Shown: in pieces, positions 1 to 64,000 of the stretch
Layout of the letters: each line of letters begins with the position of its first letter
How positions within the stretch are numbered: the stretch's first letter is position 1
NCBI GenBank assembly: GCA_965240325.2
Contig: OZ251232.1
Location: 310,001 to 374,000 of the forward strand
DNA: 64,000 bases
Direction of reading: 5' to 3'
From: Rebecca billardiae RCC1528
Lineage: Eukaryota > Protista > Haptophyta
Notes under the pieces: model-generated
What the model was told of the DNA's origin: nothing
The model's input: the letters and a program-made list of their open reading frames with translations, nothing else
The model's database searches: none
Translations under genes and position numbers: made by a program

Positions 1-904
1 GCGGTGCTGTGTGCGAATCAAGCCTCGACGGGCGTCGGCCAACCCGTCGGCCACAGGATGCCCACTTTCGCCCGTTCATCGGCCAGTGGCCGACTACGAC
101 GAATAAATGAATGAAGGACGATATATTCGTCATTCATCGGTTTGTTTTCGGCGCAAGATTATTCACCATTCGGGCAGTATGTATGGTACCCCAACGAGGT
201 CGGCTTGACTCTGTCTGGGCATGATCTTGTCGTCGCAGAAGCTGCTTGCAGCCGACTACTGTGCTGCGGCAGCCACCGAGGCTGCCGCAGTCGCGCCAGT
301 CGCCGCGTCGGCAGACGATGCAGCAGCGCTGCTGGCAGTGCAAGCGCGAGCCGTGGCAGAAATAGGGGTCACGCCCGCACTGGGGCGCGGGCGTGGGTCA
401 TCTCGGCTCACACACGGCCAACCCGTCAGCAGCCGTAGTTACGACGCTGTCGCAGCGGCTGGCGCGCGGGCAGGTCACGGCCACGGTGGCCCGCGACGGT
501 CACGGGTCAATGTCACGACCGACTTATACACGGTGCGTGACGCCTGACGGAGTAGTTAAGCGCTACTCGGTCGTCACCGCAGTACCGTACTGTAACTACC
601 AGCGTTACTCAAGTACCGAGACGTCCGCGAGTGATTGCCAGTTCGTGCCGCCCCGCGCCGCCGTCCGACTGTGTGACTCTATACTGCTGAGTACTGACTG
701 TGACATCGGTGATCGGACATTCCGAGTCGTCATTCGGACGATGACCGTGCATGCATGCCAGCCGCCGAGTCGTCGTCTCTGCCGCTGCTGCTACTTCCCG
801 TATACTTGCCTACTACGCGACGTACGATCCAGCACACTGAAGTCAAAGTTATTGACTCGGCTCCGTGTGGGCGGTGTGGCCCGAGCTCCCGGACTCTGCT
901 GCAG

Positions 905-934
905 TCAGATAGAGAGAGAGAGACAGAGAGAGAG
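905..934. repeat. (GA)n microsatellite, imperfect
   Basis: Run of agagagagag...gagag. Confidence 0.8.
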
Positions 935-1449
935 CTACTGTATACCGTAACTCAACTCCGTAAGGGTGATGTAAGTATATGTGGGGTTATTGGCACAATA
1001 ACTGATGATTGTCTAAGAGGACGGTGGGAGCGCAATGCGCCGTATCAACACCTGCCTGCCATTCGGCCCGAGCCAGGCGGCCGAGCTCAAGTCGGGCTGC
1101 CATCTTGGCCACCCTCTTCTCGTGCCACGAGGGACTTTCGAGCCTGCTCTGTGCGCTCGCACAACGACCCCGAACAACCTACTTTGCTGTGATGCTCCTG
1201 GGCCTTAGGCAAATAGGCAAGGTTGGCGGCGGCACAGGACGGCCAATTGGTGAACTGGGTTTTATCATCAGGCGCCGAGCGAACCGACGCAGTCCAGTGC
1301 CTCTCGCTCACTCGCAGCAAACGCCCTTCGGAAGTGCCCACTGGCATAATGGCTGCAGCTGTTTCCGGCCCGCATCTTCGCGATGCCCTCTGCACGATGG
1401 TGCTGAGTCGTGCCTTGCTCTCGTGCGGCTTGGCGGCTCTCGAGCTGCG

Positions 1450-1604
<155 letters not shown>

Positions 1605-2048
1605 TGCTACTGCTATCAGTATCCGTGACCCGGCGTGACCGTCACTGACCCGGTCACTAGCGCAGTACCGTACCGTAAGTGCCAAGAGTACCCGGGGCCC
1701 CCGCGGTGAGTGAGTGAGTCAGTGAGTGACTAGTCCGCGCCGCGGGAGCCTCTGCCGGCCTCGACTGACGTCAGGCCGTAGCATGCGACGTGTCACACAG
1801 CGATCTGCACACGAGAGCAGCATGCACATGTTCATATGCCGGCGGCGTGCGCAGTCACTGCAGTGGCACAGACCGATGAGACAGCCCGCGCGGCGCGCGC
1901 TGCCGCTGCTGTTATTGTTTGATGTGGCTCATTGACGATGCAGGCCGAGTCGCCGCGATAAGTGCCGCCGAGCGGAATGTCGACGTACGCAGCGATTCGG
2001 ACATGGGCCGTCGCCGAAGGCTATGCGCTCGTCACGACGGTCGCACCA

Positions 2049-2840
2049 TCACTCCCAATAGTCGTCGTAGGCCTCGTCATCGTCAATAAAGTCTTCGTCG
2101 TCTCGGCGCCCGCGTTTGCGCCGCGAAGCCGGCTTCTCAGACACGCCAGTCGATGGCTGGTCTGTCTGGTCGGCGACGCGATTGGTCGGGTCGGCGCGCA
2201 GGGCAGAAAGCAGCTCGTCCTTCTTGCTGCCAGGAAAGCAGTACCCGCCCAGCGAGCGGATCCACTTGCCATCCAGCACGCGCAGCATGTCCTTCACTTT
2301 CTGCGTCTCGCCACAGAGCAGGACGGCGCGCTTGTGCCGCGAAAGTGTGAGCTCGGCGTGCGCGGCAGCCGAGGCACCGTGTGCGAGGGCGGTGTCCCTT
2401 TCCGACCGAAGCTCGGACTCACGCCGCTCCGCCGCGGTCGCTTCGCCGTCCTCGCCTTCGACCGTCACGCCGAAACCTTTGTCACGCAGCTTGGAGGCAA
2501 CCGAGTCTGCCGTTTCGTTGGCAAACATCCAGGCCACGAGCTTCGGATCCCACCTGGCGCCCATGGACTTGAGCTGTACCTTGGCACGAAGCGTGTCCCC
2601 CGTCACCATCGCGCCTTTGCTCCCACCAGCGTCGGCCACCTTGAGCTCGACACCTGTCTTCGCGCCGGCCCGCGCGGGCGCAGGGGCAGATGCTGACTGC
2701 TGCGCGGGCTTCGGCTTGCACTCGGGGGCGAGGCCAAGGATCTGCGCCTTTTTTGCGGAGTACTCCGCGTCAACGAGGATGCCCTCGTCGTGCAGGGCCT
2801 TGAGCGCGCGCAGCTCACTCACTGCCTCGGGCGTCAGCAT
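2049..2840 (-). CDS. SHOCT-domain protein with two copies of a small G-x-T...K-x-x-L...G-x-x-W domain (DUF5710-like) and an acidic tail
   Basis: First ATG at 2840 (the track start at 2858 is GTG). ELRALKALHDEGILVDAEYSAKKAQILG fits SHOCT. Internal repeat: GDTLRAKVQLKSMGARWDPKLVAWMF / GETQKVKDMLRVLDGKWIRSLGGYCF. Confidence 0.7.
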   Translation of the reverse strand: MLTPEAVSELRALKALHDEGILVDAEYSAKKAQILGLAPECKPKPAQQSASAPAPARAGAKTGVELKVADAGGSKGAMVTGDTLRAKVQLKSMGARWDPKLVAWMFANETADSVASKLRDKGFGVTVEGEDGEATAAERRESELRSERDTALAHGASAAAHAELTLSRHKRAVLLCGETQKVKDMLRVLDGKWIRSLGGYCFPGSKKDELLSALRADPTNRVADQTDQPSTGVSEKPASRRKRGRRDDEDFIDDDEAYDDYWE

Positions 2841-3030
2841 GACCGCCAACGTGGCCACTGGGTCGATCGCCTCGCGAGCCCTCGCCGCGAAGAATGACCG
2901 TTAGTTAGCCCACCGGCAACCGAGGGCGGACGACGGAGCCTCGTCGTCATCACCGTTTGTGACTCCTCCGAGGTCAACTAGTCAGACCTGGACACGGTCG
3001 CTCTGGTGCAACGTGACGCCCAAGTCCGCA

Positions 3031-3966
3031 TCAGTTTGTAACTGGAGGCTTGAGCAGCGTCGGGTCGACGGCCGTCTCGGCCAACGCAGTGGCAATGCTT
3101 GCCCCATCATCATCCGCGATCGTCGGATCGCCAAGGCCGCCGAACCAGTCGGCTGGCGCGGGGCGCAGAAGCTCACCAAAACGCTGCTGGTCAGGCAGCT
3201 GGCTCGCGGCAAGACGCGGCCATCGTGTCGCATCCAGCCGGGATGTGGCCATCAACGTCCCCCCAGCCTCTGGCGGAAGGGGCAGCGCCACAAAGCAGCA
3301 GTGCAGGCACACGCGTTCAACCAGGGGAGCACCGCTCGTGTCCGCGGCGTACTTGGTGTCGCCGCATATCGGGTGCCCAGCGTGGCTGAGGTGCACGCGC
3401 AGCTGATGCCGCCGGCCGGTCACAGGCCAGCACCACACGAGCGTGACTGGTGAACCGTCGAGCTCGCCGACACACGCGACACTGGCGAGCGTCTGCGATC
3501 GCTTGCCAGTGGCGCTCACGCGCTGCTTCGAGCGACGCCGACTAGTGGCGATTCGCGCATCGGAACGGTGCCGGTGATGGTCCCACGCGCAGTGGCCCTC
3601 GACCAACGCCAGATACACTTTGACGACGCGCTTGGCCTGCCACAGCCTCCCGAGGGCGGACGCAGCCTCGCGTGTCGTTGCGCCCACGAGGCATCCCGAA
3701 GTCACGCGATCGAGGTTGTGGACAAAGGCACCGCCTTCAGGAAGCGCAGGCTGGCACTCTGCGAGCTGCGCCCCGTGCGGCTTGTCCACCACCGCGATTC
3801 CAGGGGCGCGCGCAATCACGACGGGTTGGCGAGGTGACGAGTTGGCTCGCAGCACAGCCGCGCCCATCACGGCGACCGTCATGCTGAGCATGCTGTACCC
3901 ATACGCGATGAGATCGGAAGCTCTGACAGCCTCGTCACTCTGCCTCTGTGCAATTACTACCCCCAT
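3031..3966 (-). CDS. RluA/RPUSD-family RNA pseudouridine synthase
   Basis: Motifs VVDKPHG, HNLDRVTSG (catalytic Asp), PVTGRRHQLRVHL..GHPICGDTKY and CLH; true start uncertain. Confidence 0.9.
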   Translation of the reverse strand: MGVVIAQRQSDEAVRASDLIAYGYSMLSMTVAVMGAAVLRANSSPRQPVVIARAPGIAVVDKPHGAQLAECQPALPEGGAFVHNLDRVTSGCLVGATTREAASALGRLWQAKRVVKVYLALVEGHCAWDHHRHRSDARIATSRRRSKQRVSATGKRSQTLASVACVGELDGSPVTLVWCWPVTGRRHQLRVHLSHAGHPICGDTKYAADTSGAPLVERVCLHCCFVALPLPPEAGGTLMATSRLDATRWPRLAASQLPDQQRFGELLRPAPADWFGGLGDPTIADDDGASIATALAETAVDPTLLKPPVTN

Positions 3967-4022
3967 AGCGCATACGGCATATGGGGGTATGCTAGACAGC
4001 TACGAATCTTCCGGCGGCGCTA

Positions 4023-4409
4023 CAGTTTACTAAGAATAAGAGACGCACACAGCTACTCAGGCAGGCGAGATTGACGCCCGCCAACTGTCACCGCCCATGA
4101 AGCCGTCGCCGATGGTAGCGCCGCCGGAAAAATTCGTTCAGCCGTCCGCCTGCGAGCGGCCTGGATGAGGGCTGCGGCCGCCTCGCGGCGCGCCGCGAGG
4201 CTCCAGCGCCCGTCATCCTCGCCCCACCGTCGTCCACAAAACGTCGTCGTCCGAACTCGCCGACTTTACTATGATTTATATAACGTGCACACTTGGTTAA
4301 GGCGTGATTTCATTTGTTTTAACGTGCGCGTATAACATGGGCGGTGACAGTTGGCGGGCGTCAATCTCGCCTGCCTGAGCTGTGTGCGTCTCTTATTCTT
4401 AGTAAACTG
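4023..4409. mobile_element. Tc1/mariner-type MITE (family A), 387 bp
   Basis: ~75-bp TIRs CAGTTTACTAAGAATAAGAGACGCACACAGC...CCGCCCATG at 4023-4099 and 4337-4409; TA on both sides (4021-4022, 4410-4411). Confidence 0.88.
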
Positions 4410-4554
4410 TAACTGTAAGGCTCACGGTGGCAGGTTGCCGCGCCATCACTCCCGATCGCGCACGCTCTCCGAAGAGACGGACCTGGAAACTCAAACTGGT
4501 TTGAACCCATGACCTCAGACGCAGTCGCAGTACCATCTGTCGGCGACGGCTTCG

Positions 4555-4631
4555 TGGGCGGTGACAGAGTTGGCGGGCGTCAATCTCGCCGACGCCTGTC
4601 TGAGCTGTGTGCGTCTGGCTGACTTATTCTT
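4555..4631. mobile_element. Degenerate solo TIR of MITE family A
   Basis: Matches 4339-4400 with several small insertions. Confidence 0.75.
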
Positions 4632-4818
4632 GTTTTTATTTTTAAAAAGTTTCTGTTTTATAATCCTTCATCGCACGCTCTCCGTACAGTTTTTTAAATG
4701 CTGCTTACCACTGCCAGTACCACGACAGACGAATCAGGAGACGAGCTGCGCCTGCCTCGTATCGTAGTAGTAGTCGCTGATGCTGATAGCCTGATGCACT
4801 CGTCTGAAGTCGTCGTAG

Positions 4819-7800
4819 TTATACAGTCGTAGTCGTCGTTTTCGTCGGCAAGCCAGCAGGTTCATCGGGGCGCGGCGACACGCGAACACTGCGCCGCGAC
4901 GGCTGCTCGTGCGGCGACGTCTCGGGCTCGGGGGCCGCGCACACGGTCTTCGCGAGGGGCAGCAGGTCTCGCACCACCTCGTTGTACCGCGAGACGGTCG
5001 CCAGCTCGACGGAGCGCAGCAGAGCCTCCTCGTGCGCCGCGTTGCTCGCGTGGCAGTTCATGATGTGGAAGGTGTCGATGGCGGCGAGCAGCGACTCGGC
5101 CTCGCTCGCCGTCTGCGCGACCGGCACGATCTCGATCGCCTCGCGCGCGCCAAGCATGGCCAGCCACGCGTACAGCTCGGCGGCGAACCACATGCGCGAG
5201 CAGAGGTTGGCGCCGAGCAAGACGACCAGCCGCTCAGCGCGGGCGAGGTGCGCCGGCATGTGCGCGAGCTGCTCGGCCGCGGTGAGCGACGGGTCGGCGC
5301 AGAGCGCGTCGATCCACACGCGCGGCGCGCGCCCGCCGTGCGCTGCGGCGAAGCGCGCGCTCCACTGCACGAGCGCCTCCTTCTTCGCGGTCGGGTTGTC
5401 GTGCCACGTGTGCACGATGTACGCGTCGAAGGTGAGCTGCGGGCGCTGGTGCGACAGCGCCGGCCTCGCCTCGCCCGCGGCCGCGCGCGGGATGAGCTCC
5501 ATCGCGCGCTCGACGTCGTCGCGGTCGTGGTACAGCGCCGCCGCGGCGTGCACGCGCGCGAGCGCGACGAGGCCGGCGCCGCGGTCGCTCCTGCGGTTGT
5601 CGCCGCCGCGCGTGGTGCTGCGGCTGCTGCGCGCCGCCCTGCCGCCCTCCGTGTCGACGCTGTCGACCGACTGGAACAGGCCGTTCTGCCGGCGGCCGCG
5701 GACCGGGCTGCGCATCGGGCTGCGGTGGTGCGAGCCCGAGTGCGCGGACCCGTCCTTGGACACCTGCCGGCCAAAGGTGGGGACGCCGGCGGGGATGCCG
5801 AGGCCGCGGTGCGAAGCGGCGCTGCAGCTGGCGGCGGAGCTGCCCGAGCAGTGCCGGGCCAGCGCCGGCTCGCGCTGACAGTCGCCCGGCCGGGGCGGGC
5901 CGGCGGCGCCAGCGTCCGTGCTCGCGGCGCTCAGCACGTGCAGAGGTGAGCACGGGTGCGCGCAGGGTGTGCCCTCGTCTGCCGGCGCGGGCGCGGTGCC
6001 CTGCTCGCCGCCCGCCGGCGCGGCGGGCACCACCTTCGCCTTGCGCGCCGCGCTGCTCAAGCCGCTCAAGCCGCGCCCCCGCGCGCCGGCCCTGGGCGGC
6101 AGCGCGCTGTCCGTGACGACAGACGAGCCGTCGGAGTCGCGGCGCGAGCGGCCCTCCCCGAGCTCGTCGTCGTCGTCGACAGAGTTGCCGCGCGCGGAGC
6201 GCTTGCCCGTGCGCGGCGTGCGGCGCGACCACGCGCCGAAGGCGACCTGCCGCGCCACGCTCACGTCGAGCGTGAAGCTGATCCTCGCGAGGATGTCGTC
6301 GCTCAGCTCGACCGGACGGCAGACGTCGCGCGCGTCGTGCACGGCTCGCTCCGTACTAAGCAGCAGGTCGCTGCCGAGGCCGATCAGCGGCGCGAGCCCC
6401 GCCCAGCGGCCCTGCGAGCACGCGGCCTTGGCCAGCAGGGACTGGCCGTACCGCCGCGAGAAGGGCATGATCAGGAACGAGCCGAGCGCCGCCGCGTTGA
6501 ACGCCACCAGCTGGTGCAGCAGCACCGCCACCGCCGGGATGTCGGCGTAGAAGCCGACCGCGTCGCACTGCAGGTTGCGCACGACGTAGTACAGCGCAGA
6601 CGCGACGGTGGCGATGCCGAGGCTGAGCCAGAGGGCGCGGAGGAGCGGCTTGGGCTGGCGCCACGCCGTGCACATGCGCCGCAGCAGCCACGCCGCGCAG
6701 AGCAGGTTGGCCACCACGTTCAGCCCGCTCATCCCCGCGACGGCGCGCACCCACGCGCTGCCGAGCAGTCGCGGGCTGCGCGCGAGGCACGTGCCCGGCG
6801 ACGCGCTGCCGCCGAGCAGCTGCAGCACGGTCGTGCCGTGGAAGAAGACGCTGTACAGCAGCATGAGCACGAAGATGACGCCGAACACGCGCACCGCGTG
6901 CAGGTGCGAGTGGATCGGGTGCAGCGCGAGCAGCACCACCGGGATCGCCAGCTGCGTCGCCAGGATGAACGCGGCCGTGAGCGCCGCCTCCGCGCCGTCC
7001 GCCAGCCCGAGTGTCGGGCTCAGCACCGCGCCCGCCGAGCCGAGGAGGAAGAGCGCGACCCCGCTCGAGCCCGCGATCTGCGTCACGCGCATCAGCGCGG
7101 CCTGCGCCTGCGCCACGGCGAAGTCGAGCACGTCGCGCGCGTCCGAGTCGCTCAGCACGCCGTCGTGCCGCCGCGCGTGCAGGAAGAGAGCACCGCTGCG
7201 CGCCGCGCTCGAGAGGCCGGGCTGCGCGTGCGAGGCGCGCGCGCCCGGCGTGTCGGCGGACGGCCGGTTCGAGGTGGCGGGGGAGACGGGCGACGCGTCG
7301 CCCCCGCTGTGCCGCATGCTGGGCGCGAACGCCGTCGACGAGAAGCGCTCCGCCAGCCGCTCGCGCCGCTTGGCGCCGCCGCGCCACGCCGCGGGCGTGC
7401 GCCGCCGCCGCGTCACCCTCTCGCGCCCCAGCCGCGCCTCGGCCGAGGCGGCGAGCACGCGGTGGTACGTGTCGCGCAGCAGCTTGAGCACGTGCCGGAT
7501 GTCCGGGGCCTCCTTCGCGCTGAGGAAGAGCATGTGCCCAACGCCGTTCACGACGTGCTCGGCCGCGGGCGCGAAGATGGCTCGCGTGAACGGCAGCACC
7601 GTCATCAGCGCGAGGACTGATGATGCCACGCACGCGCGCGGCGCGCGGGCGGGGCGGCGCGGCGTGAGAGCCGCGCGGCGCGCGGCGCGCGGCGCGGCGC
7701 GGCGCACGCACCGTCGTATGGCTTCACGTAGCCGTTCAGGTACTCCTTGATGTTCGCGCTCGCGTCGAGGCTGTCCAAGTGCTTCTTTGCAAACTGGGCC

Positions 7801-9227
7801 GCGTCCACGCCGCAGAAGGTGGCAAAGTACCACTGCTTGGTGCAGCGCGCGGGCAGCTTGCCCTCGCACAGCTTGCGCCACAGGCCCTCGAGGCCGAGGA
7901 ACTGCGCGTTGGCCAGGTAGCGCATCACGTCCGAGTCGGTGCGATCGGCGAACGACTTTGCCAGCTGCGAGGAAGCCGGCGTGCGGGCGCGGACGCGCAC
8001 ACGCGAGGGCGGCACGGGTCAGCGCGCGCGCAGGTGTGCGCGCCGCATCCGCATCCACTCCCACCGCTGGGTGGGCGAGCGTCGGGCGAGGCGGGCACGC
8101 GGCACGCGTGGCGCGACGCAGCGGCGGACCTGCATGGGCAGGAGCGGCACCGCGTCGCGACTCGTCACCGTCATCGGCACACCGCGCTCGAAGCAGAAGT
8201 CGTAGACGATGCGCGCGCCCTCGGGGTCGAACCCTGGGGATCGGTGGCGCGCGCGGGAGGCGGCGCGGCGGCGAGCGCGGCCAGTGAGCGACGCGCCCGC
8301 TGAGCGAGCGGTGCGCACTCGGAGCGACGACGGCGGCGCGCGCGCAGCGCGCAGCGCGCGGGCCGCACCGTTGTTCACGCTCGTGTCCGGCTTCCACCCG
8401 TGCGGCGCGCTCTCGTCCCCCTCGAGCCCGCCCTGCACCGCCACCTGTCGCACCTTGGCGCGCACGAGCTCGCCGTCCTCGACCATCGCGTCCGCGAGGT
8501 CGCGCAGGCTGCTGATGCACACGACGGTGAGCGAGTGCGGGCCCGCGGTGTTGAGCAGGCGGCGCACCAGCGCCGCGCCGTCCATCAGCCGCTCCTCGCC
8601 CACGCCCTCGAAGCCCGCCAGGTCGTACTCGTGCGGCTGCGCGGTGTAGGGCTTGCCCTGCGAGCCGATGCCCACCGGCACCTCGTCGTCCACGCCGAGC
8701 TGGTCGAGCAGGGCACGCGCGAGCCGGGCGCGCTTCTCGGGCTGGCCGCCCCCGTTGCACACGACGCCGCGCAGGAGCACCTCCTTGTGCACGTGCAGCA
8801 TCGCGAGCACGAGAATCGCCCTGCGCGCACGCGGGGGCGCAGGCCGACGGCGCGCCGTGAGGCGGACGAGTGCCGACTCGCAGCGCGCACGGCGCGCACG
8901 CGGATCTGCCGCGCAGGGATGGCGCGTCGTGTGGCGCTGCGCATCGCGCGCATGAGTGCGCGCACTTGACGTCATCTGGATCCGGGCCCTGTCGACCGGC
9001 AGGACGGCGCGCCCGGCAAAGGGGCGGCGGCGCCATCATCAGCCACGAGCGTGCAAGGAGCGCACCACGCGGCCACCGCGCCAGGCCAAAACGGCCAGGG
9101 CGCGCGCGCGTGCGCGCACCGGATCAGTGATGAGCAAGTACTCGGGCCGCCGCACCGATTTCAGCGCGAGCGGCCGCATGGGGGATGGCTTTACCGCGCC
9201 GGCGGCTTTTGGCTTACTGCCGGACAT
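4819..9227 (-). CDS. Fusion protein of inosine/uridine-preferring nucleoside hydrolase, ~6 TM helices and a C-terminal TIR-like domain (~1245 aa, 6 exons)
   Basis: Exons 9227-9120, 8988-8966, 8820-8369, 8233-8130, 7964-7712 and 7616-4819; all introns GT-AG; total 3738 nt, in frame. Spliced N-terminus LLITDPGPDPDDVKAILVL, then VQGG..NNGFDPEGA and PYDVLA (NH motifs). Hydrophobic block ~7080-6470. TIR-like FDAYIVHTWHD..VWIDALC..LVVLLG..SRMWFAAEL. Confidence 0.85.
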
Positions 9228-9624
9228 GGTGCTCGACAACGCCTCCGCCGCAGCACCTGCACAAGCGAGCCGGGGAGGCTAGCGCTGCCGGGGGAGACGA
9301 CCGAGTTTTGCGCGGCGGCAACGAGCCGCGTCGGTCTGATTCACCGCCGGGATCGGCGCGCGTCGTGAGCCGAACACCACCTGTGCTCGTCCGCCGCGAG
9401 CACTTGCTCTGCCCGTCTGCGTAGGCGCGGAACCGCCCGCTTGGCGTCGTGCGAATGTGCTATCTTCTCGGAACGACTATTATTGCAGGAATCCACTTGC
9501 GCATCTGACTAAGATCTGGAGGCGTTTGGTCTGGAGATAGTATTACGGCAACAGGAAAACGCCGCTTCGCCGATTTTTGTGCGGAGCGTTTTTTTGTGGT
9601 TGATGACGAGTCGAACCAACCAGG

Positions 9625-10363
9625 GGCTTGCAAACCAAGCCCCCCAAAACCCCTCGCGCCTTGGCGGGCAACACCTCTTAGGTGTTGCCCGTCCGGGAGC
9701 TTTTGAATACGATCTGCGCGTGCGCGGGCACTCCCGGACTGCCGCCGCACGGAGAAGGCCAGCAAGGCCAGCCCGCCCGCCCTCCTCGGTCGTCCGCCGC
9801 GGCGCGTGCGCGTCGAGGCGCATGGCGGCGTTCGTCGCGCCCGTCGCGCCCGTGCTCACGGGTCACGCACGCCCCGCGACCGATACGCATGTCTGGCGTG
9901 CCCTCCTTTTGCTCGCACTGCGGTCTCCTCGTCGACAGCCTTGTGATCACGCGCGCCGCCATTTCAACCGCTTGCTGGCCTGCCAGCTGCCGCGCACGCG
10001 CGTGCGGTCCAACCGATGTCAGCATGGCTGATGGCGACGCAGTGATGTTGAGTACTCTCCTGCCCATCGCACAGACGCGAAAAAGCCGACCTTGAACGCC
10101 CCAGGGACGCACGCGCGCCCATCACGCTCGTCGGACAGGCCTTCTCGAGAACTGCGCCTGCCATTCGGCAGGTCTCTGCGCGCAGAGAGGGCGGCGAGGG
10201 CGTGGACGAGGCGGCGCGATGGCTGCCTACGGCTGTTCTCGCTCCCGCAAAGCGCCCGCGCACGGCTGTCAAGCCCGCATGCGGCCTTGGGAGCGCTGCG
10301 CACGCGGGCCCTCGCGTCGCCCAGTGCCCGTCATCCTGTTTTGGGGGGCTTGGTTTGCAAGCC
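9625..10363. mobile_element. Putative non-autonomous TIR element (PIF/Harbinger-like), ~740 bp
   Basis: Perfect 26-bp TIR GGCTTGCAAACCAAGCCCCCCAAAAC at 9625-9650 and 10338-10363. Flanked by AGG direct repeats (or CAGGG if the TIR is 1 bp shorter). Confidence 0.7.
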
Positions 10364-11379
10364 AGGGGTTAACCTTACCGAGCCGCACTTTCACCGCCGA
10401 GTAACGTCTTGATTGCCACCATGAGTTCAGCCATCGATGACCCTTACAATGAATATACGACGTTCATAAAAATGAGACCAACTTCTATTCGTCCTTTGAT
10501 GTCTGAGCAGCCAGGTTTGGCGTTTGCCACTGGCGACTGCACACGGCAACAGGGGCGTTTGCGCCCTGTTGTCGTGTGCACACTGGGGCGCAAAAGGGGT
10601 CACCCTCAGGGGGTTTCGCACTGCTGTTGCCGTGTGCACCGGCCCGCTGTGGCCGTGCACACGGCAACAGGGCGCAAACGGCCCTGTTGCCGTGTGCAGG
10701 CGTGCATGGCTTGCGATGGCAGCCAGCCGTCAGCAGGGCGCCACGCCCACTGTTCGTTGGTAGGCTGGCCCGATGGCGTCGCGGAGCTCACGCGTACGGG
10801 GGAGGAGGGCATCGACGAGGAGACGACCAAGGGCGAGAAGCAGCAGGGGGCACGCAGCACGGGGCTCGGAGCATGCAGCGAGCACGCGTGCCTCCATACC
10901 GTCGCACATCAACCTTGCTCGTAGCTGTGCGCTGTGCTGCCACTCATCTCACCATCGCCCATGCTACGGGCGCGGCCCGGTGGTGGGCATCTACCTGTCG
11001 GCGCAGCACTGGCACCGGTGGTCGCCAGACACTCCTCGACTTGCTCTGCGCGTCACAGCAAGGAGACGGCAGCGGCACAGCTGCGTGAGCACATGAGGTC
11101 CTACTACTCTAGTAGTACTCGGCGAGGCAGTACAGGCATGGACTGCACTCCAGGTGCATGCGAGCTACTGGCATACTCCCCTACTCAGACCGCAGGACCA
11201 TCAATGCGGCGCTGCTTCGGATACACGAGCGCAGCGCTGCTGGTAACAGCGGCGCTGTTGATGCTGCAGCAGCAGTACGTACAGTATAAGCGCTGTTGAT
11301 GCTGCAGCAGCAGTACGTACAGTATAATGACGGGCGGCAGCAGTTGCTCCAACTAACAGCTCGGTGGTGCTCGCTTGAA

Positions 11380-13760
11380 CGGCCTGGGCAATGGCGCGCC
11401 AAACGCAGCGACCTGGCCCATCGCGCCCGCCGCGATGGGGTCGCTGGCACCTGATGATGCTGCACCCGCGCCCATCCGGGCCGCCAACACCAGCGGCAGC
11501 CACGCTCGAGTCTGCACTGCATGCGGCAGCAGCTGCTGGAATGGTCCCGCGGCGGATGACGGCTTTCGCCGCAGATGACAGCTCGGTGTCGCTCGCTCGA
11601 GGGGCCTCGTCGATGGACGCGCCGAGCGCCGTGACGTTGCTCCACACGACCACGGCACTGCCCAGCGCGCTGGAGCCGCTGCCATCTGGTGCTGCTGTGC
11701 CCGCGCCCAGCTGGGGCCCAGCTGCAGCTGCACTTGACTCCGCGCCGCATTGGCTGCAGCAGCAGGGATGGTGCCACGGCGGGCGGCGTGGGTCGGCGCA
11801 GCTGTCAGCTCGGCGGTGCGCGCCCGAGGGGCCCGGGCATTGGATGCACCGAGCGCGGTGTCACTGCTCGCCTCCCGCAGCGCGCTGGAGCCGCTGCCAT
11901 CCGACGCTGCTGCGCCCGCGCCCAGCTTGGGCAGCAGCGGCTGCGCTAGACTCCGCGCCGCGTGCGGCAGCAGCAGCAGGGATGGTGCCACGGTGGGCGG
12001 CGGCGGTTGCTGGAGCTGAAAACTCGGCTGTGTGCGCCCGAGGGGCCTGGGCGGTGGGCGCACCGAGCGCGGTGCCGCTGCTCGCCTCGCCCATGGCGCT
12101 CGAGCCGCTGCCATCCGACGCTGCTGCGCACGCGCCAAGCTTGGGCAGCAGCGGCTGCGCTCGACTCCGCGCCGAGTGCGGCGGCAGCAGCAGGGATGGT
12201 GCCAGGGCGGGCGGCGTGGGTCGCTGGAGCTGAAAGCTCGGCGGTGTGCGCCCGAGGGGCGTGGGTGCTGGACGCACCGAGCGCGGTGCCGCTGCTCGCC
12301 TCGCCCATGGCGCTCGAGCCGCTGCCATCCGGTGCTGGTGCGCCCGCGCCCAGCTGGGGCAGCAGCAGCAGCGGCGCTCGACTCCGCGCCGCGTGCGGCA
12401 GCAGCAGCAGGAATGGTGCCACTGTGGGCGGCGGCGGTTGCTGCAGCCGGCAGCTCGGTGGCGCACGCCCGAGGGGCCTGGGCTGCAGACGCGCTGAGCG
12501 CGCCATCGCCGCTCGCCTCCCGCAGCGCGCTGGAGCCCTGCCATCCGACGCTGCTGCGCTTGCGCCCAGCTTGGGCAGCAGCAGCTGCGCTCGACTCCGC
12601 GCCGCGTGCGGCGGCAGCAGCAGGGATGGTGCCACGGCGGGCGGCGGCGGTCGACGGAGCTGAAAGCTCGGCGGTGTGCGCCCGAGGGGCCTAGGCGTTG
12701 GACGCACCGAGCGCGGTGTCCCCGCTGGCCTCCCGCAGCGCGCTCGAGCCGCTGCCATCCGATGCTGCTGCACCAGCGCCCAGCTTGGGCAGCAGTAGCC
12801 GCGCCTGACTCCGCGCCGCGTGCGGCGGCAGCAGCAGGGATGGTGCCACGGCGGGTGGCGGCGGTCGACGCAGCTGAAAGCTCGGCGGTGCACGCCCGAG
12901 GGGCCTGGGCGGTGGGCGCACCGAGCGCGGTGCCGCTGATCGCCTCCCGCAGCGCGCTGGAGCCGCTGCCATCCGATGCTGCTGCACCAGCGCCCAGCTT
13001 GGGCAGCAGCAGCCGCGCCTGACTCCGCGCCGCGTGCGGCGGCAGCAGCAGGGATGGTGCCACGGCGGGCGGCGGCGGTCGACGCAGCTGTCGGCTCGGC
13101 AGCGCACGCCCGAGGGGCCTGGGCGCTGGGCGCACCGAACGCGGTGCCGCTGCTCGCCTCGCCCATGGCGCCTCGAGCCGCTGCCATCCGACGCTGCTGC
13201 GCCCGCGCCCAGCTTGGGCAGCAGCGGCTGCGCTCGACTCCGCACCGCGTGCGGCAGCAGCAGCAGGGATGGTGGCACGGCGGGCGGCGGTGGTTGCTGC
13301 AGCCGGCAGCTCGGCGGTGCACGCCCGAGGGGCCTGGGCGCTGGACGCACCGAGCGCGGTGCCGCTGCTCGCCTCGCCCATAGCGCTGGAGCCGCTGCCA
13401 TCCAGTGCTGCTGCGCCCGCGCCCGGCCAGGGCAGCAGCAGCAGCGCTCCACTCCGCGCCGCGTGCGGCAGCAGCAGCAGGGATGGTGCCACGGCGGGCG
13501 GCCGCAGCAGCTGAAAGCTTGGCAGTGCCCACCCGAGAGGCGTGGGCGCTGGACGCACCGAGCGCGGTGTAGCCGCTCGCCTCGTTCCGTAGCGCGCTCG
13601 AGCCTCTGCCATCCGATGCCGCTGCGCCCGTGCCCCGGCGCCGCTGCACGGCTGCAGCTGGCAGGCCTGGCAGCAGCTGCGCTCCGGAGGCTTCGCGCCG
13701 CATGCGGTGGTAGCAGCAGGGAGGTGCCACGGCCAAGCCGGCGGCGGTGGTCGGGCGGTG
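11380..13760 (+). repeat. Tandem array of a ~214-bp GC-rich unit, ~11 copies (left arm)
   Basis: Anchor GG(G/A)ATGGT recurs at 11765, 11979, 12193, 12409, 12623, 12837, 13051, 13266 and 13479. Confidence 0.93.
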
Positions 13761-14574
13761 CTGAGTGCTGCTTGGCACGCGCGCCGACCGGTCGTCGTTA
13801 AAACTACGTATCATACGTACTCTACTACAGTACTACGGTCCCGGCGTATAAGTATAGACTGCTGACCAGCTGACCGTGACCGTGTCGCGCCGGAGTGTAG
13901 CACGGTGATGACGCCAGCAGTCGAGCTGCTACTGCTGCTGCTCACTACTGATGCTCTTACATTGATGAGTTAGCTTCTACTAACTTACACTGTGAGCCGC
14001 CAGGCCCAGCACGACTTGTCGTCGCGACAGTCCGGCCGGACGCGGACGACGAGACCATCACATCACTGATAAGTGACTAGCTACGCGAGCAGTCAGGCTG
14101 TGACGGCGGACAGACGACAACACCGCCGCCAGGGTACCGATCCGGATAGACCGCTAGGTGGAGTAAGAGTCACTTATATATATATACGCACATGACGGCA
14201 GAGTGTCGGACAGCCGCCGCCCCGGAGCTGGCTGATGCATCGTCGTAGTCGGAGTACCGCTCTGAACGGCTAGTCGGAGCAGATTGACGATGATTCGTTC
14301 GAGATATATGCTCGGTGCCGTAGTACGCGTGGACAATTTAAAGAGTTCTTACGTACTCGTCTAGGCAGATGCTGATGTAGTGATGACGATGCATGATGCT
14401 GCTGATAACTTCTGCATCGCCTACCTGCCGGGCTACGACTGGTATGCGCCGCCGGCCTTATGAATATGAGCTGACCGGCATTGCCCGCCCCGGAACCTGC
14501 TGGCGGCTCGGCTCGCAGCAGGACAGAAGAAGTGTCGTAGCAACAGCTCCGGGGGCTGGCCAGCGCGCCTGACG

Positions 14575-15970
14575 CGTGCATCAGCGTCACTGCATTGCGC
14601 GCGTCTGCCGCCCAGGCCCCTCGCGCGTGCAGCACCGAGCTGCTAGCTGCATGCACCGCCGCCCGCCCGCCGTGGCGCCATCCCTGATGCTGCAGCCGCA
14701 CTCGGCGCGACAGGGCGCGGGCGCGGCAGCATCGGATGGCAGCGGCTCGAGCGCGCCGGGCGAGGCGAGAGGCGTCAGCGCGCTCAATGCACCCACCGCC
14801 CAGGCCCCTCAGGCGCACACCGCCGAGCTTTCAGCTCTAGCGTCGTCGCCCACCGTAGCACCATCCCTGCTGCTGCCGCCCCACGCGGCGCGGAGTCGAG
14901 CGCAGCCGCTGCTGCGCAAGCTTGGCGCGGGTGCAGCAGCGTCGGATGGCAGCGGCTCCAGCGCCATGGGCGAGGCGAGCAGCGGCACCGCGTTCGGTGC
15001 GTCCAGCGCCCAGGCCCCTCGGGCGTGCACCGCCGAGCCGACAGCTCCGTCGACCGCCGCCGCCCGCCGTGGCACCATCCCTGCTGCTGCCGCCGCACTC
15101 TGCGCGGAGTCGAGCGCAGCCGCTGCTGCCCAAGCTTGGCGCGGGTGCAGCAGCGTCGGATGGCAGCGGCTCCAGCGCCATGGGCGAGGCGAGCAGCGGC
15201 ACCGCGTTCGGTGCGCCCACCGCCCAGGCCCCTCAGGCGCACACCGCCGAGCTTTCAGCTCTAGCGACCGTCGTCGCCCACCGTAGCACCATCCCTGCTG
15301 CTGCCGCCGCACTCTGCGCGGAGTCGAGCGCAGCCGCTGCTGCCCAAGCTTGGCGCGGGCGCAGCAGCGTCGGATGGCAGCGGCTCGAGCGCCATGGGCG
15401 AGGCGAGCAGCGGCACCGCGTTCGGTGCGCCCACCGCCCAGGCCCCTCGGGCGTGCACCGCCGAGCTTTCAGCTCTAGCGACCGTCGTCGCCCGCCGTAG
15501 CACCATCCCTGGTGCTGCCGCCCCACGCGGCGCGGAGTCGAGCGCAGCCGCTGCTGCGCAAGCTTGGCGCGGGCGCAGCAGCGTCGGATGGCAGCGGCTC
15601 CAGCGCCATGGGCGAGGCGAGCAGCGGCACCGCGTTCGGTGCGCCCACCGCCCAGGCCCCTCGGGCGTGCACCGCCGAGCCGACAGCTCCGTCGACCGCC
15701 GCCGGCCGCCGTGGCACCATCCCTGCTGCTGCCACGGCACGCGGCGCGGAGTTGAGCGCAGCTGCTGCTGCCCAAGCTGGGCGCGGGCACAGTAGTGCTC
15801 GAGGCAGCGGCTCCAGCGCGCTTGGCAGTGCCGTGGGCGCATCGAGCAGCGTCACCACGCTCGGCGCGTCCGTCGTCCAGGCCCTTCGAACCAGTGACAC
15901 CAAGCTGTCAGCCGCGGCGACCGCCGTCATCCGTGCAGGACCATCCCAACGGCCCAGCTGCTGCTGCCGC
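14575..15970 (-). repeat. Inverted tandem array of the same 214-bp unit, ~6-7 copies (right arm)
   Basis: Anchor CCATCCC at ~14678, 14861, 15075, 15289, 15503 and 15716. Confidence 0.93.
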
Positions 15971-18040
15971 GTGCAGCATAGAGTAGAGCGCCCCTCAGCC
16001 TGCCGGCAGAGTGGGGCGCAGGTGTTTGAAGCAGCACCCGGCGGTTGGTCCTGCGCTCCTGGGCACGGCTATGTACCTGTTGGTCTCATGAATGCGGGGG
16101 AATGCCAGCGCTCGCCACGCGTGCTCAGCCTCTCAGCCTCGCAAAGCAGAGGAGCACTTCATCTGCGAGCTCACACAGCTGTGCCGCTGCCGTCTCCTTG
16201 CTGTGACGCGCAGAGCAAGTCGAGGAGTGTCTGGCGACCACCGGTGCCAGTGCTGCGCCGACAGGTAGATGCCCACCACCCGGCCGCGCCCGTAGCATGG
16301 GCGATGGTGAGATGAGTGGCAGCACAGCGCACAGCTACGAGCAAGGTTGATGTGCGACGGTGTGGAGGCACGCGTGCTCGCGGCATGCTCCGAGCCCCGT
16401 GCTGCGTGCCCCCTGCTGCTTCTCGCCCTTGGTCGTCTCCTCGTCGATGCCCTCCTCCCCCGTACGCGTGAGCTCCGCGACGCCATCGGGCCAGCCTACC
16501 AACGAACAGTGGGCGTGGCGCCCTGCTGACGGCTGGCTGCCATCGCAAGCCATGCACGCCTGCACACGGCAACAGGGCCGTTTGCGCCCTGTTGCCGTGT
16601 GCACGGCCACAGCGGGCCGGTGCACACGGCAACAGCAGTGCGAAACCCCCTGAGGGTGACCCCTTTTGCGCCCCAGTGTGCACACGACAACAGGGCGCAA
16701 ACGCCCCTGTTGCCGTGTGCAGTCGCCAGTGGCAAACGCCAGACCTTACTGGTCTGAGAGGACGAGGCGAGTGCAGGTATCATAATCACGAACGGTAATG
16801 AGTACCACTCCGCCAATTGCCCAATTGGCAATTCAGCTCGAATTGCGAATAATAAAGCTCGTAATGCCGCGGGCCCGCGGCTCGCAAGCAGCCGTGCATG
16901 GCTCCGTGGCTCATGACCGCGCTTCCGGCCTCCGGGACTCCACTGACCACTCGGCCACCCGCGGGCGACAGAGACTTGCATCGACGCGGTGCGCGGGGCT
17001 TACAGTACGGAATACAGGGTGTCAGTGTCACGGGCTCACCAGAATATCACTCTCAGATCGATCGCCCGGTGCGCCTCGGGCCTCGGCGGCCGGACGGCCG
17101 TTGTCACTGTCAGCGGAGCCGCCGAACTGAATAATCGTCGCGCATTAACTAACAATTTGATTGCCTGCGTCAGTGCGTCGCCACCGCCGCCTCAGAGTCG
17201 ACAGGGCAGTTCAGCGTTCAGGGCTATCTGTGTCATCTGAGGCCTCGTCACGCCCGTGTCCGAGTGGCCGCGATTCACGGCCCGAATGGGCCTACCGAAT
17301 CAGCCTACGGAGTCTGGCAGGCCTGGCTAACTGGCAGCCGGATCGTAATAATTACGAACTTCGTCCGCCGCGTTTCGAATGATTATGAATCGCCAGACGG
17401 TGCGTCGACGAGCTGTTCCGCTCGGCGATGGAGTGATGGGCGACTACGAAGTACGAGGGTCGAGGGGGGGGCCGGGGGCCGGGGGGACCGGACTACGGCG
17501 AGGAGCGCTGATCCTGGTGTTTGTCTCTGCTGCAGTCACTCTCTGCTGCTCGATCTGCTGCTACAGCTTGCTGACTGCTCTGACGCCTGCCCGTTGCATA
17601 CCACCGGTCGTTAATATAATAATCTCATATTATAATAATTTATTAATAATATTATAAATAATTAAGGTCGTCTCTGAATTATCTCAATAATCGGAATATT
17701 GCATGAACCGCGGGTCCTGAACGGTCCGCACTCAGAATGAAGACCGCCAGTCCGCCGCTGGCTCGGAGAGTCGGAGCGCTCAGGCACTGTTACGTACATG
17801 TCATCAGGCCCGGCGGCCAGCGGCAGGCTGCAGGCCCGCGGCCGCAGCAGCCAGCAGGGCCGCCAGGGGCGCGGCCGCGCGGCCGCGGAGGTCTGCGCGC
17901 GATCGGCGTACCCCGGAGCCTGCGCTTCTGGCTACAGCTGCTGGGGCGGGTCCACGCCGTGAGATGGGCCTGCGCCGCGGCCGGCGGCAGCGTCACCCGT
18001 GACCATGGCGGCCCTGCGCGCGTGCGTGGAGCCCCTTCGC

Positions 18041-21000
18041 TCACGCGCTGAACTCGAACGGGGCTGGCGGCGCCGGCTCCTCCATGTCGGCCGGGACGGC
18101 GGTGCCGCCCGTCTGCGACGGCTCCAGCAGCTCCTGGGGCTCGCCGGGCCGCAGGTCCTCGAGCATCACGAAGCCCGAGTGCCGCAGCAGCTGCGGCGCG
18201 CTCGGCGCGCCGGTGCCCGGCACCGTCGGCATCGAGGGCCCCTGCACGACCGGCGCGTACCGCGAGTCTGGCTGCACGGTGAGCACGGCCTCCTGCTGCG
18301 GCAGCACGCGCGCCGGGTTGCTCAGCAGCTGGAAGGGCGGCTCCTTCTCCTTGGGCGTCTTCTCCTTGGGCGCGCCCGGCTCGTCGGCCGCCGCGGGCGC
18401 GGCCGCCTTGCCCGATCCCTCCTTCGCGCCGCCGTCCACGTCCATCGCCGCCCCGCCGCCCTCCTTGTCCTTGGCGCGCCGCTCCGAGTCCTTGGCCTTC
18501 TCGCTGCGCTTCGCCTTTGCCGTCGTCGACAGCACGGCGGTGGCCACCTGCCGGGCGGCGGCGCGCGGCGGGCGCGGCGCGCGGCGCGCGCGCGTGAGCG
18601 CCACGCCCGCGCGCGCGCCACGCCGCCCGCGCCCGCGCCGCGCGCCGCGCGCGCACCTTGTCCACTTTGGACTTTGCGTCCGGCTTGACGGCGGGCGGGT
18701 AGGCGAACGACGAGGGCGGCGCGTTGGACGCGAAGCTCCACTTGGGCATGCGCAGCTCCGAGTTGAGGCCGATGAGCGCGGTGGGCGAGAAGGCGAGCGA
18801 GATGAACGGGACGAGCGGGTGCCAGAACCAAAAGTTGGTGAAGATCGCCATGCCCACGAACGCGGGCAGCTTCTTGTGGCCTGCGCGCGCGCCGCCCCGA
18901 GCGCGCAGCCATCGGCCACTCAGCCGCGCGCGCACGGCGGCAAGCGGCGCGCGCGGCGCTCGTGGCGGCGCGCGCCCCGCGGCGCGTGCGCGCACCGCGC
19001 TGCGACATGAGCTGGATCGTCACGTTGCGCCCGCCCGCCTCGAGGATGCCCGACGCGAGGATGGCGCCGAAGCGCGTCATCGCGTCCTCGTGCTTGTCCG
19101 AGACGACCTGCGGCACGGCACGGCACAGCGCGGGACGGCGCGGCACGGCCGTCGCGTCGCGTCGCGTCGCGTCGCGGCGCGGCGCGGCGCACATCGGCGC
19201 GGCGGGCAGCGAGCACGCACGCGGCGGTGAGCGCGAGCGGCGCGCGCGGCGGCGGCGTCGGCGAGGCGCGCGCGGCCGACGGCGCAGCGCACCTTCTCCA
19301 GCTGCTTGCGCAGCTGCCCGGCGCGCGACTCGGGCCCCTGCGGCGACGACTGCAGCAGCACCATCGCGCTCGCGATCAGCGCGCCCTGCCGCACGTACTC
19401 GACCGAGTCTGTCGACATCTTGTGCAGCATCTCGATGGCGTCGCGGAGGCCGGTGCCGGCGCACGCGACGCCGACGGCCATGGTCGCGCCGTACCGCACG
19501 TGCGGGTTGTAGCTCTCCGCGAGCAGCGCGACCACCTTCGGGCACTGCGCGGGCGCGTTGGCGAGGATGAAGCCGAGCGCCGTGACCGCGCCGCGCCGCA
19601 CGTTGTCCGACACGTCCGAGACGGCGATGTCGAGCACGCGCCGGATGGCCGAGTTGTTCGAGGTGCCGGCGTAGGCGAGCGCGAGGGTGTACGCGCCGCC
19701 GTACCGCAGGATGTCGTCCTTGTCCAGCAGCAGCTGCGTGATCATCCCGTCCGCCTCCTCCTCGCGCCCGTAGAAGACGACGCCGAGCGAGACGGAGAGA
19801 GCGCGGATGATCTTCTCGTGCTGCGTGTCGTGCGCGTACGCCACCATCTCCTCCGACGCGCGCGCCGAGCCCGAGCCGGCCATCACGAGGCCCATGGCGA
19901 AGGCGGCGGCCTCGCCCGCGACCGCCGAGTCGTTGTACAGCACGCCCTTCAGCTCGTCGTACAGCGCCGCGTCCTCCGTCGCCATGCACGCGAGGCCGAG
20001 CCCGAGGCACGCGCCGTGCAGCACCGTCTCGTTGGAGCCCGCGTTGCGCAGCGCGCCGAGCAAAAAGTCGCGCACCGAGGCGCCGTGGTTGGCGTGGATG
20101 AGGCCGAGGGCGTAGAGCGCGCCGCCCTCGGAGAAGGGCGACGCGGAGATCCCCTGCGTCGGCAGGTACGGCTGCAGCAGCCGCATCGCCTCCGTCATGT
20201 GCCCGCGGTGGATCACGCCGAGCGTCGCGGTCGCAACAAACTTGGACCAGTTGGTCGCGCGCGCGAGCCACTCGAGGTTGTCGCGGAGGAACGTGTCGGC
20301 GGTGGTGCCGGCGGACATGAGCGAGTGCGCGAGGACGATCGCGGAGTGGCACAGCGCGTTGCGCGGCTCGACCGCCGCCTTCATCGACGAGAGCAGCGCG
20401 AGGTCCGTCTTGTTGTTCCGGCAGAGGAACTCGAGGTGCAGGTGGATGGGCAGCACGCCCGTCAGGATGCGGCCGAGCTTGGCGCGCCGCGTCAGCTCGG
20501 CGTCGGCGGCGTCGGCGGCGGCGGGCGCGGCGGGCGGCGCGGCGGCGGCGGCGGCGGCGGCGTCGACGGCCATCGGCTCGGCCGGCGGCGCCGCGCCGCC
20601 CTCCGCCGCGGGCGCGCCCTCGCTCGGCGGCGCGGCGGCCGCGGCGGGCGGCGGCGGCGGCGGCGGGTGGACAAGCGCGCCCACCTTTGCGACAAACGAC
20701 TGCGAGCCGTTCTCGACGAGGTCGAAGGCGACCTGGCACGCGAGGAGGAACTCGCGGTCGGTGCCGTCGGCCAGCTTGGTCATCGTCGCGGCCACCGCGT
20801 CCACGTCGCCCAGCCGCGTGAGGCACTCGCACAGCCCGAGGTAGTCGGGCGAGGGCAGCCTGCGGAACACAGACACGAGCAGCCGCAGCACGTGCGTGCG
20901 GAACTCGCGCGAGGTGATGGCGCTCTTGCACGCGTCGAGGCAGTGCTCGAGCATGTGCGGCGTGAGGCCGGCGTCGGGCACGGGCGCGCCCGCCTCCGCC

Positions 21001-22029
21001 GCCGCCGCCGCCGCCGCCTCCGCCTCGGCGAACGTGCAGCTCGCGCCCACGCCCGCCAGCCGCTCGCGCGTGAGCGCGCGGTAGATCACGTCCAGCCGGC
21101 GCGACTCGATCGCAATCCCCAGCACCTGCTTGTACTGCTCGCGGTCGAAGCACGAGTCGAACATGCGCTCGACGAGCTCGACGAGCCGCGCGTCGATGTC
21201 CGCAGGGCTCCCCGCCGCCCCCTCCTCCTCGCCCCCCTTCACCGGCTTGCCCTCCGTCGCGCGCACGTGCTGCTGGCAGTACTCGTCGATGCACTTTGCG
21301 AGTAGCGTGTCCACGTACTCCGAGCCCACGCCCGAGACGTCGAAGAGCGAGCCGGCGCCGAGCGCGTACGTGAGCGCGTCGTCGAGCTCGCCCAGCTGGA
21401 AGTACACCTTCGAGGCCACCAGCGCGGCGAGCTCGCGCGACTTGAACGAGTCGTCCTCGTACAGCGCCTCGCTGCGCGCGGCGCGAGCGCGCGGCGCGGC
21501 GCGCGGCGCGAGAGCAAAGGCGCGCGCGCGCCGCGTGGCACGCCGAGTGAGGGCGAGGTCGCGCCGAGGCGGCAGCGCGGAGCGGATGCGAGCAGGCAGC
21601 CACCGCGCGCGCTCGCGCGCCACTGCTGTGCCCCACGGCAGCGCACGCGACGCGCTGCCGGCGTGCCGCGCGCGCGGTGGCGATCGCACGCGCAGTGCGC
21701 GCGCACATGTCTGGCAGGCAATCGGCGATCTCGGCCCAGAAGTCGTCGACGACGGCGTTGAGCTTGGTCAGCGCGTACGCTTTGATGTCCAGCTGGTCCT
21801 CCTCCAGCATGGCGATCAGGCCCGAGGCTGAAGCACGGCCGCGGGCCGCGGGGCGGGGGCGGGAGCCATCATGATCCGAGCTCCGCGCGCCGCACGCGCG
21901 GCAAGCCTCGCGCCTGGTGCGCGCAGTGCCGGAGGTGCGCGGTGCGGGGCGGAAGTGCTGTCTGCGCGCGAGGCACGCACCCGACGTGATCGTCGGCGCC
22001 CCGGGCGCCATCTGCACGGCGACGCTCAT
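18041..22029 (-). CDS. RPN2: 26S proteasome regulatory subunit RPN2 (PSMD1), 6 exons
   Basis: Exons 22029-21981, 21827-21707, 21471-19293, 19107-18996, 18880-18657 and 18547-18041. Motifs [32 protein letters not shown] repeats, [36 protein letters not shown] and PPAPFEF. Confidence 0.97.
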
Positions 22030-22386
22030 CCCCCTGGCGCCGTGCGCTCCAGCGGCTGGCGCGCGCGCTTGTCGTCCGACGCTGCTGCCACTGCGCTCTG
22101 CGAGTCGTTGCCGGACTCTTCCTGGAAAATCCGGTGGTTCTCGTCCGACAAGACCGTGCGGGTACCGATCGAGCGCGATGCATATGATAGGATAAGTACC
22201 GTGCGCAGATGATTCGAAGTCTTGCGACAGCCGCTCCAATAATCAAGCCTCAGTCGATCGGACGATCGCACTCACCGCATACATACAAGCCTTTTACCCG
22301 CGGGGAGGCTGCCACTGGCCCCTGCCGACCCCACCGACGACAGCGGCACGGGACGAGCGCCGGGCACCCTGCGCAGGCTCGCCGGG

Positions 22387-24224
22387 ATGGAGGGCGGCGA
22401 CATACCCAAGCTCGATGTGATGCTGATGCGCTCCAAGTCGGGCAACCAGATCCTCGACATCGACTTTGGCGGCGGCGAGACGATGAACCTCAGCCAAGCC
22501 AACGTGGCCGCGCAGCACGCGCAGCACGGGGCGGCGCTCGTGCACGCGACCGCGGCTCCGATGGCCCACTCGGCGCAGCAGCCGGGCTTCGCGAATGGGC
22601 AGGGCGCCGGTATGCGCCAAGTCCCTCCCTGGCGGCCGAGCCCGCCGCGTCGCAGGCGCGCCGCGCGCCTCGCGCCGGCTTGCCGTGCATGACCAGCCCC
22701 CGGCGTCGCGCTTGCCTCTCCCTGCCCTCGCGCACGCGGCGCGACAGCTCACCCGGCGATGATGGCGATGTACAACGGCGCGATGTCACAGGGCGTGCCG
22801 TCGCAGGCGCAGGTGATCCAGCAGCCCATCACCTCGAGCCAGCCGCTGCACATCGCCGGCGGCCACCAGGTCGTCGCGCCGCGCCGGCTGAAGATCCTCG
22901 AGCACCACGTGCACCGCATCGACACGTCCACCAAGGACAACGGGCAGCCGGAGGAGGAGCTGGTGGTGTCGAACCTGCGGCACTTCTCGATCAAGGTGCG
23001 CGCGCCGCCGCCGCCGCCAGTCGTCGTGCCGCCCGCTGCGCGCGCGCGCGTGCGCGCCTCTCGCGCGCGCAGCGCAGGCGCAGGCCCCGGCTGTGGCGCG
23101 ACGCTCAACTGCACGCCGCACCGCGCGCGCGACCGCGCAGGTGGGCCTGGTTGACCAGAGCGACAACCCGATCATGGACACGGAGCTCCCGCTGCTCGCG
23201 ACGCTGCTCTACGAGAACGGCCTCCCCGTGAAGCAGCTCTCCAACTCGGAGCCGCTGCTGGTCGGGGACCCAGAGGTTGTGTGCCTGCAGGGCCAGGCGG
23301 TCTTCAAGCTGCGCATCACGTCGCTCTCGTCGCACCGCGACAAGCAGCGCTTCCGGATTCAGATCGCGCCGCAGAACATCATGCTGCGGAATAGCGAGCC
23401 CGCGCTCACCGTCGTGACCGACGCGATGAAGTCCGTGACCAAGCTCGCACATCGTTCAGGTGCGCGCGAGTTGGCGCGCGAGAGTGCCCGGCGCGCGCCG
23501 CGCGGCGCGCGCGCGCCTGGCCGCCGCGTGGCTGCAGCGCGCGGCTGCTGCGTGGGCGTGAGCGCGACCTTGCGCCAGCTCGCCCGCGCGAGCGCACCGC
23601 CCCTCACCGCCGAGGCCCGCCGCGCGCGCACGACCGGCACGCCGCACGCCGCGCGCGCGCGCAGCTGCCAAGGACCCGCAGCAGCAGGGGCAGGAGGGGG
23701 CGGGCGGCGGCGCGGCCGCGGGCCACAAGCGGCCACGCGACGACGACGCCTCGGAGCAGGAGCTGCGCGCGCTCAGCAAGGCCATGCGTGAGCAGGCGGC
23801 GCAGATTGAGTGCGCGCGCGCGCAGGCGCGGCGCACGCCGACCCCGTGCCATCGCCCCTCACATGCGCCCGCGCTTCCGCCGCCGCTGCCCGGCCCGCAG
23901 GAGTCTGCAGGCCATGCAAGCGACTGCGCTGGAGCAGCTGCGCCAGATCGGCGCCCTCGTGCGAAGTGCGCGCCTCGCGTGCGCGTGCGCGCGAGCGGCT
24001 GCCCGTGCGCACGGTGCGCGAGAGCGCGCGCTCATGTGCCGCCGCCGCCCGCCCCCCCGCACGTGCGCGCGCGTGCAGCACTGGTGCCTGCGGATGCCGC
24101 CGCCAAGGCGCTGGCCGAGGCGCCGCCAGTAGCCGTGAGCGCCCCGGTGCGCGCACAATCGGAGGAAGCGGACCCTGCGCCGGAGGGCGACGAGGATGAC
24201 GATGACGAGCAGAGGGCGGAGTGA
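22387..24224 (+). CDS. Putative transcription factor with CudA/plant-STAT-like Ig-fold DNA-binding domain and coiled coil, 6 exons
   Basis: Exons 22387-22609, 22748-22995, 23141-23459, 23665-23809, 23901-23965 and 24079-24224 (GT-AG, in frame). Motif ATLLYENG..V...AVFKLRITSLSSHRDKQRFRIQI...SVTK, Q-rich N-terminus and HKRPR basic patch. Confidence 0.7.
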
Positions 24225-24973
24225 GAGGGGGGCCTCGGCGTGCGTGCCGGGGATGTACAACCTGTCCCAGCTCCGCAGCCGCGCGGAGCTGTCATTTATT
24301 CGCGAGCGGAACTTGGAGGGCGCGACGGGAGCTGATGAGATGCGCCCACGGCCCAGCATTGTGCTCGCTCCCCGGCAATGGCGGCCGCTGCCAATCCATG
24401 GTCGGCACGCCCGCAGATGCATGCAGCCTGTCCCGACCCGGTCTGCGCTGCGATTGACTGGCTTTGACTGCTGCCCGGCCGGGCGGCCAGAATCCTTCGC
24501 TCCGGGCTCGGCCTTCGGGGCTGGACTGGTCGGGCGGCATCACGCGCAGCACGACTGGTCCGTGGGCGTGGCCGTGGCCATCGGGTCGGGCCGTCCGTGC
24601 CGCTGCGATCGCGTTGCGGACGTCCGAAGGCGACGCAGGCTCCGGTGCGCTTGCTGCTATCGTGCGCTGCCTCGACACCGTGCTGTCTTCGCCAGGTCTG
24701 AATTAGAATATGGTACTAATATTCACTATCAGTAGAGTACTCTATATATATGCATGTATGTATGATACCATATGACCGCGTTCCGCGGTCCTTTTCCGTA
24801 GAACGAACGTAGTTCAGGGCCCGCGGTGGCGGTGCACCCTCCATCGCAGTCGTCTATTGACAGACCCGGAGTTGCATGCCCGTACAACTAGACTCCAGCG
24901 GCGCGCCGCCGCCCGCCGCGCCGGGCGCGGGCCCATCGCACTTCGCAGCCGCCGGCGCGGCGCCGATTGTGTA

Positions 24974-25303
24974 CAGGCGGATGCGACGAGGCGTGATCGA
25001 CGCATGAGCGCGACTCCACGTGCACGCCAGGCCACGCGAAGCTGACAGCCAGGGAGCACGGTGCGGGGCCGCGGATTCGTTCGGGCCGCTGCTGCTGACT
25101 GACCGCTGTGGCGCTGTCCGCCGCGGGTCACCGCGCACCGGCAGCGCCAGGATAGTAGTAGATGATTTGCACTGGTCCGAGTAGGGTTCGACCAGCGCCT
25201 GCGCGACGGCCGACAGGCGGGCGCGAGGCGTGATCGACGCATGAGCGCAACTCTACGTGCACGCCAGGCCACGCGGAGCTGACAGCCCGAGGGAGCACGG
25301 TGC
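24974..25303 (+). repeat. Two ~90-bp direct repeats 240 bp apart
   Basis: GAGGCGTGATCGACGCATGAGCGC...GGGAGCACGGTGC at ~24974-25063 and ~25214-25303. Confidence 0.8.
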
Positions 25304-25964
25304 CGAGGTCGGAGGTGCGAGCGGGCACCAGTGTCCAGTCACGGATCGTTCGCGCACGCCGCGCGTGCACGGGCTGACACACCTCGATCAGGCTCGGCAC
25401 GCGTTGCAGAGGCACAGCCAGCTCTGGGGACGTCACGCACCACCGTCGCCCGCGCAGCTCGTCCTCCTCGTAGAGTACCGTTCAGTTCCGAGGCGTAGCC
25501 CTCGCTCAGAGTCGACCGTCGACGATGGATGGACTCGGATCGTCGGCGCTCCCCGGAAAGGCATGGCAAGGGCGGCGCGTGGTGCCAAGTCGAAGACTCA
25601 GAGATCGATCAGTCCGGCATCAGGCGCCGCTGCCCCCGAGCTTGCGAGAGCCCGAATACAGGGCGGCTGCCGCGGCGCGGCCGCCGGGCGCCCCGGCGAC
25701 CGGGCGCGCGGCCGCGCGCAGGCATCGACACGGGGCGGCGGGGGCGCGCGGAGTGAGCGGGGGCACGAACGCGATGTCGACGGCAGTCGGGACCCGCCGC
25801 AGCCGCGCGCTCCAGGCGCCACTCGCCGCGCGCACCTGCCCATCGCCGTCCTCACCCGTCGGTCGCTCGTGGCTGGCGCCTCCTGAGCTCCTGTCGCCGC
25901 AGCCGCGGCGTGCAAACGCGGGCCGCACACGCCGCGCGGGCGCCGCGCCCCCTCCGGCTCCGAC

Positions 25965-28319
25965 CAAGGGCGGTAAGGGCTGTCAACTCCCAGTGGCGCC
26001 GAGTGGCGGAGGTTGGGGCAAGGGTAGTAAGGGTGAGCAACTCCGCTGGCGACAGCCGCGGAGGTCGGGAGGGCTCTGTTTGCCTCGGCGCCCGGTGCGA
26101 GCGGAGCGGAGCGAGTACTATCAGCGGCGGAGGGCGCTGAGGCCGCGCACGGCGTGAGGCGCGGCGTCGGCCGAGTCGGTCCGCGGAGGATGCGCGGCGC
26201 TCGGCCCGCTGCGCAGCGGCAGTGCACCTCACTTTGCCCCGAGCGCCGTCCTCCTCGTCGCCTCCTTCCCACCTTGGAGCAGCACGCATGTGCGCGCCGC
26301 CGCATCGAATGCGGCACAGGCTTGCTCAGACGACCGCGCGCGCGTGGCGCGCGACTTGGTCGGCTGCGCGCGCGTGCTGCCGCGGTGCAATGTAGCGCCA
26401 CCGCATACGCGCCGTGCCCGCGCGAGAGCGTGTGCATGGACGTGAGTGCGAGCTCACACACATGTCAAGAGTGCTGTCTGCGCAGCACAGTGCTGGCAAC
26501 TGAAGTAAGCTAGAGAAGACAGCAGCGTGAGTGTTAGTACCATCGATGCGGAGCCTTAGCGTCCGCTTGCGTTCGTGCTGAGAAGGGATACACAAGACTA
26601 GGCCTTCGTCCTGGGTATCCAATGTCACTCAACACCTCGCTGATCGACCCGACGAGCGTCGGCGTGAGGCACAGCGAAACATTCGTGAGAGCAACAGACA
26701 AGCGAGCACTACGCTCATGAGTCGCTGATCGACCCGACGAGCGTCGGCGTGAGGCACAGCGAAACATTCGTGAGAGCAACAGACAAGCGAGCACTACGCT
26801 CATGAGATGGCCGTGAGCAAAGGCTCGCGCGGGCACGGCGCGCGTATACGGTGGCGCTACCTTGCCCCGCGGCAGCGCGCGCGTGCGGTCGACCAAGTCG
26901 CGCGCCACGCGCGCGCGGTCGTCTGAGCAAGCCCGTGCCGCATTCGATGCGGCGGCGCGCACATGCGTGCTGCTCCAAGGCGGGAAGAAGGCGACGCGGA
27001 GGACGGCGCTTGGAGCAAAGTGAGGTGCACTGCCGCTGCGCAGCGGGCCAAGAGCCGCGCATCCTCCGCGGACCGACTCGGCCGACGCCGCGCCTCACGC
27101 CGTGCGCGGCCTCAGCGCCCTCCGCCGCTGATAGTACTCGCTCCGCTCCGCTCGCACCGGGCGCCGAGGCAAACAGAGCCCTCCCGACCTCCGCGGCTGT
27201 CGCCAGCGGAGTTGCTCACCCTTACTACCCTGGGTTGGGGGCCCCTCAACTCGTGCGGCCGCGCGGCGCAGCGGCTAAGTCTCCTGGGGCGCCGCCCTGG
27301 AGGGCGCGTGGGGTGCGCACGCCGCGGGCTCCTGCGCCCGCGGCAGCGGCCGCGGACACGGCGCGCGTGGTTGGTCGCCTGCTAGACAGCACGTAGTACC
27401 CTCCCACGCCGCGCGCCGCGCTCGCCGGTGCCCTCGCCGCGCCTCAGGCCAGCCGCGCACGCGCGCCGCGCCAATGGCCAGCCGTGGCCACGAGCCAGCC
27501 GCCGGCGCGCGCGCGGTGCGCGGTGCGGTCGGCGCGGGTCGGGCGCGCGCCCGGGGCGAGGCTCGCGTATGATGGGCGCGCGGCATGCCGCCTCGCGCCG
27601 CCGCGCTGACGCCCGCATGGGTCGGCGCGCACGCGTTTACATGCTGTCGAGTGTGCATTGCCATGTTTGAAAATGCTCACGTTGAGACGATCATGGGACG
27701 GCAGCGACGCGTGATAGACAAGCGCAGACCACTAATATGTGCACGGCCAGCCTCATGTCATGGCAAGCAAGTCCCCGAGTGCCCGCGTTCGTCGCACTGA
27801 TGCGCTCACAACCACTTATCCAAGCTCATTTCTGATGGCCGAGGAATGCTCGACGAGCACTCTTCAGCAGCCGCGTGCAACGTGATCAAGCTCGTGGGTG
27901 GCGGCGCGAGGCGGCATGACGCGCGCCCATCATACGCGAGCCTCGCCCCGGGCGCGCGCCCGACCCGCGCCGACCGCACCGCGCACCGCGCGCGCGCCGG
28001 CGGCTGGCTCGTGGCCACGGCTGGCCATTGGCGCGGCGCGCGTGCGCGGCTGGCCTGAGGCACGGCGAGGGCACCGGCAAGCGCGGCGCGCGGCGTGGGA
28101 GGGTACTACGTGCTGTCTAGCAGGCGACCAACCACGCGCGCCGTGTCCGCGGCCGCTGCCGCGGGCGCAGGAGCCCGCGGCGTGCGCACCCCACGCGCCC
28201 TCCAGGGCGGCGCCCCAGGAGACTTCGCCGCTGCGCCGCGAGGCCGCACGATTTGAGGGGCACGGAACCTCCGCCACTCGGCGCCACTGGTCAGGAGTTG
28301 ACAGCCCTTACCGCCCTTG
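25965..28319. mobile_element. Foldback element family B (P/Galileo-like), copy 1, interrupted by family C
   Basis: Termini CAAGGGCGGTAAGGGCTGTCAACTCC...GACAGCCCTTACCGCCCTTG; ~400-bp inverted arms; flanks CTCCGAC / CTCCGAG (6 of 7 identical); uninterrupted copy at 54860-55998. Confidence 0.88.
26019..27233. mobile_element. Foldback element family C, nested in the left TIR of family B
   Basis: Termini CAAGGGTAGTAAGGG...CCCTTACTACCCTGG; ~400-bp inverted arms; TSD GTTGGGG at 26012-26018 and 27234-27240; internal 85-bp tandem duplication at 26638 and 26723. Confidence 0.88.
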
Positions 28320-28794
28320 CTCCGAGTATACGGATAGCTGCGGCGGGTATTTTCAATCTCTCGCACTATTGGAGTTGGTTGGACGTTATGTCAACGGTCG
28401 TTCTTGGCATCTTGCAGCGGCGAGGCCATATTATTTTACTATGGTCACACTACATTAAGGAGAGTCTACCCACAATTACTCTGCCTCGCACACTTGGGCG
28501 CGGGTTTCGTTGATTCCTCTGTTCACTATTCAAGACGGCGGACGCGCCCTTTTTCGACGAGGATGCACCTGTAAGGGAGTCTCGAAATTCGAAACTCGGT
28601 CTCCTCCAGCCCTGAAAATCGTCCCCCGCCCCTTTTTTCTTTGATCAAAGATCTTTTTGAAACGTGGTTCGGGCCCGCTGGTGCGGGCTCCACGCTGCGC
28701 GCTCCGCCCTGCACCGCGGGCCATTAATATATTATTTATTCAGAATTTTAGATTCACTATTCAGGCAGCTGCTGCCTCATTCAAGGATCGTCTA

Positions 28795-29032
28795 CAGGCA
28801 ATCGCGGGCAATAAGGAGCTGTCACGTTAAGAAACTGGGGCTTGCTATCTGCGGATCTGGCCTAGAAACTGAGGCTAGCGATTGGCTGGTTCGCTATACG
28901 CATAGTCACACTAAGAGTAATAAGAAACCGGGACTACGTCGTCCCGGCTGACGAGTGGTCCGCCGAGGGGCGAGGCGCAGTCGGCCCGTCGGGGACGCGG
29001 CGCGCGGCCCGACTACGAGTACAGGCCAAGTC
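28795..29032 (+). mobile_element. Truncated left part of MITE family D
   Basis: Nearly identical to 36711-36941; preceded by TA. Confidence 0.85.
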
Positions 29033-29052
29033 GGAGACCGACTTCATTATAT

Positions 29053-30775
29053 TAGGGGGGCCAAACCGCCCATTTAAAAATGAAAAGCAAAGTCGCGTCG
29101 CATTTTCGCTCCGCCCTCGGCCTTTTAGGGTGGCGCGGAGCCTTTTTCTCGGACCTCGCTCGAAAATCGAGCTCCGACGCCTTCGGGCGCTCAGAGCTCG
29201 GTTCCGCTCCAGCACGAGCGGCCGGAGGCAGTGGACCGCCGCGCGCTCGCGACCTCTGAGACGCCGAGATGGTCTCGGGTGCGCGCGCGCGTGACGCTGG
29301 TGGGCGCTACTGACCCGTGCCTTTGCGCCACCAGCGGCTCACCACCCGCTTCTTGGCCACCTCGCGCCGTGCGCGGCGCGCGTCGGCCGGCTTGAATTGG
29401 TGCGCTGCGTACGCCCGCTACGCTACCGCACGGTGTGGCGCATGATCAACTCGGACCAATGAGATCGATGCTCGGACCAATCGTCCATGTATGTCTGTGA
29501 ATGCCCAGCTCGCCTAACCTGCCCTACTGCGCCGGAATCGCCGTCAGCAGACCGGCGCGAGCTCGCGCACAGCACCTCCGCGGAGCTCGCAACTGTCATG
29601 TTCCGCTTGTAGGGCCCGTGTTTGCACCTGCCGTGGCACTTGCGATGGTCAGTACGTTGGGTATGGGTCACGTGTGCCCTCTGATGGCGTCTGGGCGCCT
29701 CCCATTCGCCTCTCAGGACGTCGCGGACGTGCTCGCAGGCAGCGGTTGGCTCATTCGACAGGTCCGACGTGCACTCGACCGTGCCTGCAAGCGCGCCCCT
29801 GTGACGCTCATGCCTGCAGAAGCAGATGCAGATGGGCCCTCATGCACCCTGGTGCGCCCAAGACCGGCGGGAGCGTCAGAGACCGTCTCAATCTTGACAC
29901 CTTGCACACGCCGGCGCTTGCCGTTGGGCTCCGCGCAGCCAGCCAGGAGCGCCGAACAGCGCCGGATCAGCCTCTGTAGGCCGAATATCCGCCCCTAAGC
30001 CCAGAAATAGCGCGGAACAGGGTAGTGCGTACCTATGTGGACCAATCCCATCCAGCCTGGTTTGGTGCAGACACGCCAGCCACCGCCTGGAGCAGACGTT
30101 TGCTGCCGAATCGCATGCTCGGCACTGTGCCGCACTGCGACGACGACAGATTTGACCTGCCTCGTAGGTCTCGGCCAGGGAGCGGTGACGGTTGGCTCGA
30201 GTGACTTTAAACCTTGACTATGACCGAGAGCACTCCCGGGCTGAGGACGTGGGGCCGGTGCTTTGGGTCTAATATGTCTGCAATACGCGGTACGCGTGGC
30301 CGTATACACAGTCTGAAAACGTATCTCGCAGCTCGAAGTCGAGATCAGATGAGGCTGTATTCATCAGCATGGCGCCTATATACACAGTGGGTATGTAACG
30401 ATCGGTGGCTTCTAGGAAACTACATATTTGACAGCCTGCCAGTACACAGCCTATATCGCATGTTGGGACCTGCTGCTGATGGGGACTCAGAACGATCTCG
30501 CTGAGATGCTCTAACAAAGTGAGGTCGACATGGTCTATATGTCACATATAGGACGACCGTTACATGCCGTTTCCAATAAGTTCAGGCTCATTCTAATAAG
30601 TAAACATGTTAGCCGTTACGCCCTATATTCAGGGTATGTGCACCTGATTTTTTTACATGGCCGGCCCAGACCCCTCCAGAGGGCAAATGATCCAGCCCGA
30701 AACCAGCTCTAAACACTCGCTAGGACCCGCGCTCGTGGCCGTCAGTAACGCTACAGTGCCACTTTGGCCCCCCTA
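29053..30775. mobile_element. Putative non-autonomous TIR element, ~1.7 kb
   Basis: TIR TAGGGGGGCCAAA / TTTGGCCCCCCTA. Direct repeat ATTATAT at 29046-29052 and 30776-30782. TIR/TSD boundary ambiguous (7, 5 or 3 bp). Confidence 0.65.
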
Positions 30776-30898
30776 ATTATATATGACGATAAGCAGCCCG
30801 GCTGCGAGCGCTACGACTCCTCGGCGGAATAATGCGCAACTATTATATATATATAAGTCTATTATATATTGTTATAATAAGTATTTAATAAAAATAAA

Positions 30899-32077
30899 CT
30901 AAGCCGCCAGCTCGCGCCGCGGGGCCATCGGCGCGTGCGGCGGCCTGCCGATGCGGCGCCGAAACGACGCAAAGCATGGTGACGACGGCAGCAGGCTGCG
31001 GTCGGGCAAGCTGCGCGTCGAAATCGGCTGGGTACTGTGGCGGCGTCGGCCACATGCCTCGGTGAGGATCGCGCGCACGTCCGCAGCGCCGAGCAGGGTG
31101 CTGGACGCGAGCTCGTCATGTGCCGCTCCGTGCTCTGACTCTGAGTCTGCGCGGTGCAGCTCGGCCGCGTACGAGCGGTCGCGACGGAGCGGCGTCGGCG
31201 GCTCGCTGCCACTGCTCTCCTCATCGCCGCCCTCGTGCGCAGGCGACCGTGCCCATGCTGGTCGCACAGGCGAGCGCGGTCCGGACGACGGCGAGGTAGT
31301 CAGCACGATCGGGCTCGCGAGCGGGTGCCCTTTGCTGCGCTTGATGCCACGTGCGCACGTGCCCTCCCTCGGCGCACGCTCGAGCTGCACTTCAGACTCG
31401 AGATGGGAGTCACCTAGGTGCGTGCTCGCGCCAAGGGCAATAGCCTCTCCCTTGCTCGCGCGCGTGAGGGCGAACTTCGCCGCGGTGCTCGCGACGATCT
31501 GGACAAAGAGGGGCTCACTGCTGTCCGGCACTTGCGTCGTTGCCGGCACCCGCGCGGAGACACACCGAGCGAACGGGCTGCCACGCGGGCTTCGTGAGCT
31601 CGTAGGTACGATGGTGGAATGGGGGATCGACGCAACAGGGCGAGAGATGCCCACCAGAAAGCGCACACTTTCGTCCTCCCCATACACCGGCCCGATCACG
31701 AGGCGATGCTGGATCGGAGTTGAGGAGTGTGCCATGTGATTGGTGACGACGCCGCAGTCGGTCCATGCCTCCAACGGTGCCGGGGCGACACCACGCTTGT
31801 CCTCAGAGCTGGCTCTTCTCAACTCGGCGCCGATCTCCGCGTTCGAGCTCAGCGGCCCCGAGATGATGTCGAGCGTCTTGCCGACGGCGTTTTGTGCGTG
31901 GATGCCCCACAGCTCGCACCATGCGTCACTCGAACTCGCGATCGTGTACGGGGCGGTGGGCGACGTGAGCACCCAGCAGATGCTTGATTGGTCAACAGGG
32001 TCTCCACGCGCATCGGCCCCGTCAAGGATGGCGAGACCCTGCGCAAGCTCCGCCTCCGTGAGTGTCGTGGATGTCAT
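30899..32077 (-). CDS. LOV-like PAS domain protein, paralogue 1
   Basis: CWVLTSPTAPYTIASSSDAWCELWG..AVGKTLDIISGP..WTDCG..TNH..HRLVIGPV..VRFLVGISR. Start chosen by comparison with the paralogues; an upstream ATG at 32170 is possible. Confidence 0.8.
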   Translation of the reverse strand: MTSTTLTEAELAQGLAILDGADARGDPVDQSSICWVLTSPTAPYTIASSSDAWCELWGIHAQNAVGKTLDIISGPLSSNAEIGAELRRASSEDKRGVAPAPLEAWTDCGVVTNHMAHSSTPIQHRLVIGPVYGEDESVRFLVGISRPVASIPHSTIVPTSSRSPRGSPFARCVSARVPATTQVPDSSEPLFVQIVASTAAKFALTRASKGEAIALGASTHLGDSHLESEVQLERAPREGTCARGIKRSKGHPLASPIVLTTSPSSGPRSPVRPAWARSPAHEGGDEESSGSEPPTPLRRDRSYAAELHRADSESEHGAAHDELASSTLLGAADVRAILTEACGRRRHSTQPISTRSLPDRSLLPSSPCFASFRRRIGRPPHAPMAPRRELAA

Positions 32078-32438
32078 CCGTGTGGCGGGAACTGAGCCGG
32101 AAAGAGTGGATCGGTGCGCGGACGGCTCCCGAGTCGGCGACCAGCTCGGGCGGAATCTGAAGGCAAACATGGTATTCGCGCGCGCATCATTCAGGTGCTA
32201 AATGGCTCGCCAGCCAATCAGGGACGACCAAATCACTCAACGGTTCTGTACATTGGTGAACCGCCGCAAGCTTGCGCGGGAATTCATTTCTACGGTTCCA
32301 CCATGCTTAAGTCTTATATTCATCAGAAGATCCCATCATCATCGAAAGTCGGCACTACTGTTATGGGGCTACCCGGATAGTCATACTATATACCCTAATT
32401 AGATACAGTATAGTTCGTATCTCTTGACCGGCCCGGCG

Positions 32439-33389
32439 GGCCGGAAGGGTGGGGTCCCACCCTTCGCGATGGCGCCCGTGCGCGCGAGCTCTGACGACGG
32501 CGCAAGGCTCAGAGTGGCGAGCGGAAGGGTCGGTACGGTCGGTATGGGTGACGAGGTAGACGATTGACCCGATGGGCTGCCATCTGAGGACGAACTTGGC
32601 CCGCTCGAGCTCGACGATCTGGCCGACGGTCGTGATTCACTCGATGATGCGGCAACAACTGCGCGGACGAGGAGACCGTTGAGACGCCAACCGGCTCAGA
32701 GCTCGCGCGCGACGCTGGGGGTAGGATAGATACATCTGACCCAACGCCCAGCCAGGGCGACGCGTAAGGTCAAGGTGCTCAGCCCCCTCGCGGACGCAGG
32801 CGCGGCGGTGGTTGCGGTCGCCTCGCGCCCTCCTGTTGCCAGGCGTGCGGTCGAGCCTTCCACCCCATCAGCTGCAACGTCTACAACGGCTGGTAGCCTG
32901 CTGATCCAGACGCCTAACGAGCAAACATGTTTTCCCGCTGAGCGCGAGCGAGTGCCGCTGCTGACACTCGATTCGTGCGCGCGCGCGGCCGCCCGACGCG
33001 CTCACCACGTCGGCCAGCGGCTACGTGCGCGCGCACCCGCGCGCGATGAAGCGAGCTGCTACTCAGGGCGTCCAACACGGGCTGACGTAAGCCAGGGAGT
33101 AGTGGGCGATGCTTCCTGGCCACGCTGCACTCGTAGCACGCGTTTCTGGCTGACCAGAGCGCCTCAATGTATCAGCGTAGGTGAAGGGTGGGATCCCACC
33201 CTTCGGATTTTCGACCGTTGCCTGTCATGTAACGGCCGCGACGTGACATATGTGACAGATGAAGATCGGTGTATACCCAATTCGAGGTCGCTGAATCGAT
33301 CTGTCAATGGCGCGGAACGCCAATATCAACGCCCTGAAGAGATATACAGCAAAACGGTGCTGAAGGGTGGGAGTCCAGCCTTCGGCCGG
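32439..33389. repeat. Three GAAGGGTGGG-NN-CCCACCCTTC-type palindromes delimiting a possible ~950-bp degenerate TIR element
   Basis: Copies at ~32444-32465, 33183-33204 and 33362-33383 (the last imperfect); outer copies both bordered by GGCCG in inverted orientation; no clear TSD. Confidence 0.5.
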
Positions 33390-33519
33390 TAAGGAGATAG
33401 TAGTCGACTTCTGAGTTGAAACCATATGAGTATTCGTCCGTCGTCTCTGCCTTGCCCGATCGTCGACACGAAGGCGGCGGTGGTGGCAGAGCATAGCCTG
33501 CACCGCGATCGAATGGCTT

Positions 33520-33626
33520 GATGAGCGCGGCCTTGAGCTGCTGGAGTGCGATCCACCTGCGCTGCGCGGCTCGCATGGACCTGCTGTGCCCCGAGCGAGG
33601 GCGAGGGTGCAGGTCCGGATGTCAGC
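33520..33626 (-). repeat. Dispersed ~110-bp repeat, inverted relative to the copy at 37588-37699
   Basis: CTGACATCCGGACCTGCACC...CAGCAGCTCAAGGCCGCGCTCA shared. Confidence 0.75.
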
Positions 33627-34464
33627 TGGCCGTCTCAGCCGCTGGTAGCACGGATGGTCGAGCCTGCCCCGTGCTCCCCGGGCTGCCGCTCGAGCCAGCT
33701 GGCTGGTTGGAGGCGGCTGGCGCTGCGGCGTCGTCCAGGGTGCGCTTCGTCCTGATCGGCCAGCGAGCCACACGGAAAAAGCCGACGACGATCGCTTGAG
33801 GGCAACAGCTCTGCAGTGTGGTCTGAGAACCCCGCCCGTGCCTCTAGCTTAATACCTTCCTCGTCCGACATTAGGCCATCATTCCCGACGACTATGCCAT
33901 CCCATGTTGCTGCACGGCCGTGCTGAGTGACCGACACTCAGCACGTCCCTGATGCCCATGGGGTACTTATAATGGGGCCGAAACGTGCTCATCTGGCGGC
34001 GCTCCGGATAGTCTCGTAGGGTGTCGGGGATAGTTAGCCGCGCAGCACGGCCGCGTCGCGGTCGAGCATGCGAGGGGGGGAGGTCTGCGACAGCCTCACA
34101 GCCACCCGAAGCGGTCGACTGCGGCGTCGCGTGCGGGTCGTGGTGCGCGCCGCATGCCGCCACGCCAGCGCTGGCGGCGACAGCGACGGCTGATTGATCG
34201 ATGCTGCGGTGACGAAGTGGGCCGGGTTACTCTAACTCGTATGCGCCCACGCCGGGGCGTAGCTGTTCATCAGCTTGAGCTGTCAGGAGTGAGGAGCGCA
34301 CCCACAACCAACCTGGTGCTGAAACTGACATCGTCATACAATAGTGCGTGTACAAGTTAACAAGACTCTGCTGTATTGTAGTACTCAGTTAACCGACTAC
34401 CAGTCACTAACGACAGTATACCGAGACTAGTTACTCAGAGTCAGTAGAGTACAGTTGTAACTTC

Positions 34465-34867
34465 GCGCCGCGAGGCGGCCGCAGCCCTCATCCAGGCCTC
34501 GACAATCTCGCCTGCCTAACGCTGTGTGCGTCCGTCTTATTCTTAAGTAAATAGTTGTAGCGCCGCAAGACTGTACAGTTTATACTATATGTATGTATGT
34601 ATGTATATGTTTTAACGAGTGCACACTTGGTTATTAAGGCGTGATTGACGCCATCCAACACTTACACTGCACAAAGACACCGCCACAAAACAGACCGGGC
34701 GCAGGCAGGTGAGGGGCGCGTTGCCGCACCTCATCGAGGCGGCCATTGCAGCAAGCGGCCGCCCCGCGCTCGGAGGCACGCGCTCGAGAGCGCGCTCTGA
34801 CACCACATGGGGAGGGTGCACTAAGCCATAAGAGACGCACACAGCTCTGCAGGCAGGCGAGATATCA

Positions 34868-34957
<90 letters not shown>

Positions 34958-35003
34958 TACTATTAAAGAATAAGAGACGCACACAGCTCAGGCAGGCGAG
35001 ATT
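34465..35003. mobile_element. Scrambled fragments of MITE family A interleaved with microsatellites
   Basis: TIR pieces at ~34503-34552, 34828-34863 and 34953-35003; internal piece at 34613-34647 matches 4281-4309. Confidence 0.7.
34869..34954. repeat. (TA)n microsatellite
   Basis: Perfect TA run. Confidence 0.97.
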
Positions 35004-35070
35004 ATTATAAAGTGAGCCGAACCCCATTGAATTTTGGCCATTCGGGCGACGACCGCGACGACGTCCATGG

Positions 35071-36099
35071 ATGGCCCCTCGGCTCCACGGCGGTCGACTG
35101 CGCCCCTGTCCGTCGGCGAGCTGTCCCCCAGGCGTGGGGATGGCCAAGTCCAGCTGCTCGCGCGCACCACGGCGGACGCGCGCCCTCTTCCTCCTCGCGC
35201 TCGCCCTCGAGCGCACCGCAGCGATCACGCACCTCACCCCGCGTGCGCTCACAGCTGAGCAGCTGCGCTCGCTGGGCACGCGCGGCTTTTGCGAGGCCAC
35301 AAACTGGCTGCCTGCGGCGCAAGTGGCGTCGCTCCGTGCGGATGTGATGGCCCTCGATCGCGCGGGCCTCGCCGAGGAGGCGCGCGTCGGCTCGGCCGCG
35401 ACGGAGAGGCACGACGTGCGCCGGACGCGCGTGTGCCACATCATTCCACCGCCACCTCCGTGCGCGGGCAGCGTCGATGTGCGCCTCGCGTTGTGCGCGG
35501 CCTTCGAGGGGCTGCGGGTCGAGCTCGACGGCGCACGTGAGCTCTCGCACCTCGCGACGCTCGAGCCATTCCAGACGGAGCTCCTCTACCTCCTGTACCC
35601 GCCCACGGGATTCTACGTGCGCCACCGCGACGTGCCGAGCGCACACGGCGGCTGGCGCATGGTCGGGCGCGAGGTCGCGGACGGCACGGCACTCGCGCGC
35701 TCGCAGGTGCGCCGCTCGATCTCGGTGCTTCTCTACCTCAACAGCGGCTGGGACACCGCCGAGTGGGGCGGCGCGTTGCGCGTGTACGTCGGCCAGCCCG
35801 CTGGCAGAGGCGGAGGCGATGATGGGAGGCAACCTACCGCGACCCAGGACGCCGGCGCTGAGCCCCAGCCGTCAGCGGCGGGGCGACGTGCGAGGGCTGC
35901 GGAGGCGTGCATCGACGTCAGCCCCGAGGGTGGCACCCTCGTCCTGATGCACTCGGCGCTCGTCGAGCACGAGGTGCTCACAACGCACCGCCCGAGGCAG
36001 GCGGTCGTCGGCTGGTTCAGCTCGGTGCGCCCGGCCCCAGCGGCAGCCTGGTCTGCGGCAGCGGCCGACCAGCAGACCACAATGGCTGAGCACCATTGA
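35071..36099 (+). CDS. 2OG-Fe(II) oxygenase, prolyl-4-hydroxylase/EGLN-like
   Basis: FYVRHRD (HxD), RRSISVLLYLN..W..WGGALR, PEGGTLVL, HEVL..R.AVVGWF; start may be the ATG at 35140. Confidence 0.9.
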   Translation: MAPRLHGGRLRPCPSASCPPGVGMAKSSCSRAPRRTRALFLLALALERTAAITHLTPRALTAEQLRSLGTRGFCEATNWLPAAQVASLRADVMALDRAGLAEEARVGSAATERHDVRRTRVCHIIPPPPPCAGSVDVRLALCAAFEGLRVELDGARELSHLATLEPFQTELLYLLYPPTGFYVRHRDVPSAHGGWRMVGREVADGTALARSQVRRSISVLLYLNSGWDTAEWGGALRVYVGQPAGRGGGDDGRQPTATQDAGAEPQPSAAGRRARAAEACIDVSPEGGTLVLMHSALVEHEVLTTHRPRQAVVGWFSSVRPAPAAAWSAAAADQQTTMAEHH

Positions 36100-36629
36100 A
36101 TCGTGATGTAAACGACGGTATAGTATCGTTTATTATTATAATTCAACAGTAAGACGGTTATTCGATTTGACGTGTGACCAGTGCGGGGAACGCCCCTACG
36201 GCCCTAGTCTTGGTCTGCCAATGCTGGCCGGGCCCGGGGCTCGGCGGGCCCCGACTCCCGCCAGTCGCCGTCACACGTGCGGCCCGCCGTGGCGGATACG
36301 GTCAGACGGGTCCGAGTGCCGCCGACGAGTACGCTCCGTTCCGGAGCTACGTGCGGCCGACCATGAGTAACCAAGAATCGCTCGCCGCGTGGATGGTGTA
36401 GGGCGCCTTCGTCGAGGTGAGCACCCAGCAGACGTCACCGCGATCCGCACTGGGCTGGCCAGCGCCGAGGAGCGCCGCGACTTACCGACTAGTGCCGCGG
36501 CGCGACTCAGCGAGCGCCTCACACCTCGGTCCGACTTTGTCTTTCAATGGCGGCCGTGTGGTGGGGGCCAGCATATTACTATTATTAGTTATTATTAGCT
36601 ACGCGGACGGCGGCGCGCGCGCTGTATAG

Positions 36630-36630
<1 letters not shown>

Positions 36631-36710
<80 letters not shown>
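36631..36710. repeat. (TA)n microsatellite abutting a MITE
   Basis: TA run with one TG. Confidence 0.95.
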
Positions 36711-37219
36711 CAGGCCATCGCGGGCAATAAGGAGCTGTCACGTTAAGAAACTGGGGCTTGCTATCTGCGGATCTGGCCTAGAAACTGAGGCTAGCGATTG
36801 GCTGGTTCGCTATACGCATAGTCACACTAAGAAACCGGGACTACGTCGTCCCGCGGCTGACGAGTGGTCCGCCGAGGGGCGAGGCGCAGTCGGCCCGTCG
36901 GGGACGCGGCGCGCGGCCCGACTACGAGTACAGGCCAAGTCCCGACTTCTCCTGATGACTGACTCCTGGCCAGTGCACCGCAGCATCCATGCAACATCAT
37001 GCCAGATTTGCTCCAAAAAGGCCCAAAATTTTCGTCGGCCTCGCCGGCCGGGCCTAAAGACTCAGCGGGGGGCTCTGCCCCCCTGGGCCCCCCGCGCCTG
37101 CGCGGCGGGCGGACCTAGCTAAGAAACTGAGACTCCGTAGGCGCTCGGGCTCCCGAACGGCTAAGAAACTGAGGCTAGCCGTGAGATCTGTCTGACTTCT
37201 TATTGCCCGCGATTGCCTG
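36711..37219. mobile_element. Tc1/mariner-type MITE (family D), 509 bp
   Basis: TIR CAGGC(C/A)ATCGCGGGCAATAAG; TA on both sides; internal repeated AAGAAAC/TAGAAAC motif. Confidence 0.85.
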
Positions 37220-38017
37220 TATATGAGAAAATTAAAAGCTGCGCGGGTGAGTAAGTGCGCCGCCCAGTGGCAGTGCCACCCGGACTGTGAATTAGTGTAG
37301 ACCGCTAGTATAGAGACTGCCTCTATAATCTGTGGAGATCCGCGGTCCCTGACCGGGAGAGTCCTGCTGGCTGAGTGGCTGATATGCTCGTAAGCGCACG
37401 CACCCACGGCAGCTCCCCGGTTCGGCCCGCCTCACGGCGGCGGCGGGACCAGCCACGGCATTGGGCGGGACGACACCGCGGAAGATGACCGGAACCGTCC
37501 GCGCTGCGCGCAGTCCGCCGTGATTTCCGTAGTTATATATATAATAATTCGATCGAATATTTGCCGTCACGCGGCAGCAGTGGCAGTCTGACATCCGGAC
37601 CTGCACCATCCGGCCCTCGCTCGGGGCACAGCAGGGCCATGCGAGCCGCGCAGCGCGCAGGTGGACCGCGCTCCAGCAGCTCAAGGCCGCGCTCAAGCTA
37701 ATTACTCGATCGGCGGCCGGGACCCCCGGGTCCGGGCCGGCAGCGGCTATGTCTCTGCCACCAACGCCGACTTCGTGTCGACGATCGGGCACTGCCGCCG
37801 ACGAATCATATCAGGAGACCCGCGTCGTCCTACCTGTGTCGTTAAATCATAGAATGAGTCTGGCAGATCGCGTAAAAAAAAACATGATGAGATCATGCGC
37901 GGCCGTGACTGCGACGGCTCTCGAGCTGCGGCCTCTAGTCTCTACGGTGCGGAGAGCCGTCCGTCGCGCATGCAAGCCGTGTTCGGTCACAGGCCGTGCG
38001 GGTTGACAGGGGCCAGG

Positions 38018-38998
38018 CTACGCCACCGGGTTGGCCAGAGCCGCGCGGTGGAGCACGATGCGCGCGTCCGAGCGCTGCATCATGGCGCGGTAGGCTGCGA
38101 TCTCGTCGTCTTCGTCGTCATCGTCGGCCATCATGAACATGTCGGGACCGAGGGTGCGCTGGCGGCGGCGTGTAGCGCGGCGAGCGATGGCACCGTCACG
38201 CAGGGCGCTGAAATCGTCGCCACCGACGGTGAAGCGAAGCGGCATCGCGGGGGCGCGTGGCGCCGCCTCTGGCGAGCCGTCGTCCGCTGCGCGCGATCCA
38301 AAGCGCGCGCGTGCCGGCGGCGTCCGCGGTGAGCGCGCCGATCGCGGCGAGGTGCGCAGCCCGGCGATTTCGCGCTGCGTGAGCGAGCGCAGTGTCGGCC
38401 GAAACGAGCGTCGAGGGAACCGTGCCGAAGCCTGTGGCGATGGGCAGCCCGACGAGTCGTCGCTCGCCCGTGTCTCGCCCGCGGCGCTTGCTGTGCTCGA
38501 GCGGCACGACCGCATGCCGCCGCGCGCGCTCACGACGAGGGAGGCTGCGACGAGGGCCTGCACGGAGCCGTCGTCTGCGAAGACGGGCCCGATGACCAGG
38601 TGGTGCTGAAGCGGCGTGCGCGTGCTCGTCGTGTAGTTCGTCGCGGTGCCGCAGTCCAGCCACTGCGAGAGCGCGCCATCCGCGGCGCTCGCCGCGTGCA
38701 GCTTGTCGCGCACGGCGGAGTTCGAGCTCTGATCGCCCGCGATCACGTCGAGTGTGCTGCCCACGGCCGCGTGCGCATCGACCTCCCACGTGCGGCACCA
38801 CGCGTCGTTCGCCGCGCGGATCACGTAGGGCGGCTCGGGCGACGTCACGACGCAGCACACGCGCAGCGGCTCGTCGGCGCGCGCTCCGGCCGATGCGCCG
38901 TCCTGCTGTGCCGGCGGCGGGACAGCAGCCTTGAGGATGGGCAGCGCCGGGGCATACAGCTCGGGGTTGATGGGTGGCACCGTGTCGGAGGCCGCCAT
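38018..38998 (-). CDS. LOV-like PAS domain protein, paralogue 2
   Basis: First ATG at 38998. CCVVTSPEPPYVIRAANDAWCRTW..AVGSTLDVIAG..WLDCG..TNY..HHLVIGPV. Confidence 0.83.
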   Translation of the reverse strand: MAASDTVPPINPELYAPALPILKAAVPPPAQQDGASAGARADEPLRVCCVVTSPEPPYVIRAANDAWCRTWEVDAHAAVGSTLDVIAGDQSSNSAVRDKLHAASAADGALSQWLDCGTATNYTTSTRTPLQHHLVIGPVFADDGSVQALVAASLVVSARGGMRSCRSSTASAAGETRASDDSSGCPSPQASARFPRRSFRPTLRSLTQREIAGLRTSPRSARSPRTPPARARFGSRAADDGSPEAAPRAPAMPLRFTVGGDDFSALRDGAIARRATRRRQRTLGPDMFMMADDDDEDDEIAAYRAMMQRSDARIVLHRAALANPVA

Positions 38999-39679
38999 GC
39001 CGTTGCTTTCGGCGGCCGATTCCCCGGTGGCTGATGCGGGCGCGGGCGCCGCCCAGTGCGCGGCCAAGCAGGTCAGCGCAGCGTCCAACCAAGGTGCACT
39101 TGCTCTTGATCACGGCATCACCAACCGTCGTCGTGCCAAAGGATCCTCTAATTAGCGTGGCGGGTAGGTCGTTGAAAGCTCAATAAGTGATCTTCGGCGA
39201 GGTCGCCGAGATGATATCTCCATCAATAATCAAGCGCTCGCTTTCATTGATCAAAGGAATCCAACTTCGAATCGGCGGGATCTGTGGCACTGTTCAGGGT
39301 TCGCGCATCTTCGGCACCGCAGGTTCGAGAGCAACAGCGCTGATGACATCTCGCGCATTTTCCCGCCACGAGCCCTAGTCATTATCACGTTCAATAGGCG
39401 TTCAAATGGTGTCTGTCATTAGTTGGATTCATCTATGCCTCATTTGCAGCGCACCTCTGCGCGGGCTCTCGAAGGCATCTTCGAGAATCTCGCGGGCATC
39501 TGTGCCTTGGCGATTGAGCAGCGACGAAATCTGTCCCGCACTCCCGCCTTCGAGATTCCTCTCGGCCGCGTAATTTACCCCGCCGCCGAGGCGACTTCGT
39601 GCCCAGTGGCTGCAATACGCGTCATCAGCACCACACACCTTGAGGCCACCGCCCAGGCGTTGGGCCTCGCTCCGCAACC

Positions 39680-40744
39680 ATGTCGGAAGCCATCACGACG
39701 CGCATGATCGAGCCGGCGCTCGCGATGCTCGGCATTGACAGCGCCGATGCGCATGCGCGCGCAAGCCTCTGCTGCGTCCTCACCTCGACGAGCGCACCGC
39801 ACGTGATCCGCGCGGTCGACGACGCTTGGTGCCGCACGTGGGAGGTGCAGCCTCAGGACGCGGCGGGCAAGACACTTGAGCTCATCGCGGGCCCGCGGAG
39901 CTCGAATGGGCTCGTCGGGTCCAAGCTCGCGGCACACACGCCTCCAGCGAAGGCCGCCGCCTCGTCTAGCGCGCGCCCTGCGCCGCTCGCGACGTGGGTG
40001 GACTGCGGCAAGGCCGTCAACTACACGACGCGCTCGTGTGCATCTGTCGAGCACCACCTCGTGATCGGGCCGGTGCTCGACGAGCAGGGCCAGGTGGAGG
40101 CGCTGGTCGGCGTCTCCCGCATCCTCTCCGTCATCGACGACGCGCCCGCTGCCGCCACCTCCGCCATCGGCGCGCCCGCGCAGCCTGACGAGCCGCTCTT
40201 CGCATCCTTCATCAGCAAGCAGCCGCCCCGTGCGACTGCCCAGCTCTTCGCGACGGCGTTCTCGCGCTCGGCGACGTCGGCATCGGAGGCGTCGACGTCG
40301 AAGCGCCCGTCCGGTCGCTTCGCGCGCTTCAGCTTCAAGCCTCAGCTCCGGCGCAAGCCTGCGCGCCCCGCGGCGACGGGCACGCCCAAGATGCCGATCC
40401 GCTTCTCGCGGCGCGCGTCCGCGCGCATCGCGTCGCCGGTGAGCAGCGCGCACTCCGCGGACGACTCGGAGAGCCCGCCGCTCTCCCCGCCAGAGCGCAA
40501 CGTGTCCTACGCGGACATGCTCGCCGAGAGCGAGCGCACCCTCGCGAAGGATGAGCTCTTGTTCCGCCACATGCTGGAGCGCACGGACGTGCGCATCGTG
40601 CTCGCGAGCTTGCGCGCCTGCTCGTCGCCGAGCGCGCAGCGGGCTGCTGGGCTGCCCGTGCCGCGGGCCATGGGCGACGCGTTCAAGTTCAACCGCAGCG
40701 GTCGGATGCCCGGCGCGCCCGTCGCGCGCCGGCGGCTCTTATAG
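39680..40744 (+). CDS. LOV-like PAS domain protein, paralogue 3
   Basis: CCVLTSTSAPHVIRAVDDAWCRTW..AAGKTLELIAGP..WVDCG..VNY..HHLVIGPVLDEQGQVEALVGVSR. Confidence 0.85.
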   Translation: MSEAITTRMIEPALAMLGIDSADAHARASLCCVLTSTSAPHVIRAVDDAWCRTWEVQPQDAAGKTLELIAGPRSSNGLVGSKLAAHTPPAKAAASSSARPAPLATWVDCGKAVNYTTRSCASVEHHLVIGPVLDEQGQVEALVGVSRILSVIDDAPAAATSAIGAPAQPDEPLFASFISKQPPRATAQLFATAFSRSATSASEASTSKRPSGRFARFSFKPQLRRKPARPAATGTPKMPIRFSRRASARIASPVSSAHSADDSESPPLSPPERNVSYADMLAESERTLAKDELLFRHMLERTDVRIVLASLRACSSPSAQRAAGLPVPRAMGDAFKFNRSGRMPGAPVARRRLL

Positions 40745-41747
40745 ACGACCGCCGTCGAGCTCGTGTTGGAGGCCGGGACACGCACGGGCGACGGCCCTGG
40801 CGACTCGTTCGAATGGGCCGGACGACACCGGGGCGACGCGGACAGCGGCTGCCAGCGATCGCGGACAGCCACTGCCAGCCGTGACTCGTGAGCTGACAGG
40901 CCGGCGGATGCGCCATAGAATAGATCGAATTGTAATACGTCTGCTAATGAACTCGCGGCGCTGCCAGTCGTGCCCAGTCCGCCACCGGGCCGCAATGTAA
41001 GTCGGCAGTCACTCACTCAGTGACTCCGCCGTCGGCAGTGTCACCGTCTGTACTATATTATATATAATGACTAATGAGCCTCCGCCCGTAGTCCGTCCGG
41101 GCCGTGAATGTGAGTCATCGGGCGGTAGGCGGCGGGTAGTATAAGTAGTGTAGTACTACTGTATTCTGTAAGCACTCTATAAGCTTCTAGTGACTCACTC
41201 GCGCCGTACGTCTACTAGTATACTGCCGCTTCCGCAGACCGCGGCGGGCGGCGCAGGCGGGTCAGCGGGCGCAGCCTGCTAGTGCTTAACTGAGTACACG
41301 TGATGACGAACCGTTTATCACTATCAGCTAAATAACGCCAATATGACCGTGAACCGGGCGTAACGGCTTATTCCGCGCGGCCTGATTGTCTGAGACGAAT
41401 CAGACTGTCAGTCAAAGGGCTAGGCTGTCCGTGAGAGAGTCGGTCTGAGTCGGAGTCACTCGGATGAGGCTTCACAGTAGACGGTGTCGCCGCGTATAGC
41501 ATCTGATTGATGACTAGCTAGTAGACGACCCGTATCTCAGAGTCTCAGACATTTATCAATCGTCAGTCTCACACATTAAATCTCTGAGACTGAGATCGCG
41601 GAATAATATATATTATATTATTAATTATATATTATATTCTTCTGCTAATACAGTCTAGTCAGAAGTCAGAGCCTTTACCTTAGCACTCATCATCAACATC
41701 ATCGTCACCGCGCACACGATCGACACACATTCACACGAATAACTACG

Positions 41748-43622
41748 TCACAGCGCAGGCTTCGTCAGGTTGAAGACCAGCGTGGACAGTCGGTCCTCCG
41801 CGCGCGCCAGGTCGGCTGCAGTGAGCACCGCCGGCTCCACCAGCCCCGGCGCGACGCTCGCTGCCAAGTCGTCGGCTCCTGGCGTCGCCTCGTCCGCCGC
41901 GCCGCTGGCGCCGCCGGCTTGCAAGGCAGTTCGCCCGCTCCCGCCCCCGGCGGAGCCCCCGCCGTCCGCCGCGCCCTCGCCGCTCGCGGGCGCGTCCTCC
42001 GCGCCGAGCATGCGGTCGATCACGCGCCTGGCGATGTCCTTGATCACCGAGCCGCCGGCGGACACGTCGGCGCCGGACGGCGCGTCCGGCCCGGGGTCGA
42101 TGCCCGCGGGCGTGAGGCGCGAGGAGCAGTGCACCATGTCCGAGAGCTTCGAGATCGCCCCCTTTTCGCCTCCCTCCATCGCCCGCCACGCGCACGCGAG
42201 GAAGACGGACGCGTTGCCCAGCAACGGCGGCGCGGCCTCGAGCGACGAGCCCGCGTACACGCGCGCGCGCATCGCCATGAGGACCTGCTGCAGCATGCAC
42301 TGCTCCGACGCGGCGTTGAAGCCCTTCGGCCCGTCGCGCGCTAAGCGCACGCGCGCCAGCTCCGCCTCGCTCGAGCCGCGCACGTACAGCTCGGGCAGCC
42401 TCCCCTCGTCCAGCACGGTCGCCGTCAGGTTGGCCAGCAGCCCCGGGTCTTCGTGCTTCGTCACCACCACGTCCACGACGAGCTCGAGCGGCTCGGCGGC
42501 GGGGGTGGCGGGCTCGGCGTGCGCGCCCGGGGCGCTGGGCGCCCCCGCCGCCCCGCCCGCCGCCCCCGGCTTGCCCACGACCCCTCCGCCCGCCCCGCCG
42601 TCGCCGCCGCCGCCCTCGTCGCCGCCGCCGTGCTTGTGCCGCCTGCTGTGCCGCGCGCCCAGCAGCTGCGGCCGCGAGCTGTCAGCCGCGGCGGCGGCGG
42701 CGGCGGCGACGTCGGCGGCGGAAGCGACGCGGCGGACGAGCGCGGGGCGCGCGGAGACCTGCGCGATCGACACGAGCTCCCCCGCCGGCGCGTTCGCCAG
42801 CCCGCCCACCAGCAGCTCGGTCGAGACGGGCGGCAGGCTCGCGAGCAGCGGCATGGCCCTGAGGGTCTGCGTGAGCGTGATCGACACGTGCAGCCGCTCG
42901 GGGGAGGCCCAGTGGATCTTGAGGGAGTGCGAGAGGGCGCCGGCGTCGACGTGCACCGCGAGGCGCTGCCCGCAGCCGCACCGCCTCTCCCGCGCCGCCA
43001 GCGCCTCGCCCTTCTCCTCCTCCGTCAGCGGCGGCGGCGGCGGCTGGTTGAGCGACACGCCCACCGCCAGCTTGAGCGGCACGGAGAGCGGCAGCCCGAA
43101 GAAGGCCGAGGTGCTCGCCGCGCCGTGGAGGGTGAGCGCGATGCGGTCGTCCTGGAACCTCGCCGACGGCGCGCCCCGCCCGTCCCCCGGCCCGTTGATC
43201 GCGCGCGTTGCCAGCTCGCCCAGCGCGCTCGCGTTGATCACCTCGACCAGCGCGGACACGTTCCACACGTGCTCGCCGTGCGCCACCTCTTGCGCGGGGA
43301 TGCGCATGCGCACCATCGGCTTGTCGATGGTCTGCAAGTCGCTCACGTCGATCAGCAGCGGGTCAGCGCGCACGCGCACCTTCGACGGCGAGTACACGCG
43401 CATGATCGCGTTGACGCGCACGAGCTCGGCGCAGAGCGGCCCGACGTCGACCTCGACGAGCGTGATCGAGAGGCAAGGCACGATCTGCAGCAGAGCGGCG
43501 AGGGCGTAGAGCACGTACGCGACCAGCGGGACCGTGAGGTAGCAGCAGACCACGCCCGGCGCGGGCAAGCGTCGTCTGAGCTGCTGCCACTTTTCGGTGC
43601 CCGCGCGGCCGTCGACCGCCAT
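41748..43622 (-). CDS. Hypothetical protein with N-terminal TM helix followed by a beta-rich (LEA2-like?) region
   Basis: Long ORF with GC3-biased codons from the ATG at 43622; hydrophobic VVCCYLTVPLVAYVLYALAALLQIV; domain call tentative. Confidence 0.65.
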   Translation of the reverse strand: MAVDGRAGTEKWQQLRRRLPAPGVVCCYLTVPLVAYVLYALAALLQIVPCLSITLVEVDVGPLCAELVRVNAIMRVYSPSKVRVRADPLLIDVSDLQTIDKPMVRMRIPAQEVAHGEHVWNVSALVEVINASALGELATRAINGPGDGRGAPSARFQDDRIALTLHGAASTSAFFGLPLSVPLKLAVGVSLNQPPPPPLTEEEKGEALAARERRCGCGQRLAVHVDAGALSHSLKIHWASPERLHVSITLTQTLRAMPLLASLPPVSTELLVGGLANAPAGELVSIAQVSARPALVRRVASAADVAAAAAAAADSSRPQLLGARHSRRHKHGGGDEGGGGDGGAGGGVVGKPGAAGGAAGAPSAPGAHAEPATPAAEPLELVVDVVVTKHEDPGLLANLTATVLDEGRLPELYVRGSSEAELARVRLARDGPKGFNAASEQCMLQQVLMAMRARVYAGSSLEAAPPLLGNASVFLACAWRAMEGGEKGAISKLSDMVHCSSRLTPAGIDPGPDAPSGADVSAGGSVIKDIARRVIDRMLGAEDAPASGEGAADGGGSAGGGSGRTALQAGGASGAADEATPGADDLAASVAPGLVEPAVLTAADLARAEDRLSTLVFNLTKPAL

Positions 43623-44060
43623 GATGGCGAGCTCTTCGCGTCGAAAATTGGTCAGCACGATCGAGATCATGATTCTCACCGGTGAGACTGGCCAGCAGAT
43701 TTCACCCCTTGGTGGCCTCCCCCCGCCACCCCAGCCGCCAACCGCGGCCGCGCCGTCGGACGGGCCCGAGGTGCAACAGGCCAGGCCGGCGCTCGGAGAG
43801 TCCAACTACCGCCTGGTCCTGCCCCCCGGCGCCGCGGCAGCCGGCAAGCGCGCGGCGACCGAGCCGTCCACGCCGGCGGAGGAGGATGGGCCCTCCTCCG
43901 CTGGCGGGAGCGACGCCAAGCCGGCCAAGCAGGCTCGCACCGCGTCCCTCGGCGACCCCCCCCGTGACCTGGCTGCCGCCGTGCCGCAGTCGCTGGCGTA
44001 GAGCCGCGCGCGGCGCTGGCGCGCCAGACGCGCCCGGTTGGGCAGCGCAGGCACCCTCAG

Positions 44061-44181
44061 CGGCCAGGACGACGACTTCCTCAACGGCAAGGGCGACGAC
44101 TTCCTCTGCGGCCAGGGCGACGACTTCCTCAACGGCAAGGACGACGACTTCCTCAACGGCAAGGGCGACTACTCCCTCAAC
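44061..44181 (+). repeat. 24-bp minisatellite, ~5 copies
   Basis: (C)GGC(A/C)AGG(G/A)CGACGACTTCCTCAA unit. Confidence 0.85.
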
Positions 44182-44555
44182 TCGGCAAGGCCACTAGGCC
44201 GCGCACACCGGCCCGGGCGACCACATCCACTACCTGCACTACGGCATCAACTTGAACAGCCTCGGACGACGACGACGCGGGCAACTACATGATGACCAAG
44301 GCCGACGACGACTGCAAAACAGCGGCATCCCCGGGCGCCTACTACCTCAGTGACCGTGTGATCAGCATCGGTTACGACGACTCCCTCACCCGCGGCCAAC
44401 GCGCTCCGACATCCTCCATTAACTCCATTCAGTACTTCGACAGACGAATCAGGAGAGCTGCGCCCTCGTGCCTGTGTCTTTAAATCATAGAATTGGTCCG
44501 GCGGACCCAGCGCACACGTACCATACGTACGTCGCTCCTCGAGGCGCCTGTCACG

Positions 44556-44897
44556 ATGGCGTCGAGAGCGTGGGCGGGCTGTCGCAACATCCTGCACGTC
44601 AACTTCTCAGGGAGGTACGTCCGCCTACAGGTGCGGCACAAGGACACAAACCATATCTTCCTCTCGAGCCAGACGCTCGAGCGTTGCTTCATGGAGAACA
44701 TGCGCGTGCGCTCCGACAAGCGCGCCGCTCGTGCTGCTGCCCTGGTCCTCAGCCAGCGCGCCGCCCAAGTGGGCGTCACAGCTGTGCGGCCGGCGCAGGA
44801 GATCCGATATCATGGAAAGTACAAGGAGGTCGTTGATTGCCTCAACGAGAATGGCGTGAAGGTGCTCAAGCCGATTCCCCCGACGGCGGCGGCATGA
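44556..44897 (+). CDS. Organellar (probably mitochondrial) ribosomal protein uL18
   Basis: LHVNFSGRYVRLQV..SSQTLE..SDKRAARAAALVLSQRAAQVGV..RYHGKYKEVVDCLNENGV fits bacterial-type L18. Confidence 0.82.
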   Translation: MASRAWAGCRNILHVNFSGRYVRLQVRHKDTNHIFLSSQTLERCFMENMRVRSDKRAARAAALVLSQRAAQVGVTAVRPAQEIRYHGKYKEVVDCLNENGVKVLKPIPPTAAA

Positions 44898-45127
44898 CAG
44901 CTCGTGTCCCGCGACCGCGCCGTTCCGCTTTCTGTCCATGATGATGATGTCCATGACCGTCACCGATCACATGCCACGGTCTATTCCATCACTAAAGTTG
45001 CGCGCATCATAGTGACGCCTGACGCCTGGGCTACACGGCGCAACAGCCCCGCACGCCGGCGGTATCACCGACGACATATAGCTCATCGTCATCGTCGGCC
45101 GGAGTCGTCAGTGTCCTTCCTGATGCT

Positions 45128-47812
45128 TTACTGCTGATGACTCTGAGACTGATGCTTGCCGGCACCGCTGCCACTCGTCACGAACGGGTGCTTGAGCGCG
45201 GCGGCGGGCGTGAGCCTGCGCGTCGGATCGAGGACGAGCAGCTTGTCCAGCAGGTCGGCGAGCAGCGCGACCTTTCGCCCCTCCGCCTCGGAGAGCTTCC
45301 CAGCGCCGAGCAGCTGCGAGCGCACGTCCTTGCCCGGCTGCGGCTCGGCGGTGAACTTGACCTCGCGGATCACGTCGCGCCCGCTCACCTGCGCGGCCGA
45401 GCGCGCGCCGGGCGGTGCGGTGCGCGGCGCTCAGCGCACGGGCGGCAATGCGGCGCGGGCGCGGGCGCGCGCAGCGCGCGCGGCGGCGCGCGCACGCGCG
45501 CGCGCGCGCACCTTGTCCTTCTCGACCGCGAGGAAGTCGCCGTCCGGCGTGAAGTGCTCCGCGGTGAACGCGCCCTTGCGCAGCATGCGCGCGGGCACGC
45601 GGCCGCGTACCTGCTGGATGGCGCGCAGCATCGCGTTGTTGCTCAGGCCCTGCGCGCGCCGGGGCGGCGCGGCGGCGGGCGGCGCGGCGAGGGGGGCTCA
45701 GCGCGCAGCGCGGGCGGCGCCCGCGCGCCGGCGCCCGCGCAGCCCACCGCGCGCGCACACCTGGAAGAGGAAGCGGCCGGTGTACAGCTCGAAGAGCGTG
45801 ACCGCCGCCGACCACGTGTCGACCGGCGGGCCGTAGTGCAGCCCGATCATCACCTCGGGCGCGCGGTAGAAGCGGCTCTGCAGCAGCGGCGTGACCTCGA
45901 CCTCGTCCGCGCCGAGCGCGCTGCCCAGGTCGCACAGCTTGCACGTCGTGTACCGCTCGTTCACCACCATGTTGTCCGGCTTGAGGTCGGCGTGGATCAC
46001 GCCGCAGCGCTCGAGGTGCCGGAGTGCGGTGAACATGTGCCGCGCGTACGTGCGCACCGCGTCCACCTGGATGCCGCGCTTGTGCCCGTGCTGCCGCAGC
46101 GCCTGGCGCAGGTTCTGGTGCATGCCCTCGAAGGCGAGGCAGAGGTGGTTCTCGTGCTCGAACGTGCCGTAGAAGTTGATGATGTGCTGCCGCTCCAGCG
46201 CCTCGCGCTCCTCCGCCTCGCCAGCCGGGCCGCTCGCGCTGCGCTCGGCGGCCGGCTTGTCCGGCCCCGCGCGCAGCCGCTCGAGCACAGCCGCCTCCTT
46301 CTCGCCCGCGCGGCGCATCATCTCGTTGTTCCGGATGATCTTGATCGCGACGAAGGAGGAGGCCGCGCCCGCGGGCCCGCCGCTCTGCCGCAGGTCGACG
46401 CACTTCACCACGCTCGAGAACACGCCGCGGCCGTACTGCGCCACCACCTGGTAGCGGCCGTCCAGCACGTCGCCCGTGCGGTGCACGTAGTAGCCCTCCA
46501 CGTCGTCGTACGAGTCGCCGCGGTCGCGCTGCGCGGCGGCGGCGGCGGCGGTGGCGCCGGGCGCGCGCAGCGCGGCGGCGCGGACGGGCGAGTCCGTGAA
46601 CATGTCGAAGCCGCCGCCGCCGCCTTCGCCAGCATCCGCGCCGCCGCCGGCCGGCCCGGACGAGGGCGCCGCCTGCGCCGGCGGCGGTGGCCGCGGCGGC
46701 GGCGCGTTGGCCGACGCGCCGCCGCCTGCGGCAGCGCCCAGCGCACCGTCTGCGCCGCGCTCCTCCTCCTGCCGCTGGCGCTGCTCGAGCACAAAGCTGC
46801 GCAGCGCCGCCTCGCTCTCGCGCCGCGCCCACTCCGCCTCGCCCAGCTCCTCCCGGGTGGCAGCGCGCGCCGGCTGGGGCTCGGCCGCCTCCGCCTCCGC
46901 CTCCGCCTCCGCCTCCGCCTCCGCCTCCGCCTCCGCCTCCGCCTCCGCCTCCGCCTCCGCCTCGGCCTCCGCCTCCGCCTCCGCCCCCTCCGGCTGCGGG
47001 CCGCTGCCCTCGCTCTCGCTGCCACTGCGGACAGCGCACGGCTCGGCCGCGCCCGGCTGCGTGGCATGCGCGGCGGCGGCGGCGGCGGCGGCAGGGGGCG
47101 CTGGCACGGGCGCACGCGCGGCGGGCGCGGCGGGCGCCGCGCGCGGCGGCGGCGGCTGCGTCTGCTCCCCTCGCGCTGGCTGCGGCTGCTGCTGGTGTCT
47201 AGACACGATGGCCGCGCGCCTGCGCCGAGCCTCCTCGCGCTTGCGCGCGGCGGTCTCCTCGTCGTCCTCCTCGTCGGCGCCGGCCGCGCGCCGCTCGAGC
47301 TGCTCGGCGACACGCCGCCTCCACGCCTCCTCGTCCTCCTGCTCGTCCGCGCGCCGCCCCGCTCCTTGCGCGCCCGCAGCGCGCACTGGCTCGCGCTCGA
47401 CGCTGCGCGCGCGCTGCGAGCCCGGAGGCGGCGGCGGCGGCGGCGCGTCGCGGCGGTGCTCGCGCTCGCGCTCGTGTGGCGGGCCAGGGCGCGAGCCGAA
47501 CGCACCTGCGTCGTCCCCGCCACGCGGCGGCGGCGGCGGCGGCCCTCGCCGCCCCTCCCACTCCCGCGCGCGCGGCGGGGAGCGCCAGCCACCGGGCCGG
47601 TCGTCCCGACGGCGGTCTCGGTCAGGGTCGTAGCCGCGGTCGCGGTCGCGGTCGCGGTACGAGTCTCGAGCGCCTGCGCGATCGTACTCGCGGCGGCCGT
47701 ACTCCGCGGGCCCACCTCGCTCGTCCGCGCCGCGCGCGCGCTTGTAGGCCGGCGAGGGTGATCGCGACCTCACGTGTTCATCGCGGTGCCGGTGCCTGGG
47801 AGGGCCGTTCAT
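45128..47812 (-). CDS. PRP4K: Serine/threonine kinase PRP4 homologue, 3 exons
   Basis: Exons 47812-45761, 45649-45512 and 45388-45128. RD/RS-rich N-terminus, FDMF, DSYDDVEGYY, GRGVFSSVV, VAIKIIRNNEMM, HLCLAFE, HADLKPDN, SRFYRAPE and ALKHPF. Confidence 0.95.
46887..46984 (-). repeat. (GAGGCG)n coding hexamer repeat giving an (EA)n tract in PRP4K
   Basis: ~16 units of GCCTCC on the + strand. Confidence 0.93.
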
Positions 47813-48093
47813 ACCGTGCGAGGCGAGACGGACGGGAGCACGGGGTGAGCGAGCGCACGCACTCGCCGAGAGGGCGGCGGCGCACGAGAGGACCCGCGGA
47901 CCACGAGGAGAGGAGAGCGCGGCAGGCTCGTCCGCCTTCACCACGAATCCACGATGGCCGCGTGTGTTCACGCCTCCGCATCAGCTTTGATGCTCGGCAG
48001 GCCCCTTATAACGGGGGTGGACTCCATTTTTAACTTTGCGACGGCGCGAAAAGGGAAAGAGAGAGGGAGGAAGACGAGGGAGGGAAAAAGAGG

Positions 48094-49899
48094 CACAGTG
48101 AACACGCCCCAGCGGCGGAGCGGACAAACAAAACTGCTTGGGAACCGGCCGATTTGGCAGGGCGATGGCGGGATCTCAGTCTTCCGCCCGAGGCCTTCGC
48201 CGTCGCTCGGCCGCTCTAGCCGGGCCCACGGGCACGATCATCCGTGGGCCCATCCCGTACTGGGCGGACCGTATAGCTGGCCATTACATGGGACACTAGC
48301 TCGGGTGTCGCGCCACGACTCTGCCACGAGAAGAGCCCGCTGTCCGAAGCAGGCGTGTTCGAGCTCGCAGCAGCACGCGACCGACATGTGATGCTTGCTC
48401 CCACCCGTCCCGATGGATGGCGGGCCTGGGTGGCTATCTGAGTGGGTGATTGGGTGCCAAGACTTGCCCGCATGCCTCTTCGGGACGGCTGGAAATGTCT
48501 CGCCCCCAATATCCTCCACCTCAAAAGTGCTGCACTTTTTTGGGCTCGAGCGGCACATCGAGCGCATGCCCGTCGGGTCACATCCTCAAGCAATCAAGGC
48601 GCACTTGAGCGTTGTTTGTGACGCGCCTGGTGTCCAGATGTCCATCGAGTGCGTGCTTCTTGTCCGACCTGGCGGTCCATGCCTTCACGTCTACGATGTT
48701 TATGGATCGGACGCAGGTGATGGACTGCTGCGAGAGCTCTGGACACCGACGGCCAGTACACCAGGCGAATGGTGCCGACCATGGCTGACGGTGCGTGTGC
48801 CTGCACACTTCGGGCGTGCTTTCGAGCGCCCGCCTCCCCGACCGCCAGCGCCTCTGCTTCCCACGCTAGGGCTGCATGATTCCCACCCAGTTTTGTGCTC
48901 ATGCAATGATGCCGTCTGCGCGGCCCCGTCTGCGCACGCGCGCAGAACAGCTCGTTTGCGCTGACTCAGGGCGACCTGAGCGAGCTTGACTACCTCCACG
49001 ACCTCGTTGCGCACTTGCGCACTCGACGACGTGCCGAGGTCGCGGTTCCGCCGATGGTTGCATCTCGTTCAGGCGCACATCACAGCAGTGTGCATCAGTC
49101 GGATGACCATGACGAATGCGAGCAGCTCAGCGAGGCACAACCATGCCCAGTCGGGTGCGCTTTGGGGTGCCGGGCGAGTGCGAAGGCCTCGCATTCCACG
49201 ATTCACATCGCTCACGTCACCCTCTCTGCGTCGACCCACTGCCCACGCGCTTCGCGCGCCGTCGCGCAGATCACTGCTCATCAGCTTGCAGCTCAAAGGA
49301 GACGATGAGGTCGCGGCAGTGCGCTGGCTCGTCGAGCTGACGTGCCGCGGTCGCGGCAGCTGGGCGCCAGCTTGGCAGCTCGTGTGCGCTCTTCTTCCGC
49401 GAGCAGCTGCCGGCCTGCTTCAGCTTCGTGGGCAAGCGCGCGCGATGTCTTTCCGCGGGAGTGCGCAGGGTGCAGCTGCGGCAGCAAACGCATCGTGCTC
49501 GAGCAGCGCGCGAGGAGGCGGCACGGGCGATTCGAGGCTCATTCGAGTCGCGGTGACTCTGCCAGGGCATATACTCTCCACACCTCACCTACCGAGCTGG
49601 ACCCTGTCTTCGCTTCCTCCAGCGATCCGCGCGCGCACACGCGGTGTTGACAGCTCGATCAGCCAGTCTCGGTGCCGTTCGGCGCCGAGCTCGAGGACGG
49701 GCAGGGCGAGCAGCTGCGCTGGCATGAGGGCTCTCTGACGCTTCTGACAGGGCGCTATGCGTGTCTAGCTGTCCGCTGACATGTCCCAGTCGCCGCAGGC
49801 CCTCCGTGGGCTCGGCCATCGAGCCTCACGCGAGCGACCCGCGAGGCGGGCGTCCGCCATTTTGTTTGTCCGCTTCGCCGCTGGGGCGTGTTCACTGTG
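48094..49899. mobile_element. 1.8-kb non-autonomous CAC-ended TIR element (Transib/CMC-like) with RSS-like TIRs
   Basis: 40-bp TIRs with 1 mismatch: CACAGTGAACACGCCCCAGCGGCG(G/A)AGCGGACAAACAAAA at 48094-48133 and 49860-49899; GG on both sides; inserted in a purine tract. Confidence 0.85.
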
Positions 49900-51520
49900 G
49901 GGAGAAAGGAAAGAGAGAGGGAGGAATCGGAGGATGTGAATATGCGGTTATCACTCTCACGCGGGCCGCACCGGCGGTCGGCGGAGGTGTCACTCACCGT
50001 CAGCCCACGCCACAACGGTACTTACCGCGCGCCTCACCGCAGTCATCACCGCTGCTTACCACTGCTACGCCAGCACAGTCCCTGCGGCCTGCCTCAGGAT
50101 TGCGCGCGCGCCCACGCCCACGCGGCACACGGCCACGCACCCGGCCACACCTGCCCGTGACACGCACTGTCAGCAGTGGGGCGGTGCGCGCGGCCGGGCA
50201 CACGCGCCGGCCACGGCCGCAACCTCGCGCGACGGCCACTGCTGTGGCGCCACTGCTGCGGCGCCGCACGCGGGTGCTGCTCCGCGCGCGCGGCTCTCTC
50301 CCCCTCCGCCGCGATGATACACACCGCGCGCAGCACGCGTCGCTGCGCCCGTGCGCCGTGGGCACACATAATCCAGGTTGAGCGTCGCCGAGGTGTTGGC
50401 GAGGAGCGCCGCCGCCAGCGCAGTCATCGGCTGTAACACTCGACCCACCGCCACCAGCCGCATCGCTTGGACTGGCACCGTCATGGCGACAGACGGCGTG
50501 AGGGGGCGATGCAGGCGGGTTGCTGTAAGCGACAGCGTCCCCGGGCCGCGCAATCCGCTCACGCAGTGCCATCCGCTGCGCCATTAGCACAGCGACTCAC
50601 GCCGCACTGCCAGCATGCACTGCCCTGTCCTGAGACTTATAGAACTTGCATTGGCAGTGCTGTCATCGGCAGAGTGCCATCACTGTCACTGCCAAACTGT
50701 CGAGAGGTGCACATGAAGCAGCGGCTCCGGCCGTGACGCGCGGCCCTCTAATCTCTATCCGTACTTCTGAGTAAATTTGACTGAGTATGATGATTATATT
50801 CTATCAGTGAGTCTGGAGCGTGCTCACTCGAGTCTCGATGCTGCCGGCGCTGCGGCGCAGTCGCCAGTCGGCGCCGTGCCATCGGTGGCACATGATGCCG
50901 ATCAGCCGATCAGAAGCTGAAGCGTGATGACGACGATAACACGGCGCCGGCAAAGCAGGACTTGAGAGCACTGCAGCACTCTGCACTGCTACGTCGCGAC
51001 GACAATGAGATGGAGAACAACTACGCAGGTGAGCGCCAAATGGCAGCAGCAGCTGACGGTGCGCAGCAGCCGATTGCGTTTCGCCGTTATGCCCAGGCAG
51101 CATATCCCGGCGGGGCGTTGTGATGTTGAGATGATTGACCTCGTTGAAGCGCGCTCGGCCGCACCTCGACCACCGCACAACGATGCAGATTGGCGGCGTG
51201 AGCGTAGCAGTGGCCACAAGATCGCTCGCAGCTTCAGGCGACCCACACACGGCGAGCTCGATGCAAGACGTGAAATGTATGCGAGAGTGGCGAGCGCTCG
51301 CCTGACTCGCGAAGACGCCAGACGATGGGGGTGTCGGAACACCCGAATCATCGTCACCCGCCCGTGCGAGAGCGCGCGCTGCGACCCGGCCGCGTGGCCA
51401 CTGCGAGGAGCGGATGGAGGAGACGATCCTGCCATCGGAAAGGGTTGAGCAGAGCTCCCTGCTCACGATGCATCGCATCGCATCGGGATATCAAGCCGCT
51501 GGAACGCCCGCAGGCCGCGG

Positions 51521-51630
51521 AACCCGCACGAGCGTGGCTGACGAAAGACATGATGCGTTGACGCGTCGTGCCAAACCCGCACGAGCGTGGCTGACGAAAG
51601 ACATGATGCGTTGACGCGTCGTGCCAAACC
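51521..51630 (+). repeat. 53-bp tandem duplication
   Basis: AACCCGCACGAGCGTGGCTGACGAAAGACATGATGCGTTGACGCGTCGTGCCA x2. Confidence 0.9.
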
Positions 51631-51723
51631 GGGCCGCGAGGGCCGGTGGGCGGTGCGCTTCGCGAACCGTCGCAACTTTCGTCCATATCTGGAGACTGGT
51701 GTTTGGTATGAGCGAGCGGCTTC

Positions 51724-51904
51724 TCTATTGAACCCAGTGCCACCTCTATTCGAACCCAGTGCCACCTCTAAGTGACCCAGTGCCACCCTTCTATGAACCC
51801 AGTGCCACTTCTTCTATGATGACATATGGGGACCCAGTGCCACTGCTACCCGCCTGGCACTGGGTTTGCTATTGATTTTCATTTGGTAAAACCCAGTGCC
51901 ACCC
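51724..51904. repeat. Cluster of seven ACCCAGTGCCA motifs (first four at ~22-bp period, one copy inverted)
   Basis: Copies near 51732, 51754, 51775, 51797, 51832 and 51891; inverted copy at ~51855-51865. Confidence 0.85.
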
Positions 51905-52733
51905 ACCCCCGGCACAGAAGGCCTGCCTGATGCTCTCCTCCCCGGTCCGGACTGCGCCGCCATCGTACCTGGCCCGGGCGGGCACGGCCCTCCGCCTCGT
52001 GTGAAGCGAGTGCGATGGCGGAAGCCACCGAGCGACTTTGCTTGCGATGGCGGCGGCCGGGCCACGCGCCGCAACGCCTTACTGTACATGCTTGAAGGCA
52101 AGCTGAAAGCGTTGCTCTTGGCTACGGAGTCCCAGGAGAGCACGGCGGTGGCTACAAGTGCTAGTATGGCGCGTCGCCCCACAAGGCCTGGTGCCGCAGC
52201 TTTTGGCTCGGGCGGTGCCAGGGCTGCGGGTGGGCTTGAATGCGAAGCTCGAACGCAGCGCGCGTACAGCGGCTCGGATCACATACTGCCCATTGATGCG
52301 AGGTAGCCGATCAAGACCGGGGAGCATCTGCGTCAACGCCTCGCGCATCGCACGGTCACACTTGAAGTAACACACGCGGCCAGCTCTGGCTCGGTGGGCC
52401 TTTCCACCCGAGGCTAGTGAGCAGCTGACGAGGATCGCGGCGCAGCTGGGTGTCCTCGACCCGCCCCGCTCAGGCGCATTGTTTCATCGCACCCGGCCAG
52501 GCGGCCACCCGCCCGTGCACCACTGCACCTTGCTCGTAGCGCATTGAACATGGCCGACATTGACCGCCGCGCCGTGCCGTGGCTCGCGCGAGTCTGCGAC
52601 TTCGATTTCTAGACGCGCCGCCTCGGCAGCGGAGCGGTTGCCTCAGTGGCGTTGCCGGCCGCGTCCGCCTGCTGCGGTATCTGCCTTCCGCGGCTCCGCC
52701 GAACCTGCGCGCGGCGCGCGCGCGGCGCCCACC

Positions 52734-54240
52734 ATGGACTTTGAGCTGTCGCAGGCGAAGAAGCGCTTCGAGAAGGAGGCGGCGAAGCGCAAGCAGGCCG
52801 ACAAGGCGCGGCTCGAGCGCCAGCGTCGTGACCGCGAGCTCGCCGAGCGCAAGCGCGTGGAGTTTGAGGCGGCCGCAGCCGCCGAGCGTGCGGCCGCGGC
52901 CGAGGCGGCAGAGAAGTTGCGGCTCAAGCACGACGCGCTGCTGGAGAAGAACAAGGGCGTGTGGTCCAGCCAGACCCTCGTGCCCCAGCTCAACCTCACC
53001 GCCGAGGCCAAGGGCATCCGCCGGCGCGCGGACAAGATCTCCCTCCCGCGCTCGTTTGGCGAGGCGCTCACACCGCAGCACGACGCCTCGAAGCACGGGC
53101 CGATGTGTTTCGAGCTGGCGCTCGGGACGAAGCTGACGCACGCCACGCTCCTCGACTTTGAGGCCCCCGAGGGCGTCGTCGGCCTGCCCCCACAGGTGCT
53201 GCGCTGCCTCGGCCTGCCCGAGGGCGGCGTCCGTGGCGCCGGCGCCGCCGAGGGGGCGCCGGCAGTCGCGGCCGGCGCGCAGGACGATGCTGCCGTGCCG
53301 GGCGTGCGCGTGACGGTCACGTATCGCACGCTGCGCCCGGGCACGTACGCCAAGCTGCAGCCCGTCACCGCCGGCTTCCAGCGCGACGTGGGCGACATCA
53401 AGAGCGCGCTGGAGGAGGAGCTGCACACGCACGCGACGCTCTCAGGTGCGCACAGCAGCACAGGCCACAGCCGAGCGCGGTCAAGCGCCCTCGAGCGCTG
53501 CCGGCGCGGGCTGCGGCCCCGGCGCGCCGCCGCGCGCGCAGCACACGCGCACGGGCCGTGCGCTGCGCGCTCACTCGCGCCCGCGCCCTCCCCACGCGCG
53601 CGCCCCGCCCCTGCCAGAGGGCGACACAGTCGTCGTGCGCTCGCTCGAGGACGGCAGCGCGCACGAGCTCAGAGTGGTCTCGCTGATGCCCGAGCCCGCC
53701 GTCTCGGTGATCGACACGGATCTGGAGGTGGACATCGCGCCGTCGGTGGAGGCGGAGGCGGCGCAGGCGGCGGAGCTTGCGAGGAAGGCGCGCGAGGCCG
53801 AGCTCGCGCAGCACGCCGAGGCCGAGCGCCAGCGGCGCGAGGCGGAGGAGACGGCCTCGCGCGCCGCGCTGCTCGAAGCTGCGGCCGAGGCGCGCGAGGC
53901 GGCGGTGCGCGCGCTCGCGCCCGAGCCGGACGACGGCGAGGGCGTGGTGACCGTGATGGTCAAGCTGCCGACCGGGGGCCGGGCGACGCGCCGGTTCGAG
54001 CGCGCCGAGCCGCTCGAGCACATCTTCCAGTTCGTCGACACCCTCGAGCTGGGCGAGGCGGCCGCGCTCGCAGCACACGGCTACCGGCTGGCATCGCAGT
54101 TCCCGCGCCGCGTGTGGGAGCGGCCGCCGTCCGCCATGGCGGTCGACGGCGACGGCGCTGGGGCGGGCGCTGTGCTCACGCTCGAGGCAGCCGGGCTCGC
54201 GAGCAAACAAGAGGCGCTGTTCGTCGAGCTCGCAGGGTAG
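52734..54240 (+). CDS. UFD1-like domain plus UBX domain protein (Cdc48/p97 adaptor), 2 exons
   Basis: Exons 52734-53445 and 53618-54240. DKISLP, PMCFEL, THATLLDFEAPEG, GTYAKLQP, VSVIDTDLEVD (UFD1); VKLPTG..RRF..LASQFPRR..TLEAAGL..LFVE (UBX). Confidence 0.9.
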
Positions 54241-54859
54241 TAGCCTCCCAGAGCCCCAGGCCCAGGCTGCTGCGCAAGCCAGGCGTCCGCGTCACGACCG
54301 CGTCGTCGCCCGGGGGCCGGGGCCCGGGCTCGCCGCTCGGATTAGAATCGGCATCACTGGGCTTAGCAGCGCCCTAGGTCTCAGCTGCTGGCCCGGTGAT
54401 ATCACACTACGGCTGCATCGCCCGGCGGCAATGCCCGCGTCGCGTCGCGCAAGGCACATGCACGCTCGCCGCTGAGACTGCTGACTCAGCAATTCGGATG
54501 AGGTGCCTGCTGTCGCTGAGCCTTGGCCCTTGCGCCTTGGCAGTTGGCACCGGTTCCGGGTGGCGGCGCATGCGTGCACGGCGGCCAAGGCGCGAGACTA
54601 CAGGCGAAGTCAGGCAAGGCGCGCGGCGCGCTGCGGTGATCGAGGCCATCAACGAGCCGCGAGACCGCGCCAGATCGCTCGGCGTGCGCGGCAGCGGCCG
54701 CACGAGCCCACGCCGTGCAGGCCCCGAGCGGCCCGCCTGCCGCCACAGCGGCGGCGGCCGCGCGCGCCGCTCCGCTGCAAGAATCTGTAATAAGCGAAAC
54801 TCCGGCCCGGACTCCGCTGGAGTCGGCGAGGAGCAAGGGAGATCGAGGTTGACCAGTGA

Positions 54860-55998
54860 CAAGGGCGGTAAGGGCTGTCAACTCCCAGTGGCGCCGAGTG
54901 GCGGAGGTTCCGTGCCCCTCAACTCGTGCGGCCTCGCGGCGCAGCGGCTAAGTCTCCTGGGGCGCCGCCCTGGAGGGCGCGTGGGGTGCGCACGCCGCGG
55001 GCTCCTGCGCCCGCGGCAGCGGCCGCGGACACGGCGCGCGTGGTTGGTCGCCTGCTAGACAGCACGTAGTACCCTCCCACGCCGCGCGCCGCGCTCGCCG
55101 GTGCCCTCGCCGCGCCTCAGGCCAGCCGCGCACGCGCGCCGCGCCAATGGCCAGCCGTGGCCACGAGCCAGCCGCCGGCGCGCGCGCGGTGCGCGGTGCG
55201 GTCGGCGCGGGTCGGGCGCGCGCCCGGGGCGAGGCTCGCGTATGATGTGCGCGCGGCATGCCGCCTCGCGCCGCCGCGCTGACGCCCGCATGGGTCAGCG
55301 CGCACGCGTTTACATGCTGTCGAGTGTGCATTGCCATGTTTGAAAATGCTCACGTTGAGACGATCATGGGACGGCAGCGACGCGTGATAGACAAGCGCAG
55401 ACCACGAATATGTGCACGGCCAGCCTCATGTCATGGCAAGCAAGTCCCCGAGTGCCCGCGTTCGTCGCACTGATGCGCTCACAACCACTTATCCAAGCTC
55501 ATTTCTGATGGCCGAGGAATGCTCGACGAGCACTCTTCAGCAGCCGCGTGCAACGTGATCATGCTCGTGGGTGGCGGCGCGAGGCGGCATGCCGCGCGCC
55601 CATCATACGCGAGCCTCGCCCCGGGCGCGCGCCCGACCCGCGCCGACCGCACCGCGCACCGCGCGCGCGCCGGCGGCTGGCTCGTGGCCACGGCTGGCCA
55701 TTGGCGCGGCGCGCGTGCGCGGCTGGCCTGAGGCGCGGCGAGGGCACCGGCGAGCGCGGCGCGCGGCGTGGGAGGGTACTACGTGCTGTCTAGCAGGCAA
55801 CCAACCACGCGCGCCGTGTCCGCGGCCGCTGCCGCGGGCGCAGGAGCCCGCGGCGTGCGCACCCCACGCGCCCTCCAGGGCGGCGCCCCAGGAGACTTAG
55901 CCGCTGCGCCGCGAGGCCGCACGAGTTGAGGGGCACGGAAACCTCCGCCACTCGGCGCCACTGGGAGTTGACAGCCCTTACCGCCCTTACCGCCCTTG
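54860..55998. mobile_element. Foldback element family B, copy 2 (uninterrupted, ~1.14 kb)
   Basis: CAAGGGCGGTAAGGG...CCCTTACCGCCCTTG; ~410-bp inverted arms and ~290-bp core nearly identical to 27241-28319; no recognisable TSD. Confidence 0.9.
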
Positions 55999-56030
55999 AC
56001 CCTGGGTTGGTGGTGCTCATCGCGCCCAGG

Positions 56031-57440
56031 ATGACGCGTGGTGCCCGGCCCCGAGGGCCACTGCCCATGGGCCAAGTCCGCCTGATGCTCGCCGTGATAA
56101 CAGTGACGACTGTATCCGTGAACGCGAAGGACACGCGCAGCCTGGGCAATGGCTCCGAGCCCTGCCTATCCGGGTCACCACACGTGGCGTGCGCAGGTGG
56201 CAAGGAGAGCGCGTCGCTGTTCAAGATCATGACCAACCGCTTCGAGCGCTTACGTCAGGCTGGCAAGGAACCATATGGGCTTCCAATCACCATGTCGCCC
56301 GACGAGCTAGCTCGGCTTTACTGGCTGGACGCGATTGGCATCAACAAGCTGCCGATGCTGCACTTCGCCTCCGTGCTCGGCATCCCCGCGCCCCGAGTCT
56401 ACCTGTGCACGCAAGACCTGCGCGAGCTGCTCGACATCCATAACGCAAGCATCGGCTGCCCGCGTCACGAATATGTGATCAAGCGGCTCGAGGGCTGGGC
56501 GTCTCACGAGGTATACGTGATGCGCGACGGCGTGGAGCAGATCACAAACAAGTCGATGACGCTCCAAGACCTCGTTGATTTGCGCGCACCCATCGACGCC
56601 AAGCGGAGCTTCAACCCCAAGCTGTACCCATGGTGGAAAATACAGGCTCGGGCACAAAAGCAGGCGTGGGATGCAGCCCACCGCCACCGTGTGCCCGGGA
56701 AGGCGGATAAACTGCGACTCCGCTTCACGTACGTGGCGGAGGAGCTCCAGCACTCAGCGGAAGACGGGGTGCCTTTCGCTCGGGACATGAAAATCGATGC
56801 GTTCGGCTCGGACGTTCCTGCAGCCTCCTTCACACTGTCGCGCCGTGGACGCACCCTAGCGGACGCAGGGCACCATTGGTGCATCCACTGCAGCTACACC
56901 GACGAGGGTTGCGCGCGAGACGGCGACCCTGCCGAGTTCTACAGCGTCCTGGGCGACCTCTCCTACGTCCAGGTCGACGGACGGGGGAAGCGGGTGGTCT
57001 TCCCTCGCCTCCCGCATGAGGAAACAGCCATCAAGCTCTCACGTGTGATCGCAGACCTCCTCGGCGTGTTCATGCGGATCGACTGGTATGAGACGCCCGC
57101 GCGCACGCCAGTGCTCACCGAGATGACTTTGATTCCAAACTTCGAGCGGACGCAACCGCTCTACCAAGGCCGCTTTGATGCCATCCTCGGCTCACGATGG
57201 CGCGGCTTGGAAGGGGGTGGCGGCAGCGGCGTGGTGCCCTGCTGGCTTCCGCAAGACTGGCACCAACGGATGTACACATGCGACGGTCTGGGTGGCGCGT
57301 CGCTTGAGGAGCTGATCGCTGCCAACTGTGGCAGCCGTCGCGTCGGAGGAGGAGGCGGTGACTCAAAGTCACTCGCTAGAGAGGCTGCACGCTGGCGAGC
57401 CGGAGCAAGGGCAATCGCCGCCATCCTTGCGGCAGGCTGA
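56031..57440 (+). CDS. TupA-like ATP-grasp fold protein with hydrophobic N-terminus
   Basis: YVIKRLEGWAS, YVAEEL, RDMKIDAFG and FMRIDWY..LTEMTLIP resemble ATP-grasp_TupA motifs. Intronless; start at 56031 or 56067 (the track start lies inside the transposon). Confidence 0.72.
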   Translation: MTRGARPRGPLPMGQVRLMLAVITVTTVSVNAKDTRSLGNGSEPCLSGSPHVACAGGKESASLFKIMTNRFERLRQAGKEPYGLPITMSPDELARLYWLDAIGINKLPMLHFASVLGIPAPRVYLCTQDLRELLDIHNASIGCPRHEYVIKRLEGWASHEVYVMRDGVEQITNKSMTLQDLVDLRAPIDAKRSFNPKLYPWWKIQARAQKQAWDAAHRHRVPGKADKLRLRFTYVAEELQHSAEDGVPFARDMKIDAFGSDVPAASFTLSRRGRTLADAGHHWCIHCSYTDEGCARDGDPAEFYSVLGDLSYVQVDGRGKRVVFPRLPHEETAIKLSRVIADLLGVFMRIDWYETPARTPVLTEMTLIPNFERTQPLYQGRFDAILGSRWRGLEGGGGSGVVPCWLPQDWHQRMYTCDGLGGASLEELIAANCGSRRVGGGGGDSKSLAREAARWRAGARAIAAILAAG

Positions 57441-57865
57441 CTCGGCCTGAGCCTGAGGGTCCGCGAGATCGACCGAGTTGATCGAGTGATGACGAGCCGC
57501 CGCGACGCGGCGACGACGAGTCACGACGTCTGTCTGTCGACGACGAGCGTACGTAGTGACGATGATGCTGACTCATCTCATCGATCATGCGCACTAATAT
57601 CCACTGCTATTCTCTCATCTGCTGCGCTGATGAATAAACAAGTCATCTTGACAGTACTTGACACTAATCACTACGACTATGTACTCCGCGGGCTCCGGTC
57701 GTATAATGTTGGCTCGTCGTCCGAGGACTCCGAGGTTAAGGTTACGGCCGCGCGCTGAGTGAGCGCACTCATTCATCGACTGTGTCTGTAGTCAGTCGCC
57801 CGCTCGGACGACACTCGACAGCTGCGCTGCGCTGTTACACACGCATCCGGCATACCACGTCGTCA

Positions 57866-57915
57866 ATATATATATATACATATATATATGTGTGTGTATA
57901 TATACACATATATAT
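57866..57915. repeat. Imperfect (TA/CA/TG)n microsatellite
   Basis: atatatatatacatatatatatgtgtgtgtatata... Confidence 0.8.
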
Positions 57916-58353
57916 TCGATATATCATCCAATATATGATAAGTGCTCCGCGGAAGGCGCTCGAGGCCGCGGCGGCATCTGCCGTCGATCGCCCGCCGCGC
58001 CGAGTGCCCCTCGGGCCGAGGCGGTGCTCCATCCAGCGGCCCCGCTCCCTCACTCTCAGTCGCAGAGGGGCACGGGGCTGCGGAGTGCGGGTGGCGCACT
58101 ACCTGACCTGGTCGGAAGGCCCGGACGCATTCTATGATGATGAGTATACGTATATATATATCATAATATATGACGAATGATGATGTAGACCTGCCTCACT
58201 AATCACTGCTGCACTCTGAGCCGCGCGGAACGCTTGCAAATGCAGCCCGTTGCGGCCGTTGTCACATCACACCACGTCGTTATTAAATATAATAAATAAT
58301 AAATAATTACTACGCACATTATAAATAAAAATATGTACAATTATTCGTCTGAG

Positions 58354-60610
58354 TCACTGATGAGCAGTAGCTATGTTCTTAGCAGCAGACGACGGGGACC
58401 GTGCCCTCGGCCTCGGAGGTGCATAGCTCCTGCCCGCCCACGGCTCCGCGTCCACCGCCAGCGCCGCCGGGCGGCTGGCGGGAGCGTCGCCGCAGACTCC
58501 TCCCGAGTCAGCTGCCTCTGGCGCCTCCTCCGCTTCATCCGTGATGAGTAGCAGCTCGTCTGCCTCGTGGGAGAGGACCCCGGGCAGAGGCGCGACCGTG
58601 ACAGCCAGCTGGCCGCCGCCTGCTGCGCCGGCGGCACCGCTGTGCTCGGCCAGTTCAGAGCCGAGCGCCGTCGAGCTGCAGCTGCCGCCGTCGCTGTTGG
58701 TGCAGAGCAGAGACGACCTGGAGCCCCTGCGCAACAGGGGGCTCAGGTTGCCCAGCGAGGGCCGCCGGCCACTGTCCGTCGGCGCGATGTCGAGGGCTGC
58801 GCGGATCGCATCGTCGCTCAGCGTCTACGCCGAGTGCGTCGCCGGGGCGTGGCGAGGGTGGGCGCGGCCGGCGTTGCGCGCGGCGCGGCGGCATGGCGTG
58901 AGCTGCGCGAGCGCCAGCCTCCCCCCGTTGGCGCTCGTACAGTCGGCGCAGCTGGCGCGCACCTGCACCACGCCAATGAGTGTGACGAGGGCGAAGACGT
59001 GCATGAACGGGTAGCTGTTGGGCGCACCTGTGCGCAGGCCGATGCTCAGGGCGAGGCAGAGCGCGGCCGACGCGGCGCGCGTGAGCACCCGGAGACGGAG
59101 GCCTGCGCGCGTCTGCGCCCTGAGCAGGCAGAGCATGTGGTGGGCAAGCAGCGCCGCAAGGAACGCCGCCAGGTGCGCGAGCAGCGGGGGCGCGACGTCC
59201 GACGTCGGCGGCGGCGGCAGCAGCGCGCCGCGACCGCCGGCGGTCGCCGGCGGCGGCGCGCCCGACGCTCGCGCCTGCTGCACTGCGCCGAGTGTGATCG
59301 AGTTGCCGAGCGCGCACAGCGCGACCACGAGCGGGAGGTGGTTGTACAGCAGCAGGTACGTCTTCACCCTGCACGCCGCGCGCGCGCGCGCGCGCGCGCA
59401 CGCGACCGTCCGCGCGCGGCGTCACAGGGCCATCCATCCAGCCGGCCTCCGCGGCCAGCCGCGCGCGGACGCGCGGCAGCACGGCAGCGCGGAGCGCGCG
59501 CACGCACCTGAACCAGGTGCGCGACTCCCACTTGGACGGGCGCGGGAAGCCCAGCCCAAACGAGTACACGCGCACGATCGAGTAGGCGAACAGCAGCGCG
59601 AGCACCCCCAGCATGAACGAGGGCCCGAGCCCGGCGGCAGCACTCCCGTTCACGGGGCGCATGCGCACGTGCGCGACAAACGCGCGCATCGGCGGCATCA
59701 GGCAGGTGCACGAGAGGAGGATCAGCATCATCCGGCTGAAGCGCGACTCGCAGTGGCTCGTGTGCACGCCCGGCACGTCGGCGCACAGCGTCACGATCGC
59801 CAGCGGGCCGACGTAGTCGATGGCGAGTGCGCACAGCAGCACCATGCGCCTCGCGCGCGCTCCAAGCGCGGGCGCGAACGCGCCCGTCGCCCACAGCACG
59901 CTCACCGAGCCCAGCACGAGCATGCGCCACTGACTCGAGCGCTTTGATGGCTCGGCCCGGTCGCACGCGACGCGCGTGTAGTTGAGGAGCAGCAGCACGC
60001 GGTTGGCGAGGTAGCCGAGTGCGAACAGGTGCTCATACCCGGGCGCAAAGCACGCGAGCAGCACGGCCGCGAGCATCGAGCCGAGAGAGGTCGCGCGGAA
60101 GACCCAGTCGTCCGCCTCGTACCGCGCGGTGAAGAGCACGAAGCCCAGCCACGCGTTGAAGCAGCACAGGATCGACGTGTAGAACTCGATGAGGCTCTCG
60201 CCACCGTGCGCCTCGAAGCCAGACGAGATCACCTGCAGCGGCACGGCCTGGATGAGGTCGGTGAAGAGCTCGGTATTGTTCACGTGCGCGATCGTGCGCA
60301 CGCGCGCCTCGTTGATGAACGTCGTCCGGACGCCGTGCGTTCGCGGGTTGCTCAGCTTCCGCGCGCCGCTGTCCTTGAGCGCACCGGCAGCTGGCAGCGG
60401 CTGCCCAACAGCACCATCCGCCAGCGCGTTTGCCACACGCGCGCCGTCGGGCATGGTCCGACACTCCGCGGCGGGAATCGTCTGCCCGGAGTTCGCCCGG
60501 GCCGGAACACCGCGCCGGAAAAGGCGCGACGAAATATTCCGCCATTTCATCATCAAATCAACGTGTAAACTACCGTCCGACAGGGACAGCGGGAAGTCGT
60601 CGACGACCAT
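58354..60610 (-). CDS. Low-temperature requirement A (LtrA)-like multi-pass membrane protein, 3 exons
   Basis: Exons 60610 (or 60553/60454)-59508, 59368-58963 and 58824-58354. Motifs ELFTDLIQAV, AWLG..FTARY..DD..R, HCESRF..ILL and YNHLPLV. Confidence 0.8.
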
Positions 60611-60730
60611 CGGGCGCGCACTGCCGCTGTGCCCACGGCGATATCACAGACCAGGCTGCCTCGATCGGATTCAAAACATATCGATCGTCGCGTTGCGCTG
60701 CTCAGCCGAAGAACGCCGCCTCCAGCCTCG

Positions 60731-62373
60731 TCATGAGCCCGACGTGTAGAAGTGGCGGTGCTCGCACACGTCCACCAGGTCGAGCAGGTTGGCCGCGAGC
60801 GGCCCGCCGAGTGGCACGTGCTCCAGGAGCCTGCGTGGACGGGCGGGGTGCGGCGCGCGCCGGCGGTCGCGTGAGCGCGGGGGCAAGGCGCGCGCCGCGC
60901 CCTGGCGCCGACGCCCAGCCGGCGCGAGGCCCATGGCTGGCGCAACGCTTCGCGGAGGGCGCGCATGCACGCGCGCACGCGCGCGTGCGCGCACCGTCCG
61001 AGCATGCGCACAGGCGGCGCAGTGAGCGCGTTGAGCACCGGCGGGCGGAGCAGGTAGAGCGCGAGGAGCGCACGCCGCCGACGGATCTCCGGCTGCCAGC
61101 CGGGCGGCGCTTCGGCCGGCGCCTGCGCCACCGCGCTCGCTGCGCCAACCGCGCGCGCATCCGATGCGCCAGGCTTGGGCGCGGGGCCTGTGAGTTCGCA
61201 CCGCTCTGCGCCGCTGCGCTCGGCTGGTTCGGACCGGGCCGAGCCCGCCGCACCCACCGCCTCCTCCCACGCCAGCCGCATGCACACGCGCGCGCGCGCG
61301 CGCTGCTGCGCGCGCCGCGCCGCGAGCGCCGTGCACAGCGCCGCGAGCAGGTCGAGGCCGAGCGCCACCAGCCACGGGAGCCATGCGCGCGCGCGCGCCG
61401 TGCGGCGCGCGCGTGCGTCGGCCGCGCCGCGAGCCGTGGCGCGCGCGCCTGGCTGAGGCCGGGCGCACACGCTGAGGAGCGCCGTGTACACGAGCGGGCG
61501 CAGCACCCAGAGCAGCTCGCCTGCGAGCAGCAGCCGCGAGCCGGCATCGTCGCCGTCGACGCCGTCGGCGGCGAAGCCGTCGCGCTGCGCCGGCGCTGGC
61601 TCGCGAGCTGCCGCCGAGTGTGAGCGTGCCGCCCCGTCTGCGCGCGCGCCCTCCGCCTCGTGCGCGGGGTGGGCCTCGCCGTTGGGCGCGCGTGGCTCGG
61701 GGTCGGCCGTGTCAGCGAGGTCTGCCAGGGGCGAGCGCGGCCACCGGCCGACGAGCAGCGCGCCCTCCCGCGTCGGCGCCACTTCGGCCGTGCTGCCGCC
61801 GACGTGCATGCGCACGGCCGTGCCGACGCGTCGCTGCATCTCGCTCAGCGGCTCCGCGAGCGGCGAGGTTGAGTCGCCCGGCTGCTCGTCCGCGCCGTCC
61901 GCCGGCGGGTGGATCAACGCGCTGTGCCGGAGCGCGACGATCTGCAGGCGGATGGCCGCCTTCGTCGCCTCCAGCGCGTTGACCACCCGAAGTCGGCCGC
62001 GCTCTCCGCCCACTCGCTCCGCGCCAATCTCAGCGGCTGCCTCGAACGTCTGCACGGCGCGCAGCAGCTGCCAGGCGCGCCGACGGGCGGCTGAGTTGGC
62101 CTGCTCCGCGCTGACGTGCTCCGGTCGCATCCCCGCAGGCGGATCGGGCTCGGCGAGCGCGTCGTTGGCCAGTGAGAACAGGTTGACGGTCGAGAGCAGC
62201 GTCTCCGCGCCGAGATCGCTCTCGGCAAAGCGCCCGGGCAGCCAGTACGTGCCCGCGCGCAGCGCCGTCTCGAGCCAGTCGAACGTCTCCCGATGGCCCC
62301 GAACGAGCTCGCGCCAAGAGCGCAGCACTGCGGGGCCGACAGCGCGCGGTGCGTCATCCTCACGACCATCCAT
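60731..62373 (-). CDS. PEX16: Peroxisomal membrane protein PEX16, 2 exons
   Basis: Exons 62373-60995 and 60830-60731. ETALRAGTYWLPGRFAESDL, GELLWVLRPLVY, WLPWLVALGLD, EIRRR..YLLRPP and C-terminal HFYTSGS. Confidence 0.92.
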
Positions 62374-62516
62374 GGCAGCTGCTGCCGTCGTAAGTCGTTC
62401 GGATCTCTTGGCCGCGGACGTTCGAGGCGGTGCAAGGCCGCCGCGTGAACAGATTTCCGCGGCAGCAACGACGACAGCTTCGCGAGAGAGTGCGGCGCGT
62501 CGCGCGCGCCGACGGC

Positions 62517-64000
62517 ATGAAGATCCAGCATGGCGTCGCCGCCGCAGTCGGCCTGATGGCCGGCATCATGGTGGCTGCGCTCATCCGGGAGAGCGCTTCG
62601 GGCCCGCCCCTCGACGCAGCGCGCGACGTGCGCGGCACGAGCGCGGCTGTGAAGCCAACTGATGCGCTCGGCGCGCCGGCCGCGCCGCGCATGGACGTGC
62701 CTACTGAGCGCACGCGTGCCGACCCGGCTCCTGCGGTCGATGCCACGCCCATCATACCCGCCCCTACGCCCGAGCCCGTGCGCGACGAGCCCGTGCGGCG
62801 CGCCGCCAGCCCGCCGCGAGGCTTTGCACAGCGCGCGCGCACACAGCGCGGGGCGCACCGTGTGCCTTTCCTTGTCGAGCCCGCGGCCGGGGCGACGGGC
62901 GCAGGCCCGGTGGCGGAGAGCGCGCGCACGGGTACCTCTGATCACGCCGGCGCCAAGCATCCGCCGCGGCAACCGGCGCCGACGTCGGTGGCGCCCACGC
63001 CGGCGCGTGCGGCCGCGGCCGACGCAGCCGCGGCCCCGCGCGCGGATCCGCGCCCGGCGCCCGCGTCGCCCTCGAGGGCGGCGGCGTCGGTGGCATCGGG
63101 CGGCGACGCGGCGGCGGGTGGCGCGGCGGCACCGAACGGCACGCGCGTGCCCGACGCGTGCGCCCTGCGCTGGCGCCCGGGCCTCGTGCCGCGCATCCGG
63201 CCGCCAGAGGATGCCAACCTGTCCGCGTGGTCACACTCGGCGGGCGCGGGCCGCGAGCGGCTCGACCGCTTCTTCGCGAAGCTGCTCAGCGGGCAGAACG
63301 TGACGGTGTACTTTCTGGGCGAGTCGGTCACGCGCGGCACCGGCGCCGACCACCAGTGCGTCACCTGCTCCGCGCCGCCGCCGCAGCCGGGGCGGCACGC
63401 CTGGATCAACCAGAGTGCCATCGACGCGGGCGCGCTCGGCGCGCACTACGCGGCCGCAGGCGCGCGCGGCGCGGGCGCGAGCTGGCCGTGCGCGGCGGAG
63501 GAGGCGGAGCGGGACACGTACGAGCGGTGCGCGAGCGCGCGCCGCCGGCGCGGCGCGCCGCCGCCGCCCGCCGACGCGGCGTCGGAGGCGCGCGCGCGCG
63601 CGTGCGAGGCTGTGGAGCGCGTGTGCTTCCCCCGCAACTCGTGGCGCTGTCTCGTGCTGCACTGGCTGCAGCACGCGTTCCCCGGCCAGGTGACGATGCG
63701 CACGTCGGCGAAGCCGCTGCTCTTCATGGCGTCGTGCTTCGCGCGCGCGCTCGACGGCGTCGACCTCGTCGTGCACGAGTACGCCGTCAACGGCGGCGGG
63801 CGGATGCTCTGCCTGCAGGAGCGCGTGCTGCGCGCGGCGCTGCTCGGACCGGGGCTGCCGGCCGTGCTGATGCTGCTGTGGATCCCGAAGCACTTCCGGC
63901 CCGCGCCGCCGCGCACGGTGCTGACGGACGTGCAGGACGCGCTCGGCGAGCTGGGCGACCACTACGAGCTGCCCACGCTGCGCATGGCCAAGGCGTTCAG
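62517..64000 (+). CDS. SGNH/GDSL hydrolase-like protein with N-terminal signal anchor (truncated by the window end)
   Basis: Frame open from the ATG at 62517 to the end (absent from the track because it has no stop). RLDRFFAKLLSGQNVTVYFLGESVTRG, DLVVHEYAVN, PAVLML and HYELP. Confidence 0.8.
   Translation, partial: MKIQHGVAAAVGLMAGIMVAALIRESASGPPLDAARDVRGTSAAVKPTDALGAPAAPRMDVPTERTRADPAPAVDATPIIPAPTPEPVRDEPVRRAASPPRGFAQRARTQRGAHRVPFLVEPAAGATGAGPVAESARTGTSDHAGAKHPPRQPAPTSVAPTPARAAAADAAAAPRADPRPAPASPSRAAASVASGGDAAAGGAAAPNGTRVPDACALRWRPGLVPRIRPPEDANLSAWSHSAGAGRERLDRFFAKLLSGQNVTVYFLGESVTRGTGADHQCVTCSAPPPQPGRHAWINQSAIDAGALGAHYAAAGARGAGASWPCAAEEAERDTYERCASARRRRGAPPPPADAASEARARACEAVERVCFPRNSWRCLVLHWLQHAFPGQVTMRTSAKPLLFMASCFARALDGVDLVVHEYAVNGGGRMLCLQERVLRAALLGPGLPAVLMLLWIPKHFRPAPPRTVLTDVQDALGELGDHYELPTLRMAKAF

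Follow-up and report, generated by a model that had tools for sequence, protein, structure and literature searches.

A spliced haptophyte gene predicted to join a XopQ-like hydrolase domain, six transmembrane helices and a divergent TIR-like domain

The window analysed here is a 64-kb stretch of contig OZ251232.1 from the haptophyte Rebecca billardiae RCC1528. On its minus strand, an open reading frame of 1245 amino acids runs from position 9227 to position 4819 in six exons, which are separated by five introns with GT..AG borders. The exons sum to 3738 nt, i.e., 1245 codons and a stop codon (4821-4819), and all expected motifs are present, which confirms the five GT-AG introns and the ~1245-aa protein proposed in an earlier sequence-only reading. 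The introns are 95-165 nt long with a GC content of 77-87%, and four of the five start with GTGCG. The host alga of the spliced gene is very GC-rich and of haptophyte type. A tblastn search found no second copy of the gene within the window.

Exon 1 (9120..9227, minus strand, as are all features below) opens with ATG at 9227-9225 and comprises 36 codons ending in LLITDP, among them the one for D35, with which a DxxxDxDD motif begins. Exon 2 (8966..8988) is 23 nt long and encodes GPDPDDV together with two bases of a split Lys codon, and its residues D39, D41 and D42 complete this calcium motif, so that ITDP/GPDPDD is read across intron 1. The core of the hydrolase fold, with its Pfam, PDB and NCBIfam matches, is encoded in exon 3 (8369..8820), the end of which forms the active-site NN-G-FD motif across intron 3 (NN/GFDP) with exon 4 (8130..8233; (G)FDPEG...LLPMQ). 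Exon 5 (7712..7964) covers the lid region of the hydrolase, including L257, W274, F279 and the Y312-D313 pair, and ends in PYD. Intron 5 (7711-7617, GT..AG) had been recognized correctly, but its ends had been placed one base off on each side, at 7616-7712. Exon 6 (4819..7616) is a single open frame (932 codons and the stop codon) that encodes the last ~55 residues of the hydrolase, a membrane block, a linker and a TIR-like domain, and contains the FDAYIVHTWHD, VWIDALC and SRMWFAAEL motifs.

The exon arrangement was compared with the unspliced homologue P0049, to which the separately translated exons align colinearly and without overlap (residues 2-23, 24-30, 32-180, 182-215, 216-299 and 301-355), the one-residue gaps between matches corresponding to split codons. 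Judged from these alignments, the colinearity is far beyond chance. The spliced frame also matches unspliced homologues residue for residue (Pavlovales sp. CCMP2436 KAJ1636960.1 and one MMETSP transcript), and in a Diacronema-like homologue the KPYD-V-LALM junction is continuous. The full architecture was found on mRNA-like contigs with a single ORF and on one MMETSP transcript, with hydrolase, six transmembrane (TM) helices, linker and TIR-like domain in the order deduced earlier.

Could the hydrolase and the TM-TIR part nevertheless be two neighbouring genes joined by an annotation artefact, or could the locus be a pseudogene? A homologous locus is indeed divided into two genes by prokaryote-style gene callers. 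However, the first 55 residues of the 932-codon exon still belong to the hydrolase fold, no stop codon lies between them and the membrane block, every junction is in frame and colinear with the homologues, and full-length single ORFs occur on transcript-like contigs, one of them the MMETSP transcript. Since intron 5 interrupts the fold itself, which is completed in the long exon, the two parts cannot be separate genes; the two-gene reading was therefore rejected, and an artefact of either kind appears barely conceivable. Thus, the locus is predicted to be one spliced gene for a four-part polytopic membrane protein.

To which type of hydrolase does the N-terminal domain belong? The best PDB matches of exon 3 were XopQ structures (7jlu_B, 4kl0 and 4p5f; E 2e-7), compared with E 0.05 for a canonical uridine hydrolase, and the NCBIfam XopQ model matched both exon 3 (E 8e-6) and exon 5 (E 2.4e-5). 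Exon 5 alone gave only noise against the PDB (XopQ at E 0.9). For the full domain of P0049, XopQ was matched with E 3e-25 over ~310 residues, versus 2e-5 for a canonical nucleoside hydrolase. The non-canonical calcium motif DxxxDxDD (D-P-G-P-D-P-D-D), which spans the exon 1/2 junction, is of the type defined for HopQ1/XopQ (PMC3608555, PMC11685791) and is present in 10 of the 13 full-length homologues reaching the N-terminus. The canonical DxDxxxDD hallmark is absent, with Ile at the position of its first Asp (LLITDP), as is the canonical His before the calcium-binding Asp, where the acid position is occupied by Tyr (PYD) as in XopQ.

In an alignment made via P0049, D35/D39/D41/D42 correspond to XopQ D116/D120/D122/D123, Y312-D313 to Y398-D399, and L257, W274 and F279 to L345, W361 and F366, the adenine-contacting residues of XopQ (bioRxiv 10.1101/2020.08.13.246413). 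Five of the six ADP-ribose contacts of XopQ (D120, Y311, L345, W361, F366 and Y398) appear to be kept by this transfer, which runs by sequence alignment through P0049 only; the equivalent of Y311, a phosphate contact, is Pro. As identity to XopQ is only ~25%, substrate specificity is not confidently transferable. Taken together, the matches assign the N-terminal domain to the HopQ1/XopQ-like clan, and not to the generic IU nucleoside hydrolases, as a putative calcium-dependent ribosyl hydrolase. The hydrolase fold and motifs noted earlier therefore stand, but the Urh1-type assignment does not, given the DxxxDxDD motif and XopQ as the best solved relative.

According to a preprint, bacterial XopQ converts 2'cADPR, a TIR product, to linear ADPR by hydrolysis of its ribose-ribose bond (bioRxiv 10.64898/2026.06.15.732069), and a 2',3'-cNMP phosphodiesterase activity has also been attributed to it (PMC11685791). 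Clan membership thus makes nicotinamide riboside cleavage, as suggested previously, not the expected chemistry, and with a XopQ-like domain the related idea that the protein depletes NAD precursors loses its support. A housekeeping function, in which the protein would be a membrane-anchored salvage hydrolase for nucleosides or nicotinamide riboside and the C-terminal domain would have no signalling role, is in our opinion very improbable. Exon 3 just reaches the gathering score of the Pfam IU_nuc_hydro model (PF01156; E 1.9e-8, 34.8 bits against a cut-off of 34.2), but DxDxxxDD is replaced by the XopQ-type motif, no activity of XopQ or HopQ1 was seen on standard nucleosides (PMC3608555; bioRxiv 10.64898/2026.06.15.732069), and the fusion of the hydrolase to a TIR fold is conserved across many paralogues. 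The canonical IU-hydrolase reading of the domain was rejected on the missing hallmark motif and His and the presence of the XopQ-type motif.

XopQ, HopQ1 and RipB, type III effectors of plant-pathogenic bacteria (4KL0, 4P5F and 7JLU chain B), belong to the same nucleoside-hydrolase superfamily clan and share with the algal domain DxxxDxDD, NN..D, (L/P)YD and, by the transfer through P0049, probably the adenine-contacting Leu/Trp/Phe and the Tyr-Asp pair. Unlike these secreted bacterial effectors, the algal protein is encoded by an intron-bearing eukaryotic host gene, lacks a type III secretion signal and the 14-3-3 site region, and is fused to membrane and TIR-like domains, in addition to the Pro substitution and the low identity already mentioned. 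A clade of HopQ1-like proteins (HLPs) with the non-canonical calcium motif has been reported from haptophytes and heterokonts by Piechocki et al. 2018 (PMC6019455), and the N-terminal domain of the algal fusion fits that clade. That study used sequences cut down to the hydrolase domain and makes no mention of transmembrane segments or TIR; the fusion partner is thus not described there.

The membrane block (6415..7149; exon-6 residues 156-400) consists of a pre-membrane helix and six TM helices. Six hydrophobic segments were recognized by hydropathy at exon-6 residues 180-383, and the AlphaFold2 model contains six long helices (pLDDT 89, pTM 0.83), in line with the approximately six helices counted earlier. 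Foldseek returned no PDB match for the block at E<=0.001, and a wide VIA search returned only generic helical bundles (Z<=9.6, below the meaningful level for helical proteins); as no specific fold match was obtained, no fold or channel family is assigned to it. Exon 1 encodes no hydrophobic signal peptide at the protein N-terminus, and positively charged loops follow TM helices 4 and 6. On hydropathy only, the absence of a signal peptide, the six helices and the placement of the positive loops make it plausible that both soluble domains face the cytosol, as previously proposed. The block is followed by a conserved post-membrane stretch (6235..6414; GLAPLIGLG... and two helices), which in family alignments is among the best-conserved parts outside the TIR-like domain (consensus LAPLxGxG) and also occurs in the Cladocopium protein P0154. 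The low-complexity linker (5455..6234; exon-6 residues 460-720) is rich in A, R, G, S and P, 14% hydrophobic and unalignable between homologues; its low complexity agrees with the disorder expected from the sequence, but its length is ~260 aa, not ~350 aa.

TIR-type domains are the kind that makes NAD-derived immune signals. The TIR-like domain at the C-terminus (4936..5451, 172 aa) was modelled by AlphaFold2 as a TIR fold with a pLDDT of 96, and the best 50 Foldseek matches in the PDB were all TIR domains; VIA gave a best Z of 10.6 with 131-139 residues aligned, the matches including RPP1, RUN1, MyD88 and SARM1. The TIR fold postulated from the motifs is thus borne out by the model. The best viral matches were TIR proteins of algal viruses. 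At the level of sequence, the gathering scores of Pfam TIR, TIR_2 and ThsB_TIR were not reached (13-17 bits for TIR_2, which has its cut-off at 28), E<0.01 was reached by no more than 6 of 78 family members, exon 6 gave nothing above threshold in Pfam and NCBIfam, and a two-sequence profile gave only noise against PDB sequences. Membership in the fungal HET family (PF06985) was rejected, as no HET match was found in this protein and the nearest solved structures are all TIRs. HET is TIR-related, forms the effector end of many different sensor architectures and has a W-I-D-x-L-C-I-[ND]-Q-like block that resembles the algal VWIDALCAD, but among 78 relatives only one matched it, weakly (E 0.0027).

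The putative catalytic residue E1127 (5176-5178) lies in W-F-A-A-E, where the family consensus is W-C-x-x-E; the Glu is retained and the Cys replaced by Phe in this copy, exactly as first read. Profile alignment placed E1127 on the WC..E(L) motif of the TLR15 and SIGIRR TIRs. Compared with enzymatic TIRs (RUN1, RPP1 and Roq1; SARM1; AbTir, SPARTA and Thoeris ThsB), the domain has the same fold (Z 9-10.6 over 113-139 residues, 3.0-4.0 A), a box-1-like D-A-[FY]-[IV]-x-H strand and W-C-x-x-E with Glu at the catalytic position. It differs in its sub-threshold Pfam scores, ~10-15% identity, extra C-terminal helices, the Cys-to-Phe change, a Glu that varies in close relatives, and tethering to a six-helix membrane block instead of NB-ARC/LRR, SAM/ARM or Argonaute. 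The model thus supports a divergent TIR domain in which Glu has probably been retained where enzymatic TIRs have their catalytic residue.

Among 142 family members having a residue at that position, the Glu is kept in 103, i.e., in 19 of 37 hydrolase-linked relatives versus 84 of 105 others; the Diacronema lutheri homologue P0001 has Leu instead, and the best-conserved residues of the domain are others. Since about half of the hydrolase-linked relatives have lost the Glu, a TIR without catalysis has to be taken seriously as an alternative, although we consider it on the whole rather unlikely. The TIR-like domain would then be an assembly or death-fold module, like the TIRs of animal TLR/MyD88 or fungal HET, and the XopQ-like domain would bind or edit an ADP-ribose-type ligand made elsewhere, which would control TIR-like oligomerisation and the action of the six-helix block, e.g., as a pore or recruiter. 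P0001 and P0012, which lack the Glu and have an intact Asp motif, are consistent with this, as are the decayed Asp motifs of paralogues P0005, P0079 and P0101, a pattern that would arise if catalysis were dispensable in either domain, the Phe in this copy, and the single weak match to HET, a death domain related to TIR whose mechanism is described as unknown (PMC10890737). It is opposed by the retention of the Glu and of all four Asp residues of the motif in this copy, by the presence of the Glu in 80% of the wider family, and by the enzymatic TIRs RUN1, RPP1, SARM1 and AbTir among the best structural matches.

A word-based protein search with exon 6 detected a single homologue; an exhaustive profile search revealed the family, with 1550 representatives at E<=1e-3. 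Within the best 150 of these, the hydrolase tail was found in 42 and the pair of six TM helices and TIR-like domain in 85, 45 of which carry no hydrolase (for example, a Cladocopium dinoflagellate protein). This distribution marks the pair as the core module of the family. Every named hydrolase-bearing member belongs to Pavlovales, as do the nearest named relatives of the gene. The intact Asp motif and the Glu occur together in 9 of the 11 full-length members with an intact Asp motif (14 full-length relatives), numbers too small for a test of active-site coupling. The divergent TIR type is very common in marine protists and mostly missed by Pfam.

When two activities are fused in one gene, this is strong natural evidence for a shared pathway. 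Our best reading, to which we give a probability of roughly 45%, is a self-limiting, cytosol-facing, membrane-bound nucleotide-signalling or defence module that would combine the maker and the breaker of a signal. Once clustered or activated at the membrane, the TIR domain would cleave NAD+ to an ADP-ribose-derived signal (e.g., a cyclic ADPR isomer), which the XopQ-like domain of the same polypeptide would hydrolyse to linear ADPR, thereby ending and spatially confining the signal or converting it; the six-helix block, which accompanies the TIR type even without the hydrolase, would be an anchor and possibly a sensor or effector. The previous suggestion that a signal is made and then degraded becomes more specific and better grounded through the action of XopQ on 2'cADPR, an activity reported in one preprint and for bacterial XopQ only, but the Glu is poorly conserved among the closest relatives. 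The sub-threshold Pfam TIR scores, the Cys-to-Phe change, the variable Glu and the Pro at the Y311 position also point against such a module.

The same structural evidence would fit two enzymes in series that make the signal, the XopQ-like domain turning the TIR product into a second molecule, such as ADPR, that acts on the adjacent membrane block or another target. Linear ADPR is the XopQ product (bioRxiv 10.64898/2026.06.15.732069), and the six-helix block (in 85 of the 150 representatives) and the post-membrane stretch accompany this TIR type. On the other hand, the 45 membrane-block members without a hydrolase indicate that the core function can do without the hydrolase, and the block has no channel-like fold match; we regard this conversion as doubtful. 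More doubtful still would be a complete self-resetting second-messenger device in which the TIR makes a cyclic ADPR isomer, the six-helix block is the responding pore or transducer and the XopQ-like domain switches the response off.

TIR-domain genes of Gephyrocapsa huxleyi have been linked to virus resistance (PMC12489294). They resemble the present domain in the haptophyte TIR fold, the conserved Glu, the occurrence of some membrane proteins and a proposed antiviral role, but that study reports no additional enzymatic domains, the term "nucleoside hydrolase" is absent from its text, and G. huxleyi is a coccolithophore, whereas the named members of the fusion family are pavlovophytes. No description of the hydrolase-6TM-TIR fusion was found in literature searches, in agreement with the initial impression that the architecture had not been characterised.

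To our knowledge, twenty years passed before XopQ was linked to a substrate in a 2026 preprint, and we know of almost nothing on immune mechanisms in marine haptophytes. If the self-resetting device existed, 2'cADPR-type signalling would exist in haptophytes, and XopQ-family effectors would copy, or share their origin with, a signal-terminating enzyme of the eukaryotic host instead of being a bacterial invention. A eukaryotic fusion of XopQ-type and TIR-type domains, present in a whole paralogue family, supports the XopQ-TIR link independently of the 2026 preprint and points to NAD-derived signalling in marine haptophytes. As a single chain with a putative maker, a putative breaker and a membrane part, it may offer a compact system in which to study the confinement and termination of TIR signals.

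Listing of open reading frames, translation of each candidate exon and inspection of the junction contexts on the minus strand gave six exons, located at window positions 9227-9120 (e1), 8988-8966 (e2), 8820-8369 (e3), 8233-8130 (e4), 7964-7712 (e5) and 7616-4819 (e6). The exons total 3738 nt, i.e., 1245 codons and a stop, in agreement with the ~1245-aa product proposed in the sequence-only reading. All five introns are of the GT...AG type, with lengths of 95-165 nt and a GC content of 77-87%; introns 1 and 2 share their first ten bases, and intron 5 (7617-7711) consists largely of GCGCGG-type repeats. Four of the five begin with GTGCG, and gene prediction in this genome could use this pattern as a splice-donor consensus. 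The window is very GC-rich (56-78%), and for this reason numerous long ORFs overlap on both strands between 4819 and 9039, including a plus-strand frame of 554 aa (5956-7620) and a minus-strand read-through frame of 1406 aa; we rejected them as genes and consider them composition artefacts. A short AT-rich patch directly past the stop codon (4600-4830), with T runs, A runs and GTAGTCGTC-type repeats, contrasts with these surroundings and may be a 3' UTR or polyadenylation region. The gene is single copy in the 64-kb window, where no second copy was found.

A key question is whether the hydrolase and the membrane-TIR parts belong to one gene or the architecture is an annotation artefact. For homology mapping, every exon was translated and searched separately. 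The six exons aligned to P0049, an unspliced homologue (KAJ1636960.1, Pavlovales sp. CCMP2436), at residues 2-23, 24-30, 32-180, 182-215, 216-299 and 301-355; the alignments are colinear, and the one-residue gaps coincide exactly with split codons. The intron 5 junction, which had been singled out for checking, is confirmed by the Diacronema lutheri-like homologue P0001, in which KPYD-V-IALMSVLP is uninterrupted in the DNA. The 932-codon exon e6 encodes the final 55 residues of the hydrolase fold together with the membrane block and the TIR-like domain; since the hydrolase fold ends inside this exon, separate genes for the two parts would be impossible, short of an internal promoter. The same architecture occurs as a single full-length ORF of 1283 aa on a 4041-nt transcript-like contig, of 1097 aa on a 3756-nt one, and in the MMETSP transcript P0013. 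At the level of sequence, these results show one spliced gene of six exons and five introns, and, with the fold ending inside e6 and the exons colinear with P0049, an annotation artefact is scarcely credible.

The N-terminal domain had been read as an IU-nucleoside-hydrolase fold. This assignment stands insofar as Pfam IU_nuc_hydro is matched barely at threshold on exon e3, but the best solved relatives of this exon are all XopQ, a type III effector of plant-pathogenic bacteria (7jlu_B, 4kl0 and 4p5f, E 2e-7; a uridine hydrolase scores 0.05). Both e3 and e5 are matched at the right places by the NCBIfam XopQ model, and the complete domain of P0049 matches XopQ with an E value of 3e-25 over ~310 residues versus 2e-5 for a canonical enzyme. 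The hallmark of the HopQ1-like clan is DxxxDxDD, whereas true nucleoside hydrolases have DxDxxxDD (PMC3608555; PMC11685791); in our gene, the former appears as D-P-G-P-D-P-D-D, straddling intron 1. The predicted domain is thus shown to belong to the XopQ/HopQ1-like clan.

XopQ, for which an earlier crystal structure has ADPR in the site, served for residue transfer through the P0049-XopQ and exon-P0049 alignments, with numbering from the Roq1-XopQ paper (bioRxiv 10.1101/2020.08.13.246413). D116, D120, D122 and D123 of the DxxxDxDD calcium motif, of which D120 touches a ribose, correspond to D35, D39, D41 and D42, and the lid residues that recognise adenine (L345, W361 and F366) correspond to L257, W274 and F279. 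Y398, a phosphate contact, and D399, which binds calcium by analogy with canonical hydrolases, are represented by Y312 and D313. The phosphate contact Y311 is not kept and is replaced by Pro.

For the C-terminal domain, Pfam TIR_2 remained below threshold (13-17 bits versus a cut-off of 28), while an exhaustive profile search gave a family of 1550 representatives at E<=1e-3, of which 746 reach E<=1e-10. Its AlphaFold2 model (78-sequence alignment) reached a pLDDT of 96 and a pTM of 0.90, and the best 50 Foldseek matches in the PDB were all TIR domains (RUN1, AbTir, SPARTA, MyD88, SARM1, RPP1 and Roq1). A second structural aligner gave Z scores of 10.6-9.0 over 113-139 aligned residues (3.0-4.0 Å), and in a profile comparison with PDB sequences, the family motif LLxLxGPxxxxRLWCxxEL aligned with the equivalent strand-helix of the SIGIRR and TLR15 TIRs at a marginal E of 0.03-0.04. 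The best viral matches were TIR proteins of Tetraselmis virus 1 and Chrysochromulina ericina virus. The modelled structure shows a divergent TIR-superfamily domain, and the TIR fold proposed earlier is upheld. HET likeness is limited to one block (VWIDALC), and membership in HET, itself regarded as TIR-related (PMC10890737), was not supported in the Pfam search.

Hydropathy revealed six hydrophobic segments between exon-6 residues 180 and 383, and the AlphaFold2 model of this block (pLDDT 89, 54-sequence alignment) shows six long helices, preceded by a pre-membrane helix and followed by three short post-membrane helices. Neither Foldseek nor the exhaustive structural aligner returned a specific fold match for it. 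Basic residues are concentrated in the loop that follows helix 4 and again behind helix 6, and the exon 1 translation shows no signal peptide at the N-terminus, which fits a cytosolic position of both protein ends. In an iterated within-family search, whose counts are approximate because such searches on hydrophobic sequence may over-reach, the same block was found in ~85 of 150 representatives, in ~70 of the 78 whose TIR-like domain is preceded by more than 300 residues, and ~45 of the 85 had no hydrolase tail; one of the latter type is P0154, an annotated Cladocopium goreaui protein with a Met start. Because the block is widespread and also occurs where the hydrolase tail is lacking, the core module, judged from these comparisons, consists of the six-helix block and the TIR-like domain, with the XopQ-like domain as an addition. 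The dinoflagellate and other protist proteins P0142 and P0154 (both C. goreaui), P0060 and P0109 combine the six-helix block, a conserved post-membrane stretch and a TIR-like domain without the hydrolase, and they carry a near-textbook TIR box 1, DAF[IV]SHSWHDD, and RLWCxxE.

The hydrolase tail was present in 42 of the 150 best representatives, and Pfam IU_nuc_hydro was passed by 13 of 53 long members. The comparisons show the predicted fusion to be conserved across the family. All named hydrolase-linked members are Pavlovales (three D. lutheri paralogues and one Pavlovales sp. CCMP2436), with public protein names that reflect the hydrolase domain at most. The public model of D. lutheri KAG8465511.1 (P0151; locus L001, 4811-9315) seems to skip ~70 hydrolase-core residues after ...GADAVP. 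Prokaryote-style gene callers divide the Diacronema homologue locus into a hydrolase of 226 aa and a remainder of 1132 aa, and a MutS-family gene lies directly upstream in both contigs.

Another important question is whether the two domains are catalytic. The putative catalytic Glu of the TIR-like domain, E1127 (codon 5176-5178, minus strand), lies in W-F-A-A-E, where the family consensus reads W-C-x-x-E; the Glu is kept and the Cys replaced by Phe, as originally noticed. Within the best 150 representatives, 84 of the 105 members that lack the hydrolase tail retain the Glu, but just 19 of the 37 hydrolase-linked ones do; in P0001, the sole homologue from the word-based search, it is Leu. The best-conserved residues of the TIR-like domain are two Asp (first strand and loop), a Trp after the Glu, and a later D-x-F and Asn. 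Among full-length relatives, the Glu is kept in nine of the 11 with an intact Asp motif, and the Asp motif has decayed in three. The family thus tolerates loss of either site, the main reason why a ligand-sensing, non-catalytic scaffold is a serious rival; the copy under study nevertheless looks competent in both domains, and we consider the scaffold possible though unlikely.

Algal HopQ1-like proteins were previously reported by Piechocki et al. (PMC6019455) as hydrolase domains only, with both membranes and TIR unmentioned, and haptophyte TIR genes are already in the literature (PMC12489294). No description of the hydrolase-membrane-TIR fusion was found in the literature on XopQ biochemistry, algal HopQ1-like proteins, haptophyte TIR genes and HET-TIR homology, a coverage outside which most subscription journals lie, so that absence is not proof. 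Within it, the domains are of known kinds, and the novelty lies in their architecture and in the pairing that it implies.

TIR-type and XopQ-type domains would share one membrane anchor at its cytosolic face. In the simplest view, the former would be a signal maker and the latter its own breaker, with an inferred chemistry; we give this reading a probability of about 0.45. The two domains acting in series as a two-step converter seems improbable, and a housekeeping hydrolase very improbable. In the ESM Atlas, the clusters nearest to the TIR-like domain are haptophyte and diatom proteins, followed by bona fide TIR families, and in these haptophyte and diatom clusters the divergent TIR type is placed after H-NOX (PF07700), DUF285 or TPR modules. 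From these domain arrangements, many different sensors of marine protists appear to share it as a common output domain.

What the first reader, a model, noticed from the sequence alone, without database searches (positions are those of the whole stretch)
48094..49899. Transposon whose TIRs mimic a V(D)J 23-RSS (CACAGTG + 23 bp + ACAAACAAA)
Seen: both 40-bp TIRs start with the exact RSS heptamer CACAGTG, followed by exactly 23 bp (AACACGCCCCAGCGGCGRAGCGG), then ACAAACAAA (6/9 to the nonamer ACAAAAACC). An alternative register, ACAAAA, gives a 27-bp spacer. Known: RAG1 derives from Transib transposases; Transib/RAG-like elements have CAC-heptamer TIRs and 5-bp TSDs; RAG-like elements have been reported in a pelagophyte alga. 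Inference: a non-autonomous relative of a Transib/RAGL or CMC element, implying an autonomous partner elsewhere in this genome. Caveats: the ends are symmetric (23/23), only a 2-bp GG duplication is evident (5-bp flanks AGAGG vs GGGAG differ, which favours CMC/EnSpm-type), and no transposase is visible inside.
Basis: partly seen in the sequence, partly recalled or inferred. Interest (0 to 1): 0.75.

Follow-up and report, generated by a model that had tools for sequence, protein, structure and literature searches.

The report
Non-coding CAC-ended transposon, 2-bp duplications
This is a real, recently mobile 1.8-kb non-coding jumping element in a very GC-rich alga. It duplicates 2 bases of target DNA, not the 5 that define Transib/RAG elements, so its likeness to an antibody-gene recombination signal is mostly superficial and the element is ordinary.

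Summary
Each repeat starts with CACAGTG and has ACAAACAAA exactly 23 bp further in.

The element is one of about 10 full-length copies (94-100% identical) in a 72-Mb, roughly 70% GC eukaryotic genome. All 7 copies with both ends intact (6 independent sites) carry a 2-bp target duplication: GG, AG x3, GC, AA, GT. None carries 3 or 5 bp. That fails the defining Transib/RAGL feature and fits the CACTA/Mirage/Chapaev/Transib (CMCT) assemblage, which has CA..TG termini and 2-5-bp duplications.

The element is non-coding and non-autonomous. No longer copy with these termini exists in the assembly.

Genome-wide, CACAGTG+N23+ACAAA occurs 17 times. Sixteen are this family, one is not, and the control gives 1. 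Other ends that share the outer 23-28 bp lack the A-rich block. The "nonamer" is therefore private to this family, not a conserved two-part signal.

The scan has already flagged similar CACAGTG-ended, 2-bp-duplication families on other DNA of this genome, reportedly including 5.8-6.3-kb autonomous ones with a RAG1-like fold. I did not verify those reports.

Verdict: new family of a known kind, low interest.

The parts
48092..48093 (.). left copy of the 2-bp target site duplication (GG)
   Evidence: the same dinucleotide directly flanks both ends. Six other complete copies each have their own matching dinucleotide.
48094..48133 (+). left 40-bp terminal inverted repeat
   Evidence: pair I1, 98% complementary; conserved in all copies
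48094..48100 (+). terminal heptamer CACAGTG, the presumed cleavage end
48094..48117 (+). outer 24-bp module, shared with other non-autonomous ends elsewhere in the genome; the likely transposase-binding core
   Evidence: 25 genome hits at 3 mismatches or fewer; solo or other-family ends identical for 23-28 bp, then unrelated
48124..48132 (+). A-rich nonamer-like block ACAAACAAA, 23 bp from the heptamer
   Evidence: It is private to this family genome-wide.
48134..49859 (.). non-coding interior
   Evidence: ORFs are arginine/alanine/serine-rich GC artefacts. No Pfam hit and no Rfam hit. Against an 88% identical relic, substitutions fall 23/19/17 over the three codon positions and there are frameshifting indels.
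49860..49899 (-). right 40-bp terminal inverted repeat (nonamer-like block at 49861-49869, heptamer at 49893-49899)
49900..49901 (.). right copy of the 2-bp target site duplication (GG)

Best explanation
window:48094-49899 is one copy of a young, non-coding, non-autonomous cut-and-paste DNA transposon family of about 10 full-length copies. A DDE transposase encoded elsewhere moves it in trans. That enzyme most likely recognises the outer ~24 bp of the TIR, cuts at the CAC tip, and inserts the element across a 2-bp staggered target cut, with a mild preference for locally less GC-rich DNA. By its ends (CAC...GTG) and its 2-bp duplication it belongs to the broad CACTA/EnSpm-Mirage-Chapaev-Transib (CMCT) assemblage. 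It is not a Transib or RAG-like element in the strict sense. The heptamer identity with the V(D)J signal is a trait of that assemblage and of this genome's CAC-ended families. The nonamer-like A-rich block at 23 bp is a feature of this one family and probably a coincidence. Shown here: the TIRs, the copy number, the 2-bp TSD, the lack of coding capacity, recent mobility, the lack of an autonomous copy with the same termini, and the privacy of the A-block. Inferred: the superfamily of the transposase, the cleavage chemistry, and which part of the TIR is bound.
For: TIRs are 40 nt, 39/40. There are 10 full-length copies at 94-100% identity on 8 contigs, plus two older relics at 88% and 83%. The 2-bp TSDs are GG, AG, AG, AG, GC, AA, GT in 7/7 copies with both ends (6 independent sites, since the two C24 copies share flanks). 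No 3-bp or 5-bp match is seen at any site. Chance for six independent 2-bp matches is about (1/16)^6. The copies form three subgroups, with pairs only 0.2-0.3% apart at different loci with different flanks, which indicates recent transposition. The element is non-coding. The terminal 12-mer occurs 25 times against 2 for the control, and the only inverted pairs are the 1.8-kb copies and one 46-kb pair on C33 that lies inside a larger inverted duplication. Other ends share only the outer 23-28 bp, including a different ~1.75-kb family on C21 with its own subterminal repeats. Of 17 genome hits to CACAGTG+N23+ACAAA, 16 are this family, and the control gives 1. The 30-bp flanks average about 51% GC, against about 68% for the 1.4-kb flanks. 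Literature: the CMCT clade shares 5'-CA..TG-3' termini and makes 2-5-bp TSDs (PMC12730594). CMC-group elements with 2-bp TSDs are described (bioRxiv 10.1101/2025.05.19.654958; PMC4298943). The 5-bp TSD is the hallmark of Transib and RAGL (PMC1131882; PMC10629977).
Against: No transposase was examined, so the superfamily rests on the termini and TSD length alone. Other superfamilies, such as PHIS/ISL2EU, can also make 2-bp TSDs. Pfam RAG1 and Transposase_21 found nothing in the genome, but the controls were silent too, so that result is uninformative. The exact RSS heptamer together with an A-rich block 23 bp further in has a nominal chance of only about 0.4-1%. With a 22-bp spacer, inside the RSS tolerance of 23 +/- 1, the two critical nonamer positions 5-6 read AA. 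A functional two-part end is therefore not excluded.
Confidence: 0.75

Rival explanations
1. It is a genuine Transib/RAG-like non-autonomous element whose TIR is a functional heptamer-23-nonamer signal bound in two parts by a RAG1-like transposase.
For: The RSS heptamer is exact, the spacer is 23 bp, and the nonamer match is 6/9. Transib TIRs have this same layout (PMC1131882). Earlier scan notes, unverified, report RAG1-fold transposases and two-part ends in other CACAGTG families of this genome.
Against: The 2-bp TSD in 7/7 copies fails the defining 5-bp TSD. The block is absent from other ends that share the outer 23-28 bp and from every other family genome-wide. Nonamer position 6, one of the two critical ones, is C at the 23-bp register. 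The targets are not GC-rich, unlike Transib and RAG targets.
Confidence: 0.07
2. It is a non-autonomous member of another superfamily that also makes 2-bp duplications (PHIS/ISL2EU-like, or an undescribed one). On this reading the CAC...GTG ends arose by convergence.
For: TSD length alone does not name a superfamily. Harbinger-related elements make 0-, 2- or 3-bp TSDs (PMC12730594). No transposase was seen here.
Against: CA(C)...(G)TG termini combined with a 2-bp TSD are the CMCT signature. The TSDs are not TA, which excludes the Tc1/mariner, PHISTA, ESTA and CNEST-like TA-targeting groups.
Confidence: 0.15
3. It is not mobile, and the copies arose by segmental duplication.
For: The two C24 copies, 14.46 kb apart, share identical flanks and are identical to each other.
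Against: All other copies have unrelated flanks, break exactly at the TIR tips, and each carries its own 2-bp duplication.
Confidence: 0.01

Closest known systems
CMC / CMCT assemblage (EnSpm/CACTA, Mirage, Chapaev, Transib and allies), in particular its 2-bp-TSD lineages
   Same: 5'-CAC...GTG-3' termini, short TIRs, a 2-bp target duplication, and non-autonomous derivatives moved in trans.
   Different: No transposase is known for this family. There are no obvious arrays of subterminal repeats. The TSDs are not TA, unlike ESTA and CNEST. The termini are CAC, not the CCC of TRC elements.
Transib and RAG-like (RAGL/ProtoRAG) transposons
   Same: A CAC-initiated heptamer, here the exact RSS form CACAGTG, and an A-rich block 23 bp further in, recalling the Transib 38-bp TIR.
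   Different: The TSD is 2 bp, not 5 bp. The targets are not GC-rich. The second block is not conserved across related ends. No RAG1-like or RAG2-like gene is associated with the family.
V(D)J 23-RSS
   Same: Identical heptamer, a 23-bp spacer, and a 6/9 nonamer match.
   Different: Critical nonamer position 6 is C at the 23-bp register. Both ends are 23-type, so no 12/23 pairing is possible. There is no evidence that a RAG-type enzyme acts on it.

Membership tests
Transib / RAGL | 5-bp target site duplication | tested here: not met
   7/7 complete copies have exactly 2 bp. No 3-bp or 5-bp match is seen. Definition from PMC1131882 and PMC10629977.
Transib / RAGL | TIR beginning with a CAC heptamer | tested here: met
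   CACAGTG at both tips.
Transib / RAGL | second conserved (nonamer-like) block at a fixed spacing, conserved across families | tested here: not met
   The block is present in this family only. 16 of 17 genome hits to heptamer+N23+ACAAA are this family and the control gives 1. It is absent from ends that share the outer 23-28 bp. Caveat: only the exact ACAAA at exactly 23 bp was searched.
Transib / RAGL | RAG1-core-like DDE transposase (plus a RAG2-like kelch gene for RAGL) | not testable with these tools
   No autonomous copy carries these termini. The Pfam RAG1 scan of the genome was blank, but so were the controls.
Transib / RAGL | GC-rich target preference | tested here: not met
   The 30-bp flanks average about 51% GC in a roughly 68-70% GC background.
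CMC / CMCT (EnSpm-Mirage-Chapaev-Transib clade) | 5'-CA..TG-3' termini | tested here: met
   CAC...GTG. Definition in PMC12730594.
CMC / CMCT (EnSpm-Mirage-Chapaev-Transib clade) | 2-5-bp TSD | tested here: met
   2 bp.
CMC / CMCT (EnSpm-Mirage-Chapaev-Transib clade) | [quoted passage not shown] | not testable with these tools
   No partner transposase was retrieved. The Pfam Transposase_21 scan was blank with silent controls.
TA-targeting 2-bp-TSD groups (Tc1/mariner, PHISTA, ESTA, CNEST) | TA target duplication | tested here: not met
   The TSDs are GG, AG, GC, AA, GT.

The most novel reading that the evidence does not exclude
The family is mobilised by one of the RAG1-fold transposases that earlier scan notes report in this alga. 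On this reading the enzyme reads a two-part end (a CAC heptamer plus an A/T-rich block about 23 bp further in) while making 2-bp rather than 5-bp target cuts. That would make two-part, RSS-like end recognition older and more widespread than the Transib/RAG lineage.
Probability: 0.15. Interest if true: 0.6.

Novelty: new member of a known kind. Interest (0 to 1): 0.22.

Why it matters
On its own it matters little. It is one more passenger family of a CAC-ended, 2-bp-duplicating DNA transposon group in a GC-rich alga. It is useful as a clean negative control for claims of RSS mimicry: an exact heptamer and a 23-bp-spaced A-rich block can occur in an element that fails the Transib/RAG target-duplication test. 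The family also gives a set of natural end variants that could be used to map what the still-unidentified transposase needs. These include a copy lacking the left A-block, two copies lacking the outer 12-14 bp, and other families sharing only the outer 23 bp.

Tried and rejected
1. I tested the C33 pair of TIRs 46 kb apart (C33:55382 and C33:101755) as a giant autonomous element. I rejected it. The 63 bp outside each tip and the 575 bp inside are themselves inverted copies (651-bp arms, 96.5%). There is no direct TSD. The 575 bp is unique to C33. The interior holds unrelated items:
- a 3.5-kb element with 322-bp direct repeats and more than 45 genomic copies;
- a 1522-aa ORF with reverse-transcriptase-like motifs;
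- a host-like giant ORF.

2. I looked for a second TIR within 10 kb of the solo ends at C3:3385653, C21:1197599, C36:46173, C31:987214 and C22:1371659. No intact second tip was found. At C21 the solo end closes a ~1.75-kb element of another family whose left tip is degraded.

3. I searched for coding remnants in the element and in the 88% and 83% relics on C1 and C29. There are none.

4. Whole-genome scans with Pfam RAG1 (PF12940) and Transposase_21 (PF02992) were blank, but the controls were silent too, so they are uninformative.

5. Relaxed terminus searches (17-mer with 3 mismatches, 12-mer with 1 mismatch) gave mostly chance-level hits and no inverted pairs in the listed part.

6. Scans for the 23-nt terminus in public metagenome and viral contigs gave no hit.

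7. A scan of all held DNA for other CAC-ended TIR pairs with transposase-like ORFs found only foldbacks and this family.

8. Two protein searches of the genome failed on the server yet counted against the cap. The 'genus' scope is not available for this genome.

Full report
**1. Observation**

- The arms 48094-48133 and 49860-49899 are 40 nt long and 98% complementary.
- Each arm starts with CACAGTG, followed by 23 nt, followed by ACAAACAAA.
- That block matches the RSS nonamer consensus at 6 of 9 positions. Registers at 25-27 bp also give 6/9.
- The 24-nt tip occurs twice in the window and never in 100 shuffles.
- Only GG is duplicated at the flanks.

**2. It is a repeat family**

The window is G000:C15:310001-374000, in a 72-Mb, 41-contig eukaryotic assembly of roughly 64-78% GC.

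A DNA search of the whole assembly found 10 full-length copies at 94-100% identity:
- two on C15;
- one each on C32, C21, C5, C3, C13 and C31;
- two on C24.

It also found two older partial relics: C1 at 88% over 970 bp and C29 at 83-87% over about 400 bp.

Aligned, the copies form three subgroups. Several pairs are only 0.2-0.3% apart but sit at different loci with unrelated flanks, so transposition was recent. The two C24 copies, 14.46 kb apart, are identical and share flanks, so they are a segmental duplication.

Three copies are damaged:
- The C32 and C3 copies lack the outer 14 and 12 bp of the right TIR.
- The C13 copy has a deletion of about 120 bp that removes the inner part of the left TIR, including the A-rich block.

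**3. Target duplication**

In every copy with both tips present, the two bases outside the left tip equal the two bases outside the right tip.

| Copy | TSD |
|---|---|
| window | GG |
| C21 | AG |
| C24 (one event) | AG |
| C5 | AG |
| C13 | GC |
| C31 | AA |
| C15:2062972 | GT |

- Extending to 3 bp fails at every site, and 5 bp fails everywhere.
- Six independent sites each matching 2 bp by chance has a probability of about (1/16)^6.
- The first duplicated base is always a purine.
- The 30-bp flanks average about 51% GC, against about 68% for the surrounding 1.4 kb.
- At the window copy a purine-rich 19-mer lies on both sides (pair D2). It is 22 bp from the left tip and 8 bp from the right tip, so it is a local repeat of the target and not a duplication made by insertion.

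**4. Non-coding and non-autonomous**

- The ORFs inside are arginine/alanine/serine-rich, as expected of random frames in GC-rich DNA.
- None hits Pfam at E up to 1, apart from one meaningless 0.32.
- Rfam finds nothing.
- Against the 88% relic on C1, the 59 substitutions inside the longest frame fall 23/19/17 over the three codon positions. The alignment carries indels of 2, 7 and 19 bp.
- No coding remnant flanks the relics.

**5. Search for the partner**

- The 24-nt tip at 3 mismatches or fewer has 25 hits genome-wide.
- The exact terminal 12-mer has 25 hits against 2 for the reversed control.
- The only inverted pairs are the 1.8-kb copies and one pair 46 kb apart on C33.

The C33 pair is not a simple element:
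- The 63 bp outside each tip and the 575 bp inside are inverted copies of each other (651-bp arms, 96.5%).
- They are nested in a second inverted pair further out.
- There is no direct duplication.
- The 575 bp occurs nowhere else.
- The interior holds other repeats and a host-like ORF.

No autonomous copy with these termini is therefore in the assembly. The family must depend on an enzyme from an element whose ends differ, or one that has been lost.

Whole-genome scans with Pfam RAG1 and Transposase_21 were blank, but the tool's own controls were silent, so this says nothing. Two protein searches failed on the server.

**6. What part of the TIR is shared**

Four other ends carry the outer 23-28 bp and then diverge: C3:3385653, C21:1197599, C36:46173 and C31:987214.

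The C21 end belongs to a different non-coding element of about 1.75 kb. That element has its own subterminal repeats, several copies of a 15-nt motif at both ends. A TA tract follows the shared 23 bp, and the left tip is degraded.

None of these ends has ACAAACAAA at 23 bp, although several have some A/T-rich stretch at variable distance (roughly 33 to 46 bp in).

Genome-wide, CACAGTG + 23 N + ACAAA occurs 17 times. Sixteen hits are this family, including the C33 pair; one is elsewhere; the reversed control gives 1.

The outer ~24 bp therefore behave as the shared functional module, and the nonamer-like block is private to this family. Within the family its conservation is uninformative, because all copies are under 7% diverged.

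**7. How RSS-like is it?**

According to Kapitonov and Jurka 2005 (PMC1131882):
- Only heptamer positions 1-3 and nonamer positions 5-6 are essential in RSSs.
- Transib TIRs are CACAATG + 23 bp + AAAAAAATC.
- The 5-bp TSD sets Transib apart from all other superfamilies.

RAGL elements, including the divergent one in Aureococcus, are likewise described with 5-bp, GC-rich TSDs (PMC10629977).

Here heptamer positions 1-3 fit. Nonamer positions 5-6 read AC at the 23-bp register and AA at 22 bp. The TSD and the target composition do not fit.

With the element's base composition, a 6/9 nonamer match at exactly 23 bp has a chance of about 0.4%, and about 1% at 22-24 bp. Earlier scan notes list many CACAGTG-ended families in this genome, so one such coincidence is unremarkable.

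**8. Classification and mechanism**

Kojima 2025 (PMC12730594) defines the CMCT clade (EnSpm/CACTA, Mirage, Chapaev, Transib, Plavaka, ESTA, Lanisha) by two traits:
- shared C(2)C and H(3-4)H motifs in the transposase;
- 5'-CA..TG-3' termini with 2-5-bp TSDs.

CMC-group elements with 2-bp TSDs are documented. The present family meets both DNA-level criteria. It is not TA-specific, which excludes the Tc1/mariner, PHISTA, ESTA and CNEST-like groups.

I therefore read it as a non-autonomous CMCT-type element, moved in trans by a DDE transposase. The enzyme most likely binds the outer ~24 bp, cleaves at the CAC tip and integrates across a 2-bp stagger. The enzyme's identity and chemistry are inferred, not shown.

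Earlier notes of this scan say that 5.8-6.3-kb autonomous elements with CACAGTG or CACAGCG ends, 2-bp TSDs and a RAG1-like predicted fold exist elsewhere in this genome, said to be a haptophyte. They also say that other non-coding CACAGTG families show 2-bp TSDs. I could not check the transposase claims. My own TSD result for this family agrees with theirs for other families.

**9. Setting**

The copy lies in an intergenic stretch between two ordinary genes:
- About 115 bp to its left is the 5' end of a minus-strand protein-kinase ORF (45701-47980).
- Further to its right is a UBX-domain ORF (53314-54237).

No effect on either gene can be judged from sequence.

**10. Verdict**

The Transib/RAG-like and 23-RSS-mimic reading is not supported. 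This is a new family of a known kind, already paralleled by other families the scan has flagged in the same genome, and of low interest.

Noticed in passing
G000:C33:43601-53147 (L031/L035): A tandem satellite array of about 9.5 kb with a period of about 195 bp. Shifted self-alignments (units compared with one another) are about 93% identical. It lies near the start of contig C33, next to the nested inverted repeats.
   Followed up: no
G000:C33:95477-98946 (L037:5477-8946): A 3.5-kb element with lower GC (about 50-60%), bounded by 322-bp direct repeats (99.4% identical). It encodes a 757-aa ORF with no Pfam hit. More than 45 copies at 91-99% protein identity are spread over the genome, mostly with intact 850-915-aa frames. 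Its C-terminal half is about 49% identical to parts of ~2000-aa ORFs elsewhere.
   Followed up: partly
G000:C33:87027-91592 (L043:2027-6592, minus strand): A 1522-aa open frame with reverse-transcriptase-like motifs by eye but no Pfam hit at E<0.01. Nearby, the ORF at C33:104488-107994 hits RVT_1.
   Followed up: no
G000:C33:53148-53796 / 107932-108578 and 55319-55956 / 101178-101828: Two nested pairs of ~650-bp inverted repeats (99.2% and 96.5%) enclose about 46-55 kb. The inner pair contains one end of the CACAGTG family plus 63 bp of flank.
   Followed up: partly
window:54861-55988: A foldback of about 1.1 kb with arms of about 417 nt that are 99-100% complementary and a 297-nt centre. It overlaps the start of an unannotated 548-aa ORF.
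   Followed up: no
G000:C21:~1195830-1197599 (L039:~8080-9849): A different non-coding element of about 1.75 kb. It shares only the outer 23 bp of the TIR, followed by a TA tract and several copies of a 15-nt subterminal motif at both ends. Its left tip is degraded.
   Followed up: partly
G000:C36:46030-46290 (L040:~9730-9990): A solo 27-nt copy of the TIR tip sits in the centre of a 68-nt-armed palindrome next to a long G run.
   Followed up: no
genome-wide, e.g. G000:C1:704147, C1:2323114, C3:3911027, C5:4108378: The 12-mer CACAGTGAACAA, one mismatch from this family's tip, recurs at 16 or more sites among the listed hits. Overall the 12-mer with 1 mismatch has 307 hits against 167 for the control. 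This is probably the tip of another CAC-ended family.
   Followed up: no
G000:C24:398639-400448 and 413099-414908: Two identical copies of the element with identical flanks, 14.46 kb apart. This is a recent segmental duplication that includes the element.
   Followed up: no
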